From NCBI GenBank assembly GCA_014905635.1, contig JABVCE010000009.1, forward strand, positions 1,178,001 to 1,242,000: a stretch of 64,000 nucleotides of DNA. Direction: 5' to 3'. Below the pieces are notes generated by a model. It was not told the origin of the DNA, did not search any database, and was given only the letters and a program-made list of their open reading frames with translations. The position numbers were made by a program, and so were the translations under genes. Of this stretch, positions 1 through 64,000 are shown in pieces (the stretch's first letter is position 1; every line of letters begins with the position of its first letter). Source of the DNA: Scenedesmus sp. PABB004 (Eukaryota).

Positions 1-1097
1 GCGCGTGCTGCGCGAGGCCGCGGCGCAGCCGGGCATGCGCGTCCCGCTGCTGCCGGCCGCGGACGCCGTGCAGGTGCGGCGCGCTGGGCGGGCAGGGGCG
101 CGGCGGCGGCCGCGCGGGCGGACCCGGGCCTCACGCGCCGCCTCCGGGGCGCCGCAGGTGACGCCGGACGGCGGCGGCATTGACATCGCGCCCGGCCCGG
201 GGCTGCACCTCGCGGCGCAGCTGCTGAGCGTGCGCGCCGCGGCGGGGCCCGGCGGGCGGCCGCTGCAGCTCGACGCGGTGCGGGTGCAGCTCGTGGGCGA
301 GCACCAGGCGGCCAACGTGCAGGCCGCGGTCGCGGCGGCGCTCGTGCTGGAGCAGCGGGGCTGGGCGCGCATCACCGCGGACGCCATCCGCGCGGGGCTG
401 GAGGCCGCGTGGCTCCCCGGGCGCTTCCAGGTCGTGCGGCCGCCGGGCAGCGCGGCGACGTACGTTCTCGACGGCGCGCACACCGCCGACTCGGCCGCCG
501 CGCTCGCGGCCACGCTGCGCGCCGCGTTCCCCGCGGCGCCGCTCGTGCTCGTGCTGGCAATGGCGGCGGACAAGCCGCACCGGTGGGCGCCGCCGCGCGC
601 GCGTGCCAGCCCGCGCGCTGCGCGGCGTGCGCGCCCCGCGCCGCCCACGCCGCCCCCATGCCACCGCCGCGCGGGCGCAGCGAGGTGTGCGAGGCGCTGC
701 GCGCCGCGCGGCCGTCGGTCGCGGTGTTCACCAGCGTGCCCATCGCCGGCAGCCACCACCGCGCCGCGCCGCCGGGTGCGCGCGCACCTGCGCGCGCGCC
801 GCGCCGCGCCTGCTACGCTCCCCTGCCGCGCCCCGCGCAAAAGCGGCAGCTCCGCTGACCGCCCGACGCCGCCCCCGCGCAGGCACGCTGGCCGCGCACT
901 GGCAGGCCGCCGCCATGCTGTCGCCGGGGCGGCCCTTCCGCTGCCGCGAGCTCATTCAGGCGGGGCTGGGCGCGGCGCTCGAAAAGGCGCGCCACGAGCT
1001 GCGCGCGCAGCACGGCGGCGCCGGCGTCGTGCTGGTCACCGGCTCGCTGCACGCCGTCGGCGGCGCGCTCGCGCTGCTGGAGCAGGGCTGGCAGTGA
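1..1097 (+). CDS. folC: Folylpolyglutamate/dihydrofolate synthase (FolC/FPGS family), 3' part; exons ~1-73, 158-582, 681-775, 883-1097
   Basis: Spliced translation has L(V)GEHQAANV, AWLPGRFQ, VLDGAHT and VLVTGSLHAVG (Mur-ligase C-terminal motifs of FolC); TGA at 1095-1097. Confidence 0.88.
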
Positions 1098-1491
1098 GCG
1101 GGCGCCGCGTCGCGCGCGCGGCGTTACCCGCGCGCGCCGTCGCTCAACTGCAATGATGGTGGCGGCCGGGCGGCGCGTGCGCGCACGGACGTCCGCCGGC
1201 CCTCGCGTGCACACGCCCCGCCGCACCGCCGCGGGGGGGCCCTCTGCACACAGTGCTCACGGGGCGCCGCCGGCGGAGAGGCTCCGCGCACGGCGCGCCC
1301 CCCGCGCCCTCCCCCGAAAGCGCTCCGACGCCGCACCGCCGCGTTTGTGCTCCCGGTCAGCGCAGCCCGCCCGCCGCCGCAACCGACAACTGCCGCTCGC
1401 AGCGCGCACAAGCTGTCGTCGCGGCGCCCGCGCGCCGCGCGCGGCTGCGCCCTGCGGCCGCGCGCCAGCGCCGGGGAGGGGTCGCCGCCGC

Positions 1492-2775
1492 TTAGTCGAA
1501 GGCCCACTGGTTCTCGCGGCGCACCTCCTCCTCCTCCTCGGGCGTGAAGTCGTTCTGCACGGGACGCGGTCGTGCGCCGGCGGTCGGGGGGAGCGCGCCG
1601 CGTGCTGCGTGCTGCGCGCGCCGCGTGCTGCGTGCTGCGCGCGCCGCGTGCTGCGCGCCGCTGCGCCGCGCCGCTGAAACGCTGGACCGCCGCGCCGCGC
1701 CGCACCTTGATGTTGAACGTCTTGCGGATCTCCTCGGGCGTCTTGCCTGCGCAGCGCCCGCGGCGCGGAGCAGTCGCGGTCAGCGGGGCGCGCTGCCGAG
1801 CGCGCGCGATCGGCGCGGACGCCCGCCCCGTGCGACCCGCACTGCTGCAGCACGCCGTCGTTCCTCGCGCCCGCCGCCCGCCGCCGCCGCCCTGCTGCTG
1901 CTCCCCGCGCCGCCGCCCGCCCGCTGCTGCGCCCGCCCGCCCGCTGCTGCGCCCGCCCGCCCGCCCGCAGCTGCGCCTGCCGCTGCGCGCCGCACCCTTG
2001 ATCATGTTGGCCACCGTCTGGCAGGTGAGGTCCAGCAGGCCCTTGATGTTGAGGTAGTTGGCCGCCTGGGCCCCGCGGCGGCGCGGCGGCACGGCGCGCG
2101 TCGGCGCGCGTGCGTGCGGCAGCAGCAGCGGCGGCGCGCGTGCGCGCGCCGCGGCCCATGCGCGCGCGCGGCCGCGCCGCCCGCGGCGCCGGCGGGTCGC
2201 CCTGGAGGGCGGCTCTGCCTGGCCGGGCGGCGGGCGGCGGCGCGGCGGCGGCGGCGCGGCGCGCGGCGCTGCGCACCAGGATGAGGTCGAACAGCGTCGC
2301 CTGGTCCACCTTGACGAACTCGGTGTCCCACTGCTTGATGTCGTCCTCGCTCTTGGCGGGCTTATCGTCCACCTTCTTGGCGGCCTCGACGTGGAACTTG
2401 CAGTACTCGATGACCTTGGCCAGGATCTTGCCCGGCACGTTGGGCAGCGGGATGATGTCCTCCGTGCCCGTGTCTGCGCGGGAGCGCGTCAGGACGGCCC
2501 ACGTCGCGGCGGCGCGCCTGGGCGCGGGCGCCCGGGCGGGCGGGGGCGCGGGCCGCGACAGCAGGATGCCCCACGGCGCGCACCCTCGATCATGTTCTTC
2601 ACTGTTTGCGACTCGTTGGCAATCTCCTCGTCCACCTCGAACGTCTGGTTGTCGGAGCTGGTGAGCTTGACCTGCGGGCGCGCGGGGCGGGCGCCTCGCG
2701 CCAGCCGAGGGCGCGCCGCGCCCGTCGCCGCCCACGGCGCGCGCCGCGGGCCCGGCGCGTCCCCACCTTCGCCAT
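1492..2775 (-). CDS. SKP1: SKP1/ASK1, SCF ubiquitin ligase adaptor (6 exons)
   Basis: [16 protein letters not shown]...[18 protein letters not shown]...[61 protein letters not shown] introns. Confidence 0.97.
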
Positions 2776-3193
2776 GGCGCCTCCCCGTCCGCGGAGCGGG
2801 CGCCGCCTGCTGGCGAGAGGGCTGCCTCCCCTCAGGCGCGCGCCAAGCGTGCCGCGGCGGGGTGGGGCGGGCGCTAGGCAGGCCGGCGAGGCGCGAGGGC
2901 GGGGCTCTCACGGAGACGGCTGACGGGGAAGGCCCTCTCGGCAAAGACGGGCGCGGGGCGCGCTCATGAGGGGCAGCAGCAGGGCACAGGGCGTCCGCTG
3001 CGACGCGCCGCCGCGTGCGGCCGCGCCGCCGCCTGGGCCGCCGCCAGCCGGGCGCCCCGTAGCACAGAGCGGCCGCGGCGGCGGCGGCGGCGGCGCGGCG
3101 CGGCGTGGTGGTGCGGCAGCGCGCTGCTGTGCCGAGCGCGCACCGCGCTGCGGCGGCGCGCTCGGCGGTGGCCGCGCCGCGCGCGGCCACCGG

Positions 3194-3360
3194 CGCACCG
3201 ACGTGCCCACCGCTGCCCAGGAGCAGCAGGTAGGCCAGCCAGGCCGCCAGCGGCCACGCTGGGGCGGCGCGCCGAGGCGCACGCGCCGTCCCCCGTTGCG
3301 TGCACTCTCAGGCGCTCCCGCCGGTGGCGCGCCCGACAGGTCGATGCATGCGGTTCAGGG
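3194..3360 (-). pseudogene. Diverged duplicate of the 5' leader and signal-peptide exon of the HRGP gene (14779-14942); ATG replaced by ACG
   Basis: Reverse complement aligns to 14779-14942: AACCGCATGCATCGACCTGTCGGGCGC ... TGGCTGGCCT ... CTGCTGCTCCTGGGC ... GGGCACGTCG|GTGCG. Confidence 0.75.
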
Positions 3361-3512
3361 TTACCCATAGCGCTACAACGTCAGTGTGCCAAATGCAACG
3401 CGGCAACGCTCGAAACGTGTGCTGGCCCGGCGCGGAGCTCGCGCAGCGGGCGCTGCACGCACGCCCACGCGCGCGGCCGGGGCCGCCGCGGCGCCCGCGG
3501 CCGCCGGCGAGG

Positions 3513-4899
3513 TCAGGCGCTGCCGCCGCTGCTGCCGCCGGCCGCGGCAGCGCCCAGGCGCGCGGCGAACGCCGCCGCGCCCATGACCTGCAGCGGCTCC
3601 AGGCCGCCGCGCGGCGGCGGCGCCGCGCGCGCGGCGCCCCGCGGCGCGCCGCCGCCGCGTGGCGTGTCAAAGAGCCCCAGCACGAGCGTCACCGGGCTGG
3701 CGGCCTCCAGCGGCCCCGCCACGAGCCCGCCGACCACGCCGCCCGCGTCCGAGGCGAGGCTGGCCGACAGGAACGCGTCCTGCGCGCCGGCGCCGCCCGC
3801 GCCGTCCTGCGCGCGGGTGCGGGCGCGGCGCGGCTGAGCGCCCGCGCAGCCGGCGGGGCAGCGCGGCGGGGCAGCGCGGTGGCGCGAGCGCGCGCGCCCC
3901 GACCTGCAGCAGCGCGCCAGAGAGGCCGAGCACGGTGAAGGTGCCCGTCAGCGTCACGCGTGCGCTCTGCAACGCCACGGCACGGCGCGGTGCGGCGCGG
4001 TGCGTGGCGCGCGCGCGCCGCGGGACGCCCCAGCCGCCGGAGGCCGCGGCCCGCCGTGGCGCCGCACCTGCGTGCTGCCCCTGCCCAGCTGGACCAGCGT
4101 CGCAGCGCGCAGCGTGCCCGTCGCAGCGAGCACGACGACCGAGCGCCGCTGCGACCTGGCCAGCTGCACCAGCTTGGAGTGCACGTCCTGCGGCGGCGAC
4201 GTATGTCGGCGGCGGCGGCGGCGCCGCACCCCACGCGCGCGCGTGTGCGCGCTTGCGCACCTCGCCCGCCTCGGCAGTCAGCACGAGCGGCTGCAGGCCC
4301 GCCGCGCCCGCCGCGCCCGCCGCGCCCGCGCTGCGCGCCGCGGTCGCCGCGGCCGCCGCGCCCGCCGCGCGCGCCGCGCCCGCGCTGCGCGGCGCGCCCG
4401 CCGCGCCCGGGTGCGCCGCGCCCGCCGCTGCCGCCGCTGCCGCCGCCGCCTCGCGCGCGATCGTGGTGCGGTTCTTGCTCCCCTTGGGGCGGCCGCGGCG
4501 CTTGGGCGTCGCCGCTGGCGCCGTGCCCGCCTCCGCCGGCGCGGGCGGCGGGGGACCCGCGGCGGCGCCCGCCGTGCGCGGCTGCTTCGGCGGCCGGCCG
4601 CGGCCGCGCTTGACCGGCGGCGCCGCCGCCGGCGCGTCCGCGGGCGCCGGCGCCGCCTCCGCGGGCGCGGCCGCGGGCTGCTGCTTCTTGGGCCGCCCGC
4701 GGCCGCGCTTGGCGGGCGGCGCGTCGGCGGGCGGCGCCCCTGCCTCCGCCACGACAGGCGGAGCCGCAGCCGCCGGTAGCGGGTGCTTCCGGGGCCGGCC
4801 GGGGCCGCGCTTGGGCGGCGCCGCGGCGTCGGTTGCACCGGTGCCGCCCGTCGCAGGCGCGGCCGTGGCCGCGGCCTCGCCCGTGACGCGCCGCTTCAT
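3513..4899 (-). CDS. AT-hook + PPC/DUF296 protein (AHL-like), 4 exons
   Basis: Four AT-hooks (KRGPGRPRKH, KRGRGRPKK, KRGRGRPPK, KRRGRPKGSKN), then a PPC domain: LQPLVLTAEAGE|DV...VLAATGTL...GTFTVLGLSG...GGVVGGLVAGPLEAASPV. Confidence 0.85.
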
Positions 4900-5760
4900 G
4901 GCCGCCCGGGGGTATGTGAGCGTGCCGGGCTGCAGCGCCGCGGCGGCCACCGGGCGGCGCGGCGCCGCGCCCACGGCGCCGCGCTGCTGTTTGCGCCGGC
5001 GCGTGGCGGCGAGGCGGTGTCGAGGCGGCGGCGGTGGCGTGCGGGGGAGCCGACGGGGCGAGGGACAAGCGAAGGAGCGAGCCCGTGACGAGGCTGCTGA
5101 GCGGCTCAGCCTGAGCCTCCGCGACGAGACCGGTCGTCGAGCACCCCGCGGCGGGGCCCTCACGCACTCGCGCGTTCCTCGATCGCGTGTCCGCGCGCAG
5201 CCGTGTCGCGCCGCGCGCCTCCGCCAGCCGCTGAGCGGCGCCTCGCCAAAAGGCGACTTCGCGCGCAGTGCTGTGGCGCCCTCCGCGCGCGTCGCTGGAG
5301 CCCTGCGGGGCGAGAGGTGCGTGGGGCTGGACGATACAGGCGCTGAGCGGCTCGCGCGCGCCTCGCCCGCCTCAGCAGCGCGCGGGGGGCCGCCATCAAC
5401 CCGCGTGCTGCTTGCAGGGCCGTGCCAACAGGCGCCCCCGCCACCGCGCCCCGTAGCGCTGTGACGCCGCCAAGGACGACGCGCCTTTCGGACGCGGAGC
5501 GCACCGATCGGGCCCGCCGGCGCGAGGTGCGGCGGCGCAGCAGCGGCGGCGCCCGCGCCCACAGCCTGTGGCCGCCCCCGGCCCCTCGCCGCGCCGCGGT
5601 GGGCGCGCCCGGCGCGGGCCGGCGACGGGCGACGGGCAGCGCGATGAGCGGGCCCGGCCGCAGCGCGCCGCCGCCGGCCGCAGCGGCGCCGGTCGCCGAC
5701 GCGCCGCGCGAGCGCCCCGTCCGCCCCGCCCGCCCGCGCCCCGTCCCGCCAGGCGGCGCG

Positions 5761-8700
5761 ATGGCCATCAAGGGCGGCCAGGACGGCGCGATACGCTATG
5801 AGCTCGCGGACGGCGCGAGCGACGGCGAGGCGCTGCTGCACGCGTGGCTGCCGCCGCCGCTCACGGCCAAGTGCGCGGCGGGCGCGGCGGCGCGCGCCCG
5901 CTGCCGGCCCGCGCGCGGCCCCGCCCACGCGCGGCCCCGCCCACGCGCGCGCGCGCGCCCCACCGCGCAGGGATGTGGAGCTGAGCTACGAGGTCGAGGG
6001 CCTGGACAGCGGCTGCATCGCGATCCACTTTGACGGCCCCGCCGGCAAGCTCGGCCGCGTCGAGCTCGAGGGTGCGCGCAGCTGACCCCGCGGGCGCGCG
6101 GGGCGCGCGCAGCCGCCCCCGCGGGCGCGCGGCCCCGGCGGGCGCCGCCGCCGCGAGCGCGCCCGCGCGCGCGGGCCCGCCCCACGCGCCCTCCGCCCCG
6201 CGCCGGCCGCAGGCTTTGCGTTTCCGGAGCAGATTGCCGCCAAGTGGAGCAAAAAGCAGGGCCGCTACACGTTCAGGTGCGGCGGCGGCGCGGCCGCCGC
6301 GAACCACAGGCGTGCGCCCGCGCGCCGGGTCCGGCCTGAGCCGCCGCCGCCGCCGCCGCCGGCGCCGCAGGCTCCTGCGCACGGGCGGGCAGGACAGCGA
6401 CCGCGACTCGGGCGGCGAGCAGGACGTGGCCGTGCGCGAGCACTTCAGCGACGCCGCCAGCAGCCGTGAGGCGCCTGCGGCGCGCCGCGCGGCGCGCGGC
6501 ACAGCCAGGCGTGCCGCGCAGCGCCCCGCCCGGCGCTCACGCCGCCGGCGCCCGCGCCGCCGGCACCGCGCAGGCGCGGCGTCCCCGGCCGTCGACGCGC
6601 CCGACGCGGGCGCGGCCGCCGACCAGGGCGCGCCCGACAGCGACGACGGCGACGACGGCGGCGAGGGCGAGGGCGAGGGCGAGGGCGGCGAGGGCAAGAA
6701 GAAGAAGCGGCGGGGCGCCAAGAAAAAGAAAAAGAAGAAGGGCAAGGCCAGCGAGGAGGCGGGGCAGGGCGGCGACGGGGCGGGCGTCGCCGAGGCGGGC
6801 GCGGCGCCCGCGGCGGCGACCGCGGCGGCGCCCGCGGCGCCCGCGGCACCGGCAGAGGAGGACGATGAGGAGTTTGTGGACGCGATCAGCGACGGCGACG
6901 ACCCGCCGCCGCTGGCGGCGCCTCCGCCCGCGCCGCCCGCCGCGAAGCTGGCGCCGGCGGCCGCCAAGGCGGCGCCGCCGCCCGCGGCCAGCCCCCGCGG
7001 CGGCGGCGGCCGCGCGGCGCCGCTCGTGTTTGACAGCGTGAACTACGCCGCGCACTTTGCCGACGCGCCGGTCGCGGGCGACACGGAGCTGCCGGCACCC
7101 GGCGGCGAGCCGCTCGCGGCGCCGGGCAGCCTGCTGCAGGGCCCCGCCGTCGCGTCGTGCCTGGACCGACACGAGGTCAAGGGCGAGGACAAGGGCCTCA
7201 ACCTGCGCGGCGGCGCGTGGACGCCCGCGGGCGGGCGCGGTGAGGCGCCGCGCCGCGCGCGCTGCGCGCACGCCCGCGCGCGCCGTGCCGCGCCGTCGAC
7301 GCCCGCTGCGCCGCGCCGCGCCGCGCGCGCGCCGACGTCCGTGTCGCCGCCGCCGGCGCAGTCGCGGCGCCGTTCTCTGCGTTTGGCATCTTCGACGGCC
7401 ACGGCGGCAAGCCGGCCGCGACGTTTGCGAGCAAGGAACTGCTGCCGACGGTCATGCGCCTCGTGGACCGCTGCCCCGAGGGCCAGCCCGCGCCGGCGGG
7501 GCCGCCCGGCCGGCAGGGCTCGACCGCGGGGGCCGCCAGCGGCGCCGCCGAGCCCGACGACTGGCAGACCTGGGGCGTCGAGCCGAGCGACGACGACCGC
7601 GCCGTGTGGGCGGCGCAGGAGGCGCTCGCGGAGCGCCTGCCCAAGGTGCGCCGCCGCCGCCGCCGGAGCGCGCGCGGGGGCCCCGCCGCCACCCGCGCCG
7701 CCCCCGCGCGCCGCTTGCGCGCGCGCCGACGCGCGCGTGCTGCCCGCCGGCGCGCGCGCGCTGCCCGCCCCGCGCCAACGCTGCCCGCCCCGCGCGGCGC
7801 AGGCGCTCTTTGCGGGCTTCCTGGAGGCGGACAAGACGTGCCGCGCGCGGCACCGCGTCAGCGGCACCACCGCGACGCTCGCGGTCGTTGTGGGCTGGGA
7901 GCTGTTCGTGGTGCGGCGGCGCGCGCCGCGCCGCGCCGAGGAGAGCTCCGCGCACGCGCACGCATACGCGCGCGCGCGCGCGCGCGCCGCCGCGCCCGAC
8001 GCCCCGCCGCCCCCGCCGCGCCGCGCAGGCCAACGTGGGCGACAGCGCCGCGTTCCTGGACACGGGGCGCGAGGTGCTTGCCCTCAGCGGCAACCACCGC
8101 ATCGACGACAACGCGTCCGAGCGCGCGCGCATCCTCGCCGCCGGCGGTGCGCGCGCCCGCCGCCGCAGCGGCCGCGGCGCGCAGCGCCGCGCCGTGCCGC
8201 GCCGTGCTGACGCTCGCGCTGCGTTGCGCCGCCCCGTGCCGCCGGGCGGGCAGGCGAGATTGCCAAGTCGACCGCCGACGGCAAGCCGGTCGGCCCCGAC
8301 CGCGTGTGGCCGGGCGGGCTGGCGATGTCGCGCAGCATCGGCGACCCCCAGGCGCCGCAGGCGCGCCGCGGCTGCGCGCGCGCGGCGGCTGCGCGCGCGC
8401 GGCGCGCGCGCCGGCGCCTGCCGCTCGCCGCCTCGCGCCAGCCCCGCGACCGCGCGCGCGCAGGTGATCGCGGTGCCTGAGGTGCGGCACGTCACGCTGC
8501 CCACGACGGGCGGGCGGCTCGTCATCGCCTCGGACGGCGTGTGGGACCACATGCAGCCGCGCGCGATGATCCACCAGGCGCGCCGCCCCGCCGCACGCGC
8601 GCTGGCCGCCGCCGCTGCCGCCGCCGCCGCCGCTACTGCGCCGGGCCGGGCCGCCCACGCCGGCCGGGCCCTCCCCTCCCGCCGCCCCCAGGTGCGCAAC

Positions 8701-10772
8701 GACTCGACCGAGGCCGCGGCCAAGCGGCTGAGCTACGCGGCGCTCAAGAAGAAGGGCCTGCGCGACGACGTGAGCGTGCTGGTCGTCGACCTCACGCCCC
8801 TCCCCGGCGACCCGCGCCCGCCCGCGCTGCTCCCCGGCGCGGCGCGCGACGCGGCCGAGGCGGTGCAGGTGCTGCGCCCGCTGCAGGAGGTGGAGGTCGC
8901 GGGGCCGGGCGGCTCGGCCGGCGGCGCCGACAGCGGCGGCGTGACGGGCGTCGCGGCGGGCGCGGACGGGCACTGGCGCGACGCGGCCGCGGCGCGCCGC
9001 GCCGCCGCGCTCGCGCTCCTGCGCGGCCGGGCGCGCGCGGCGGCCGAGGCGGCCGCCGCCGAGGCGGCGCGGCTCGCGGAGCTGCAGCGCGCCGCGGCCG
9101 CCGCCGCGGCGGGGGAGGGACAGAGCGACACCTATCGCGAGCTGGCGGGGCTGGTGGTCGACACGAGCGCGCTGCTGGCCGAGGTCGCGCAGGCCGCGGG
9201 CGGCGCCGACGGCGGCGCGCCGCCGCCCGGCGCCGGCGCCGAGGGCGAGGGCTGGACGACCGTGGGCGGCGGCGGCGAGCCCGGCGGCTACGTGCCGTTT
9301 GAGGCGCAGCTCCGCGCTGCCGCCGCGCCGCGCGGCGGCCGCCAGCCGGGCGGCCGCGGAGCGGGCGGGCGCGGCGCGCCTGGCCGCGGCACGCCCGGCG
9401 ACGGCGCGGCGGCGGGCGAGCAGCTGCAGCCGGGCGGCGGCCGCGGGCGTGGCCGCGGCCGCGGCGGCCGTGGCGAGGGCCGTGGCGAGGGCCGCGGCGA
9501 GGGCCGCGGCGAGGGCCGCGGCGGGCGCGGGCTGCGCGAGGAGTGGCGCCCGCGCGCGCCTCAGCCGTGCGAGGCGGGCGGCGCCGACGCGGCCGCGCCC
9601 GCCCGCGCGCCGGAGCCGCAGCAGGAGGAGCAGCCGGGCGCCGACCAGCCGGCCGGCGAGGGGGCTGGCCGGGGTGGCCGTGGCGCGCGTGGCCGCGGGC
9701 CGCGCGGCGGCGCCTTTGTCGCCCGCGGCGGCGGCCGCGGCGGGCGCGGCAGCGAGGGCTTCGGCGAGCGTCGCCCCGCGGTGAGGCAGGAGTGGGTGGT
9801 CAAGGGCCAGGCCGCAGAGCAGCAGCCACAGCAGCAGCAGCAGCAGCAGCTGCCCCCGGAGCCGCAGCAGGGCGCGAGCGCGGCGCCCGCGCACCAGGAG
9901 CAGGGCGCCGCGCCGGGCGACGCCGGGCGCGGGCGCGGGCGCGGCGGGGGGCCCGGGGCGGCCGCGCCGGCCGGGGCAGGGGCCCCGCCGGCGCCGGCGT
10001 TGGCGACCACGTTGACGCGGCGGCCGGCGCCGACGCGGCGGCCGGCGCCGGCGCCGACCAGGCGCCCGCGCGGCAGCAGTACCAGCAGCGCGCGCCACGG
10101 CCGCAGCGCAGCGACGCCGGCGGGGGCGCGCCCGACGCCGGCGGCGCCGCCGCCGCCGCGTCGAGCGCCGCCGACGCGGCGCTGTCCAAGCTCAAGCAGC
10201 CCGCCGCGCCGCCGGTGCGCGTCGTGCCGCGCCCGGGCAAGGCGTCGCCGCCCGCGGCCAACGGCGGCGCCGCGCCCGCGGCCGTGGCCGCCGCCGGCGG
10301 CGACGACTTTGGGAGCGGCTTCGGCGGCGGCGGCGACTTTGGCGCCCGCCCCGCGCCCGGCCCGGGCCGCGGCGGTCGGGCCGGCGGCTACAGCGGCCGG
10401 GGCGGCTACGGCGGCAGCGACGGCGGCGGCTACGGAGGCGGCCGGGGCAGCTACGGCGGCAGCGACGGCGGCGGCTACGGCCGGGGCGGCTACGGCGGCG
10501 ATGGCGGCGGCAGCCGCGGTGGCTACGGCGCCGGCGGCGGCGGCGGCGGCTACGGCAGCCGCGGGAGCTACGGCGGGGGCCGGGGTGGCTACGCCGGCCG
10601 CGACGGCGGCGGCCGGGGCGGCTACGGCGGGCACGCCGGCGGCGACGGCCACGGCGGCGGCCGGGGCTTCGGCGGCGACCGCGGGCGCGGCTACGGCGGG
10701 CGCGACGGCGGCGGCTACCGAGGGCGCGGACGCGGCGGCGGCCGCGGGGGCGAGGCCGGCGCAGCGGAGTAG
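5761..10772 (+). CDS. PP2C (PPM) phosphatase with N-terminal CS/p23-like region and long C-terminal RGG/YG low-complexity tail; apparent frameshift near 9946-9951
   Basis: PP2C motifs KGEDK, FGIFDGHGG, SGTTAT, ANVGDS, GGLAMSRSIGD, VIASDGVWD, GLRDDVSVLVVD; continuous spliced frame from ATG 5761; RGG tail ends at TAG 10770-10772. Confidence 0.85.
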
Positions 10773-11006
10773 GCAGGAGGCGCGGCAGCAGGCGGCGCGT
10801 GTGCAACAAGCGCAGGGGGCGCGGCCGTCGAGCGTTTTTTGGCGGGGGGGACTCCTCGGACGCGGGCGCGCGGCGGGGCGGGACGCTCTGCTCCTCGGGC
10901 GTGCGCTCGGGTGACTGCAGCATTGCAAGCGACTACTACGCGCCAGGGCCGCCGCCACGATGCCCCCCCTCAGCGCCCACGCCCCCCCAGCGGCTTCAGC
11001 GGCGCC

Positions 11007-11303
11007 TCAGCTGCCCTCCTGCATCGCCTGCTTCTCCTGCGCCAGCGTGCGCACCAGCTGCCGCTCCTGCTGCCGCTCGATGTAGCTGCGCGGCGCGGCG
11101 CAGCGGCGCGTCGGCGGCGGCAGCGCCCGAGCAGCAGCAGCAGCAGCGGCGGCGGCGGCCGCGCTGCGCAGCGCCGCCGGCGCCCTCCGGTCCTCTCACC
11201 GCTGGTTGTACCAGTCGGCCATGCTGTCCAGGTGGCGCATGACCACGAAGTAGAAGGCCGCAGTTCCCACAAACATCTTCAGCGCGCCGCGCGTCGCCGA
11301 CAT
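11007..11303 (-). CDS. 60-aa single-pass membrane microprotein (exons 11303-11200 and 11085-11007)
   Basis: MSATRGALKMFVGTAAFYFVVMRHLDSMADWYNQR|YIERQQERQLVRTLAQEKQAMQEGS*; GTGAG...CAG intron, coding-like codon usage. Confidence 0.72.
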
Positions 11304-12011
11304 CCCGCCGCCGCCGCTGCTGTCGCTCGGGCGCTGCCGCCGCCCGCTGCGCGGGGAGAGGTGGGGGCGCCCCAATTGCGGGAGAGGAGCGCCTGCGGCC
11401 GCTGCTCCCGGGCTCGGCCAGCAGAGGAGGGCGCTCTGAGATCCCGGCGCGGCGCTGCTGCACGCAAGAGAGGGTGCGAGGGAGCGTCGGGTGCTGGGCG
11501 TGGCGTGTGGGGGGCCGGGGCGGTGCGGGGAGCAGAAGCGCTGGGAGCGGCAGCGGCGGCAGGGCAGGGCTCAAAGCGCTCCGACGCGGCCGGCGAGCAC
11601 GCCACGCGAGCGGCGCGGCCACCGCCCGTCCCCCGCAGATCGCACCGCGCCCGGCGATCACCCGCACTCCAGCTAAGGGCCCCCCCGCAGCCGCGCGCCA
11701 GCGCCGAGCGTGTACGTCTGCACCGCTCGCCGCGCCGCCCGGCGCCGCCGCCGCCGCACGCGCCAGCGCCCGTTTGCTGCGTCGCCTGGCCGAGCGCCAG
11801 CCTCGCTCCCCGCCCTCTGGCAGCAGCAGCGCGATGCTGCTGCGCCCGTGGCGCCGGCCTCGCCCCTCGTAGCGGTGCGCACCGGGGGCCGCGCGCGCTC
11901 GGCTGGGGCGCGCATGGGGCGGGAGCGCGGGCTGGACGCGCCGGCAGCGCGCCGAATTCAGCGCCGCGCCCGCCGCCGGCCCGCCGCTGCAGGCGCCGGC
12001 GCAGCAGCCGC

Positions 12012-14376
12012 ATGATGGCGCTGAGCGCCCGCCTGCCGGCCGGGACGGCCCGGAGAGGCGCGCTGGGCGCCGCCGCAGCGTCAGCAGCGCCGGCGGCCGC
12101 GCCAGCGCGGCCGCGCGGCAGCGGCGCCGCGCAGCCGCGGTGGCGGGAGCGCCCGCTGGCGCGGCGCGCCGCGCCGCCCGCGCTGGAGCTGCCGGTGCTG
12201 GCCGACGCGCCGGCCCCGGCGGCCCCGGCGGGCGCGGCGGGCGGCGGGCCGCTCGCGCCGCGCCCGCCCGCGCCCGCGGGGCCGGCGCGCGGCGGCGGCG
12301 GCGGCGCCGCGCAGTCGCGCGCGCTCACACGTCGCATCACGGCGTGCGCGACCTGGGCGGAGCTGGAGGGGCTGCTCGGCGCGGCGCGCGGGGGCGGGGC
12401 GGCGCTCAACGCGATCCACGCCTCCGCCGCGCTGCGCCGCCTCGGCGCGCTGCTGCGCGACGCGCCGCCGGCGGGCGAGGCGGGGCTCGCGCGCGTCGAG
12501 GCGCTGCTGCAGCGGCTGGAGGCGCTGTCGCTGCAGCTGCTGTCGACGGTGCAGGTGCGGCGCGGAGGGCCGGGCGGACGCGTGGGCGGGCGGGCGGGTG
12601 GGCGGGCGCGTTCAGCCCCCGCGCGGGGCATGCGGCGCCGAGCCCGGGCGGCGCCCGCGTCGACCCCGGCTGCGCGCAGCTGCCGCAGGCGGGCGCGCTG
12701 GAAGTGTGGCGCGCCGTGAGCAGCGCGCAGCTGCTGGCGCAGCAGGGCGGCGCCGAGGCGGGCTGCGGCGCGGCGCAGGCGCCCTGCGGCGTGGACGTGT
12801 CTCCGCAGCAGCTGTCGACGATGGCCTGGGTGCGCCGCGCCGCGCCGCCTGCGGCCGCCGCGCCTCGCCGCGGCCGGCCCCGCGCGTGCTGACGGCGCGC
12901 GCACGCGCCCTCCCTCGCCAGGGCTGGGCCGCCGCCGGCTTCCTGCCGGGGCGGCGCTGGTGGGCGGCGTACTGGTGCGCCAGCGCCGCGCTGCTGCCCA
13001 CCTACAGCGCGCACGAGCTGGCCACCGCGCTCTGGGCGGCCGCGAAGCTCGGGCAGCACCCGCCGGCCGCGTGGCTGGCGGCGTTCTGGCCCGCCGCGGC
13101 CGCGCGGCTGCCGGCGGCGCGGCCCCAGGAGCTGTGCATGCTGCTGTGGGGGCAGGCGACGCTGCGCCTCGCGCCGCCGCCGGACGGCGCGTGGTGGGGG
13201 CGCGTGCAGCAGGCGGCGCTGGCGCGGCTGCCGGGCATGGCGCCCCGCGACCTGGCGCAGGTGGCGTGGGGCTTGGCTCGCATGCAGGCCGCGCCACCGG
13301 CGGCCTGGCGCGAGCAGCTGCTGGCGGCAGCGGCTCGCCAGACGCGCCAGTTTTCGCCCCGCGACACGGCCATGCTGCTGTGGGCGCTCGCGGCCCTGCC
13401 GCAGCCCGACGTGCAGCAGCGACAGCCGCAGCTGCAGCAGCAACAGCAGCCGCGGCAGATGCAGGAGACGCGGCAGACGGCGGGGCCTGCGGCGCCGTGC
13501 GTGGAGCGCCAGCGGCTCGCGCAGCTGGAGCTGCTGCTGCTGGAGTCGCTGCTGCGCTGCCTCGCGTCCAGCAGCAGCAAGCTGGACGCCGCGTGCCCAC
13601 GCGACTTCGCACACATCCTGTGGGCGGCCGCGGTGCTGCAGCGGCGCGCCGGCGGCAGCAGCGGCGGCGACCACGCCAGCAGCGGCGGCGACGGCAGCTG
13701 CAGCAGCAGTGGCGTGCTGCTGCGCTCCTGGGCGGCCGTCACGTGGCAGCGCACGCCGCCGGCGCGGGCGGGGCTGGGCGCCGTCGACGGCGCGCAGCTG
13801 CTGTGGGCGGCCACGCAGCTCGGCCCCGGCTGCCGGCCCGGCGACGCCTGGCTCGCCGAGTGGTGGGCCGCCAGCGCGGCGCGGCTGGGCCGCGCCGGGC
13901 CGCACGCCATCACCCTGGCCGCGTGGGCGGGGCTGCGGCTGGGCCGGCCGCCGCCGCGCGCGTGGCTGGCCGCGGCGCTGCCGGCGGTTGGGGCGCAGCT
14001 CGCGGAGCTCGCGCCCGCGGGCGCGTGCCAGCTGCTGTGCGTGCTCGCGCGGCTGCGCGCGCGGCCGTGCCCCGCGCTCATGGCGCGGCTGCTGTCGCGG
14101 CTGCAGCTCGACGGCCACGCGCTGCAGCCGCGCGCCTGGGCGTGCGTGCTGTGGGCGCTCGGCGAGCTGCGCTACGCGCCCGGGCCGACCTGGTGGGCCG
14201 CCATGCTCGCCCACCTGGGCGCCGCGGTGCCGGGCCTGGGCCGGGCGGAGCTGGCGGCGGTGCTGGGCGGCCTGGCCGCGCTCGGCGCGCGCGTGCCGCC
14301 GGCGCTGAAGGCGGCGCTCGCCGCCCGCGCGGCCGCGCTCGCGGCGGCGCCACCGGCCCGGCTGGTGGGCGACTGA
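12012..14376 (+). CDS. Organelle-targeted helical-repeat RNA-binding protein (OPR/TBC2-like)
   Basis: Transit-peptide-like N-terminus, LNAIHASAAL motif, ~38-aa repeats such as PQELCMLLWGQATL..PP..W, PRDLAQVAWGLARM and PRDTAMLLWALAAL. Confidence 0.75.
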
Positions 14377-14846
14377 CGGCGGCGGGGACGAGGGCGTGCC
14401 AGGGCGGCGGCCTCCCGGGGCGTGCCGCGCCCCGCGCGCGCGAATGGGGGCGATGGCCGGCCTGTTCGTGCACCCGCCGGGCGAGCGGCCGCGTGTGCCG
14501 GCGCGCGCACCGCGCTCGTTGCAATGTGTCGGCCTCACCCGCGCGCTGCCAGCGTCCACCGAAGCCGAGTAGAACTCGCTCGTCCGGAGGTCCGCCCTCC
14601 GGCCCCGGCCGCGTGTGACCCCGGCCTGCCGCCGCGCTGGCTGTGCGGTCAAACACGAACGTTGCGATCGCGCAGGTCACACGTCCCCGCTTACGCGCGC
14701 ACTTACGCAAACGCCGGCGCTTTGCACCGCCCGCGAGGTCGCACGGGGCGCAGAAAACAGGCCTGGGACGCCGCTCTAAACCGCATGCATCGACCTGTCG
14801 GGCGCGGCACCGGGCGTAGCGCCTGAGGGCGCCGCAACGGCCGGGG

Positions 14847-17800
14847 ATGGTTCGCCGCCCTCGGCGCGCCGCCCCGGCGCGGCCGCTGGTGGTCTGGCTG
14901 GCCTTTCTGCTGCTCCTGGGCGGCGACGGGCACGTCGGTGCGTGGGGGGCCGCGCGGCGCGCGCCCCGCAGCGACTGCTGCTGCTCAAGGCCTTCGCCCG
15001 GCGCGCACGCGGCGCGCCCACCGCTGAGCGCCCCTCCCTCCGCTCCATCGCCCCGCAGTGAACGCCCAGGGCCGCGGCACGGCGGCGCTGGGCCCGCTGG
15101 TGGCCGCGCAGCGGGCGGCACCGGCGCAGCAGCAGCAGCAGCAGCCCGCGGCAGCGCCGGCGGCGCTGGACTCACTGCTGGCGCGCATGCGGGAGCAGCC
15201 GCTCCCCCCGGCGCCGGCGCCGGAGCAGCCGCAGCCGCCGGCGCCGCCGCCGCTGCGTCGGCACCGGCACCGGCGTGACGTGCCGGCGCCGGCGCCGCCG
15301 CCGCGCGAGCAGGAGGCGGCGCCGCCGGCGGAGCCACCCGCGCCGCCGCCGCCGCCGCCGGCCGAGGAGGAGGCGCCGCCAGCAGAGGCGCCGCCGGCGG
15401 ACGACGACGCGCCGCCGCCGGCGGACGACGAGCCGCCGCCGGCGGACGAGGAGGCGCCGGCGGAGGATGACGGGGAGGACGACGAGGACGCGGCGGCGCA
15501 CCGCGCGGCGCAGGCCGCGTGGCAGGCGCAGAACGACGCGCTGACGTCGCTGCTGCAGGCGGACGACGCGGCGCGCGGCGGCGGCGCGCCGGCGCGGCGC
15601 GCGCGCAGCCTGCTGCCGATCAAGGAGGTCACATGCTTCTACGACACCGTCAGCGGCCTCGTCGCGGGGCTGCGCGTGTCGCGACCCACGACCGACGGCG
15701 ACGTCACGTCGTCGCTCGTCGGCCGGCGCACGGCGCTGTCCAACACGTTTGCGCTGCCCGACGACGCGCGGCTGTACATCAGCGGCGTGAACGTCAGCTC
15801 CACGCGCGGCGGCGTGCTCTCGCTGCGCTTCGACCTCTCCAGCGGCGGGTCGCGCCTCTGCGTCGCGCGGCTCGGCGAGGCCGCGCTGCCGCCGCACGGC
15901 GCGCACTCGCGCGGCGCCGCGGCGCTCGCCGCGAGCATCGCGCGCGCCCAGGGCGCCGCGGCGGCGGCCGACGCGAGCGGGTCGTACGACGGCGAGAGCC
16001 CGCTGTACCGCGACCGGTCGGCGGGGCCCGCGCCCGTCACGTCGCGCTACTACAGCGGCCCGCTGCTGCGCGGGCAGCCCGCGGGCCTCGCCTCGCTCAA
16101 CCCGCTGCTCGACCGGCGCAGCAGGTGCGGCGGCGCGCGGGGACGGGGCGCCGCGCCGCGCCGCACCGTCGGGAGGCCTGTTCTGGCAGCCGCGCCGCCG
16201 CCGGCGGCAGCCCACGCGCGCCGCGCGCCCCGGCCGCAGGAACGTGGCGAGCTTTGGCAAGCGCAACTGCTGGCACTGGGTGCCGGCGGTGCAGGAGGAC
16301 CTGCAGTACGCCATCGACACGCAGCGCGGTGAGCGCCCGCGGCCGCGCCAGCAGCGCAGCGCGCGCCAGCAGCGCAGCGCGCGCCAGCAGCGCACGCGCG
16401 CCGCCGCGGCGGCGCCCGCTGACGCGGCCCGCCCCGCCCGCGCCACCCACGCGTGCGCGCGCGCCGCGCAGAGGCGGGCACGTGCTCCTACTGGCCGTGC
16501 AAGGACTGCAGCAAGGAGCCCTGGAGCGACGTCAACTGCTGCTGCTGGTCCAACAAGGACGGCCCCGGGCCGCGCCCGCCGAGCCCGCCGCCGCGCAGCC
16601 CGCGGCCGCCGCGGCCGGGGCGCAGCCCGCGGCCCGGCAGGTCGCCGCGGCCGGGGCGCAGCCCGCGCCCGGGCGAGTCGCCGCGGCCGGGGCGCAGCCC
16701 GCGCCCCGGCGAGTCGCCGGCGCCGCCGCCGCCGGGGCGCAGCCCGCGGCCGCCGAGCCCGCCGCCGCCGGGGCGCAGCCCGCGCCCCGGGCGCAGCCCG
16801 CGCCCCGGGCGCAGCCCGCGGCCGGGGCAGAGCCCCAGCCCGCCGGGGCCGCCGTCGAGCCCCGGGCCGCCGCGGCGGAGCCCCAGCCCGCGCCCGCGCG
16901 CGAGCCCCAGCCCCAGCCCGCTCAAGCGCAGCCCGCGGCCGAAGCGCAGCCCCAAGCCGGAGCCGCCGAGCAACTTCACCATCGGCCTCGCCGCGCGCGG
17001 GCAGCCGGGGTGCGTGCTGCCGCCGACGCCGCTGATACGCGCGCGCGTGTACCAGTACGCGGTCATGAAGCTCGCGGCCGCGGGCTTTGCGACAGACTAC
17101 AACATCCTCGCCGGCGACTGCACCTGCGCGGTCGACAAGGACCAGTTTGTGAGTGATTGCAGCGCAGCGCCGCGTGCTCGCCGCTGCGCACGCCGCTGCG
17201 CACGCCGCTGCGCACGCCGCACGCTGCACGCCGCACGCGCCGCGCCGCCGACCCTCCGCTGCTGACCCGCCCCAATCCCGCCGCCGCCCCCGCCACCGCC
17301 ACCCCAACCCAGGACACGCCAATGTACAGCTGCGGCATGGCGGTGGGCATCCAGAACCCCGACGTGGGCAGCCCCTACATCATCAGCGACTACGTGGCGA
17401 CCGACATTGACGCGAGCGGGCCCTTTGCCTGCATCGACGAGTACCAGCCCTGGTGCGCGCAGGCGGACGAGTACGCGACGTCCGCGTGCGCCCAGTTCCC
17501 CGCGCGCCCGGGGCAGTTCTGCACGATCGAGCCGCCCCCGGACCCGCTGCCGATGCCGGTGACGTTTGTGGACGAGGGCAACCGCTGCGCCGACCCGCCG
17601 GTGCTGTCGCCCGACGCGCAAGCGGCGCTGCGGGACTATGCCTTCAAGTTCACGACCGGCCTCGGCCTCGTGCTCACGTGGGAAAACTTCACCTGCGACA
17701 GCTGGGCGGTGAGGCCGGCAGCGCGGCGCGGGGCAGCGTGGGACGGGGACGGGGACGGGTGCCGGCCGAGGGTGCATGCGCGCGCACCGCGCCGCGCCGC

Positions 17801-18794
17801 GCCTCTCACCGCCCCCCCCCCTGCCCCGTGTCACCAGGGCAACGCGTGGTACCAGGCGACCATGATGCTGTCGGCGGGGGTGGACATCGACATCTACACC
17901 GGCAGGTGAGATAACACCACACACGCGCGGGACAACACCTCGGGCCGCGGGCGCGCGGCGGCGCGGCGCAGCGCGGCGCAGGGGGCGCACGCCTCACGCA
18001 CGCCCTCGGCCGCCCTCACGCCTCACGCCTCACGCGCGCGTCTCTCCCGCCCGCCCCGCCCCCGCAGCGACAACATCGTGCTGGGCGTGAACCAGCAGCC
18101 GACGATCTGCCAGAAGTCGGGGCGGCCCGGCTTCTGCCAGACCGCGCCGACGCGCGACGCGCTCGTGTGCAGCGCCAACCAGTACGACCCCAACAACGTC
18201 TACAAGTGCCCCCTCGGCGCGGGCAGCGCGGCGGTGACGTTTGCGGTGCCGTCGTGCAGCTGCGCGACCAGCCCCGACACGCCCGCGTACCAGAAGAACG
18301 TCGCGGTGTGGGTGCAGGACATGATGGTGCAGAACGCGATGGCCGTCGTCGTCAGCGTGCCGGAGGGCAAGTGCGTCCAGGACGGGGTGAGCGAGCCGCG
18401 CGCGGGCGAGCCGCGCGCGGGGCCGCAGCGCGCGCGGGCCGGCGCCGACGGCGCGCCGACGCGAGGCGCGCGTCGCTGACGCCGCGCGCCCCGCCCGCCG
18501 CCGCGTCTGCCGCCGCAGGCCAACTGCCAGTACCAGTACCGCGTGCGCGCGCAGCCGCTGGACGAGTTCACCGACGCGAGCGCGGCGACGCAGACGATCG
18601 CGACCGACGTGGCCAACCAGGCGCAGCCCTGCTGGCCCGCCGACGCGAGCGCGGGGTGGCCGTTTTGCTCCTACTGGCTGCGCGCGACCGCGTGCTCGAC
18701 CGCGAGCTGGGACCGCTCCAAGCCGCGCACCTGCACCATCCTGCCGACCGACGGCGGCAACACCGGCGGCGGCGACACCGGCGACTACCCGTGA
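14847..18794 (+). CDS. Secreted cell-wall hydroxyproline-rich glycoprotein: signal peptide, Pro/acidic region, possible jacalin-like segment, (PGRSPR)n rod, Cys-rich C-terminal domain (~8 exons)
   Basis: [14 protein letters not shown] signal peptide; SP-rich repeats; many Cys in downstream exons; GT-AG introns; TGA at 18792-18794. Confidence 0.7.
16570..16965 (+). repeat. Coding tandem repeat, ~18-nt unit CCGGGGCGCAGCCCGCGG = PGRSPR, with SPPP variants
   Basis: Directly visible repeated units inside the HRGP. Confidence 0.85.
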
Positions 18795-19698
18795 CGCGCG
18801 CGCCACAGCGCGCCACAGCGCGCACAGCGCACGCCGACGTGGACCGCGCCGCGGACGTCGTGCGCGCGCACGCGCGCCGCTCATCTCCTCCTGGCGCTCA
18901 GCGGCTCCGCCGCCATTTGATGCCCTGACTGCCGGCGGCCGCAGACGCCGCCGCGTGCGCGCGCGGCTGCGGCGAGACGAGTGACAGACATGCGAGTGTG
19001 GCGTGGAGGCTCTATATGTCAACGGATGCACGACTCACAACGTTTCATAAGCGCCCCCGCGCGCAGCAGCTCGCGCCCCCCGCCGGCGCGCCGGCGTGCG
19101 GCGCCGCCGCCCCAGCTGGGGGCGGGGCGCCCGGCCGGGGGCGCCGGGGCAGGGGGCGGGGTGGGGCTGCGCGGGCTGGGGTGGCGCGCAAGGTGTCGAA
19201 TTGTGGTGGTGCCTGCAAGCGGCACGCCCTCTCTGTCGCGGGCTCGACGTGGGGCTGCACCGTCACTGGGCCGCGCTCTCGCCGCGCTGCTCGCCAGCGC
19301 GGGGCGCGGGGGCGTGGCGGGCGGGCGGGCGCACTGAGCGGGCCGCCGCTGCAGACGGCTGGCCGGCCAGCGCCGCCCGTCAGCGCCACCACCCAACAGT
19401 GCCGCAGGCCTGCACAGGCACCATGGTCCAATCCAGGGCCGGGGCGGGGGCATCGACATCGGTGGGCGCGATCCATGTCACACAGCCACATTCAATAACA
19501 CACGCGGCGGCCTGCCTTTTTTATTGAAGCGCAGCTGCTGCGTGAGTAGCGGGCGGGGGCTTCCTATCTTGCGGCGCCGCCGCGCACAGCACGACTTGTC
19601 GTTGAGTGGCGCACGCACGCGCCAGCCGCGCGGCTGCGCCTGCTCCCGAGAGGTGACACACGCGCGACGGGCCGTTACTCGAGCGGCGCGCGCAATCA

Positions 19699-20568
19699 TC
19701 ACGCTGCCTGCTGCTGCTGCCGCGCTCGCCGCTCGCCGCCGCCGTCCGCCGCCGCGGGGCAGGGCGCGGCCGCGCCGGCGGCGTCAAAGCACTCCCGCCG
19801 CGCATCGGCCTCGCTCACGACGTAGCTCGCGTCCGTCGCGCGCACGGCTGCCGCGAGCGCGCGCGCGTCGGGCGCCGCGGCGCCGGTGGTGTTGGACCAG
19901 ACCGTCAGCTCGGCCGCGCCCGGCGCGCCCAGCTCCACCGACACGCCGTCGACGCCCGGCAGCGCGCCCAGCGCCGCGCGGAGCCGCGCCGCGCAGGCCT
20001 CGCAGCGCACGCCCGCGACCGCGAGCCGCGTGCGCACCGCCGCGGGCGGCCGAGGCGCCGGCGGCGCGGCGAGGCCCCAGCGCGCGAGCAGCGCCCGCAG
20101 CGCGGACCCGCCCGGCAGCGCGCCGCCGCCGCGGTTGTGCGCCGCCACGGCGCCCTGGCTGGCCATGAGCGACAGCGACAGCGCAACGGTGAGCAGCGTG
20201 CGCCGGTTGAGGCCCTGCGTGAGCGCGAGGTGCGCGAGGCACGCGACCGTGACGGCGCGGAAGGCGTGCCGCCAGGGCGTGAGCGCGGAGAAGCCGGCGC
20301 AGCCGATCGGCGTCGCGTTGAGCGCAAGCTGCAGCACGCAGCAGCTCGAAGACAGCAGGCCGCCCGAGAGCGCGCCGAGCACCGCGAGCGGCGCCGGCGC
20401 GGCCGCCGGCGGCGGCAGCCGCCGCGCTCCTGCAGGAGGCGCGGGGCGGCGCGGGCGGCGCGGGCGCGTGGGAAGCAGCGCCGCAGCTCGCCCCGCCTGC
20501 TGCTGCGCGGCGGGCCCCCAGCTCAGCTGCTGCCCGGGTTCCGGCCCCGACGCACCTGGCTGCTTCAT
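19699..20568 (-). CDS. MerT-like membrane domain fused to a heavy-metal-associated (HMA) domain
   Basis: LLSSSCCVLQL in the first hydrophobic helix, about 3 TM segments, then RLAVAGVRCEACAARLRAALGALPGV (HMA CxxC); probable in-frame intron 20555-20430. Confidence 0.72.
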   Translation of the reverse strand: MKQPGASGPEPGQQLSWGPAAQQQAGRAAALLPTRPRRPRRPAPPAGARRLPPPAAAPAPLAVLGALSGGLLSSSCCVLQLALNATPIGCAGFSALTPWRHAFRAVTVACLAHLALTQGLNRRTLLTVALSLSLMASQGAVAAHNRGGGALPGGSALRALLARWGLAAPPAPRPPAAVRTRLAVAGVRCEACAARLRAALGALPGVDGVSVELGAPGAAELTVWSNTTGAAAPDARALAAAVRATDASYVVSEADARRECFDAAGAAAPCPAAADGGGERRARQQQQAA

Positions 20569-20893
20569 GCGTCCCCCCTCCCCACGCTGCGGGGCCGCTG
20601 CGGGGCTGCGGCGGCGCCGAGCTGCAGGGCGGCGCTGCTGCGCTGGGCAGCGGGAGCTCGCAGGACGGTGGTCGGTGGAGTGCGTGCGTGCGGGTGTGTG
20701 TGCGGGGAGTGAACGGGCGGCCGTGTGCCAACTGGAGTGCGCCGAGGCAGGCGGCCAGCCGGAGCGCCGCCGCGGTTTTTGGGTCTCACGCTTGATGCCT
20801 TGCACCCGCGTCCCGTCCTCCTCCACAGCAGCGCCGTCGCCCGGCCCGCCCGGGGCGCGCGCGGGGGCCAACGACCGGGAGCTGCTGCCCGGG

Positions 20894-22691
20894 ATGCAGG
20901 GCCAGCAGCTCGCCCGGGCTGGGGGCGAGGAGGACGGCCAGGCGCCCGACTGGCCCGCCGAGCGCGCCAGGTGGGGCGGCTCGAGGCGGCCGGCGGCGCG
21001 GCACGGCGCCACGGCGGCGGCGCGGCGCACCCCCGGAGCAGCGGCGCCTCGCGCGCGCCGCGTCGACCCCGCCCGCCCCGGCCGCCGTTTTTCGCAGGCT
21101 GCTGGACTCCAACCGGGTGCTCCTGGAGGACAACGTGCAGCTGCGCCAGGAGCTGCTGGCGCTGCAGCAGGAGCACGTCGCGCTGCTGCGCGCCCACCAC
21201 GGCACGAGCCTGCAGCTCGCAGAGCTGCAGCGCCAGCACGCGCACGTGTCGCAGGTGCAGCAGCTGCTGCACCTCCAGCAGTCGCACTCGCCCTTCCTGG
21301 CGTCGCAGTCGCTGCCGCAGCCGCTGCACCGCGGCGACGGCGCGCGCGAGGAGCAGCCGCCGCCGCCGGCGCCGCCTCACCCGCAGCAGCGGGCGGCGCG
21401 CGCGCGCCAGGCAGAGCTGCTGGGGCGCTGCGCGAGCGCCAGCGACGTCGCGAGCGTGGCCAGCCGTGACAGCGTGTCGCCGAGCCGCTCGGGCGGCAAG
21501 CCGCCGCGCCACAAGCACAAGCTGCACAGGCGCGCGCCGCGCCGCGCCGGGGGCGGCAGCGGCGGCCGCGGCCCGCGCCCGGCCTCGCGGCGCGCGCTCG
21601 CGCCCCCACCCCGCCGCGCCCCGCCCGTACCCACGCACAGCTCCATCAAGCGCCTGGGGCAGCTGCTGTCGCCGCGCAAGCCCTGGGGGGTCGGCGGCAT
21701 GCCCCGCTCGCAGAGCGCCAAGTCGCTGGGCAGCGGGCCGAGCGAGGGCGGCGAGCCCGGCGACGCGCCCGCGCCGCCCGCGCCGCCGCGGCTGGTGGTC
21801 GACGTCGGCCTGCTCACCGGCCTGACCAGCCCCAGCGCCGCGGACGGCGCGCCGGGCGGCGCCCGGCTGGGCGCGGCCGGCCCGCGGCCGAGCAGCGCGG
21901 CCAGCGTGCGCGCGAGCGGCAGCGGCAGCGGCGTGCCGCCGCGCAACTCGGCGGCCAGCGGCGGCGACCCCGCCGCGCTGCTGCGGCGCTCGTGCGGCGC
22001 GAGCCTGCTGGGCAGCCGGCGGGAGGGCGGCAGCGGCGGCGGCGCGCCCGGCGGCGGCGGGGAGGGCTCGTGGCGCAGCCGGCGGCCCGCGCCGCTCACG
22101 TACCTGCGGCCCGTGCAGTCGGCGGCGGGCGCGCCGCAGGCGCCGGCGCTTCTGGCAGGCCCGGCGACGGCGGCGGGCACAGGCCGGCTGCCGGCCAGCC
22201 CCTGGCAGGGGGACCCGAGCAGCTGCCCGCCCTCGGTGCTGTGCGGCCCGCTGTGGCGCGACGCGCGGGAGCAGGCGGCGACGCCCGCGGCGTGCCGCTA
22301 CGCCGCCGCCAGCAGCCCGGGCGGCAGCAGCACCAGCGGCAGCGGCTTCAGCTTCAGCAGCAGCGGCCGCACCGCGCGGGAGCTGCCGCCGCCGGGCCCC
22401 GAGCCCGCTGGCACCTCTTGCGAGCGCGCGCCGACGCCGACTGGGCCCAGGGCTGCAGCGGCAGCCGCTGGCGTCGGCGGCCGCGGCGCGGCCAGCGGCC
22501 GCAGCAGCAGCGGCGGCAGCGACGCGGCGGGCGCCGCGCTCAGCAGCAGCACGCTCAGCAGCACCGCTGACGAGCCGCGGGCGCCAGCGGCGGCCCCGGC
22601 GGGCGAGGCGCCGCCGTCGCCGCGCGGCGGGCGCTGCAGCGGCGGCGGCGCGCGGCCGCCCTCGCCGCTGGGCAGCGGTGTGCGGGGCTGA
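20894..22691 (+). CDS. Hypothetical protein: short coiled coil followed by Ser/Gly/Pro-rich disordered region
   Basis: ATG 20894, intron 20971-21097, LLEDNVQLRQELLALQQEH coiled coil, GC-AG intron 21530-21640, TGA at 22689-22691. Confidence 0.55.
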
Positions 22692-23117
22692 CGCTGTCGG
22701 GGGACGCACTGCGCTCTGTCTCGGGGGGCGGGGGGCGTGCTCGCTTTGGCCGGGCGCCTTCGCCGCGGAGCGCGCCCTGCTGGTCGGCGCGCGGAGCGAG
22801 CGCTGGCGCGCGCTCGGGTCGGCAGCGCGCGGTGCTGCGGCGGCAGATGAGCCCTGCCTGTTGCGCCGCGCGGGCGCAAAGTGTGAGCTGTGCGCGCTGC
22901 GGCGGCGACCCAAGATCGCAGTGTCACCGCGCGCTGTCGCGGCGTTGCGCCGCCCGCAGAACTCGCCGCGCAGCCCCCGCCGGCGCTCCCCGCACGCGCC
23001 AGTCCCAGCACTCACTCTCGCGCCCGCCCTCCCCCGGTGACCAGCTTTTATTTGCGCGCCGGCGGCCGCCGGGCACTCGCTGGCGCGCTCTCCCTCTGCA
23101 CCGCGACCGCGGGCGCC

Positions 23118-25126
23118 ATGCTAGCGCAGCTCGGGCGCATTGCGCCTGGCTCCGCGCACGCGTCGCGGCGAGCCGCGCCGGGCCCCGCGCCGGGCGCCGC
23201 CGCTCGGCGCTGCTGCGCGGCGCCCGCGAGCCGGGCGGCAGCCGACACGGACAAGGCGCAGCCCGATTGGACGGGTGGGCACGCCCTGGGCGCGCGGCGG
23301 GCGCCGGGGCGCGATCCCGCAGCGCGGCGCCAGCCGGCGGGCAGAGGCAGAGGCTTGCGCGCTCACCGCCGCCGCGCCGCGCGGCCAGGCGAGGGCGTGC
23401 TGTCGCGGGTGGTCAACTGGATGATCAACACCAAGCCCATCTTCGAGGTCTTCAAGCTCGGCGCCAAGGGCGCGATGAAGAGCACCACGCGCGCGGCGGG
23501 CCTCGACTGGGACGCCCACGTCGCGGCGATGGCGCGCGACCCCGAGGCGCGCCCGCCGCGGCGGCCGCGGGCGCCCGCGCAGCCGCCGCCGCTTTGCGCG
23601 CCCGCGTGACGCGCCGCCGCGCGCGTGCGCGCGCCCCGCCCCGCCGCGCCGCGCAGCTGCAGCGGCTGTGCGACGAGTTTGCGGCGCGCCCGCCGGGCCT
23701 GACCTACCCGGCCTATTACACCGTGCCCTTCCACTCTTACGACGACGGCAACCTCAACTGGCAGGCGCGCGTGGGAGGGGGGGGAGGGGAGGGGTCAAAG
23801 GGAGGGAGAGTGGGGCGGGAGCGGTGCAGGCGGAGGGCCGGGGCGGGCGCGACACAGCGGCGCGCCGCGGCGGCGCGGCGCGGCGGGCGACGCAGCGGCG
23901 GCGGCGCGGCGCGCAGGCGGCGTACGAGGTCGAGCCCGCGAGCTACGCGATGGCGCTGCGCACGTGGAAGGACGAGGCGCTGACCGCGGAGGAGGCGATG
24001 GCGCGGCTGCGCGGCAACATCAACGCCGAGATCGCGGTGCGCGCGGCAGCGGCCGCGCGCGACGCGCCGCGCCGGCGGCGGGGCGGCCGCGACGCGGCGG
24101 CGGGACGGCCGCACGACGCCGCGACACGCCGCGCGCCGCGCCGCGCAGGGCTACCACGCGCGGCACGGCGTGCCCGCGCCGGGTCGGCTGCTGGACGTCG
24201 GGTGCAGCACGGGCATCAGCAGCCGCTGGTATCAGGCCCTCTACCCCGACGCCGACATCACCGGCCTCGACCTCTCACCATACTTCCTCGCCGTCGCGGA
24301 GCGTGAGGAGCGGTGCGCCCAACGCGCCGCGCCGCGCGCCGCGGCCCTGGCACCGCCGCGCGAGCCCTGCGCCGAGCGCGCCGCGGCGCGACCGCCGCCG
24401 CCGCCGCGCAGGCGGCGCGCCGCGCCGAAGCGCATCCGCTTTGAGCGCGGGCTGGCCGAGGACACGGGGTATGCGTCCGGGTCGTGGGACGCCGTGGTGT
24501 TCAGCTTCATCGCCCACGAGTGCCCCCAGGCCGCGCTGACCGCGTTTGTGGCCGAGGCGCGCCGCCTGCTGCGCCCGGGCGGCGTCGTCGTGTTCGTCGA
24601 CAACAACCCGCGGTGCGGCGCGGCCGTGCGGCACGGGGCGGCGCGGCGGCGGCGGTGACGGGGCGGCGGGCCCGCAGTCGCGGTCGCGGTCGCGGCGGCC
24701 GCGGCGCGCGCGCTCACGCCCCTGCCCCGTGTTGCCCCTCAATCGTCCCTTCCCGCCTCCACGCGCCGCGCAGGTCGAGGACGATCCAGAACCTGCCGCC
24801 GCTGCTCTTCACGCTCATGAAGAGCACTGAACCGTGGAGCGATGAATACTACAGGCGAATGACGCGCCGGCGCGACGCCGCGCATGATGCGGGCCCACCA
24901 TCCGCACGCGCGCCGCCGCGCCGTGCCGCGCCGCGCGCCGCGCCGCGCTGCGCCCGCGCGCGCGCCCTTGCCCCGCGCCGCGCGGGGGGCCGACGCCCGC
25001 ACCGCCGCGCCCGCGCCCGCGCGCAGCTTCGACCTTGAGGCGGCGCTGCGGGTCGGCGGCTTCGCGTCGGTCGAGACGACCGAGGCCGACCACCGCCACC
25101 GCACCGTGTTCGGCATCGCCGCGTGA
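23118..25126 (+). CDS. Class I SAM-dependent methyltransferase (UbiE/COQ5-like, cyanobacterial type), probably plastid-targeted
   Basis: YPAYYTVPFHSYDDGNLNW, LLDVGCSTGIS (motif I), ITGLDLSPYFL, RLLRPGG, LMKSTEPWSDEYY. Confidence 0.88.
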
Positions 25127-26251
25127 CGAGGGCGGCCGACGACGAGGCGCACGTGCCGCGAGGCACGCTGGGCGCGGCGGCCTGGCAGCGGCGGCGAGCG
25201 AGCGCGCGGGGCGAGGCGTGGGCCCGAGTAACAGCGCGGCTCTGACCTGCAAATCTGGCGCGCTGCGGCCGCCGCGGGCTCAGCGCGGGACCCAGCGCTG
25301 TCGAGCGCCAGCGCTCGGCACGCCGCCGGCACACCAGCTGTCACCGACGGCTGCTGCAGCAGCCGTAACCAGCTGGTTACAGCAGCCCACGCGCCATCCT
25401 GCAGCGCGCCATCCTGCGGCGAGCGCCCGTGTGCACGGCCCCGCCGCAGTCACCGCGCCGGACAGCTGCTGGCTAGAACAAACCATCCTGCGGCCGCAAC
25501 GGACAACGAACTGGGACGACGCCATACATGCGCTCGCTGGCGAGAGCCCGTGCACGGCCCTGCCGCTGTCTTCGCGCCTGGCGGCCACTGGCTACAGCAG
25601 CCCACGCGCCATCCTGCCGCCGCCCGCACCTCCTGCCCTGGTGCCCAACCAATCAGTCAATGAATCCACCCAGCAATTGACAGAATCTGTCAGTCATTCG
25701 ACGCTGCGTCGCGCTGCGCCGCCCGTCTGCGTGCGGGCTCAGCACACGCTGCCCGACAGCTGCCCCCGCAGGCCGTACCACCAGTGCTTGGCGGGCAGGC
25801 CCTCGGGCTTGCGGCTGGCCAGGAAGCTGCCCTCGCCGTCCACGCCGCGCATGCCCTCGTCCAGCACCTCCAGCTCCCTGCGGCGCGGCGCAGCGACGTG
25901 GCAGGTCGGCCGTGACGCGCGCGGGCGCTCGGCGCGTCGCGCTGCGCCGCCCCCGCCTGCGCCGTGCGCGCCTGAGCAGGTTGTTGGTCACGCTCGGGCA
26001 GACGCCCAGCTCCAGGCCCAGGTGCAGGTCCAGCAGGAACTGGGGAGGGCGGCGCGCGCGGGTCAGGCGCAGGCGCGCGGGGCTGCGCAGGGCCGCGCTC
26101 CGTGGCGGCGCACCTGGATGGCGCTGCGGCGCCAGAGCACCTCTGGCCAGCTGGTGAAGCCGCTGCCCCACATGTCCCAGTCGCGCAGCAGGTCCTGGCT
26201 GCGCTTCACAAACTGCACCACCGCCTGCGCGCGGGACAGCGCGGCGGTGAC
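24649..26251 (+). repeat. Source segment of the circularly permuted duplication, bounded by direct repeats GCGGCGGTGAC
   Basis: GCGGCGGTGAC at 24649-24659 and 26241-26251; the whole interval recurs, inverted and permuted, at 27569-29194. Confidence 0.9.
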
Positions 26252-27514
26252 CGGGCCAGCTCGTGCGGCGCTGCCGCGCGCAGCTGCCTGGCGGGCGCGC
26301 CTGCTGCCGCGCCGCCGCCACCGCGCCGCTGTCGCGGAGGCCGCGCGCGCCACACACCTCGGGCTTGTTGACCAGCCACCACGCCATGTCGCGCTTGACC
26401 AGGCCCATCTCCCGCGCCATCGCCGCGAGCGCGCGCTCGCTCGTGCAGCGCTGCCGCCACAGGCACAGGCTGAACAGCAGCTGCGGCGGCGACGGCGGCA
26501 GCACGGCGCGTCGGCCGGCGCCGCGCTGGGCCGGCGGCAGGGCCGCCACACTCCGCACTCCGCGCCGCCGCGCCCACCCTGCGCCGCCGCCGCGGCGCCG
26601 CACCTGCATGACCTGGTCGAAGAGCATGCCGGGGATGCTGGCGTAGGGCCGGGACGCAAAGCCGTACACGTTTGGCTTCGCTGGGCTGCCGTGCGGCCCG
26701 CCCGCCGTTCCGGGCAGGCTCGCCGAGTTGACGCGCAGCTCGCGGCCCGCCGCGCTCGCGGTCAGCGCGTGCGCCCGGTCCACGCACGTCACGAACGCCG
26801 GCGGCAGCGTCGCGCGGTGCCTGCGGCGCAGCGCGCGGGGCGCGGCTCGGCGGCGCGCCGTGCCGCGCGGGCACAGGGCGGCGCGGCCACGCCGCGCCGC
26901 GCCGCGCTGCGCTCGGCGCCGGCCGCGCGGCCGTCCGCACCGGTAGAGCTGCTGCCAGCAGCCGCCGTGATGCTCCTCCGTGCTGTTGGGCCAGCTGCGG
27001 CGGGGCGGCGGCGGCCGCGTCGGTCGCGAACGCGAGCGGCGGCAAGCGCCGCAGCGGAGGCGCAGCGCCGCGCCGCGCCTCACCGCGCCAGCGCCAGCGC
27101 CTGCCACAGCGCCTGCTCGCTCGCCACCAGGCGCAGGCGCCGGTCCTGCGGGCGTGCGGCGGCACGGTGCGCGCGGGCGTTGCTCGGGGCCCGAAACAGC
27201 AGCATGCGCTCGCGAGGACGCAGCGCCGCGCCCGCGCCAATCCGCGCGCCCGCGCCGCGTCCGCGACGGCGCAGTGCCGTTCCGGTGCGCCCAAGCCCAG
27301 CGCGTCGCACCTGCACGCAGAGCTTGGCCAGCTCGGGCCCCTCGAGCTGCCTGGCGGGCGCGCGCGGCGCAGCGGCCGCGTGAGCGGCGCGCGGGCGGCG
27401 CACGCGGACGTGTCTCGTCGCCTGTTCACACCTGAGGATCGAGAGCAGCACGGGCTCGTCGAAGTCGCTCAGCGACAGCGGCGGCGGCGCGTCGGCGGGC
27501 TCGGCGGGCGCCAT
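25739..27514 (-). CDS. F-box-like protein (multi-exon)
   Basis: LSLSDFDEPVLLSILR|QLEGPELAKLCVQ|DRRLRLVASEQALWQALALAR|W...CWQQLY fits the F-box pattern; spliced frame ends GQLSGSVC*. Confidence 0.7.
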
Positions 27515-27743
27515 CGCTGCGCGTGCGAGGGCCGTTCCCGCGTCCTGGGATGCGCGCCGCGCTTTTTCACAGCTCTGGGTCCCGCGCTGCGCCCGCCGCG
27601 GCCGCAGCGCGCCGGATTTTGCACGGTCAGAGCCGCGCTGTTACTCGGACCCACGCCTCGCCCTGCGCTCGCTCGCCGCCGCTGCCAGGCCGCCGCGCCC
27701 AGCGTGCCTCGCGGCACGCGCGCCTCGTCGTCGGCTGCCCTCG

Positions 27744-28096
27744 TCACGCGGCGATGCCGAACACGGTGTGGTGGCGGTGGTTGGCCTCGGTCGTCTCGAC
27801 CGACGCGAAGCCGCCGACCCGCAGCGCCGCCTCAAGGTCGAAGCTGCGCGCGGGCGCGGGCGCGGCGGTGCGGGCGTCGGCCCCCCGCGCGGCGCGGGGC
27901 AAGGGCGCGCGCGCGGGCGCAGCGCGGCGCGGCGCGCGGCGCGGCACGGCGCGGCGGCGCGCGTGCGGATGGTGGGCCCGCATCATGCGCGGCGTCGCGC
28001 CGGCGCGTCATTCGCCTGTAGTATTCATCGCTCCACGGTTCAGTGCTCTTCATGAGCGTGAAGAGCAGCGGCGGCAGGTTCTGGATCGTCCTCGAC
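27744..28096 (-). pseudogene. Duplicated last two exons of the methyltransferase
   Basis: SRTIQNLPPLLFTLMKSTEPWSDEYY|SFDLEAALRVGGFASVETTEANHRHHTVFGIAA* (parent has ADHRHRT); no 5' exons. Confidence 0.85.
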
Positions 28097-28248
28097 CTGC
28101 GCGGCGCGTGGAGGCGGGAAGGGACGATTGAGGGGGCAACACGGGGGCAGGGGCGTGAGCGCGCGCGCCGCGGCCGCCGCGACCGCGACCGCGACCGCGG
28201 GCCCGCCGCCCGGTCACCGCCGCCGCCGTCGCGACGTCCCGTGCGCAG

Positions 28249-28751
28249 GAGGTGGTGCAGTTTGTGAAGCGCAGCCAGGACCTGCTGCGCGACTGGGACA
28301 TGTGGGGCAGCGGCTTCACCAGCTGGCCAGAGGTGCTCTGGCGCCGCAGCGCCATCCAGGTGCGCCGCCACGGAGCGCGGCCCTGCGCAGCCCCGCGCGC
28401 CTGCGCCTGACCCGCGCGCGCCGCCCTCCCCAGTTCCTGCTGGACCTGCACCTGGGCCTGGAGCTGGGCGTCTGCCCGAGCGTGACCAACAACCTGCTCA
28501 GGCGCGCACGGCGCAGGCGGGGGGCGGCGCAGGCGGGGGGCGGCGCAGCGCGACGCGCCGAGCGCCCGCGCGCGTCACGGCCGACCTGCCACGTCGCTGC
28601 GCCGCGCCGCAGGGAGCTGGAGGTGCTGGACGAGGGCATGCGCGGCGTGGACGGCGAGGGCAGCTTCCTGGCCAGCCGCAAGCCCGAGGGCCTGCCCGCC
28701 AAGCACTGGTGGTACGGCCTGCGGGGGCAGCTGTCGGGCAGCGTGTGCTGA
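28249..28751 (+). pseudogene. Duplicated last three exons of the F-box gene
   Basis: EVVQFVKRSQDLL...|FLLDLHLG...|RELEVLDEG...GQLSGSVC*; splice sites retained, no 5' exons. Confidence 0.85.
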
Positions 28752-29411
28752 GCCCGCACGCAGACGGGCGGCGCAGCGCGACGCAGCGTCGAATGACTGA
28801 CAGATTCTGTCAATTGCTGGGTGGATTCATTGACTGATTGGTTGGGCACCAGGGCAGGAGGTGCGGGCGGCGGCAGGATGGCGCGTGGGCTGCTGTAGCC
28901 AGCGGCCGCCAGGCGCGATGACAGCGGCGGGGCCGTGCACGGGCCCTCGCCAGCGAGCGCATGTATGGCGTCGTCCCAGTTCGTTGTCCGCGGCGGCCGC
29001 AGGATGGGTTGTTCTAGCCAGCAGCTGTCCGGCGCGGTGACTGCGGCGGGGCCGTGCACGCGGGCGCTCGCCGCAGGATGGCGCGCTGCAGGATGGCGCG
29101 TGGGCTGCTGTAACCAGCTGGTTACGGCTGCTGCAGCAGCCGTCGGTGACAGCTGGTGTGCCGGCGGCGTGCCGAGCGCTGGCGCTCGACAGCTGCGGGC
29201 GGCGCGAGTTCGAACCACTGGAGCCCTGCGCCCCGGGGCTCAGCTGCGCGCCAGCGCTCCCGGCTCTACCGACCCGTCCCTCACATCCACCTTCGCTTGT
29301 GGCAACCGCCGTCAGCCTGAGCGCCGCCGCTGCGGAGGAGAGCAGCGCAGCGCTCACGGCGACGCGCGTGCCGCCGGCCCGTCCAGGGCGCGTGCGGTCC
29401 AGGCCGCACGC

Positions 29412-30759
29412 ATGACGGACGCACTTGCCGTGACGGATGCCGTGGCGAACCCGGCGGAGGCGATCCGCCAGCGCCTGCAGGCGCGCCAGGACGCTCGCAT
29501 CAGCGAGCGGCAGCAGCGCCAGGCGGCGCTGGGCGCCCAGGCGGACCCGCGGGAGGACGTGAGCGACTTCCTGGCGGGCTTCTCCGCCGACCACGCTCGC
29601 CTGGCAGCCCGCAGCGAGGCGCTGGCGGCGGCGGCGGCGGCGGGCGGGGAGCAGCAGACAGCGGCGGACCGCGCCGGCCTGCTGAGCTCACTCGACGCGC
29701 TGGCGGCCGACGTCGCGTCCCTGGAGGCCGGCACCGCGGCGTCTGCGTACTTCCTTCCTCCCTACGAGCTGCGCGCAGCGTCGGCGGCGGCGGCCGAGCT
29801 GCGCGCGCGCGTCGCGGGCGCCAAGGCCGCACTCGCGCCCAAGCGGCGCTTCGCGTTCGCCAAGGCCGACGTGCGGCGCAGCGCGTCCGCAGCGCCCGGC
29901 GCGCCCGCAGCGCAGGAGGCGGCGGCGCCCGACGTGCAGCCGCCCGACCAGGCGGCGCCGGGCGCCGGCGCCGGCGCCGGCGCGGCCGGCTGTGCGCCGC
30001 CGCTGAGCGCGCAGGACCAGGCCCTCGTTGCGTCGGGCCGGGGCCTCGCGGGCCTGCGCGGGCGGCGCGTTGTGCTGCGCGGCGCGGCGCTCGGCGGCGC
30101 GTTTGTGCTGCACGACCTGCAGGACTGCGCGGTGGTGCTGCTCGGCCCGCTCTCAGCGCTGCGGCTGCAGGCGCTGCGCGACTGCACCGTGGCCGCCGGC
30201 CCCGTCGCGGGCGCAACGTTTGTCAGTGGTGCAGAGGGCTGCACCCTCATGCTCGCGTCGCACCAGGTGTGCGGCGGCAGGGCTCGCGGGGCAGCGGCGC
30301 ACCCACCGCGGCCGGCTGCCGGGAGCCGCCGCGCTCTCGCGCGCGGCGCCGCTCATGCCGCCGCCGCCGCCGCCGCCGCGTCAGGTGCGCATCCACGACG
30401 CCGTGGGCTGCGACTTTTACCTGCGGGTGCGCAGCCGGCCAATCATAGAGCACAGCACGGGCCTGCGCTTTGCGCCGTACGACGGCGCGGCGGCGCTGCA
30501 GCTGGCGCTGGAGCAGCCGCCGGAGCAGGCGCAGGAGCGGTTGGGGCAAGAGCAGCCGCGCGAGCAGCTGCAGGAGCTGCTGCAGCAGCAGGAGGCCTGG
30601 CTCGCGGGCGCGGCGCTGGGCGTCCCGAACGAGCTGTGGCGCTGCGTCGACGACTTTGGGTGGGTCAAGGCCTCGCAGTCGCCCCACTGGGCGGTGCTTC
30701 CGGAGGCCGAGCGCCGCCCGCCGCCGCCGCGCGCGGGGCTGCTGGCGGCGGGGCGCTGA
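29412..30759 (+). CDS. TBCC: Tubulin-folding cofactor C (2 exons)
   Basis: AYFLPPYELR, LAPKRRFAF, C-CAP beta-helix GPVAGATFV...LASHQ|VRIHDAVGCDFYLRVRSRPIIEHS...FAPY, VDDFGWVKASQSPHW. Confidence 0.93.
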
Positions 30760-30942
30760 GCCGGGCGAGCGAGCGCGTGCGCGTGGCCGTCTGTTACACA
30801 CGGCAATCGCCGCAGCGCGTCCGTCGCAGCGCCGGCCGGCCCGCCCGCCCGCCCAGGCGCGAGCCCGCGCAAGGCCCCCCACCAGCGCCCGCCCAGCTCG
30901 CCCCCTGATGTTGCTACAATGCAGGCGCCGCCGCCGCCCGCC

Positions 30943-31760
30943 TCACGCGGACGGGGGTGCCTGCGTGCCGCAGCTCCCGAGCGACGCGAGCACCGCCTCG
31001 GGCTGCGGCCACGCGCCGGTGTTGAGCCGGCTGTGCAGCAGCTGCCCGCCCGCGGCGCGGACCTCGAACGAGCCGCGCCGCCCCGGGCCGTCGCTGTTGC
31101 CCTCCACCACCACGTTGGGGAAGGCCGCCTCTATCGCGTCAGCGAGCTCAATGAACCTGCGCCGCGGCGCCGCCAGCGCGGCGCGGCGTCTGCGTCGGCG
31201 CCCCGCCGCCGCCCTCTCTGCCGCGGCCGCCCGCCGACGCGCCACCGCCGCCGCCGCTGCGGCCAGCCCCTGCCCGCCGCCGTCGCTGCCGCCGCCGCCG
31301 GCGCCGCACCGGTCCACCTCCTCGTCGTCGTACTCCACGACCACGACGTCGGGCTGCGGCCCGCCGAGCGTGGGGCAGTCGCACTGGCTGTAGTGCCGCG
31401 CCAGCTGCCACGCGCCGCCGCTACCGGGCGCCGGCGCCCAGGGCCGGCCGCCGCCGAGCAGCTGCCAGGCCGCCGCAGCGTGCTGCTGCGCCGCCAGCGC
31501 CGCGACGCTGCTCAGGCCTGCGCGGCGGCGGGGAGCGGGGCAGCGCGGGGTCCGCGCCGCACGCTCCGCAGCAGGCAGGGCGCGTACTGCGCGCCCCCGT
31601 GGCCCGCAAGCGCGGGAATGCGCGCCCTGGCACGCGCACCAGCGGCCTGCTGTGCCGCGCCACTGCTGCCCGCTCCAGCGAGCCCGCCCGCGCCCGGCGC
31701 GGCCTCCAGCTGCGCCAGGGAGCGGGACAGCGGGCTCAGGGCGCGACGCACGGCCTGCAT
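30943..31760 (-). CDS. Rdx family (SelT/SelW/SelH-like) thioredoxin-fold protein lacking the CxxC/U motif; organelle-targeted
   Basis: VVVEYDDEEVD..RFIELADAIEAAFPNVVVEGN..GRRGSFEV....LLHSRLNTGAWP; presequence-like N-terminus. Confidence 0.75.
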
Positions 31761-32020
31761 GGCTGCCGCGTCCAGCGGCGACGGCGGGGACGGGAGAGAG
31801 CTGCGCGCGAGAGCTACTACGACGGGCTGAGGCTGCGCGGCTTGTGCCTGTGGTGGCGTGGAGGTTGCGGCAGTGAGGCGCGCGACCTGGCAGCGCTGCG
31901 GGCGTGCGGCGCGCGCGGCGGCGCAACGCGACGCCTCCTGGTGTGGTCGCGCCGGCCGTCCGCGCTGCTAGTTCGCGCTCCATCGGCCACGCCTGCTCAG
32001 TCGCGCCACGCATGACGCGC

Positions 32021-34258
32021 ATGGCGGACGCGGACGGCATGGTCGCCAGCGCCGCCAACGCAGGCAGCGCCGGCGCGCCGGGCTCGGGCTTCAGCGAGGC
32101 CGTGGGCGATCTCTACGTGCTGGCTGCCTTTGGCGGCGCGCCGGGCGAGGCGTTCCCGCAGCCAGACGACGACTACGAGCAGGCGCGGGCGCCGCCGCGC
32201 GCCGCTGCCGCCGGCTGCGGCGCCACCGCGCACGGGCCCGGAGCGAGCCGCCCTGCCCGGCGCGGCCGCAGTTTGACGTCACCGCCGCCGCCGGCGCCGG
32301 CACCGGCAGCGGCCGGCCGGCGGCGCGGCGGCGCGAGCGGCTCGCCGCGCTGCGCGAGCGCGTCGTGGCGGCGGTGACCGACCCGCGCCGCATGCTGCTG
32401 CGCGACAAGCTGGCCTTTGTGCTGGGCGTGGTGCAGCTGTGGTGCGCGGGGCGGCGGCGACAGAGGCGGCAGAGGGGGGCGGCCACGCGGCACGTCCGCG
32501 GCCGCTGCGCGCTGCCCGCGGCGTCGACGCGCGGCGCCGCGCGCCCGACAGGTCGGTCGCCTTCTGGCTCGGCCGGTCGCCGGCGACGCTGTACAAGCCG
32601 TACACCGCCGCGGTGCTGGTGCTCGGGACGGGTGCGGCGGCGCGGCGCGGCGTGCGCCGTGCGCTTGGCGCCGCACCCACGCCCCATGCGACGCACCCAC
32701 GCGGCACGCTGCCGGCGCCGCTGCCGGCGCCGCCAGTGCGCTATGTCCTCTATCGCTCCCGCCGCTGGTGGGGCGCCGCGCCGCGCGAGGGCAGGCACCT
32801 GCCCGCCCGCCTGCCTGGCTCCGCCCGCGCCGCCCGCGCCGCCCGCCTGCCGCGCACGGGGCGCGCCGGCGCGCCCCCGTACATACACGCCGCACGCCTG
32901 CACGCAGGCACTATTACCTGATTGACCTGTGCTACGTCGCCAACCTCTGGCTGCTGGGCCACCTCTGGCTCGCCCCGCGCAGCGCCGTCGCGGCCAAGGC
33001 GCGCGCCGCCGCCGGCGCCGCCGCCGGCGACGCGGCGCGTGCGGCACGCCGCGCCCGTGCGCGCTCGACCGCCCTCGACCCCCTGTGACACCCCCCCCCC
33101 CCGCGCGCGCGCCTGCAGGTGACGTTTGCGTTTGACACCGGCCCGCTCGCCTGGTCGGTGCTCGCATTCCGAAACTCCCTCGTGCTGCACGACCTCGACA
33201 AGGTCTGCCAAGCGCCGCCGGCGGCGCGCGCGACGGACCGCCGCCTCCCGTGCCGCCGCGCCCTGCAGGCGCCAGCCGGCGAGCCGCTGGCGCGCCGCGC
33301 CGCGCCCGCGGGCGCCTGCAGGTGACCAGCGTGTTCCTGCACATCGCGCCAGCGCTCGTGAGCTGGACGCTGCGGTGGCACCCCGACACGGCGCGCTTCG
33401 GCCCGCCGCCCGGCGCGCCGCCTGAGGACGTGTGAGCGCCGGCACGGGGCCGCCGGGGCGGGGCCGCCAGCGCGCCGCCGCTGTGCAGCCCGCGCGCATG
33501 CAGCCTGCGACCGCCCACGCCGGCGCGCCGCCGCGCAGGGAGGCGTGGGCGGCGGGGCCCGCGTGGGCGCTGGTGGGCCTGCCGCTGCTGCCGTACGTGG
33601 CGTGGGGCGGCGCCTACTGGCTCATCATCTTTGTGCTGTGCGCGCGCCGCATACGGTGACTGGGCGACGCCACAGCCGCACACGGCGCCTGCCGCAGCCC
33701 AGCCGCCGCGCGGCGCGCGGGGGCGGGGCCTAGGCCGGCGCGGGCGCGGGCACGCGCGCGCGCACGTGCGCCGCCCGCCGCGGCGCCCGCGGGCGCAGGG
33801 CGCGCCAGTATGCGACCCTGTTTGACTATGTGAGCGACACCAACAAGCGCGGCGCCTACGCGGCGATCGCGCGCGCGGTGCCGCCGCGCCTGCGCCCCGC
33901 GGTGCGCGCAGCGGGCGGCCGCGCGCCTGGGCGTCGATTGCCCTGGCCAGCTGCCCGCCCGCGCGCGCCGGCTCGGCCTGAACGCAACACGGCCCGCGCG
34001 CAGGTGTACCAGGCGCTGCACATGTGCTTCTGCGTCGCCACGTTTGTGGTCGCGTGGGCGTGCTGGCACTCATTTGCGCTGCACACCGTGCTCCTGGCCG
34101 CCGTGGGCGCCGCGAGCGTGTGGCACGGCGCAAACTACTACTTCACCGTCTTCGCCAGCCGATACCTCGCCAGCGTGGCCGCGGCGCAGGCGGCTGCGGC
34201 CGCGCAGCCGCCGCCGGAGCGGCCAGCGACCGAGCGCGGCGCCGGTCAGCCGGACTGA
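32021..34258 (+). CDS. GPC1: Glycerophosphocholine acyltransferase (GPC1/GPCAT, DUF2838)
   Basis: DKLAFVLGV, HYYLIDLCYVAN, GPLAWSVLAFRNSLVLHDLDK|VTSVFLHIAP, TLFDY, VWHGANYY. Confidence 0.9.
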
Positions 34259-34966
34259 CCCTCGGGCGGCGTGCCGCCCGGCGCGCTCAGCCCAGCAGTC
34301 TCTGGGCCCCGGCGGCCCAGGGCCGGGCTCGCGCGGGCTGCGCGGTCGCGCCGCCGGCGTGCGTGCGCGTGCGTGCCGCGCCGCCGGCCGCTGCCGCGGC
34401 CGCGAGCGCCCCGCGCACGCTCGCACGCGCCGTTGGCCGCGCCGCGTGTAGCGCGTGGCGGTTGGGGGCAGCCTGCAGCGGCCCGCAGGCCGGGTCGCAC
34501 ATGCGCGGCGGGTTCGCACCCGAGGTAATCGGGCAGCCCGGCACGCCGCGTGCGCTGCCGCGACCCCGCAGGCGGCGGCCCACATCGGCCGCGACCTCCA
34601 GGCGAGCCCGCGCCGGCGCGGGGCGCCCTGGCGCGGGGGTCAATGCGGCGGGCAGCCCGGTTGGGCCACGCGGCGGCCGCCGCACGTCGCGCCGCCCCGC
34701 GGGGCGATGCGATCATCCGCTGGCCACCCGTCCTGGCGCGCGCGCGCCGCGCGTCGCCGGTGTCGCAGGGTCTGGGGGCGGGCTGAGACGCGCTCGGCCT
34801 ACGCGCCTGCGAGCCGCGCACCCCCAACCCCGCCGCCCAGTCCGACGGCACCCGAGACCCGGCAGCGACGGCCGCGGCGCGCGCAGCGCCCAATTCGCAA
34901 CACTCGCCCGGCAGCGGGCGCCCGCGCCTGCAGCGGCCCCACCCGGGCCCCCGGCCGGCGGGCGCG

Positions 34967-36848
34967 ATGATGGAGGGCGTGGCCAAGGCGGCCTCCACGC
35001 ATGAGGTGGTGGCCCTGGCCGCGGAGGGCGCGGACAAGGTGCGGCGGGCGCGCCGGGGATGGGCCGCCGTTCGGCCGCCCCCCCGGCGCGTGTGGCGCCT
35101 GACGCGCCCGGCCGCGCCGCGCCCCAGGTGTTTGCCGAGTTCATCTGGCTGGGGAGCACCGGCGCGGACCTGAAGAGCCGCACCGTGGTGCTGGACGCGG
35201 CCCCGAGCAGCGTGGAGGAGCTGCCGCTCGCGGAGATCGACGGCGCGGCGCTGGGGCAGGAGGGTGTGATCTACCTCCAGCCCAAGCGCATCTTCGCCGA
35301 CCCCATGCGCGGCGGCAGCCACATCCTGGTGCTCTGCGAGGTCTTCCAGCCCGCCCTGCCCTGCCTCGCGCCGGCGGAGAGCGCCGACCCGTGGGACAGC
35401 ATGCTGCCCCACACCAGCAACCACCGCGCGGCGTGCGAGCAGGTCATGCAGGCGGCCGCGCGGCAGGCGCCCGTGTTCACCGCGCACCAGGAGTACTGCC
35501 TCGCGGCCACCGACAGCTGCGCGAGCGACGGCGGGCACTACATGGGCACCGTGCCGATCAAGGGCGCGACAGGTGCGGCGGCGCCGCCGCAGGCGGCCGC
35601 CGTGCGGTGCAGCCGCGGCGGCCGCGCGGCCGCGCGCGCGCCGCGGGCAGCAGCAGCAGCGGCATCGGCAGCCAGCCCACCAGCCCACCGCCCCGCCCGC
35701 GCGCCCGCCCGCCCGCCTCTCGCGCGCCAGGCACGTCGGACAAGGCGACCGCGCGGCTGGGGCGTGAGGTCGCGGAGCTGCACATGGCGGCCTGCCTCGC
35801 GGCGGGCGTCGCGCACGGCGGCGCCGTGCCCGCGAGCGGCGGGGGGCACGCGTACAAGGTGGGGCCCTGCCTCGGCCTCGACCTGGCCGACCAGCTGAGC
35901 GTGAGCCGCTACCTACTGCACCGCGTCGCGGACTGGAGCAGAGCGGCGGTCTCGTACGAAGCGCCTCACGGCGGCGGCGGCGGCGGCGGGCCCAAGTGCG
36001 CCGTCGCGTTGAGCACAGCGGCCAGCCGCGACCCGCTCAGCGGGCTCAGCGCGGTGCAGGCGATGATGGAGCGCCTGCACGCGGCGCCGCCGCCCTACCA
36101 CGACGACCAAGCCGGGCCCGGCCGCGCCGGCAGCGGCGGCAGCGGCAGCTGGCACTCTGCCAGCGACGCGTTCATGGCCAGCGACGGCGCCAGCGGCGGC
36201 GCGTCGCCGCTGCACTGCGGCGGCGCGCGCGGCGGCGGCGGCAGCACGGGCCCGCGCCCCGGCGGGGGCGTGCTGGTGCCGACGAGCACGCTGCTCAACC
36301 GCTGCGGCCCCATCCTCGACCGCCGCGCGCCCGGCGGGTGCGACCCCTACCTCACGACCATGCTGCTCGCGGCGGGCGCGTGCGGGCTGGCGCTGCCGCG
36401 CGCCACGCGCGCCGCGATGGCCTACGCCACGCACGCGATGCACTTTGCCGCGGCCGGCGGCGGCGCGGTCGCCATCCCCGGCGCCGGCGCGCGCTGCGGC
36501 GGCGGGCCGGCCGCGAGCGCGGGCAGCGAGGCGTCGCCGTGCAGCCTGGGCGGCCTGAGCGGCTGCAGCGAGCACAGCGGCGCGCGCAGCGCGAGCATGT
36601 GCAGCAGCAGCCTCATGAGCGACTGCGGCACGCGCCCCGGCGACAGCGCGGCGCTGCTGCTCAGCGCGCTCGACGCGCTCGACGGGCGCGGCGGCGCCTG
36701 CGGCCGGCGCCGCGGCGGCGCGAGCTGCTGCGGCGGCGGCTGCGGCTGCTGCCGCTGCGAGCTCGCGTCGGACGCATCCAGCCCGGCGCGCGGCGCGCAC
36801 GAGACGCTCGCGTCGACGCTCGCCGGCGGCGAGATGTTTTACGAGTGA
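34967..36848 (+). CDS. Degenerate glutamine synthetase II-like protein (probable pseudoenzyme)
   Basis: AEFIWLGSTGADLKSRT, LQPKRIFADPMRGGSHILVLCEV, GREVAELHMAACLAAG, VGPCLGLDLADQLSVSRYLL, DRRAPGGCDPYL; active-site residues altered. Confidence 0.8.
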
Positions 36849-37031
36849 GGGCGGGGTGCGGGCAGGGCTTGGCCGGGCGCGACGCCCCCGCGCGCCACGC
36901 GACGTCGTGGTGCGCGCGGGGCGCGCCTGCGCATCATTTTGGGCGGCGATTGGGAGTGCGCGGGGCCTGGGGAAGGGGGGCGGCGGCATACGTCGGCCCC
37001 GCGTCGCCACGGCGCGCGGGCCCGCCCGCCG

Positions 37032-37035
<4 letters not shown>

Positions 37036-37062
<27 letters not shown>
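37036..37062. repeat. (GT)n microsatellite, ~13 units
   Basis: Directly visible. Confidence 0.9.
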
Positions 37063-39290
37063 CGTCGCCGTCTGATTCTGTTCCTGTGCGCGATCCGGGG
37101 CCGCCCCCGCATCGCACCAGCACACGCGGGCGCGCTGCGCACTCTGCTTTTTCGCGCGACCGACGATTCGACCGCGGCGCGGGGCCCTGCGCTGGCTGGG
37201 GCCAGGCCACCTCCACGTGCCTGGCGGCGGCCGGTGCCCCGGGCGCCTGCCTCAAGTGCTCAAGTGCCAGGAAGCCCCATCTCATGCGCCACGCAGCACC
37301 CCTGTGGCGCACTCTTGTTGGCGCGCGCGCTCGGCCGCGGCCTAGCCAAAGAAAAAGAAGGCGCTCGCGGGCGTTGTTGCCGCGAGCGCCCGCGGCGAGG
37401 CAAGCTAGCTCACAAAACAACACGGGGACGCGGCAGGCGAGGACGGCGTTGCATGCCGCACGCCACGTCTGTTGTTGCGGCGCGCCACGAGCGGTCAGCG
37501 ACCGTGGTGATGCGGATTGTTCGGCGGGCTGCGGCACCGTGGGGGGCGACGTGGTCGGCGTTCGTTCGTTCGCGCGGGTTGCACCCCCGCGCCCCCTGCG
37601 CTGGCTGGCAGCGGGGCGGAATAACGGCGTTGGTGGGTGGAGGAAGGCTGCCGCTTCTCTTGAGTGCCTGGGGCGAGCCTGCGGGCGCGCCGCTGCTGGG
37701 GCAGGGCTCCGCCGCCGGCAGCAGCGCTGCGCTGGCGACACTTGAACTTCATCTCTTTGCCGGCCCCCCCGACGCAGCTGCCCGCCACCTGGCGGCGCTG
37801 CGCGGCGGCGCTGGATGCTCTCTAGAGCGCTGCACGCGCGCCCCCAAGAAACCCCGACGCCCGGCGCGAGCCGGCAGCACTGCTGGCCCCTTGCCTCACT
37901 CTCACTCACTCTCTACTTCGGAACCGGCGGCGGCGCCGCGCGCTGCGCTGCTGGCGCCGAGCGCACGTGTGTGTCAACCCATTGCCGCCCAGTGCGTGCG
38001 CATCGCTGCCACCTGTGCGCGGTTCAGCTGACCGAGCGGGGCCGCCGCGCCCCGGTGTAAAACCATGATGGGCGCGCGTTCGCACCGCTGCCCCCGCCTG
38101 GTGCTGGCTGCCGCCGCCGCGCGCACGCCGCGGGCTGAGTCGTCGCCAGGCCAGGCCTGGGCCTGGCTCGCTGGCCGAGTCGTCGCCGGCTGAGTCGTCG
38201 CCAGGCCGCGCGCCTGGCTGTGTGCGCGCTGGCAGGGACGCGGGCGCGGTGCCGCCTGTCTGCCCTCCCGCCCCGCGGGGGCCCGCTGCCTCGCAGCCCG
38301 CGGCCGCGCAGCAGCTGCCTGCCGCCACTGCGGCTGCCGCCTGCGCGCGCTTGCAGGCACCGGCCGCATCAGGCGCGCGCGACTTGGACTTACAGATGAG
38401 CGCACCGGCTCTGCCCTGCGCTGCGAAAGGCGCCGCCTCTGGCGTCCGCCGCGCCATGCGCCCTGCCCTGCCGCCCGTGCATCCAGCCTACAGCGTGTGC
38501 GAGCACAAAACCCGCCGTCGGTCCCCGCCACGCGGCGTGGCTGGCGCCACGGCGCCGCGTGGCGGGCGAGGCGGCGCTGCGCCGCGACGCGCGCGGCCGC
38601 GCGCCCCGGAGCGCTCCGGGGCGGCTGCCGCGCCGCGCGCGCTTGATTGTGAGGGCAACACGCACTCTCCTCTATACGCGGTCGATCGATTTAAGAAATG
38701 GGTTCTCACAGGTTGGCCGACCCCGGCCGACCACAAACGGGGGTGCAGGTGCGCTGGCGCAGCAGGGCTGTCCCTGCTACACAAGAAGAATGAGCGGCGG
38801 CGCAGCGCTTGCGCCGCAGCCCCCTCTTTGAGTGCGGCGCGCGCGCGGGCGGGGCGGCGCGCGCCCCGCGCGCGCGCGCGCGGCAAACGAAGCCGCGCAG
38901 AACAGTGGCAGCACGACACACGACACACGCAGAACACCGGCAAGTGTATTCTCGCGCCCTCCCCCCCCCCCTCCAGCCGCTCGCTCGCTCTCTCCGGGGC
39001 CCTGGGCACCAGGCACCAGGGACAGACTGGCGCTACGAGAGCGCACGCGCGAGCAGCGCGCGTGCGCAAGGCGCGACAAGCGGGCAAGCAACAGCATAGC
39101 ATTTTTTCGCCCGCCCGCGCCGCGCGGCGGCAGCGAGGAGGGCCGGTCCGGCATGCCGGGCCGGCCGCCTGCTGGCACGCGCGCGCAAGCCATAACGCTG
39201 CCGGCGGCCAAGTGTGGGCCGTCCGGCTTCATTGAGCAGCCAGCCGCTCCCGCTGGGAGCCGCCGCCCGCCTGCCCGTCGCGGCGCGCGG

Positions 39291-40251
39291 TCAGGGCGCG
39301 TGCACGCGCGGCAGGCTGTCGCGCAGCTCCAGGCGCGCGGTGTTGGTGCGCAGCATGCTGCGCGCGCCGAGCTCCAGGTTGGCGCTCGTCTGGCTGCGGC
39401 TGTACGCCTCGTCGCCCAGCCCCGAGCCAACCAGCAGCGCGTCCGGCGCGAGCGCGCCCGGCGCGAGCGCGCCCGCCAGCGCGTCGCTGAGCGCCGCGTC
39501 GACGAGCGGCCCGCTGCTCGCCCCGCTGGCGTGGCTGCTCGCGCCAGAGGCGCCCGGCACCGCCACGGGCGCCGGCGCCGCCTGGGGGGCGCCAGCCGCC
39601 GCCGCCGCCGCCGCTGCGGCCGCCGCGCTCATCGCCGCCGCCGCCGCGCCGGCGGTCTGGCTCGTGAGCGAGATCCGCCGGCTCGCGGCGCGGCTCGCGG
39701 CCGCCGCCGCGGCCTGCGCCGACATCTCCGCCAGCCACGGGTGCCCGAGCAGCGCCGCCGCGCTCGGCCGCGCCGCCGCGTCCCAGGTGAGGCACGCGGC
39801 GACAAAGTCGCGCCCCGCCGCGCTCACGGGCAGGCGTGCGATGAACGGCGGGTGCTCGCCGCCCTCGCCACCCGCGCGGCCGCCGAGCTTTGCCGCGATC
39901 GCGGCCGCCATGTCGGCGGGGCTGTCGGCGAGGAAGGGCTGCACGCCCGTGAGCGCCTCGTACAGCACCACGCCCACGCTCCACACGTCGACCTTGGCGT
40001 CGTACGCGGGCAGGTCGTCCTCGTCGATGCCCTGCCCAATGACCAGGTGGAACACCTCCGACGCGCTCGGCTTGTCCAGCACCTCCGGCGCCATGTACTC
40101 CACGCTGCCGGTGCGAAAGTTCATCGCGTCGCGCACCGGCGGCGCGCCGCCACCGCCGTCGGCCGCCGCCGCGGCGCCCGCGGACGCGCTCACGCACACG
40201 CGGCCGCCGCCGGCCTCGGCGCCGGCGCCGCCCTTGGCGGGGCTGCCTGGC

Positions 40252-40317
<66 letters not shown>

Positions 40318-41787
40318 TGCTGCTGCTGCTGCTGCTGCAGCGGCTGCGCGCCGCGCGCCGCGCGCGCCTGCGCCGCGGCCAGCGCCGCCGCGTCGGCCAC
40401 GCCGGCGCTGCCAAAGTCGCCGAGGCGCAGCGCGCCGCCGTGGATCATGAGGTGCTCCGGCTTGACGTCGCGGTGCACCACGCCCGCGGCGTGCAGCGCC
40501 GCCAGCGTGCGCAGCAGCGGCAGCGCGACCTTGAGCGCGACCTGGCGCTCCGGCAGCCGCCCGCCGCTGTTTGCGACCGCCTCGATCAGCGTGCCGCCTG
40601 CGGCCGGGCGGGCGGCGACGCCGCGGCGTGAGCGCCAGCCCGCCGGCGCCGCCGCTGCTGCTGCAGCGCGCGCTCGTTCGCCGCGCGCGCGCGCAGCCTT
40701 TTCACTCAACACACGCGCCGCCGCGCCGCACCGTTGGCTGCCTGCATGATGAGGTAGGTGCCGTGGGGGTTCGCCACCACGCGCTCCAGCGCGACCGCGC
40801 CGCCGCCTGGGCCGAGCAGGCCGAGGCTGGCCTTGAGCACGCGCACGTGGCGGTCGAGCGCGGCGCGCCGCGCCGGCGTGAGCCGCGCTGCGTCGTAGGC
40901 CTTGACGATCACGCGGCCCCCATTGCGCGTGTCGCGCGCGCGGTACACCATCGACGACCTGGCGCGGCGGGTGCAGGCGGCGGCGGAGCGTGAGCGCGCC
41001 GCCGCTGCTGCTGGTGGCGCCGCCACTGCCACCGCGCGCCCCCGCTGCAGCCGCCGCCGCCGCCACGCGCCGCGGCGCGCGCCGCGCACCGTCCGCGGTG
41101 TATGAGCGTGAGGTCGGCGTAGAGGGCGTCAAGGCTCGCGCGCGTGACGCCGCCGTTCTCGCCGTCGAGGCTCGCGCGCAGCGCGCCGGCCTCGAGGATG
41201 GCGACCTTGTCCGCGAGGCGCTGCACGCTCGCGGGGCTGATGTCAATCGCGCCGCGCCGCCGGCTGAGGCTGCTCAGGCGCGCGCGGCGCGACTCGGAGC
41301 TCGCCTCGGGGACGCGGATGCTGCGCGCGGGCGGGCGCGGGGCGGGCGGGCGGCGGGGGCAGCGCGCCGTCGGCGGCGGGCGTCGCAGTCGCGCGCGCGC
41401 GGCCCGCCCGGCCGGCGGCGCGGGGGCCGCGCTGCAGCGGCGCGGCGCTGGAGCAGCGCAGCGCTGGAGCGCCGCCGCCGGGGCCGAGGCGGCCGCCGCG
41501 GGGCTGCCCGGCGGCTGCCCACGGCCGGCCCCGCGCACAGCGCACGCGCTGCTCGCTCACGTGTCCTCGTCGTCCGAGTCCGCGTCCGCCTCCACCACGG
41601 GCGCGCGCTGCTGCAGCTTGACCATCGCCGCGGCGGCCGGGGGGCCGCGGGCGTGGAAGACCTCGGGCGCAAAGCTGCCCGAGGCTGGCGAGCTGGGCTG
41701 CTGCCGCTTGGCAGCCGGGTGCAGCGCCCGCCCGCTGCTGAGGCCGCCATCCTGCTGGCGGCCCAACAGTCTCGAGAAGAAGCCCAT
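39291..41787 (-). CDS. Aurora-like Ser/Thr protein kinase with possible N-myristoylation start (MGFFSR) and polyQ insert
   Basis: VIVKAY, VVHRDVKPEH, LGDFG, GSVEYMAPEV, YDAKVDVWSVGVVLYE, RPSAAALLGHPW. Confidence 0.9.
40254..40337 (-). repeat. Coding (CAG)n tract: Q7-E-Q20
   Basis: Directly visible between DFG and APE of the kinase. Confidence 0.92.
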
Positions 41788-42863
41788 CCTGCGAGCAGCG
41801 CGCCAGCAAATGGCGCCCTCAGCGCCGCGCGCGGGGCGGAGGAAGTAGCGCCATCCCGCCCGCGCCCGGGCGACCCCCAACGTCGCCGCCGTGCGGGCTG
41901 TGCCGTACCACGGGCGCCGCCCGGCCGCGCAGGGCAGCCGCGGCGCCAGGCGGGCGCGGGGGGCGGGCCAGGCTGCCCCGCGCTCGCCGTGCGAGCCCGC
42001 GCCCACCCTGGCCCCCCGGCGCTGCGCGGCGGCGTCAGGGCGGGCCGCACCTGGGCACAACCATGAAGCGACGGCGCCACGCCCGCCGCGGCGTCTGCCC
42101 CGCGCGCCGGGTGGCGCGAGGGATGGCGCGCCGGCGCGCCTGTGCCCCGCGCCTGGCCGCGCTGCGCTGCCCTAGAGGTGCATGCGTGTCCGCTCAAGCT
42201 CTCCCGCGCTGCTGCTGGCCTGCCGTGCCGTGTGGGCCCGCCGGGCGCTGCGGTGCCGCCGGCGTCCTGCGTGCGTGCTGTGGAGTTGATGCGTGCGCTA
42301 TTGCGGTCTGTCGCACCGGGTCGCAGGCGTCAATGTGGGAGCGGCGCAGGGGCGGAGGGCCTGTGGAGCGCGCTTGGATATCTTGGGCATAGCCTGTTAT
42401 ATTGCACCCCTGCGCAATCGGGCGCTGGCAGTTCGCCGGGCGCGGTGCGGAGCGCGCAACCGACTCAGGGTGCGCCGCCGCATGTGCCGCCCGGCGGCAA
42501 CGCGGCGGCGCACCCGCCTGCGCACTCACCAGCTGCCAGCATTGATGGCCGCTCCCATCAGCCAGCCAGCGCCCGCCACACAGCACCACCACGGCGGTAT
42601 AGCGATGGCTGGCGCGTGAGCGCCCACAGCGCGCTGGCCGAGCCCAGGCACGTCGCTTGGTGGTGTTTGACCGCGGGTCGTGCGTGCGCGGCCGGCGCGG
42701 GGAGCCTGCAGCCGCAGCCAGCTGCCTGACCTGCGCTGGTCGCCTTGCATCCAGACGATAAGCCTCGGCACACGGAAACGGCCCCGCTCGGTTACCCTGG
42801 CCGCGCCGCTGGGCTGGGCGCCAGAGCCTGGCCGCCCGCCCAGCTCGCAGCGTGCACGCCCCC

Positions 42864-45324
42864 TCACGCGAGGCGCGCCGCCATGTCGTCGCCGCGCACG
42901 CGCAGATGCCTAATCACGCGGCCCTGCAGCAGGGCGGCGCTGCTGGGCCAGCCGCCGCGCTCCGCCGCGCTGAGGCCCACGCCGCGCGCCTCCCACTGCG
43001 CCAGCGGCGGCTGCTGCTGCTCCGCGCCCGCGCCCGCCGCCTCAGCGCCCGCCGCGCGGCGCGCGAGCGGCCACGCGTCCGCCGGCAGGTTGAGGCTGCT
43101 GCTGGCGGGCTGCGTGTCGGCGTACGCGTCAAAGCCCGGCCCAGCCTGGCTGCGCGCGAGCAGCGCCAGCAGGCGGTGCAGCGCCCAGGGCATGATGCAG
43201 CCGCTCGCGCTGCTCAGCTCGGCGTAGTGCAGCGGCGCCAGCCCCCCCTCGCGCTGCACCTGCCTGTCGGGCACCGGCGCCGGCTGCTGCTGCTGCTGCT
43301 CCAGCACTGCGTCCGGCAGCACCTGCACGACGCGCAGCGCGGCGGGGCACGCGGGGCAGGCCGTCAATGCGTGCGGGGCGCGGCCGGCGCGGCCGGCACA
43401 GCCGGGGGAGCGCGGGGGCGGCGGCAGGCGGCGCTGGCTGCACGGCGCACCTCGATGCGCAGCGGGCAGAGCTGCGCGTGCAGGAACTGCGTCGGCGCCG
43501 CCAGCAGCGGCACGTCCGGCTGCTCCACGCCGCACCAGGGCAGCGCCAGCAGCGCAGCGTAGAGCCCGTGCACCTGCAGCGCGCCCGCGATGAGCAGCTG
43601 CGAGCCGGGCTGCCCGTCCCACGCGACGGCCGACTGCGGGCGGCAGCAGCGCGGACGCGCCGCGCGTGGGCGGCGCGCCGCCGGGGTGCGCCGGCCGTGC
43701 AGGCCGCCGCCGGCCCGCGCCGGCCAGCCGCGCCTGCTCACCGGCGGCTGCCGCGGCGCGGGCGGCTGCCCCGGCTGCTGCTCCAGGGCGCCCGCCAGCA
43801 CGCCGCGCGTGACACCGTAGGCGGCGAGGTGCTGGCGCAGGAGCTTGTTGCTGCGCCCGACCAGCGCGTGCAGCTGGCCCACGCCGTTCAGCCCCGGCGC
43901 GCAGAACACGGCGACCAGCTGCTGCTTGAACGCCTGGGCCGCGGGCGGGCGCAGGGGGGGGGGGGGGAACCTCAACGCGGGCGGGCAGGGCATCGGCGTG
44001 CCCAGTGCTGCGGGCCCACGCGCGCGCGCCCCCGCCGCCGCCGCGATTGCCGCCGCGCACCTGGCCCACCACGTACAGCACCGGGCAGTGCCCCCGCCGC
44101 ACCGCGGCGTAGGCGCTGCGCAGCGCGTCCCGCCACGCCGCCGCGCGCGCGGACAGGGTGGCCGCGCCCTCCTTGTCCGCGCGCAGCGCCGCCGCCACCG
44201 GCCCGCTGAGCGGCGCGGCGGGGTGCTGCCACTGCAGCAGCGCGGCGCTCAGGGCCTCCTGCGCGCAGGCGGCGGGCGGGCGGCGCGGCACGGCGGTCAG
44301 CCGAGCGGGCACAGAGTGTGCGGGAGGCGCGTGCGGCGCGGCGCGGGGGGGGGGGGGGGGGGGGCGGCGGCGGCGCGCGCACCTGGTCGCTCGCCGCCGC
44401 TGCCACGGGCTGCCCGCCCGCCGCCACGGCGCGCGCGGCGGCCTCCAGCCCCGCGCCGCGCTGCTCCTCCAGCACCGCGAACGGCGCGGGCGATGACAGC
44501 CGCACGCGGCTCTTCACGCTCCAGTCCCACGGCAGCAGCTCCAGCTGCGGCAGGTGCCAGCGCTCCGCCGCCGCCGCCGCGGCGGCCGCCGCCGGCGCGG
44601 TGCCCGCGCTGCTGCCGCCGGCCGCTGGCTCGCGGATGAGGCCGTCACGTGACGCGTCCGGCGGGAACAGCCGGTCCAGGCTCAGCATCTGCGCACGGGC
44701 CAGCGCGGCGCGGCGCGTCGGCGCGCGGCGCGCGACGCTGCCGGCGGGCCAGGCAGCGGCGCGCGCGGCGGCGCGCACGTTTTGCAGCAGGTGCTCCGGC
44801 TGCGGCGCGGCGTGCAGGCTGTGCTCGCTGAGCAGCTCGTCCAGGTTGGCGCTGATCGGCGGCCGCTGCGCCGCCGCCCGGCTCGGCCTGCCGCCGCCCC
44901 CGGGCGCCGCCGCCGCGGGCCGGTTCTGCTGCTCCTCGCCCCCATCGGGTCCGTCCTGCGGGCCGGTCTTGTCGTGGCTGAGCTGCTGGTAAAAGGCGGT
45001 AAAGTCGGTCTGCGCCGGCGCGCCCGGCGGCACCAGGCCCGTCACGCCGCGCCCGCCGCCCGCGGGGCCCAGGCACTGCCGCTTGGTCGCCTCCTGGCTG
45101 AGAAGCGTCTGCACCTGCGGCGACGGCGCAGCACGGCGAGCTCAGTTTGGCCGAGCGCGCGAGCGCGCCTGCCGGCAGCGCGGCGCCCCGCGCCGCGGGG
45201 GCCGGCGCACCCGCAGGTCCGCAGCTCGCCCCCGTTTGTTGTCGGCGTTGTCCATGAACGGCTTGCGGCTCGGGTAGAGCGCGGAGAGCTTGTAGCTCGC
45301 GTCAGGGGGCTCCGTCGCGGCCAT
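42864..45324 (-). CDS. DONSON: DONSON (downstream neighbor of Son)-like replication factor
   Basis: PWDWSVKSRVRLSSPAPF, WRDALRSAY....GHCPVLYV, DGQPGSQLL...VHGLY, DVPLLAAPTQFLHA, GCIMPW. Confidence 0.8.
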
Positions 45325-45636
45325 GCCGGCTCACGCGCGCCAGGCGCGCTCCACCATGCGCCCGCGGGCGCCCAGGAGCGGCAAACGCTGCAAGCGGCGG
45401 CCTGGGTGGTCTGGGTGGCAGCGGCGGCGCTGTTGGGCGCGGGGAGGAGGGCCGGAAGGCTGGAAACCGCCCAGCACGGAGCTGCTCGCGCGGGGAGGAG
45501 GGCCACCGCGAGCTGCGAGCGCGTGGGCAGTGCCGGCGGTCGCGGGATGCGCGCAGCCGCGCGGCATTTTTCGATCGCGCGCGGTTTACCGAAAACCCCC
45601 CGCCGCCGCGCATGGTGGCCAAGCACACGTCGGGGG

Positions 45637-48600
45637 TCAGCCGGCCGGCGCGCCCGGCGCCGCCGCCGCCGCCGCCGTGGGCTGCGCGGCGCCCCCGCCG
45701 CCGGCGCCGAGCGTCGGCAGCACGAGCACGCCAGCCGCGGCGCCCGCGGCCGCGGCGGCGCGCCGGCGTGCGGCCTTGCGCTGCCGCGCGCCCTTGGCGT
45801 GGCCGGCGCCGCCGCCGGGCGCCGCGGCGCCCGCGCGGTGCGCGGCGATGGCCGCCGCCGCCGTCGTCGCGGCGCGCGCCTGCTGCGCCGCGAGCGCGGC
45901 GGCGGCCTCGCGCCGCGCGTCGTCGGCGGCCGCGACCGCCGCCGCGCGCTCGGCGCGCGCCTCCTCCACCTGCGCCGACAGCGCGTCGAGCAGGGGCGCC
46001 GGCACGGGCCGGCCCGCGCGGCGGAAGGCCTGCACGGCGTCGCGCGCGGGGCCGAGCGGCAGCGCCCAGCCCGCGCGCGCCGCGGCGGCCTCCCACGCGG
46101 CCCACTGCTCCTCGCTGGGCGCGTAGCCCACCGCCACCGCGCCCCACAGGCCCTCGCCCAGCGCCGCGCCGCCGAGGCCGCCCAGGCCCGCCCACAGGCG
46201 GTCCGCAAAGTCGGCCGCCCACTTGGCGCTCGGCAGCGCGGAGCGCTGGCTCAGCCGCGCCGCCGCCCAGAGCATCGCCGCCGCGGGCGCGCCGCCAAAC
46301 TCGGGCACGCGCGCGTGCGCGACCGCCAGCATCTGCACCAGCCACCAGCTCGCGGGCGCAAAGCGCGCCGCCGCGAGGCAGCGCAGCGCGCCGCCCAGCT
46401 GCTCCGCGGTCAGCGAGGTGGACACGAGCGACACGCACTGCGCGCGGCGGCGGCGCGCGCGACGCGGTCGGCGGGCACGCGCACAGCGCCGCGCGCGCCG
46501 CCGCCGCGCTTGCCGCCGCCGCCGCCGCCGCCGCCGCCGCTGCCGCCGCCGCCCCGCGCGCGGCCGCCCCCCGTGCGCGCACCTGGGCGTAGTTCTTCAC
46601 AAAGAGCGGCCCCGGCGTGTGCTGCGCTGCCGCGAGCACGTCCAGCAGCCCCGCCACGCCCGCGACGGGTGCGTGCTGCAGCCCGCCGGCGACAAGGCAC
46701 GACACCAGGTGGTCCACCGTCGCGGGCTCGGGCGACACGCGCGCGCCCTGGAAGGCGGTCAGCACTGCGAGGACCTGTTTGGGGTGCAGGGCCTTGCGGT
46801 CGAGCGCGCCGCAGAAGCGGGCCCACCACTTGAGCCAGAGTCGCTGCGCGCGGCTGCCCGGCGCCGGCGCGTAGCCCCAGCGCGCCAGCGCGCCGCCGAG
46901 GTGCACCGCGTCGCCCGCCTCCATCGCGCCCAGTTTGGGCAGCGTCGCGCCGAGCAGCTCCTCCACAAAGCCAGGCCCCGGCACGTGCCCGCACGACGCG
47001 AGGCCCCACGCCGCCGTCGCCGCGACGTGGACGTTGGCGCGCCACAGCGCGGGCGCGAGCGCCGCCGCGACCTGGCGGCGGGCCGGCGCGCGCGTCGGCC
47101 GCGCGCGCCGCCGCCGCCGCGCGGCGCGCGCCCGCGCGGCGCGGCCGCACCTTTTCGCACCACGCCGCCGGCGGCGCGTAGCCGAGCGCGGCGAGCGCGC
47201 CGAGCACGCTCGCGAGCGCGGGCGTGCCAAAGGTGGGCAGCTTCTCCGCGACCTCGCCCAGGAACTCGGCCAGGAAGTCGTCCCGCACGAGGCGCCGCAT
47301 CGAGCTGAACGCGCACAGCGCGGTCGCGAGGTCCTGCGCGGTCGCGGCGCGCGCACGGCGCACGCTCGCGGCAGGGCCCGGCACCGGCGGCGCGCGGTGG
47401 GCCAGGCACGCGCGCACGCCGCCCCCCCCCCCCCCCCTCTCTCTGTCGCGCGCCGCGCCTGGTCGTCGAAGAGGGGCAGCTTGGTGTAGACCTGGGCGTA
47501 GTACGCGCGCATCCAGGCCGCCTCGGGCTCGTAGCGCAGGGCGCTGAAGCTGCCCATGACCGACGCGAGCGCGATGCTGTCCAGCACGCTCAGCTTGGGC
47601 TGGGGGGGGGGGGGGGGGGGCGACGCGGCGGCGGCGCGGCGGGTCGCGTGGGCGCGCGCGCACGCGCGGGCGGCGGCGCAGGCGCGCGGCGGCGAAGGCG
47701 CGCGGCGCGCGGCGCACCTCGACCGCGGCGGCGAGGTCGTTGAGGAAGGGGCGGGGCGGCTTGTAGCCGAGCGCCGCGAGGCTGGCGGCGAGCTTGACCA
47801 GGTCAAAGCCGCTCGCGGCGGGCAGGCGCGGGCGCAGCGCGGCGACGTAGTTGTGCGCCCACGCGGGGAAGGCGATGCAGCTCTTGACCTCGCGCGGCGC
47901 GAGCTCGAGCCGGCACAGCGCGCGGCCGCACATCACGAGCTGCCCCGGCGTGAGCAGGGAGAGCTTGTGGCGGCTGACCGCGAGCCAGCGGTTGAGCCAG
48001 GCCTGGTCGGGCGCGGCGCGCAGCTTGGCGAGCGCGGCGATGATGTAGACGTACTCCGGCCCGCCCATGGCGCTCATCTTGTCCTCGCTGCAGATCAGCA
48101 GCTCGCGCAGCAGCGCCTGCGCGCCACGCGGCGGCCGCGACGGCGGCGGCGGCGTCAGGGCGTGCGCGCAGGCGTGCGCGCGCGCGGGCGGCGCGCCTGG
48201 CCCGCGCGGCCTGCCCGTGGCGCTCGCCGGCGGTGCGCGCTGTCCCCCCTCTCCCCGCGCGCCTTTGCGTTGTTCCAGCCCTTGGCGCTCATGCTGCGCG
48301 GCTCGCACACCGCAGCGAGGCGGTTGAACAGCACCGTGAGCTCCGCTGGGCCCGCGGCGCCGCGGCAGCGCAGCCACACCGCGGCGAGGCCGTCCACGCT
48401 GTCCGCGCCGCGCACGAGCGACGCGAGGTGCGCGCGGCGCTCCGCCATGCCCCACGTCGCGCTGACCAGGGACGCGGGGTGCGGGTGCACCGGGCCGCGC
48501 CGCGCGTACGCGCGCTCCTGCTGCTGCTGCTGCTGCGCGCGCTGCTGGTGGTGGTGCTGCTGCTCCTCCCGCTGCTGCTCCTCCCGGCTGTGCTCCTGCT

Positions 48601-48958
48601 CCTGCTGCTGGTGGTGCTCCTGCTGCTGCTGGTAGCGCTCGTGGTGCCGCTGCTGGTGCTGCAGGCGCTCGTGCTCGCGCGACTGCTGCTGGAGGTGCTC
48701 TTGCTGCGACGGCTGCGCGCGGTCGCGCTGCGGCAGCTGCTGCTGCTGCTGCTGCTGCTGCTGCCCCTCGTGCTGCTGCGTCGGCGGAGCCTGCAGCAGC
48801 GCCTCGTCCGCCTGCTGGTCGTAGGCGGCCGGGCCGCGCGCCGCCGCGGGCCGCCGGCGGAGCCGCGGCGCCGCCGCTGCCGCCGCCGCCGGGCGCGCGC
48901 CGCGGGCCATGGGCCGCACGGCGCCGGCGCCCCGCGTCGCTGGCATCCGGGCCTGCAT
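45637..48958 (-). CDS. Organelle-targeted helical-repeat protein (OPR/TBC2-like) with Q/H-rich N-terminal region
   Basis: Repeated helical units (GFDLVKLAASLAALGYKPP, ALASVMGSFSALRYEPEAAW, ALASVLGALAALGYAPPAAW); start codon uncertain. Confidence 0.7.
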
Positions 48959-50010
48959 CCCCAGAGGGCGCTCCGCGCCTGCAGCGACCGGGGCGGCCCT
49001 CGACTCGCGCGCGTGCTGCTCCGGCTCAGGCGCGCCCCATTCGCTCGCGGCTGGCCCGCGTTGGCCCCGCTGTCGTTCGGCGGCGCCGGAGCGCCCCGCG
49101 CGGGCGTGCGGCGCGAGCGCGACGGCGAGCGGGAGATCGGGGCCGGCGTGCGCGCGCTGCGAGGGCGTGCGGCGCGTCGACGAGCTCACGAGGCGGGCGC
49201 GCAATTGGGGCGCGCGGCGGCGGGCGCGGCGGCGAGGGCGGCGCGGGGCGCAGCGGTGCCGCCGTTGCAAAGCCCCGCCCCACGCTGGATTGAGGTTCGT
49301 CGCGCCCGAGAAGCCCCGCCCACTTCTTCACACACACTCACTCACACCACACAGCTGTGCAGCAGCAGAAGCGCGCGCGGGCGCCGAGGTGCGGCGGCGC
49401 GTGCGAGTGCCGAGGCCCCCCCGATGTGCTGTGCTGTCGCAAGAGGGCCCCCGCACTGTCGTCGTCAGTACGCAATGCTGTGCCGAGGCAGAGGGCCGCC
49501 GCGGCTCTGCGCGCGCGGGGTCCGGTCGTCGTCGCGCCACCGGCGCGGTGGCGTCGTGGCGGCAATCGCGCGCACACACAAGACGCGCGCGGCCGTCGCG
49601 CCGCGCGGTCGGTCGCACGGAGTGGTCGAATACAGACACACAACAGGGGCGGCGGGGGTCGCACGCACGCCGCTGCACAGGCAGGCGCGCGGCACACTCA
49701 CAGCGCTGGCGGCCGGGAAAGGCCCAGGGCAACAGCAACGCAGGGCCGGCGCCCTGCGCTTGCACACGGGTGCGGCGGCGAGCCCCTCGCCGCGCGCCCC
49801 CAAAGCGTCACAGCCCGCGGGGGCCGTCCGGCCGGCCCCGAAAAGGGCGCGGGCGCCTCGCCGCGCGCAAGAGAGAGAGCCAGCCAGCGCGCGCGCGCGC
49901 ACGCAAGAAGGAAAGACAGAGCGGGAGCCGGTTGTGGTTGTGTTCTGGTGCACGACGTCGCCCGCGCCCCGCGCGCCCGCGCCCCGCCGGCCGCGCCGCC
50001 TCACGCCGCC

Positions 50011-51868
50011 TCACGCCGCCGTGAGCGGGGAGGGGCTGCGCGTGAAGCGCGTGCCCGCGCTGCCCGCGCTCGCGTCGCTGAGGTCGCTGCCCGTGGAGCG
50101 GCTGGTCGAGCGCACGACCAGCATGCGCACCGCCGCCGCGACGGCCGCGTCCTCGGCCTCGCAGCGCGCGCGGTAGCTGGGCAGCTCGAACAGCGGCCCC
50201 GGCGCGGCGCCGCCCATGCACGGCTCGACGGTCGCCGGGTCAAAGCGCGCCGCCATCTCGGCCGCCTGGCTCGCCGGCCGGGGGCGGGGAGTCGGGGGGC
50301 GCGGGGCGGGGTGTCAGGGGGCGCGCGGCGGCGGCAGGGGGCGCGGGGCGCGTGGCGTGGCCGCGCTGCGGCGGCGCTGCTGCTGGTCACCTCTGTGGGC
50401 CCCTTCTCAACGAACGTGATCTTGCGCTTGGTCACGGGGTCGATGAAGGGGCACACCGCCTGTCGCACACCACCACAGCGGCGCGCGCGCGCGTGCGTGT
50501 GGGGGGGGGGGGGCGTTCGGTGCGCAGCGCGCAGCCGCTGCTGCGCGAGCTGCTGCTCTGCGGGCCCCGCCGCTGCCGCTGCTGCCGCTGCTCCCCCGGA
50601 CCTTCCAGGTCATCGAGAAGAGCGTGGGCGCGTGGTAGCACACCGCGCCGCCGAGGCGCTCCGGGTAGTGGTTTTGCAGCGTGTGCAGCACCGACAGGCT
50701 CGTGCGCACGGCGGGCGCGTTGCGCAGGCTGTAGCCCTCAAAGTCGAGCAGCCACGTCATCTTGCCCACGCCTGACCGCGACGCGGGGCCGCGCGCGGGG
50801 CGGGGCGGGGTCGGTGCGGCGCGGCCGGGCGCGGTCCGGCGGCGCGGCGCGGCGCGGGGGCGGCGGGGCTCACGCTGCTCGTCTGCGGCGCGTGACGCAT
50901 GCTCGAGGCAGTAGATGAGGAACTGCACCTGGCCCTCCTCGTTGCGCGTGTTCTGGTTGCTGCGCGGCAGCGGCGGCGGTCGCGGCGGCAGCGGCGGCAG
51001 CGGCGCGCGGGACGGCCGTCACGCGGCGGGCGCGGCGGGCGCGGCGGGCGCGGCGGGCGCGCGCCAGCGCCGCTGCCGCAGCGCGCTGCGCCGCGCGCTG
51101 CGCCGCGCCGCGCGCACCGCGGGCGCATGACCACGACGGGGCGGCCCTCGGTGTCGTGGTGGGGGCTGACAAACGTCTTGCCCGTCTCCGCCTCCTTCTC
51201 GACCGCGGCCCACAGGATCTCCTGCGGCTTGGTCGCGAGGCGCCACTGCAGCGTGCCCATCAGCATCTTCTGCGCCTTGGCCAGATCCCAGCCCCTGCGC
51301 CGACGCGGCGGCGGCCGCGGCGGCGCCGTCGGCGCGGGCGCGCGGCGGGGGCAGCGCGGCTGCAGCAGTTGCCCCCGCCGCGGGCGCCGCGCGCGACGGC
51401 CGCTCGCCGCCGCGCACCTGGCGCGCAGGTAGCGCACATAGGTCCAGTCGTTGAGGAAGAGCTGCAGCTCCGGGTGCTTCTGCGCGGCGGCGCGCGCGCA
51501 GCAGCGCCGCGCGCGTCGGCCGCCGCCGCCGCGTCCCGCGACGCGCCCGGCGGCGGCGCGCCTCGCCCCCGCCCTCCGCCCTCGCCGCTGCGGCGCTGAC
51601 CGGCGCCGCGGGGCCCCGCCGGCGCCCGGGGCGGAACCCACGCACGCGACCGGGGCATGCCGGCGGCACCGCAGCCGCTGCGGCACGCCGTCGTCGCCGC
51701 GCCCGCGCGGTCTGGCCGGACCGAGGCGCCGGGCGGCCCCTGGGGGCCCGCCGGGCGCGTTCCAGGCGGCGCGCGCCGCACCTCGGGCAGCCCGCTGCGC
51801 GCCACGAGCTCGCGCAGCTGCAGCGCGAGATTCAGCTGCTCCTCGCTCAGCGGCTCGAAGACGTCCAT
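50011..51868 (-). CDS. SEC14/CRAL-TRIO lipid-transfer protein
   Basis: YVRYLRAR|GWDLAKAQKML...WR, DTEGRPVVVMRP, WLLDFEGYS, LQNHYPERLG, PFIDPVTKRKITFV. Confidence 0.92.
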
Positions 51869-52482
51869 GGAGATTCGACCGGGGGGCGCGCGGGGGGCTG
51901 CTGCTGCGGCCGGGCTCGCCGGGCGCGCAGCGGCCGGGCGGCGAACAGGGGACGCGCGGGGAGGCGGGACCGGGGGTGGGAGGTGGCGCGCTATGGGCGG
52001 CAGCCGGCGGGGAGGCCCGCAGCGGCGCTCGTCAGCGCGCGGGGCTTTGCTGCGCGCCGCCGCCGCGCGCCGCCGCCGGCCCTCCCCCGGCCCGCCCGCC
52101 CTCCGCCAGTCCGCCGCCGCCACCGCCGCCGAGGCCGCACGCGCCGCCGCCGCACGCGTCGCAGCTGCGCGCTCGCCCGCCCTCGGCCCTCGGCAGCTCG
52201 CCGCGAGGTGTGCCGCGCCGCCGCGCGACCAGGTCTCCGCAGGTGGGCGCGCCTGTGTGCGCGCCCACGGCCCGCACGGCGCAGCGCGCCGGCCGCGCGC
52301 GGGTCTGGACGGCGCACGAGCGGCAGCTGCGAGCGCACTCGCGCGGGGCCTGGCAGGCCGCCCCGTGCGCGCGGCGCGGCCGGGGCGCGCTGCTGTGCCG
52401 GCCCGTGCGCTGGCGCTGGCAGTCGCCCGAGTCGCCCGCCGTCGCCCGGCCTGCAGCTGCCCGCAGGCAGGCCGCCGGCAGC

Positions 52483-52964
52483 ATGGCGCTCACGTGCGGC
52501 GACGTGCTCAAGTTTATCGCCGCCTTCTTCCTGCCGCCGCTGGGAGTCTTCATGGAAAAGGAGGCGCGCGCGGCCGGCTGCGCGCGTGCCCGGCCGTCAG
52601 CCTGCTGCACAGGAGCAGGGCAGCCATCGCTGGCCAGCCTGCAGGGCAGCCATGGCTGGCCAGCTGGCGGCGAGCTGTGCAGCTGCAGCTGGCGGCCGGC
52701 GGCAGCGGCCCGCGGGCTGCGGCCCCGTCCGGTCGCGCGCACGTGTCGTCACGCGCCCCGCGCCCCGCGCCCCGCGCCCCGCGCAGGCGTGCGACAAGGA
52801 CGTGCTGATCAACATCCTGCTCACCCTGCTCGGCTGGATCCCGGGTGCGCCCGCGCCGCGGCGGCCCGCGCGCGCCGCCTCGGCGCTGCGCGCACCCGCT
52901 GACCACGGCCAGCCGCCGGCGCGCAGGCATCATCCACGCTTGCTTCATCATCCTCAAAGACTGA
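52483..52964 (+). CDS. PMP3: PMP3/RCI2/LTI6 plasma-membrane proteolipid (3 exons)
   Basis: MALTCGDVLKFIAAFFLPPLGVFMEKE|ACDKDVLINILLTLLGWIP|GIIHACFIILKD*. Confidence 0.93.
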
Positions 52965-53138
52965 CGTCAGCGCTGCGGGCGCGCCCAGCATCACACAGCG
53001 GCGCCGCGGCTGACCGGCTGCAGCCGAGGCCGGCGCGCGCGCCGGCCCCGCGCCGCGGTGGCCTGCAGCTGCGCCGCGCGCGCGAGTTGAGTTGAGCGGC
53101 GGCAGCGGCGGAGAGCATCGGCGGCGGAGGCCGCTGTG

Positions 53139-53143
53139 TGTAA
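53139..53143 (+). terminator. TGTAA polyadenylation signal (PMP3); other examples at 60696-60700 (+), 53214-53218 (-), 30794-30798 (-), 63383-63387 (-), 25377-25381 (-)
   Basis: Chlorophyte UGUAA signal found ~120-360 nt after the stop codons of the corresponding genes. Confidence 0.6.
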
Positions 53144-53465
53144 CAACTGCTCGAGGCAGCGCGAGGCGGCGGCGCGCAGCCGACGCGGCAGCACTGGCTG
53201 CAGACGAGAACGTTTACACCGGCCGGGGTGGCCTGGCGGCCGCGCAAGACCCGGCGACGCGCGTCAGCACTAGTAGCGAGCTCTGCACAAGGCCTCCCCC
53301 CAAACTGCACGATTAAACGCCCCCCGCGCCGCCGCGAGAGCGCAGCGGCGCGCAGCAGCGTGCCCGCGCCCGCGCGCGCGCGCGGCGCCCGCGCGCGCAG
53401 GTGGCGCAGCCTGTTGCAGCTGCGCCGAAAACCGCGCCGCGCCGCGCCGGCGTGCCGGGCGGCGC

Positions 53466-54365
53466 TCACTCGGCCCACGGCCGGGGCGCGCCCGCGCAGG
53501 CGGGGAAGTTCTCGCACGACTTGTAGTCGGGGTTGGGCCCGCCGCAGGGCACAAACTTGCCGTTGTTCCACGCGTACCACTGGTCCGACCCGCCCCACCA
53601 GCGGCTGCCCGCGGCGCGGTAGCACTTCTTCACCGGCTCCGACGTCGGCGTCGCGCGGATGCGCTCGCACCTGAGAGACAGAGAGAGAGAGAGAGAGAGA
53701 GCGACGCGGCGGCGGCGGCGGCGGCAGCGGTCAGGGCCGTGCGCGGCAGGGGCGGCGCGGGCGGCGCGGGCGGCGCGGGCGGCGCGCGCGCGTGGCCGCG
53801 CGTGGCCGCGCGTGGCCGCCCGGTGGCGGCGCGGCGCGGCTGACCTGTAGACGCCGTTGTTGGCCTTCTCGTCCCAGTTGCACGACGTGAGCGGCCACTC
53901 GCAGGTCTTGCCGAAGAGCACGGGGTTGACGCCCTCGGGCTTCCACTTCTTGTTGCCGTTGGAGAAGTCGAGGCAGACCTCGCCCTCGGCCAGGAAGGTC
54001 TTGCCCTTGGCCGCGTCGGCGGGCACGATGCACTTGGCCACCCCGGGCTTGAACTCGAAGCAGCGCTGCGCGTCCTTGCAGGCGTTGCAGTAGGGCCAGG
54101 AGGCCTGCAGCGTGAACGTGGTCGCCGGCGCGGTGACGGTGGCGGACGTGCCGGGCAGGAGGCCGCGCGCCTTGGCAAAGTTGCGGATGCCGTTGAAGCC
54201 CTGGGGGCAGTCGCCGACCCAGAGCTTCTCCCAGTTGGGCGTGCCGTCGTCGGCGCAGATCTGGCCGGGGAAGAGCTCGGCCCGGGTGTAGTTGCGGATC
54301 GTCTGGCCCTGCGCCAGGGCGGCCAGGGCCGCCAGCAGCAGCAGCGTGATGCCACCGCGCGCCAT
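53466..54365 (-). CDS. Secreted Cys/Trp-rich protein of unknown function (one in-frame intron containing a (CT)n tract)
   Basis: Signal peptide MARGGITLLLLAALAALAQG, many spaced Cys, strong coding codon bias; 3' end uncertain. Confidence 0.72.
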   Translation of the reverse strand: MARGGITLLLLAALAALAQGQTIRNYTRAELFPGQICADDGTPNWEKLWVGDCPQGFNGIRNFAKARGLLPGTSATVTAPATTFTLQASWPYCNACKDAQRCFEFKPGVAKCIVPADAAKGKTFLAEGEVCLDFSNGNKKWKPEGVNPVLFGKTCEWPLTSCNWDEKANNGVYRSAAPRRHRAATRGHARPRARAARAARAARAAPAAHGPDRCRRRRRRVALSLSLSLSLRCERIRATPTSEPVKKCYRAAGSRWWGGSDQWYAWNNGKFVPCGGPNPDYKSCENFPACAGAPRPWAE

Positions 54366-54897
54366 GCCGCCTCCGCGCGACGCTAGCGACCGTGAGCCGC
54401 CGCGACGGGCGGTGTGGAGGCCTGATGCGCCGCCGGAGCGGGCGTGCGGGGAGCGGGGGCGGCGGGGCGGGCCAGCCGGGCCAGCTGCCGGTGGTTGCTC
54501 GTGCTCGTGCGAGCAGCGGGCGGCGCGGGCAGGAGGGCCGGCGCGGGCAGGAGTGGGCGGCGTGCGGGGCCGCGGCGGGGCGAAGGCCGGGCGGCGATCG
54601 GGGAGCGGGGGCGGCGGGCGCGCGCGCCAAAGCCCGCGCAACTGTCCTCGCACCGCGGGCATCGCGGGCCCCGAGCGCGCGTCAGGACGCGTAGAAAATA
54701 AACATTGACCGCGGGGCCGCGCGGCTGGCGACTGGCTCGCGCCGCGCCGGCAGCAGCGGCGTCACCGCGCCGCCCGCCGCCCGCATGCCAGCAGTCGGCC
54801 TCCGCGCGCCGTGCCAGCTGCCAGACCCTGCTCACCCGTCCTGCAGGGGGTCACCACCAGCGGCGCCGCGACGCCGCCGCCGGCGTCACCGCCGTCG

Positions 54898-56082
54898 CTA
54901 CTGCGCCGCCGCCGCCGCGGCGAGGGCCTGGTCCTTGAAGCTCGCCAGCAGCTGGCTGCCGCCCGCCGTCGCGTGCCTGAGCAGCTCCCGCGCGGGCGGG
55001 CGCCCCGGCTGCGCCTCCGCGAGGCCGGCGAGGCTGCCGGCGAGCGCGCCGGGCTCCAGCAGCCAGGGCGCCGCCTCCAGCAGGCGCACGACCTCGCCGC
55101 CGCTGAGCTCGCCGCCCAGCAGGCGCCGCGCCTCGGCGGCCGCGGCCGCCAGCTGCGCCGGCGCCTGCCGCGCGAGCGCGGGGTGCCGGACGACCAGCAG
55201 CGACGCGCTCGCCTCGGGCAGCGCCGACTTGAGCGCGATGAGCCGCTCCGGCAGGCCCGCCTGCGTCGCGGCCAGGGCCACCTGCTGCCGCATCAGCCCG
55301 TCCGTGCGCGCCGTCGCCGCCGCGGCGCAGCGGTCGAGCTGCGCCTGCAGCGCGCAGCGCTCGCGCGCCGCGTCGGGGTCGCCGCGCCGGCGCGCGCCAA
55401 ACCAGGACGACAGGCCGAGCATGAGGCGCGAGTGCTGCGCCGCCTCGGCCGCGTCGCGCTCGCTCGACACCGCCTGCTGCACCAGCGCCATGACCGCCGC
55501 CTGCTGCGCCTCCAGGTCAGCGCCGGCCGCCTGCAGAGCGTCGGCCACGGCGCCCCACGGCGCGGCGGCGCCGCGCAGCCCGGCCAGCACAGCGTCGAGG
55601 TCTGGCAGAAGCAGGCGCAGCTGCGCCGTCGCACGCGCGACGTCGGCGGCCGGCAGGCCCAGCTCGCGCGACACCGCCTCGACCGCTGCACGCCACGCCG
55701 CCTCCAGCTCCGCGTCCGCGCCGCCGTCCACAACGGCAACCGGCAACGGCGGCGGCCCCACCGGCGTGGTCTGCGCCGCGCTGCGCGCGGGACTGCTGCC
55801 ACCGGCCACGGCGGCGCCGGGCGCAGCGCCCGCGGCGGCCCCTGCCCCCGGCGCCGCCGCCAGCTCCGCCAGCTCCGCAGCAGCAGCCGCCTCGGCCGCG
55901 GCTGCGATCGCTTCTGCCGCCGCCAGCGCCGCAGCGCTGGGCTGCTGAGGCTGTGGTGACTGTGGCGCGCCCCCGGCCGCCCGGCACGCGCGCGGCTGCC
56001 GGCGCGGCGGCACTGGCGGCGGGCGCCTGCACGCGGTGGCGGCTCCGGGCGCAGCCCTCGGCGCCGGCCGCAGCCGCGCCAT
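54898..56082 (-). CDS. Hypothetical plastid-targeted helical protein (weakly mTERF-like C-terminus)
   Basis: Intronless ORF, Arg/Ala-rich transit-like start, LKSALPEASASLLVVRHPAL / RLLEAAPWLL. Confidence 0.5.
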   Translation of the reverse strand: MARLRPAPRAAPGAATACRRPPPVPPRRQPRACRAAGGAPQSPQPQQPSAAALAAAEAIAAAAEAAAAAELAELAAAPGAGAAAGAAPGAAVAGGSSPARSAAQTTPVGPPPLPVAVVDGGADAELEAAWRAAVEAVSRELGLPAADVARATAQLRLLLPDLDAVLAGLRGAAAPWGAVADALQAAGADLEAQQAAVMALVQQAVSSERDAAEAAQHSRLMLGLSSWFGARRRGDPDAARERCALQAQLDRCAAAATARTDGLMRQQVALAATQAGLPERLIALKSALPEASASLLVVRHPALARQAPAQLAAAAAEARRLLGGELSGGEVVRLLEAAPWLLEPGALAGSLAGLAEAQPGRPPARELLRHATAGGSQLLASFKDQALAAAAAAQ

Positions 56083-56572
56083 CGTGCGGCCGCGAGCAGC
56101 GCGCAGGCGTCGGCGGCGCGTGCACGCGCGTGATCGCCGGTGCGCTGTGCTGGAGTGGGTGAGGTCTCTTTGTGGGCGTGCGAATTGTGGACATGAGCAA
56201 TGCGGCATGCGCGCATGGCGCCGCGGACGTCGCAGAGCGGCGATGCACGAGCGGCGGCGCAGGGCTTGGCGCGCGGCCGCCACGCGCGGCGCGCCGCCGC
56301 CCCGCAGGCGCACCCGCCCCGGCACACCGCCAGTTCCGCGCTCCGCTCCCAGGCTCCACACGCGCTCGCCCACCGGCGCCCGCCGGCTGGCCGCTGCGCC
56401 GCCTGCTGCTCCTCCGCCCCTGCTCGCCGCGGCCCGACCCCGCGCGGCCGCCCCGGGCCCGCCTTATCGCCGAGCAGCCGCGCGAGCGCGCGCCGGGGCT
56501 TGCGCGCGCCGCGCCGCCCCCGCCGCCCGGCGGCCGCCGCGCCGCCCGCGCCGTCCGCCGGCAGCCGCAGCC

Positions 56573-57537
56573 ATGAGGTGCGCGGCGCGCCGGCGCGCGG
56601 TCGGCTGAGGCAGCCGGGGAGGCTTCAGGCGGGCAGCCGCGCAGGCGCAGGCGCGCCGGCCGCCGGCCGCCGACGGCCGCCGCTGCTCGCCGCGACCCTG
56701 CCACCGCAGGCAGCTCAAGCACCACGAGCAGAAGCTGCTCAAGAAGGTCAACTTCCTGCGCTGGAAGAATGAGCACAACCTGCGCGAGCTGCAGGCGCGC
56801 CGCCGCGCGGCGCCGCGCGCCGCACGCTGCGCGCCGCATGCCGCCCGTCGGCGCCCCGCCCACGCCATCGCGCCCCTGCCGCGTGCGTGCGTGTGCGCCG
56901 CCGCCGCGCAGGTGATGCGGCGATATCACATCCAGGACCGCGACGACTACCGGAAGTACAACAAGCTCGTGGGCCAGGTGACCGCGCTGACGGCGCTGCT
57001 GAAGCAGCTCGACCCCGCCGACCCCACGCGCATCGAGCTCACCGACCGCCTGCTCACAAAGTGCGGCGCCGCCGGCGGCGCGGCGCGGCGTGCGGCGTGC
57101 GGCGCGGCGTGCGGCGCGGCGTGCGGGCCGGGCCAGCGCGCGCCCGCGCGCCCGCCCCCGCGCTCCGCGCTCCGACGCCCGCCCGCGCCGCGCGCCGCGC
57201 GCCGCGCTCCACGCCCCGCGCCAGGCTGTACGACATGGGCGTGCTGCCGACCAAGAAGAGCCTGGCGCAGACGGAGGGCCTCGCGACCGCGTCGTTCTGC
57301 CGGCGCCGCCTCGCGGTCGTGATGGTGCGGCTGAAGATGGCCGAGACGGTGCGCGAGGCGGCCGCGTTTGTGGAGCAGGGCCACGTGCGCGTGGGGCCGT
57401 CCACGGTCACCGACCCCGCGCACCACGTGACCCGGGGGCTCGAGGACTTTGTGACGTGGGTCGACACGAGCCGCATCAAGCGCAAGGTCGCCGCGTACAA
57501 CGACGCCCTCGACGACTACGACCTGCTCAACGCCTGA
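56573..57537 (+). CDS. IMP3: U3 snoRNP protein IMP3 (S4 domain); first coding exon only 5 nt
   Basis: [21 protein letters not shown]...|[17 protein letters not shown]...[10 protein letters not shown]...EQGHVRVGP...EDFVTWVD. Confidence 0.96.
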
Positions 57538-58031
57538 GGCGGCGGTGCTGCTGCTGAGGCTGTTGACCGTGTGTGCGCGCGCGCGCCACACTCGCCGCGG
57601 GGAAGCGGGGGGGGGGGGGGGGCGGGGCGCGAAAGAGCGGCGGCACGCGGGCGGGCGCTGCGACACGCGCCCACGCCGCGGGCTGCGACGTGCAACCCAA
57701 CGAGCGTGCGAGCTCGGTGGCCGTGAGAGCGCAGAGAGCCGACCACAGCCGAGCGGCGCACAGGGGCCGCCGCGCGCGTCGGCGGCGCCCGGGCTGAAGC
57801 GCGGCCGTGGCGGCGCCGCGCGGCGCATCGCGCCGCTCTTGCGCGGGCGCTCCCGTTCGCCGCGCACTCTCTCGGCACCCGTCGCCGTCGCCCCAGCCCG
57901 CCGCGCGCGCGAGGAGGCCGCAGGAAGCAGCAGCCCGCGCTGCACGCGCCGCCCGCGCCAGGGGCCGCCGCCGCGCGTCAGCCGCTTGTGGGGAGCGCGC
58001 TCGACCCGGGCGTGCCCGCGGAGAGGCCGCC

Positions 58032-60541
<2,510 letters not shown>

Positions 60542-61069
60542 CGACACGCACGGGGCGGAGCGGGCGGGGCGTGCCGGGGCGTGCTGGGGCGCGCGGCGGG
60601 CGGCCGGGGCGTTGGCGGCGCGGGCGCCGCGTTGGCGGCGGCGAGCGGGTTTGCGCGCCCCGGGTCTCTCGTGACTCCCCGCGCTGCCGCCGCGTTGTAA
60701 GCGCCGGCGACGGCGACGGCGGCGCGCGGGTCGTCGGCCGGCGGCGCGCGGCGTGCTCGCGCGGTCCCGGGGCGCAGGGCAGCGTTTGGGGCAGCGGTTC
60801 CTGGCCAGGGGCCGGAGCTCCCGCCGCGCGCCGCGCGAACCGACCGGGCGCGCTGCTGCTCCGGCTGCCGGCCCCGCGCGCCCAAGGCGCCCCGCCCTCC
60901 CCCCGCCGCGGCAGACGGCCCGCTCCCCGTGATCAGGCGACCCGGCACGGCAGCCGCCCCGACGCGGGCCGAGCGCTCCGCAGCAGCGAGGGCAGCAGGA
61001 GGCGCCGAGCCCAGGCGCCCGCGCCGCGCGCTCCGCGGCCGCCGCCGGCGGTGCATGCGCGTGGGGTGA

Positions 61070-62993
<1,924 letters not shown>

Positions 62994-63505
62994 GCGGCCA
63001 CCGCAGGAGCGGCGACGCGGGCGGCCGGCGCGCTGCGTGGCGCGGCTGGCGGGCGCGGCGGCGGCGGCTGGTGCGCGGCGGCTGGAGCGCGGCTGCAGCG
63101 GCAGCAGCGGGGGCTGGGGACGGCGGTGCTGGGCGACGGCGGGGTTGCTGCAGCGACGGCGGGGTTGCTGCAGCGACGGCGGGCGGGCGGGCGGGCGTGC
63201 ATCGCGCATTGGTGTAGGCAGGGGGGCACGTTGGCGGCGCGGTCGGTCGGCGGGCATGAGGCACGGGCGGGTGCGCCGCCGACCCCGCGGCGGCGAGTGG
63301 CCGCGAGCGCGGAGGCGCCGCGCGCGGCTGCGGCCGCGTCAGTAAGCGCCGGAGCAGACACTGTGGGCGTCTCGGCGTTTGCTTACAGCGGCCCGCGCGT
63401 CTCGGCGCTCGCAACCCACCGCGGGCTATGATACACGCTCGCCGCCCGTCGCGCGTCCGTCAAAAAGAGTACAGCGCGCCGCGCCGCGGGCGCCGCGCCG
63501 GTCGC

Positions 63506-64000
63506 TCACACCAGCAGCCGCACGCCGCCCACCGCGGTGAGCACCTTTTTGAGGAGCATCGCCGCGATCGCCACGCTCAGCACGACCGCCAGGAACGTCA
63601 GCCCCCGGTCGCCCGGCAGCTCGCCCGGCCGGCTGCCCACCGCGCCGCCCGCCGCGAGCTGGCGCGGCGGCGGCGCGGCCGCGGCGGGCCGCGCCGCGGG
63701 CTTCTGCTTCGCCGCCGCCGCCGCGGCGTCGCGCTCGGCGGCGTGCCGCGGCGCGGCGGTGTCGTGCTGCGGCCGGGCGTCGGGGCTGGCCGGCGCCTGC
63801 TCGCTGCGCGCCGGCGGCGGCGCCTGCAGCTCCTGCTGCTGCGCCTGCAGCGCCTGCTGCTGCACCTGCGCCTGCTGCGCCTGCTGCTCCGCCGGCGCCG
63901 GGTCGGCCGCCGGCTGCTGCGCCGCCGCCGCGGCGGCCGCCGCGGCGGCCGCCGCCGCCGCCACCGCGGCCGCCTTGGCCGCGCCCTGGTCGCTGCCGCC
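63506..64000 (-). CDS. 3' end of a tail-anchored protein resembling the Ubc6/UBE2J1/UBC32 C-terminus (partial)
   Basis: Q/A-rich linker, then DRGLTFLAVVLSVAIAAMLLKKV TM anchor; the catalytic domain would lie beyond the window. Confidence 0.5.
   Translation of the reverse strand, partial: GGSDQGAAKAAAVAAAAAAAAAAAAAAQQPAADPAPAEQQAQQAQVQQQALQAQQQELQAPPPARSEQAPASPDARPQHDTAAPRHAAERDAAAAAAKQKPAARPAAAAPPPRQLAAGGAVGSRPGELPGDRGLTFLAVVLSVAIAAMLLKKVLTAVGGVRLLV

Follow-up and report, generated by a model that had tools for sequence, protein, structure and literature searches.

The 64-kb window analysed here, the whole of a stretch of Scenedesmus sp. PABB004 DNA, contains at 24.6-29.2 kb two adjacent sequence blocks, A and B, that recur in inverted orientation and in swapped order. 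As far as can be judged from the letters themselves, the feature appears to be real, to have arisen in one microhomology-mediated event and to involve no mobile element. We give about even chances to the reading that it is a micro-inversion of ~3 kb, in which one gene was flipped and both flanks were duplicated in inverse orientation (a dupINVdup or staggered-break inversion), and we regard insertion of a circle or of another copy-paste product as, jointly, possible but rather unlikely. The feature belongs to known classes of complex rearrangement, and which class applies hinges on the ancestral orientation of the gene caught within it, here called gene2.

The region carries the ends of two genes and the start of a third. 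Gene1, on the plus strand, encodes a class I SAM methyltransferase (Pfam Methyltransf_11, 2e-16, and Methyltransf_25, both on the exon preceding block A), and tblastn of the annotated protein placed its last two exons at 24772-24852 and 25025-25123 and its stop codon at 25124-25126. Gene2, on the minus strand, starts with an ATG at 27514-27512 and, following its annotated protein, has its last three exons at ~26226-26117, 26042-25971 and 25879-25742 and its stop at 25741-25739. The product of 298 aa is identical to the 'hypothetical protein HT031_003476 [Scenedesmus sp. PABB004]' and is conserved, since 8 of the 3,977 candidates, including itself, matched at E <= 0.001, and the seven from other organisms, among them Tetradesmus and Monoraphidium, share 36-64% identity with it. 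An F-box family is not claimed for gene2, as the Pfam F-box-like match misses the cut-off (E = 0.22). One of the gene2 homologues is recorded with PF12937 as a precomputed match. The homologues obtained in the protein searches for the locus include entries from Tetradesmus obliquus, Scenedesmus sp. NREL 46B-D3, Monoraphidium minutum and Raphidocelis subcapitata. TGTAA, the usual poly(A) signal of green algae, occurs only once in the gene2 3′ UTR, at 25381 (TGTAA scan). The third gene, encoding tubulin-folding cofactor C (TBCC), is on the plus strand with its first exon at 29412..30281 (Pfam TBCC_N, 7e-17; TBCC, 7.4e-11), and its ATG (29412) lies 217 bp past the end of the second copy of B. Rfam and tRNA scans of 23000-31000 returned no RNA genes. 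The G+C content is 76-85% across the window, in agreement with the values published for the genome (39.8 Mb, 77 contigs, 78.5% GC, 1.31% repeats; PMC12571836).

The first copy of A (A1, 24649..25301, plus strand) runs from within a gene1 intron through the last two exons and the stop codon to a point 175 nt downstream. It is followed by the first copy of B (B1, 25297..26251, minus strand), which holds the last three gene2 exons, the stop and the 3′ UTR and ends ~20 nt inside the upstream intron; at the A1/B1 boundary (25296..25301) the minus strand reads ACAGCG. The single-copy segment C (26252..27568, minus strand) then carries gene2 exons 1-6, the ATG and 54 bp upstream of the ATG. Beyond it lies the inverted copy of A (A2, 27569..28228, minus strand), with copies of the gene1 exons at 28098-28018 and 27845-27747, and an inner joint (28212..28247) at which the intron end of B meets the start of A. 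In the inverted copy of B (B2, 28226..29194, plus strand), the 3′ exons and 3′ UTR of gene2 precede TBCC and read in the sense direction; there is a TGTAA at 29109, and a 16-nt unit is doubled in tandem around 28509-28540. With G1 for the rest of gene1 and T for TBCC, the present order of the region is G1-A-B-C-rc(A)-rc(B)-T.

A repeat search and blastn both returned the two inverted blocks in the order rc(A)-rc(B), whereas a simple inverted duplication would give rc(B)-rc(A). In blastn, block A aligned as 24627-25301 versus 28247-27569 (96.6% over 682 columns) and block B as 25297-26247 versus 29193-28226 (96.9% over 968 columns), and the identity between A or B and its copy is ~97-98% in each half. 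The repeat search resolved the same blocks into the inverted pairs 24644-24728/28144-28228 (85 nt, 98%), 24704-25205/27665-28166 (502 nt, 96%), 25204-25247/27625-27668 and 25251-25301/27569-27619 on the A side, and 25284-25954/28536-29206 (671 nt, 98%) and 25950-26247/28226-28523 (298 nt, 98%) on the B side. In blastn, both outer ends of the copy fall on one point in the source, 27569 being paired with 25301 and 29193 with 25297, and the joint at ~28220 fuses 26251 to 24649 head to tail; relative to the source, the copy is circularly permuted. This permuted order had been described in the sequence-only reading, whose order and coordinates were reproduced by the repeat search, blastn and global alignment alike. 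In a self-comparison of the whole window, 9 matches of at least 80 columns were obtained at E <= 1e-20; two of these are the A/B pair, and the other seven reach at most 286 columns and at most 89.5% identity. The A/B pair is the sole large repeat within the 64-kb window.

We then considered the letters at the joints. The sequence-only reading had placed an 11-bp direct repeat at the inner junction and at both bounds of the source, and GCGGCGGTGAC was indeed found at all three places: 24649-24659, 26241-26251 and, on the minus strand, the inner joint. It had also described ACAGCT at both outer ends as a match to ACAGC in the source. ACAGCT is present at 27569-27574 and 29189-29194, and the source minus strand at 25296-25301 reads ACAGCG, so that 5 of the 6 bases match and the sixth source base is G, not T. 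To estimate how often such microhomology arises by chance, 200,000 random joints were drawn from this window; at least 5 shared bases occurred with a frequency of 0.027, at least 6 with 0.012 and at least 11 with 0.00028. The 11-bp match at the inner joint and the outer ACAGCT exceed chance. The inner joint is untidy, as the perfect 11-bp match sits within ~30 bp over which the two native contexts are imperfectly alike, and the copy has added letters here, including the 8-bp palindrome GTCGCGAC, with three substitutions nearby. This joint, at ~28220, is new under every history.

The divergence between the copies bears on whether one event or two took place. Global alignment of A with its copy gave 12 substitutions in 635 aligned bases together with five one- or two-base indels, and that of B with its copy gave 12 substitutions in 939 bases, the copy carrying 17-bp and 4-bp insertions. 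Clearly unequal divergence of the halves, or source coordinates that do not abut, had been named beforehand as the signs of two independent events; the check found neither, as the substitution rates of the two halves are not different (Fisher p = 0.40) and the source coordinates of A and B abut with a 5-bp overlap. Two independent duplications are ruled out by the equal divergence and the abutting coordinates, and these, together with the microhomology at the joints, argue for a single event.

The 24 substitutions are clustered near the block ends, at a mean distance of 115 nt versus 204 expected (P = 0.00015), and leave substitution-free runs of 636 and 412 bases (P < 1e-5). Near the A/B side the copies differ by ~5% (10 substitutions in 209 bases and 8 in 158). 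This pattern may be due to gene conversion of the block centres or to error-prone repair synthesis near the breakpoints. In the former case, conversion between the two interleaved inverted-repeat pairs would have homogenised the centres and left the edges ~5% different, and the event would be older than the average divergence of 1.5% suggests. Among the exon copies in A2, the one at 28098-28018 is identical to gene1 at 27 of 27 aa, and the one at 27845-27747 at 31 of 33, the differences being D>N and R>H. At both sites D and R, as in A1, are found in all 10 covering foreign homologues (11 were aligned, one of them gapped). Judged by these two exon sites, A2 would be the decaying copy. Derived states in A2 fit a decaying spare copy under either history and are therefore of no help to the inversion.

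The copy might be an artefact of a chimeric long read or of merged haplotypes, absent from the organism itself. No read support was obtained for any joint, and the matching annotated proteins derive from a 77-contig assembly. Against this stand the 24 substitutions and 7 indels that separate the copies, a structure that is not a simple fold-back and that lies more than 24 kb from either end of the window, and joints with the microhomology seen in real rearrangements; we consider an artefact very unlikely. Still harder to credit is transport of the segment by a Helitron, a tyrosine-recombinase element, a retrocopy or another mobile element, for which the duplication of a segment is the only indication. 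Exons, introns and UTRs from two ordinary genes make up the whole unit, and a retrocopy was rejected because the introns are retained in the copy. Pfam scans of the ORFs in the region detected no transposase or recombinase domain and matched only the methyltransferase and TBCC, the unit has no terminal repeats, and there are only two copies in the 64 kb. The statement in the sequence-only reading that neither a transposase nor an LTR or TIR is visible is thus borne out by the ORF scans, the repeat search and the copy number in the window.

The micro-inversion with duplicated flanks offers the shortest path to this arrangement, with two new joints in one event versus three for the insertion histories. 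B-C is the reverse of gene2, and the present order can equally be expressed as G1-A-rc(A-gene2)-rc(B)-T. The arrangement, the microhomologies and the single-event signature are read directly in the window, while the molecular pathway and the orientation that gene2 had in the ancestor are inferred. In the ancestor, gene1 (the methyltransferase), gene2 (the conserved hypothetical protein) and TBCC would have stood in this order, all on the plus strand. Four break or switch points would have been used. Those of A are its start, inside a gene1 intron, and its end, 175 nt beyond the stop of that gene; those of B are its start, inside a gene2 intron, and its end, ~85 nt beyond the gene2 TGTAA. Either two pairs of staggered nicks would have been filled in and the middle piece rejoined in reverse, or a replication fork would have switched template twice at short matches, and by either route the stretch made up of A, the 5′ part of gene2 and B would have ended up inverted, with A and B each in two copies.

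Under this inversion only two joints would be new, one at 25296-25301 at the 6-bp match AGCTGT and the other at ~28220 at the 11-bp match. The letters at 27568/27569 and 29194/29195 would be native sequence and 25297-25301 would be a new joint, so that the empty site TTTTTC-ACAGCT-GCGGGCGG, which had been supposed earlier, would never have existed. We simulated the product by joining the left piece through the end of A, the reverse complement of everything from A to the end of B, and the right piece from the start of B. The simulated dupINVdup product and the present sequence gave one colinear alignment (13,023 versus 13,000 bases, 99.5%) with no rearranged piece. The block order A1-B1-C-A2-B2 is that of a dupINVdup (left flank, inverted right flank, core, inverted left flank, right flank), the two duplicated blocks are each inverted relative to their partner, and the matches between native ends at the joints are 6 bp and 11 bp long, with no other repeats of the sequence in the window.

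The sequence-only reading had taken the feature for the footprint of an excised DNA circle that re-integrated nearby. Its claim of one microhomology-mediated event without a mobile element holds; the circle itself is not a unique solution, as the simulation yields the same order from an inversion. According to this account, a ~1.6-kb circle, closed where the 11-bp match brought 26251 and 24649 together, entered the divergent spacer between gene2 and TBCC at ACAGC and left the source intact, the entry being either by joining or by a replication fork that copied once round the circle. We consider this history unlikely, and we are no more confident of its details, in which the circle would have taken up the 3′ ends of two convergent genes and re-entered a promoter 1.3 kb away. 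It accounts for the permuted order, the head-to-tail joint and the mapping of both outer ends to one source point, and it agrees with the microhomologies beyond chance and the equal divergence of the halves. A change from A-B to B-A has been read as evidence of circles in human segmental duplications (PMC7450558).

However, the permuted order would single out a circle where no simpler linear rearrangement gives the same order, and here an inversion with duplicated flanks gives an identical one. In topology, a nearby duplicate that is both inverted and circularly permuted is identical to an inversion whose flanks were duplicated, which means that the permuted-order signature of a circle is diagnostic only for direct or distant copies. 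The published circle cases (PMC7450558) stress non-tandem and distant copies, for which the inversion alternative is absent. The circle also needs three new joints in two steps, and the inverted orientation, the distance of 1.3 kb and an opening point between gene ends would all be coincidental.

A copy-paste insertion without a circle, of the MMBIR/FoSTeS type, is less probable again. In this case a fork broken in the gene2/TBCC spacer would have made three template switches, the first to 25301, the second from 24649 to 26251 and the third back at ACAGC. There is microhomology at every switch point, and the untidy inner joint and the end-clustered substitutions fit error-prone repair synthesis. 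The three joints, the split promoter and the opening point between gene ends count against it as they do against the circle, and the fork must in addition have copied exactly one unit length and returned at the same 5 bases. Any insertion would have split a 277-bp divergent spacer and left the conserved gene2 with only 54 bp of native sequence upstream of its ATG.

The inversion is favoured over these insertions by several further properties of the sequence. Both of its joints carry rare microhomology (6 bp, P ~0.012; 11 bp, P ~0.0003). It forces the inverted orientation and a copy that starts exactly at the end of the single-copy part of gene2, which are free choices for a circle. The A/B boundary falls between gene ends, 175 nt after the gene1 stop and ~80 nt after the gene2 TGTAA; an inversion that survives must break there, whereas the opening point of a circle could be anywhere along the 1.6 kb. 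At least 650 bp of native flank would stay with each of gene1, gene2 and TBCC in an inversion. The sixth base (ACAGCT at the outer ends, ACAGCG at the A1/B1 boundary) requires one arbitrary substitution under the inversion, while under the circle the base at 27574 must have mutated so as to copy the T of the target. These arguments are indirect, and they lean towards inversion.

Other features speak against the inversion. The documented cases considered here are far larger, 508 kb in Chlamydomonas and cytologically visible in Drosophila, and the inverted single-copy core here is 1.3 kb, so small that the duplicated flanks (0.65 and 0.95 kb) together exceed it. The proposed ancestor would leave only 229 bp from the gene1 stop to the gene2 ATG, which is tight for a 3′ UTR and a promoter, and the base C at 25296, in the first of the two joints, is absent from both of the predicted native ends. 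Finally, a circle or copy-paste history gives the present sequence equally well. What probability remains after the readings discussed here falls to other or mixed histories.

Metagenome data provided a limited view of a relative. Two freshwater metagenome runs, X1 and X2, share words with the region (0.08 and 0.05), no RNA run being among those listed, and 7 contigs from X1 and 9 from X2 were placed on it, in at least 16 pieces. Among the matches listed, three pieces exceed 100 nt, namely 579 nt (28607-29200) and 212 nt (29355-29500) from X1 and 151 nt (28390-28556) from X2; the remaining listed pieces are 19-42-nt matches from unrelated GC-rich contigs. None of the X1 and X2 contigs spans any of the four boundaries with at least 31 letters on each side, and tblastn found no locus of a relative among 599 and 471 pattern-matched metagenome contigs in two scans. 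The 579-nt X1 contig, from a relative, differs from the region at 25 letters and 25 gap letters over 594 positions, at a depth of 5.7. At 7 of the 8 sites that distinguish B1 from B2 it has the B2 state, with the B1 letter only at 29060. At 28903-28904, where B2 reads CG and B1 reads TG, the contig reads CA, which suggests that B2 holds the older state there. As an orthologue of B2 or of an unduplicated B, the X1 contig would weakly fit a rearrangement that predates the split from the relative, or a faster change of B1. It is hard to square with B2 as a junk copy made recently from an unaltered source and so weighs slightly against the circle, for which the copy state at 7 of 8 sites is unexpected, this being a single contig. 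In the 151-nt X2 contig the 16-nt unit occurs once, with G6; a single G separates this contig from B1, and the tandem doubling of B2 is missing.

The locus is of interest as a clean, base-resolved small rearrangement in a repeat-poor and very GC-rich green-algal genome. If the inversion is correct, a gene would have been flipped harmlessly because the duplicated flanks bring along the neighbouring sequence of each gene, and the two interleaved inverted-repeat pairs may allow renewed flipping by homologous recombination. If the circle is correct, the locus would document in full, with all three joints, how a circle left and re-entered the DNA of a green alga; no such case in algae was among the papers, judged by title, that a literature search on the topic listed.

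One close likeness is to the dupINVdup class, in connection with which, for human genomes, Brand et al. 2015 is reportedly cited. It is a named class of complex structural variant in human genomes (PMC5338099), and one is described on chromosome 16 of Chlamydomonas reinhardtii CC-503, spanning 508 kb with inverted duplicated flanks of 3.7 and 2.3 kb (PMC9940879). As in the cases outlined in these sources, the present feature has an inverted core between two inverted duplicated blocks, with genes partly duplicated at both flanks and no repeats at the breakpoints beforehand. In contrast to the Chlamydomonas case, the core here is 1.3 kb and the flanks are 0.65 and 0.95 kb, and the inversion, which was seen there against parental strains, is here the proposed reading of one sequence.

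In Drosophila, inverted duplications were found at the breakpoints of 17 of 29 inversions (Ranz et al. 2007, PMC1885836), and the arrangement was derived from two pairs of staggered breaks, fill-in and end joining (PMC1885836). The arrangement is the same as here, and in both the duplicated gene fragments then decay by substitutions and small indels. The Drosophila inversions are chromosomal and were polarised with outgroup species, whereas here one gene is concerned and the event is read from a single genome; the 6-bp and 11-bp microhomologies at the algal locus, unlike the staggered-break case, also fit template switching.

Translocations behind colour-sidedness in cattle are said to have involved duplication through circular DNA intermediates. 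The same permuted signature was taken as evidence of circles in cattle, as cited in PMC7450558, and circular DNA intermediates were proposed for the human cSDPs (Chicote et al. 2020, PMC7450558). In common with the cSDPs as presented there, the algal locus has a permuted block order, a head-to-tail fusion, a retained source and microhomology or small indels at the joints. It differs in that the human copies are distant or on other chromosomes, so that an inversion is no explanation for them, while here the copy is inverted and 1.3 kb away, and in the microhomology at the fusion, which is 11 bp here versus 1-2 bp in the cSDPs described (PMC7450558).

The two blocks A1 (24649-25301) and B1 (25297-26251), together with their inverted copies A2 (27569-28228) and B2 (28226-29194), form two interleaved inverted repeat pairs across 24649-29194. 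In a self-comparison of the window, the remaining repeats were much weaker than the A/B pair, comprising an inverted pair at 3165-3358 and 14776-14969 (198 columns, 83%), a tandem-like array at 16582-16968 (~16.6-17.0 kb; 76-79%), and short direct matches at 46477-46572 and 59989-60103 (~90 nt, 87-90%). Homologous recombination at A1/A2 or B1/B2 could invert the DNA in between, within 24649-29194, and the minus-strand gene2, whose 3′ end lies in B1, would be unbroken in each resulting isomer.

A repeat search also identified direct repeats inside the gene2 3′ UTR at 25340-25625, with a copy at 28866-29121; these consisted of 33-34-nt motifs spaced 215 nt apart (94% identity) and 56-nt motifs spaced 119 nt apart (84% identity). 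Two short palindromes were present in the same UTR at ~25345-25385, one of them containing TGTAA.

At 28509-28540, B2 carries a tandem doubling of a 16-nt unit which is absent from B1. Since a 151-nt metagenome contig has a single unit, the doubling probably arose in B2. The contig has one G more than B1 in this unit; the shorter G run in B1 could be genuine, or else reflect a homopolymer error. Contigs of the freshwater metagenome run X1 matched 28607-29200 (gene2 3′ end) and 29355-29500 (5′ end of TBCC, the tubulin-folding cofactor C gene beyond B2) at ~95% identity, indicating that a close relative of Scenedesmus sp. PABB004 is present in public data, which could serve as an outgroup.

The database protein matching gene1, the methyltransferase gene ending in A1, is P0004, with coding parts at 21042-22679 and 24131-25126. 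Its long, low-complexity N-terminal part (21042-22679) is fused to the methyltransferase, and P0004 looks like one model merging two genes; it has 862 aa, whereas homologues in other algae have 311-368 aa.
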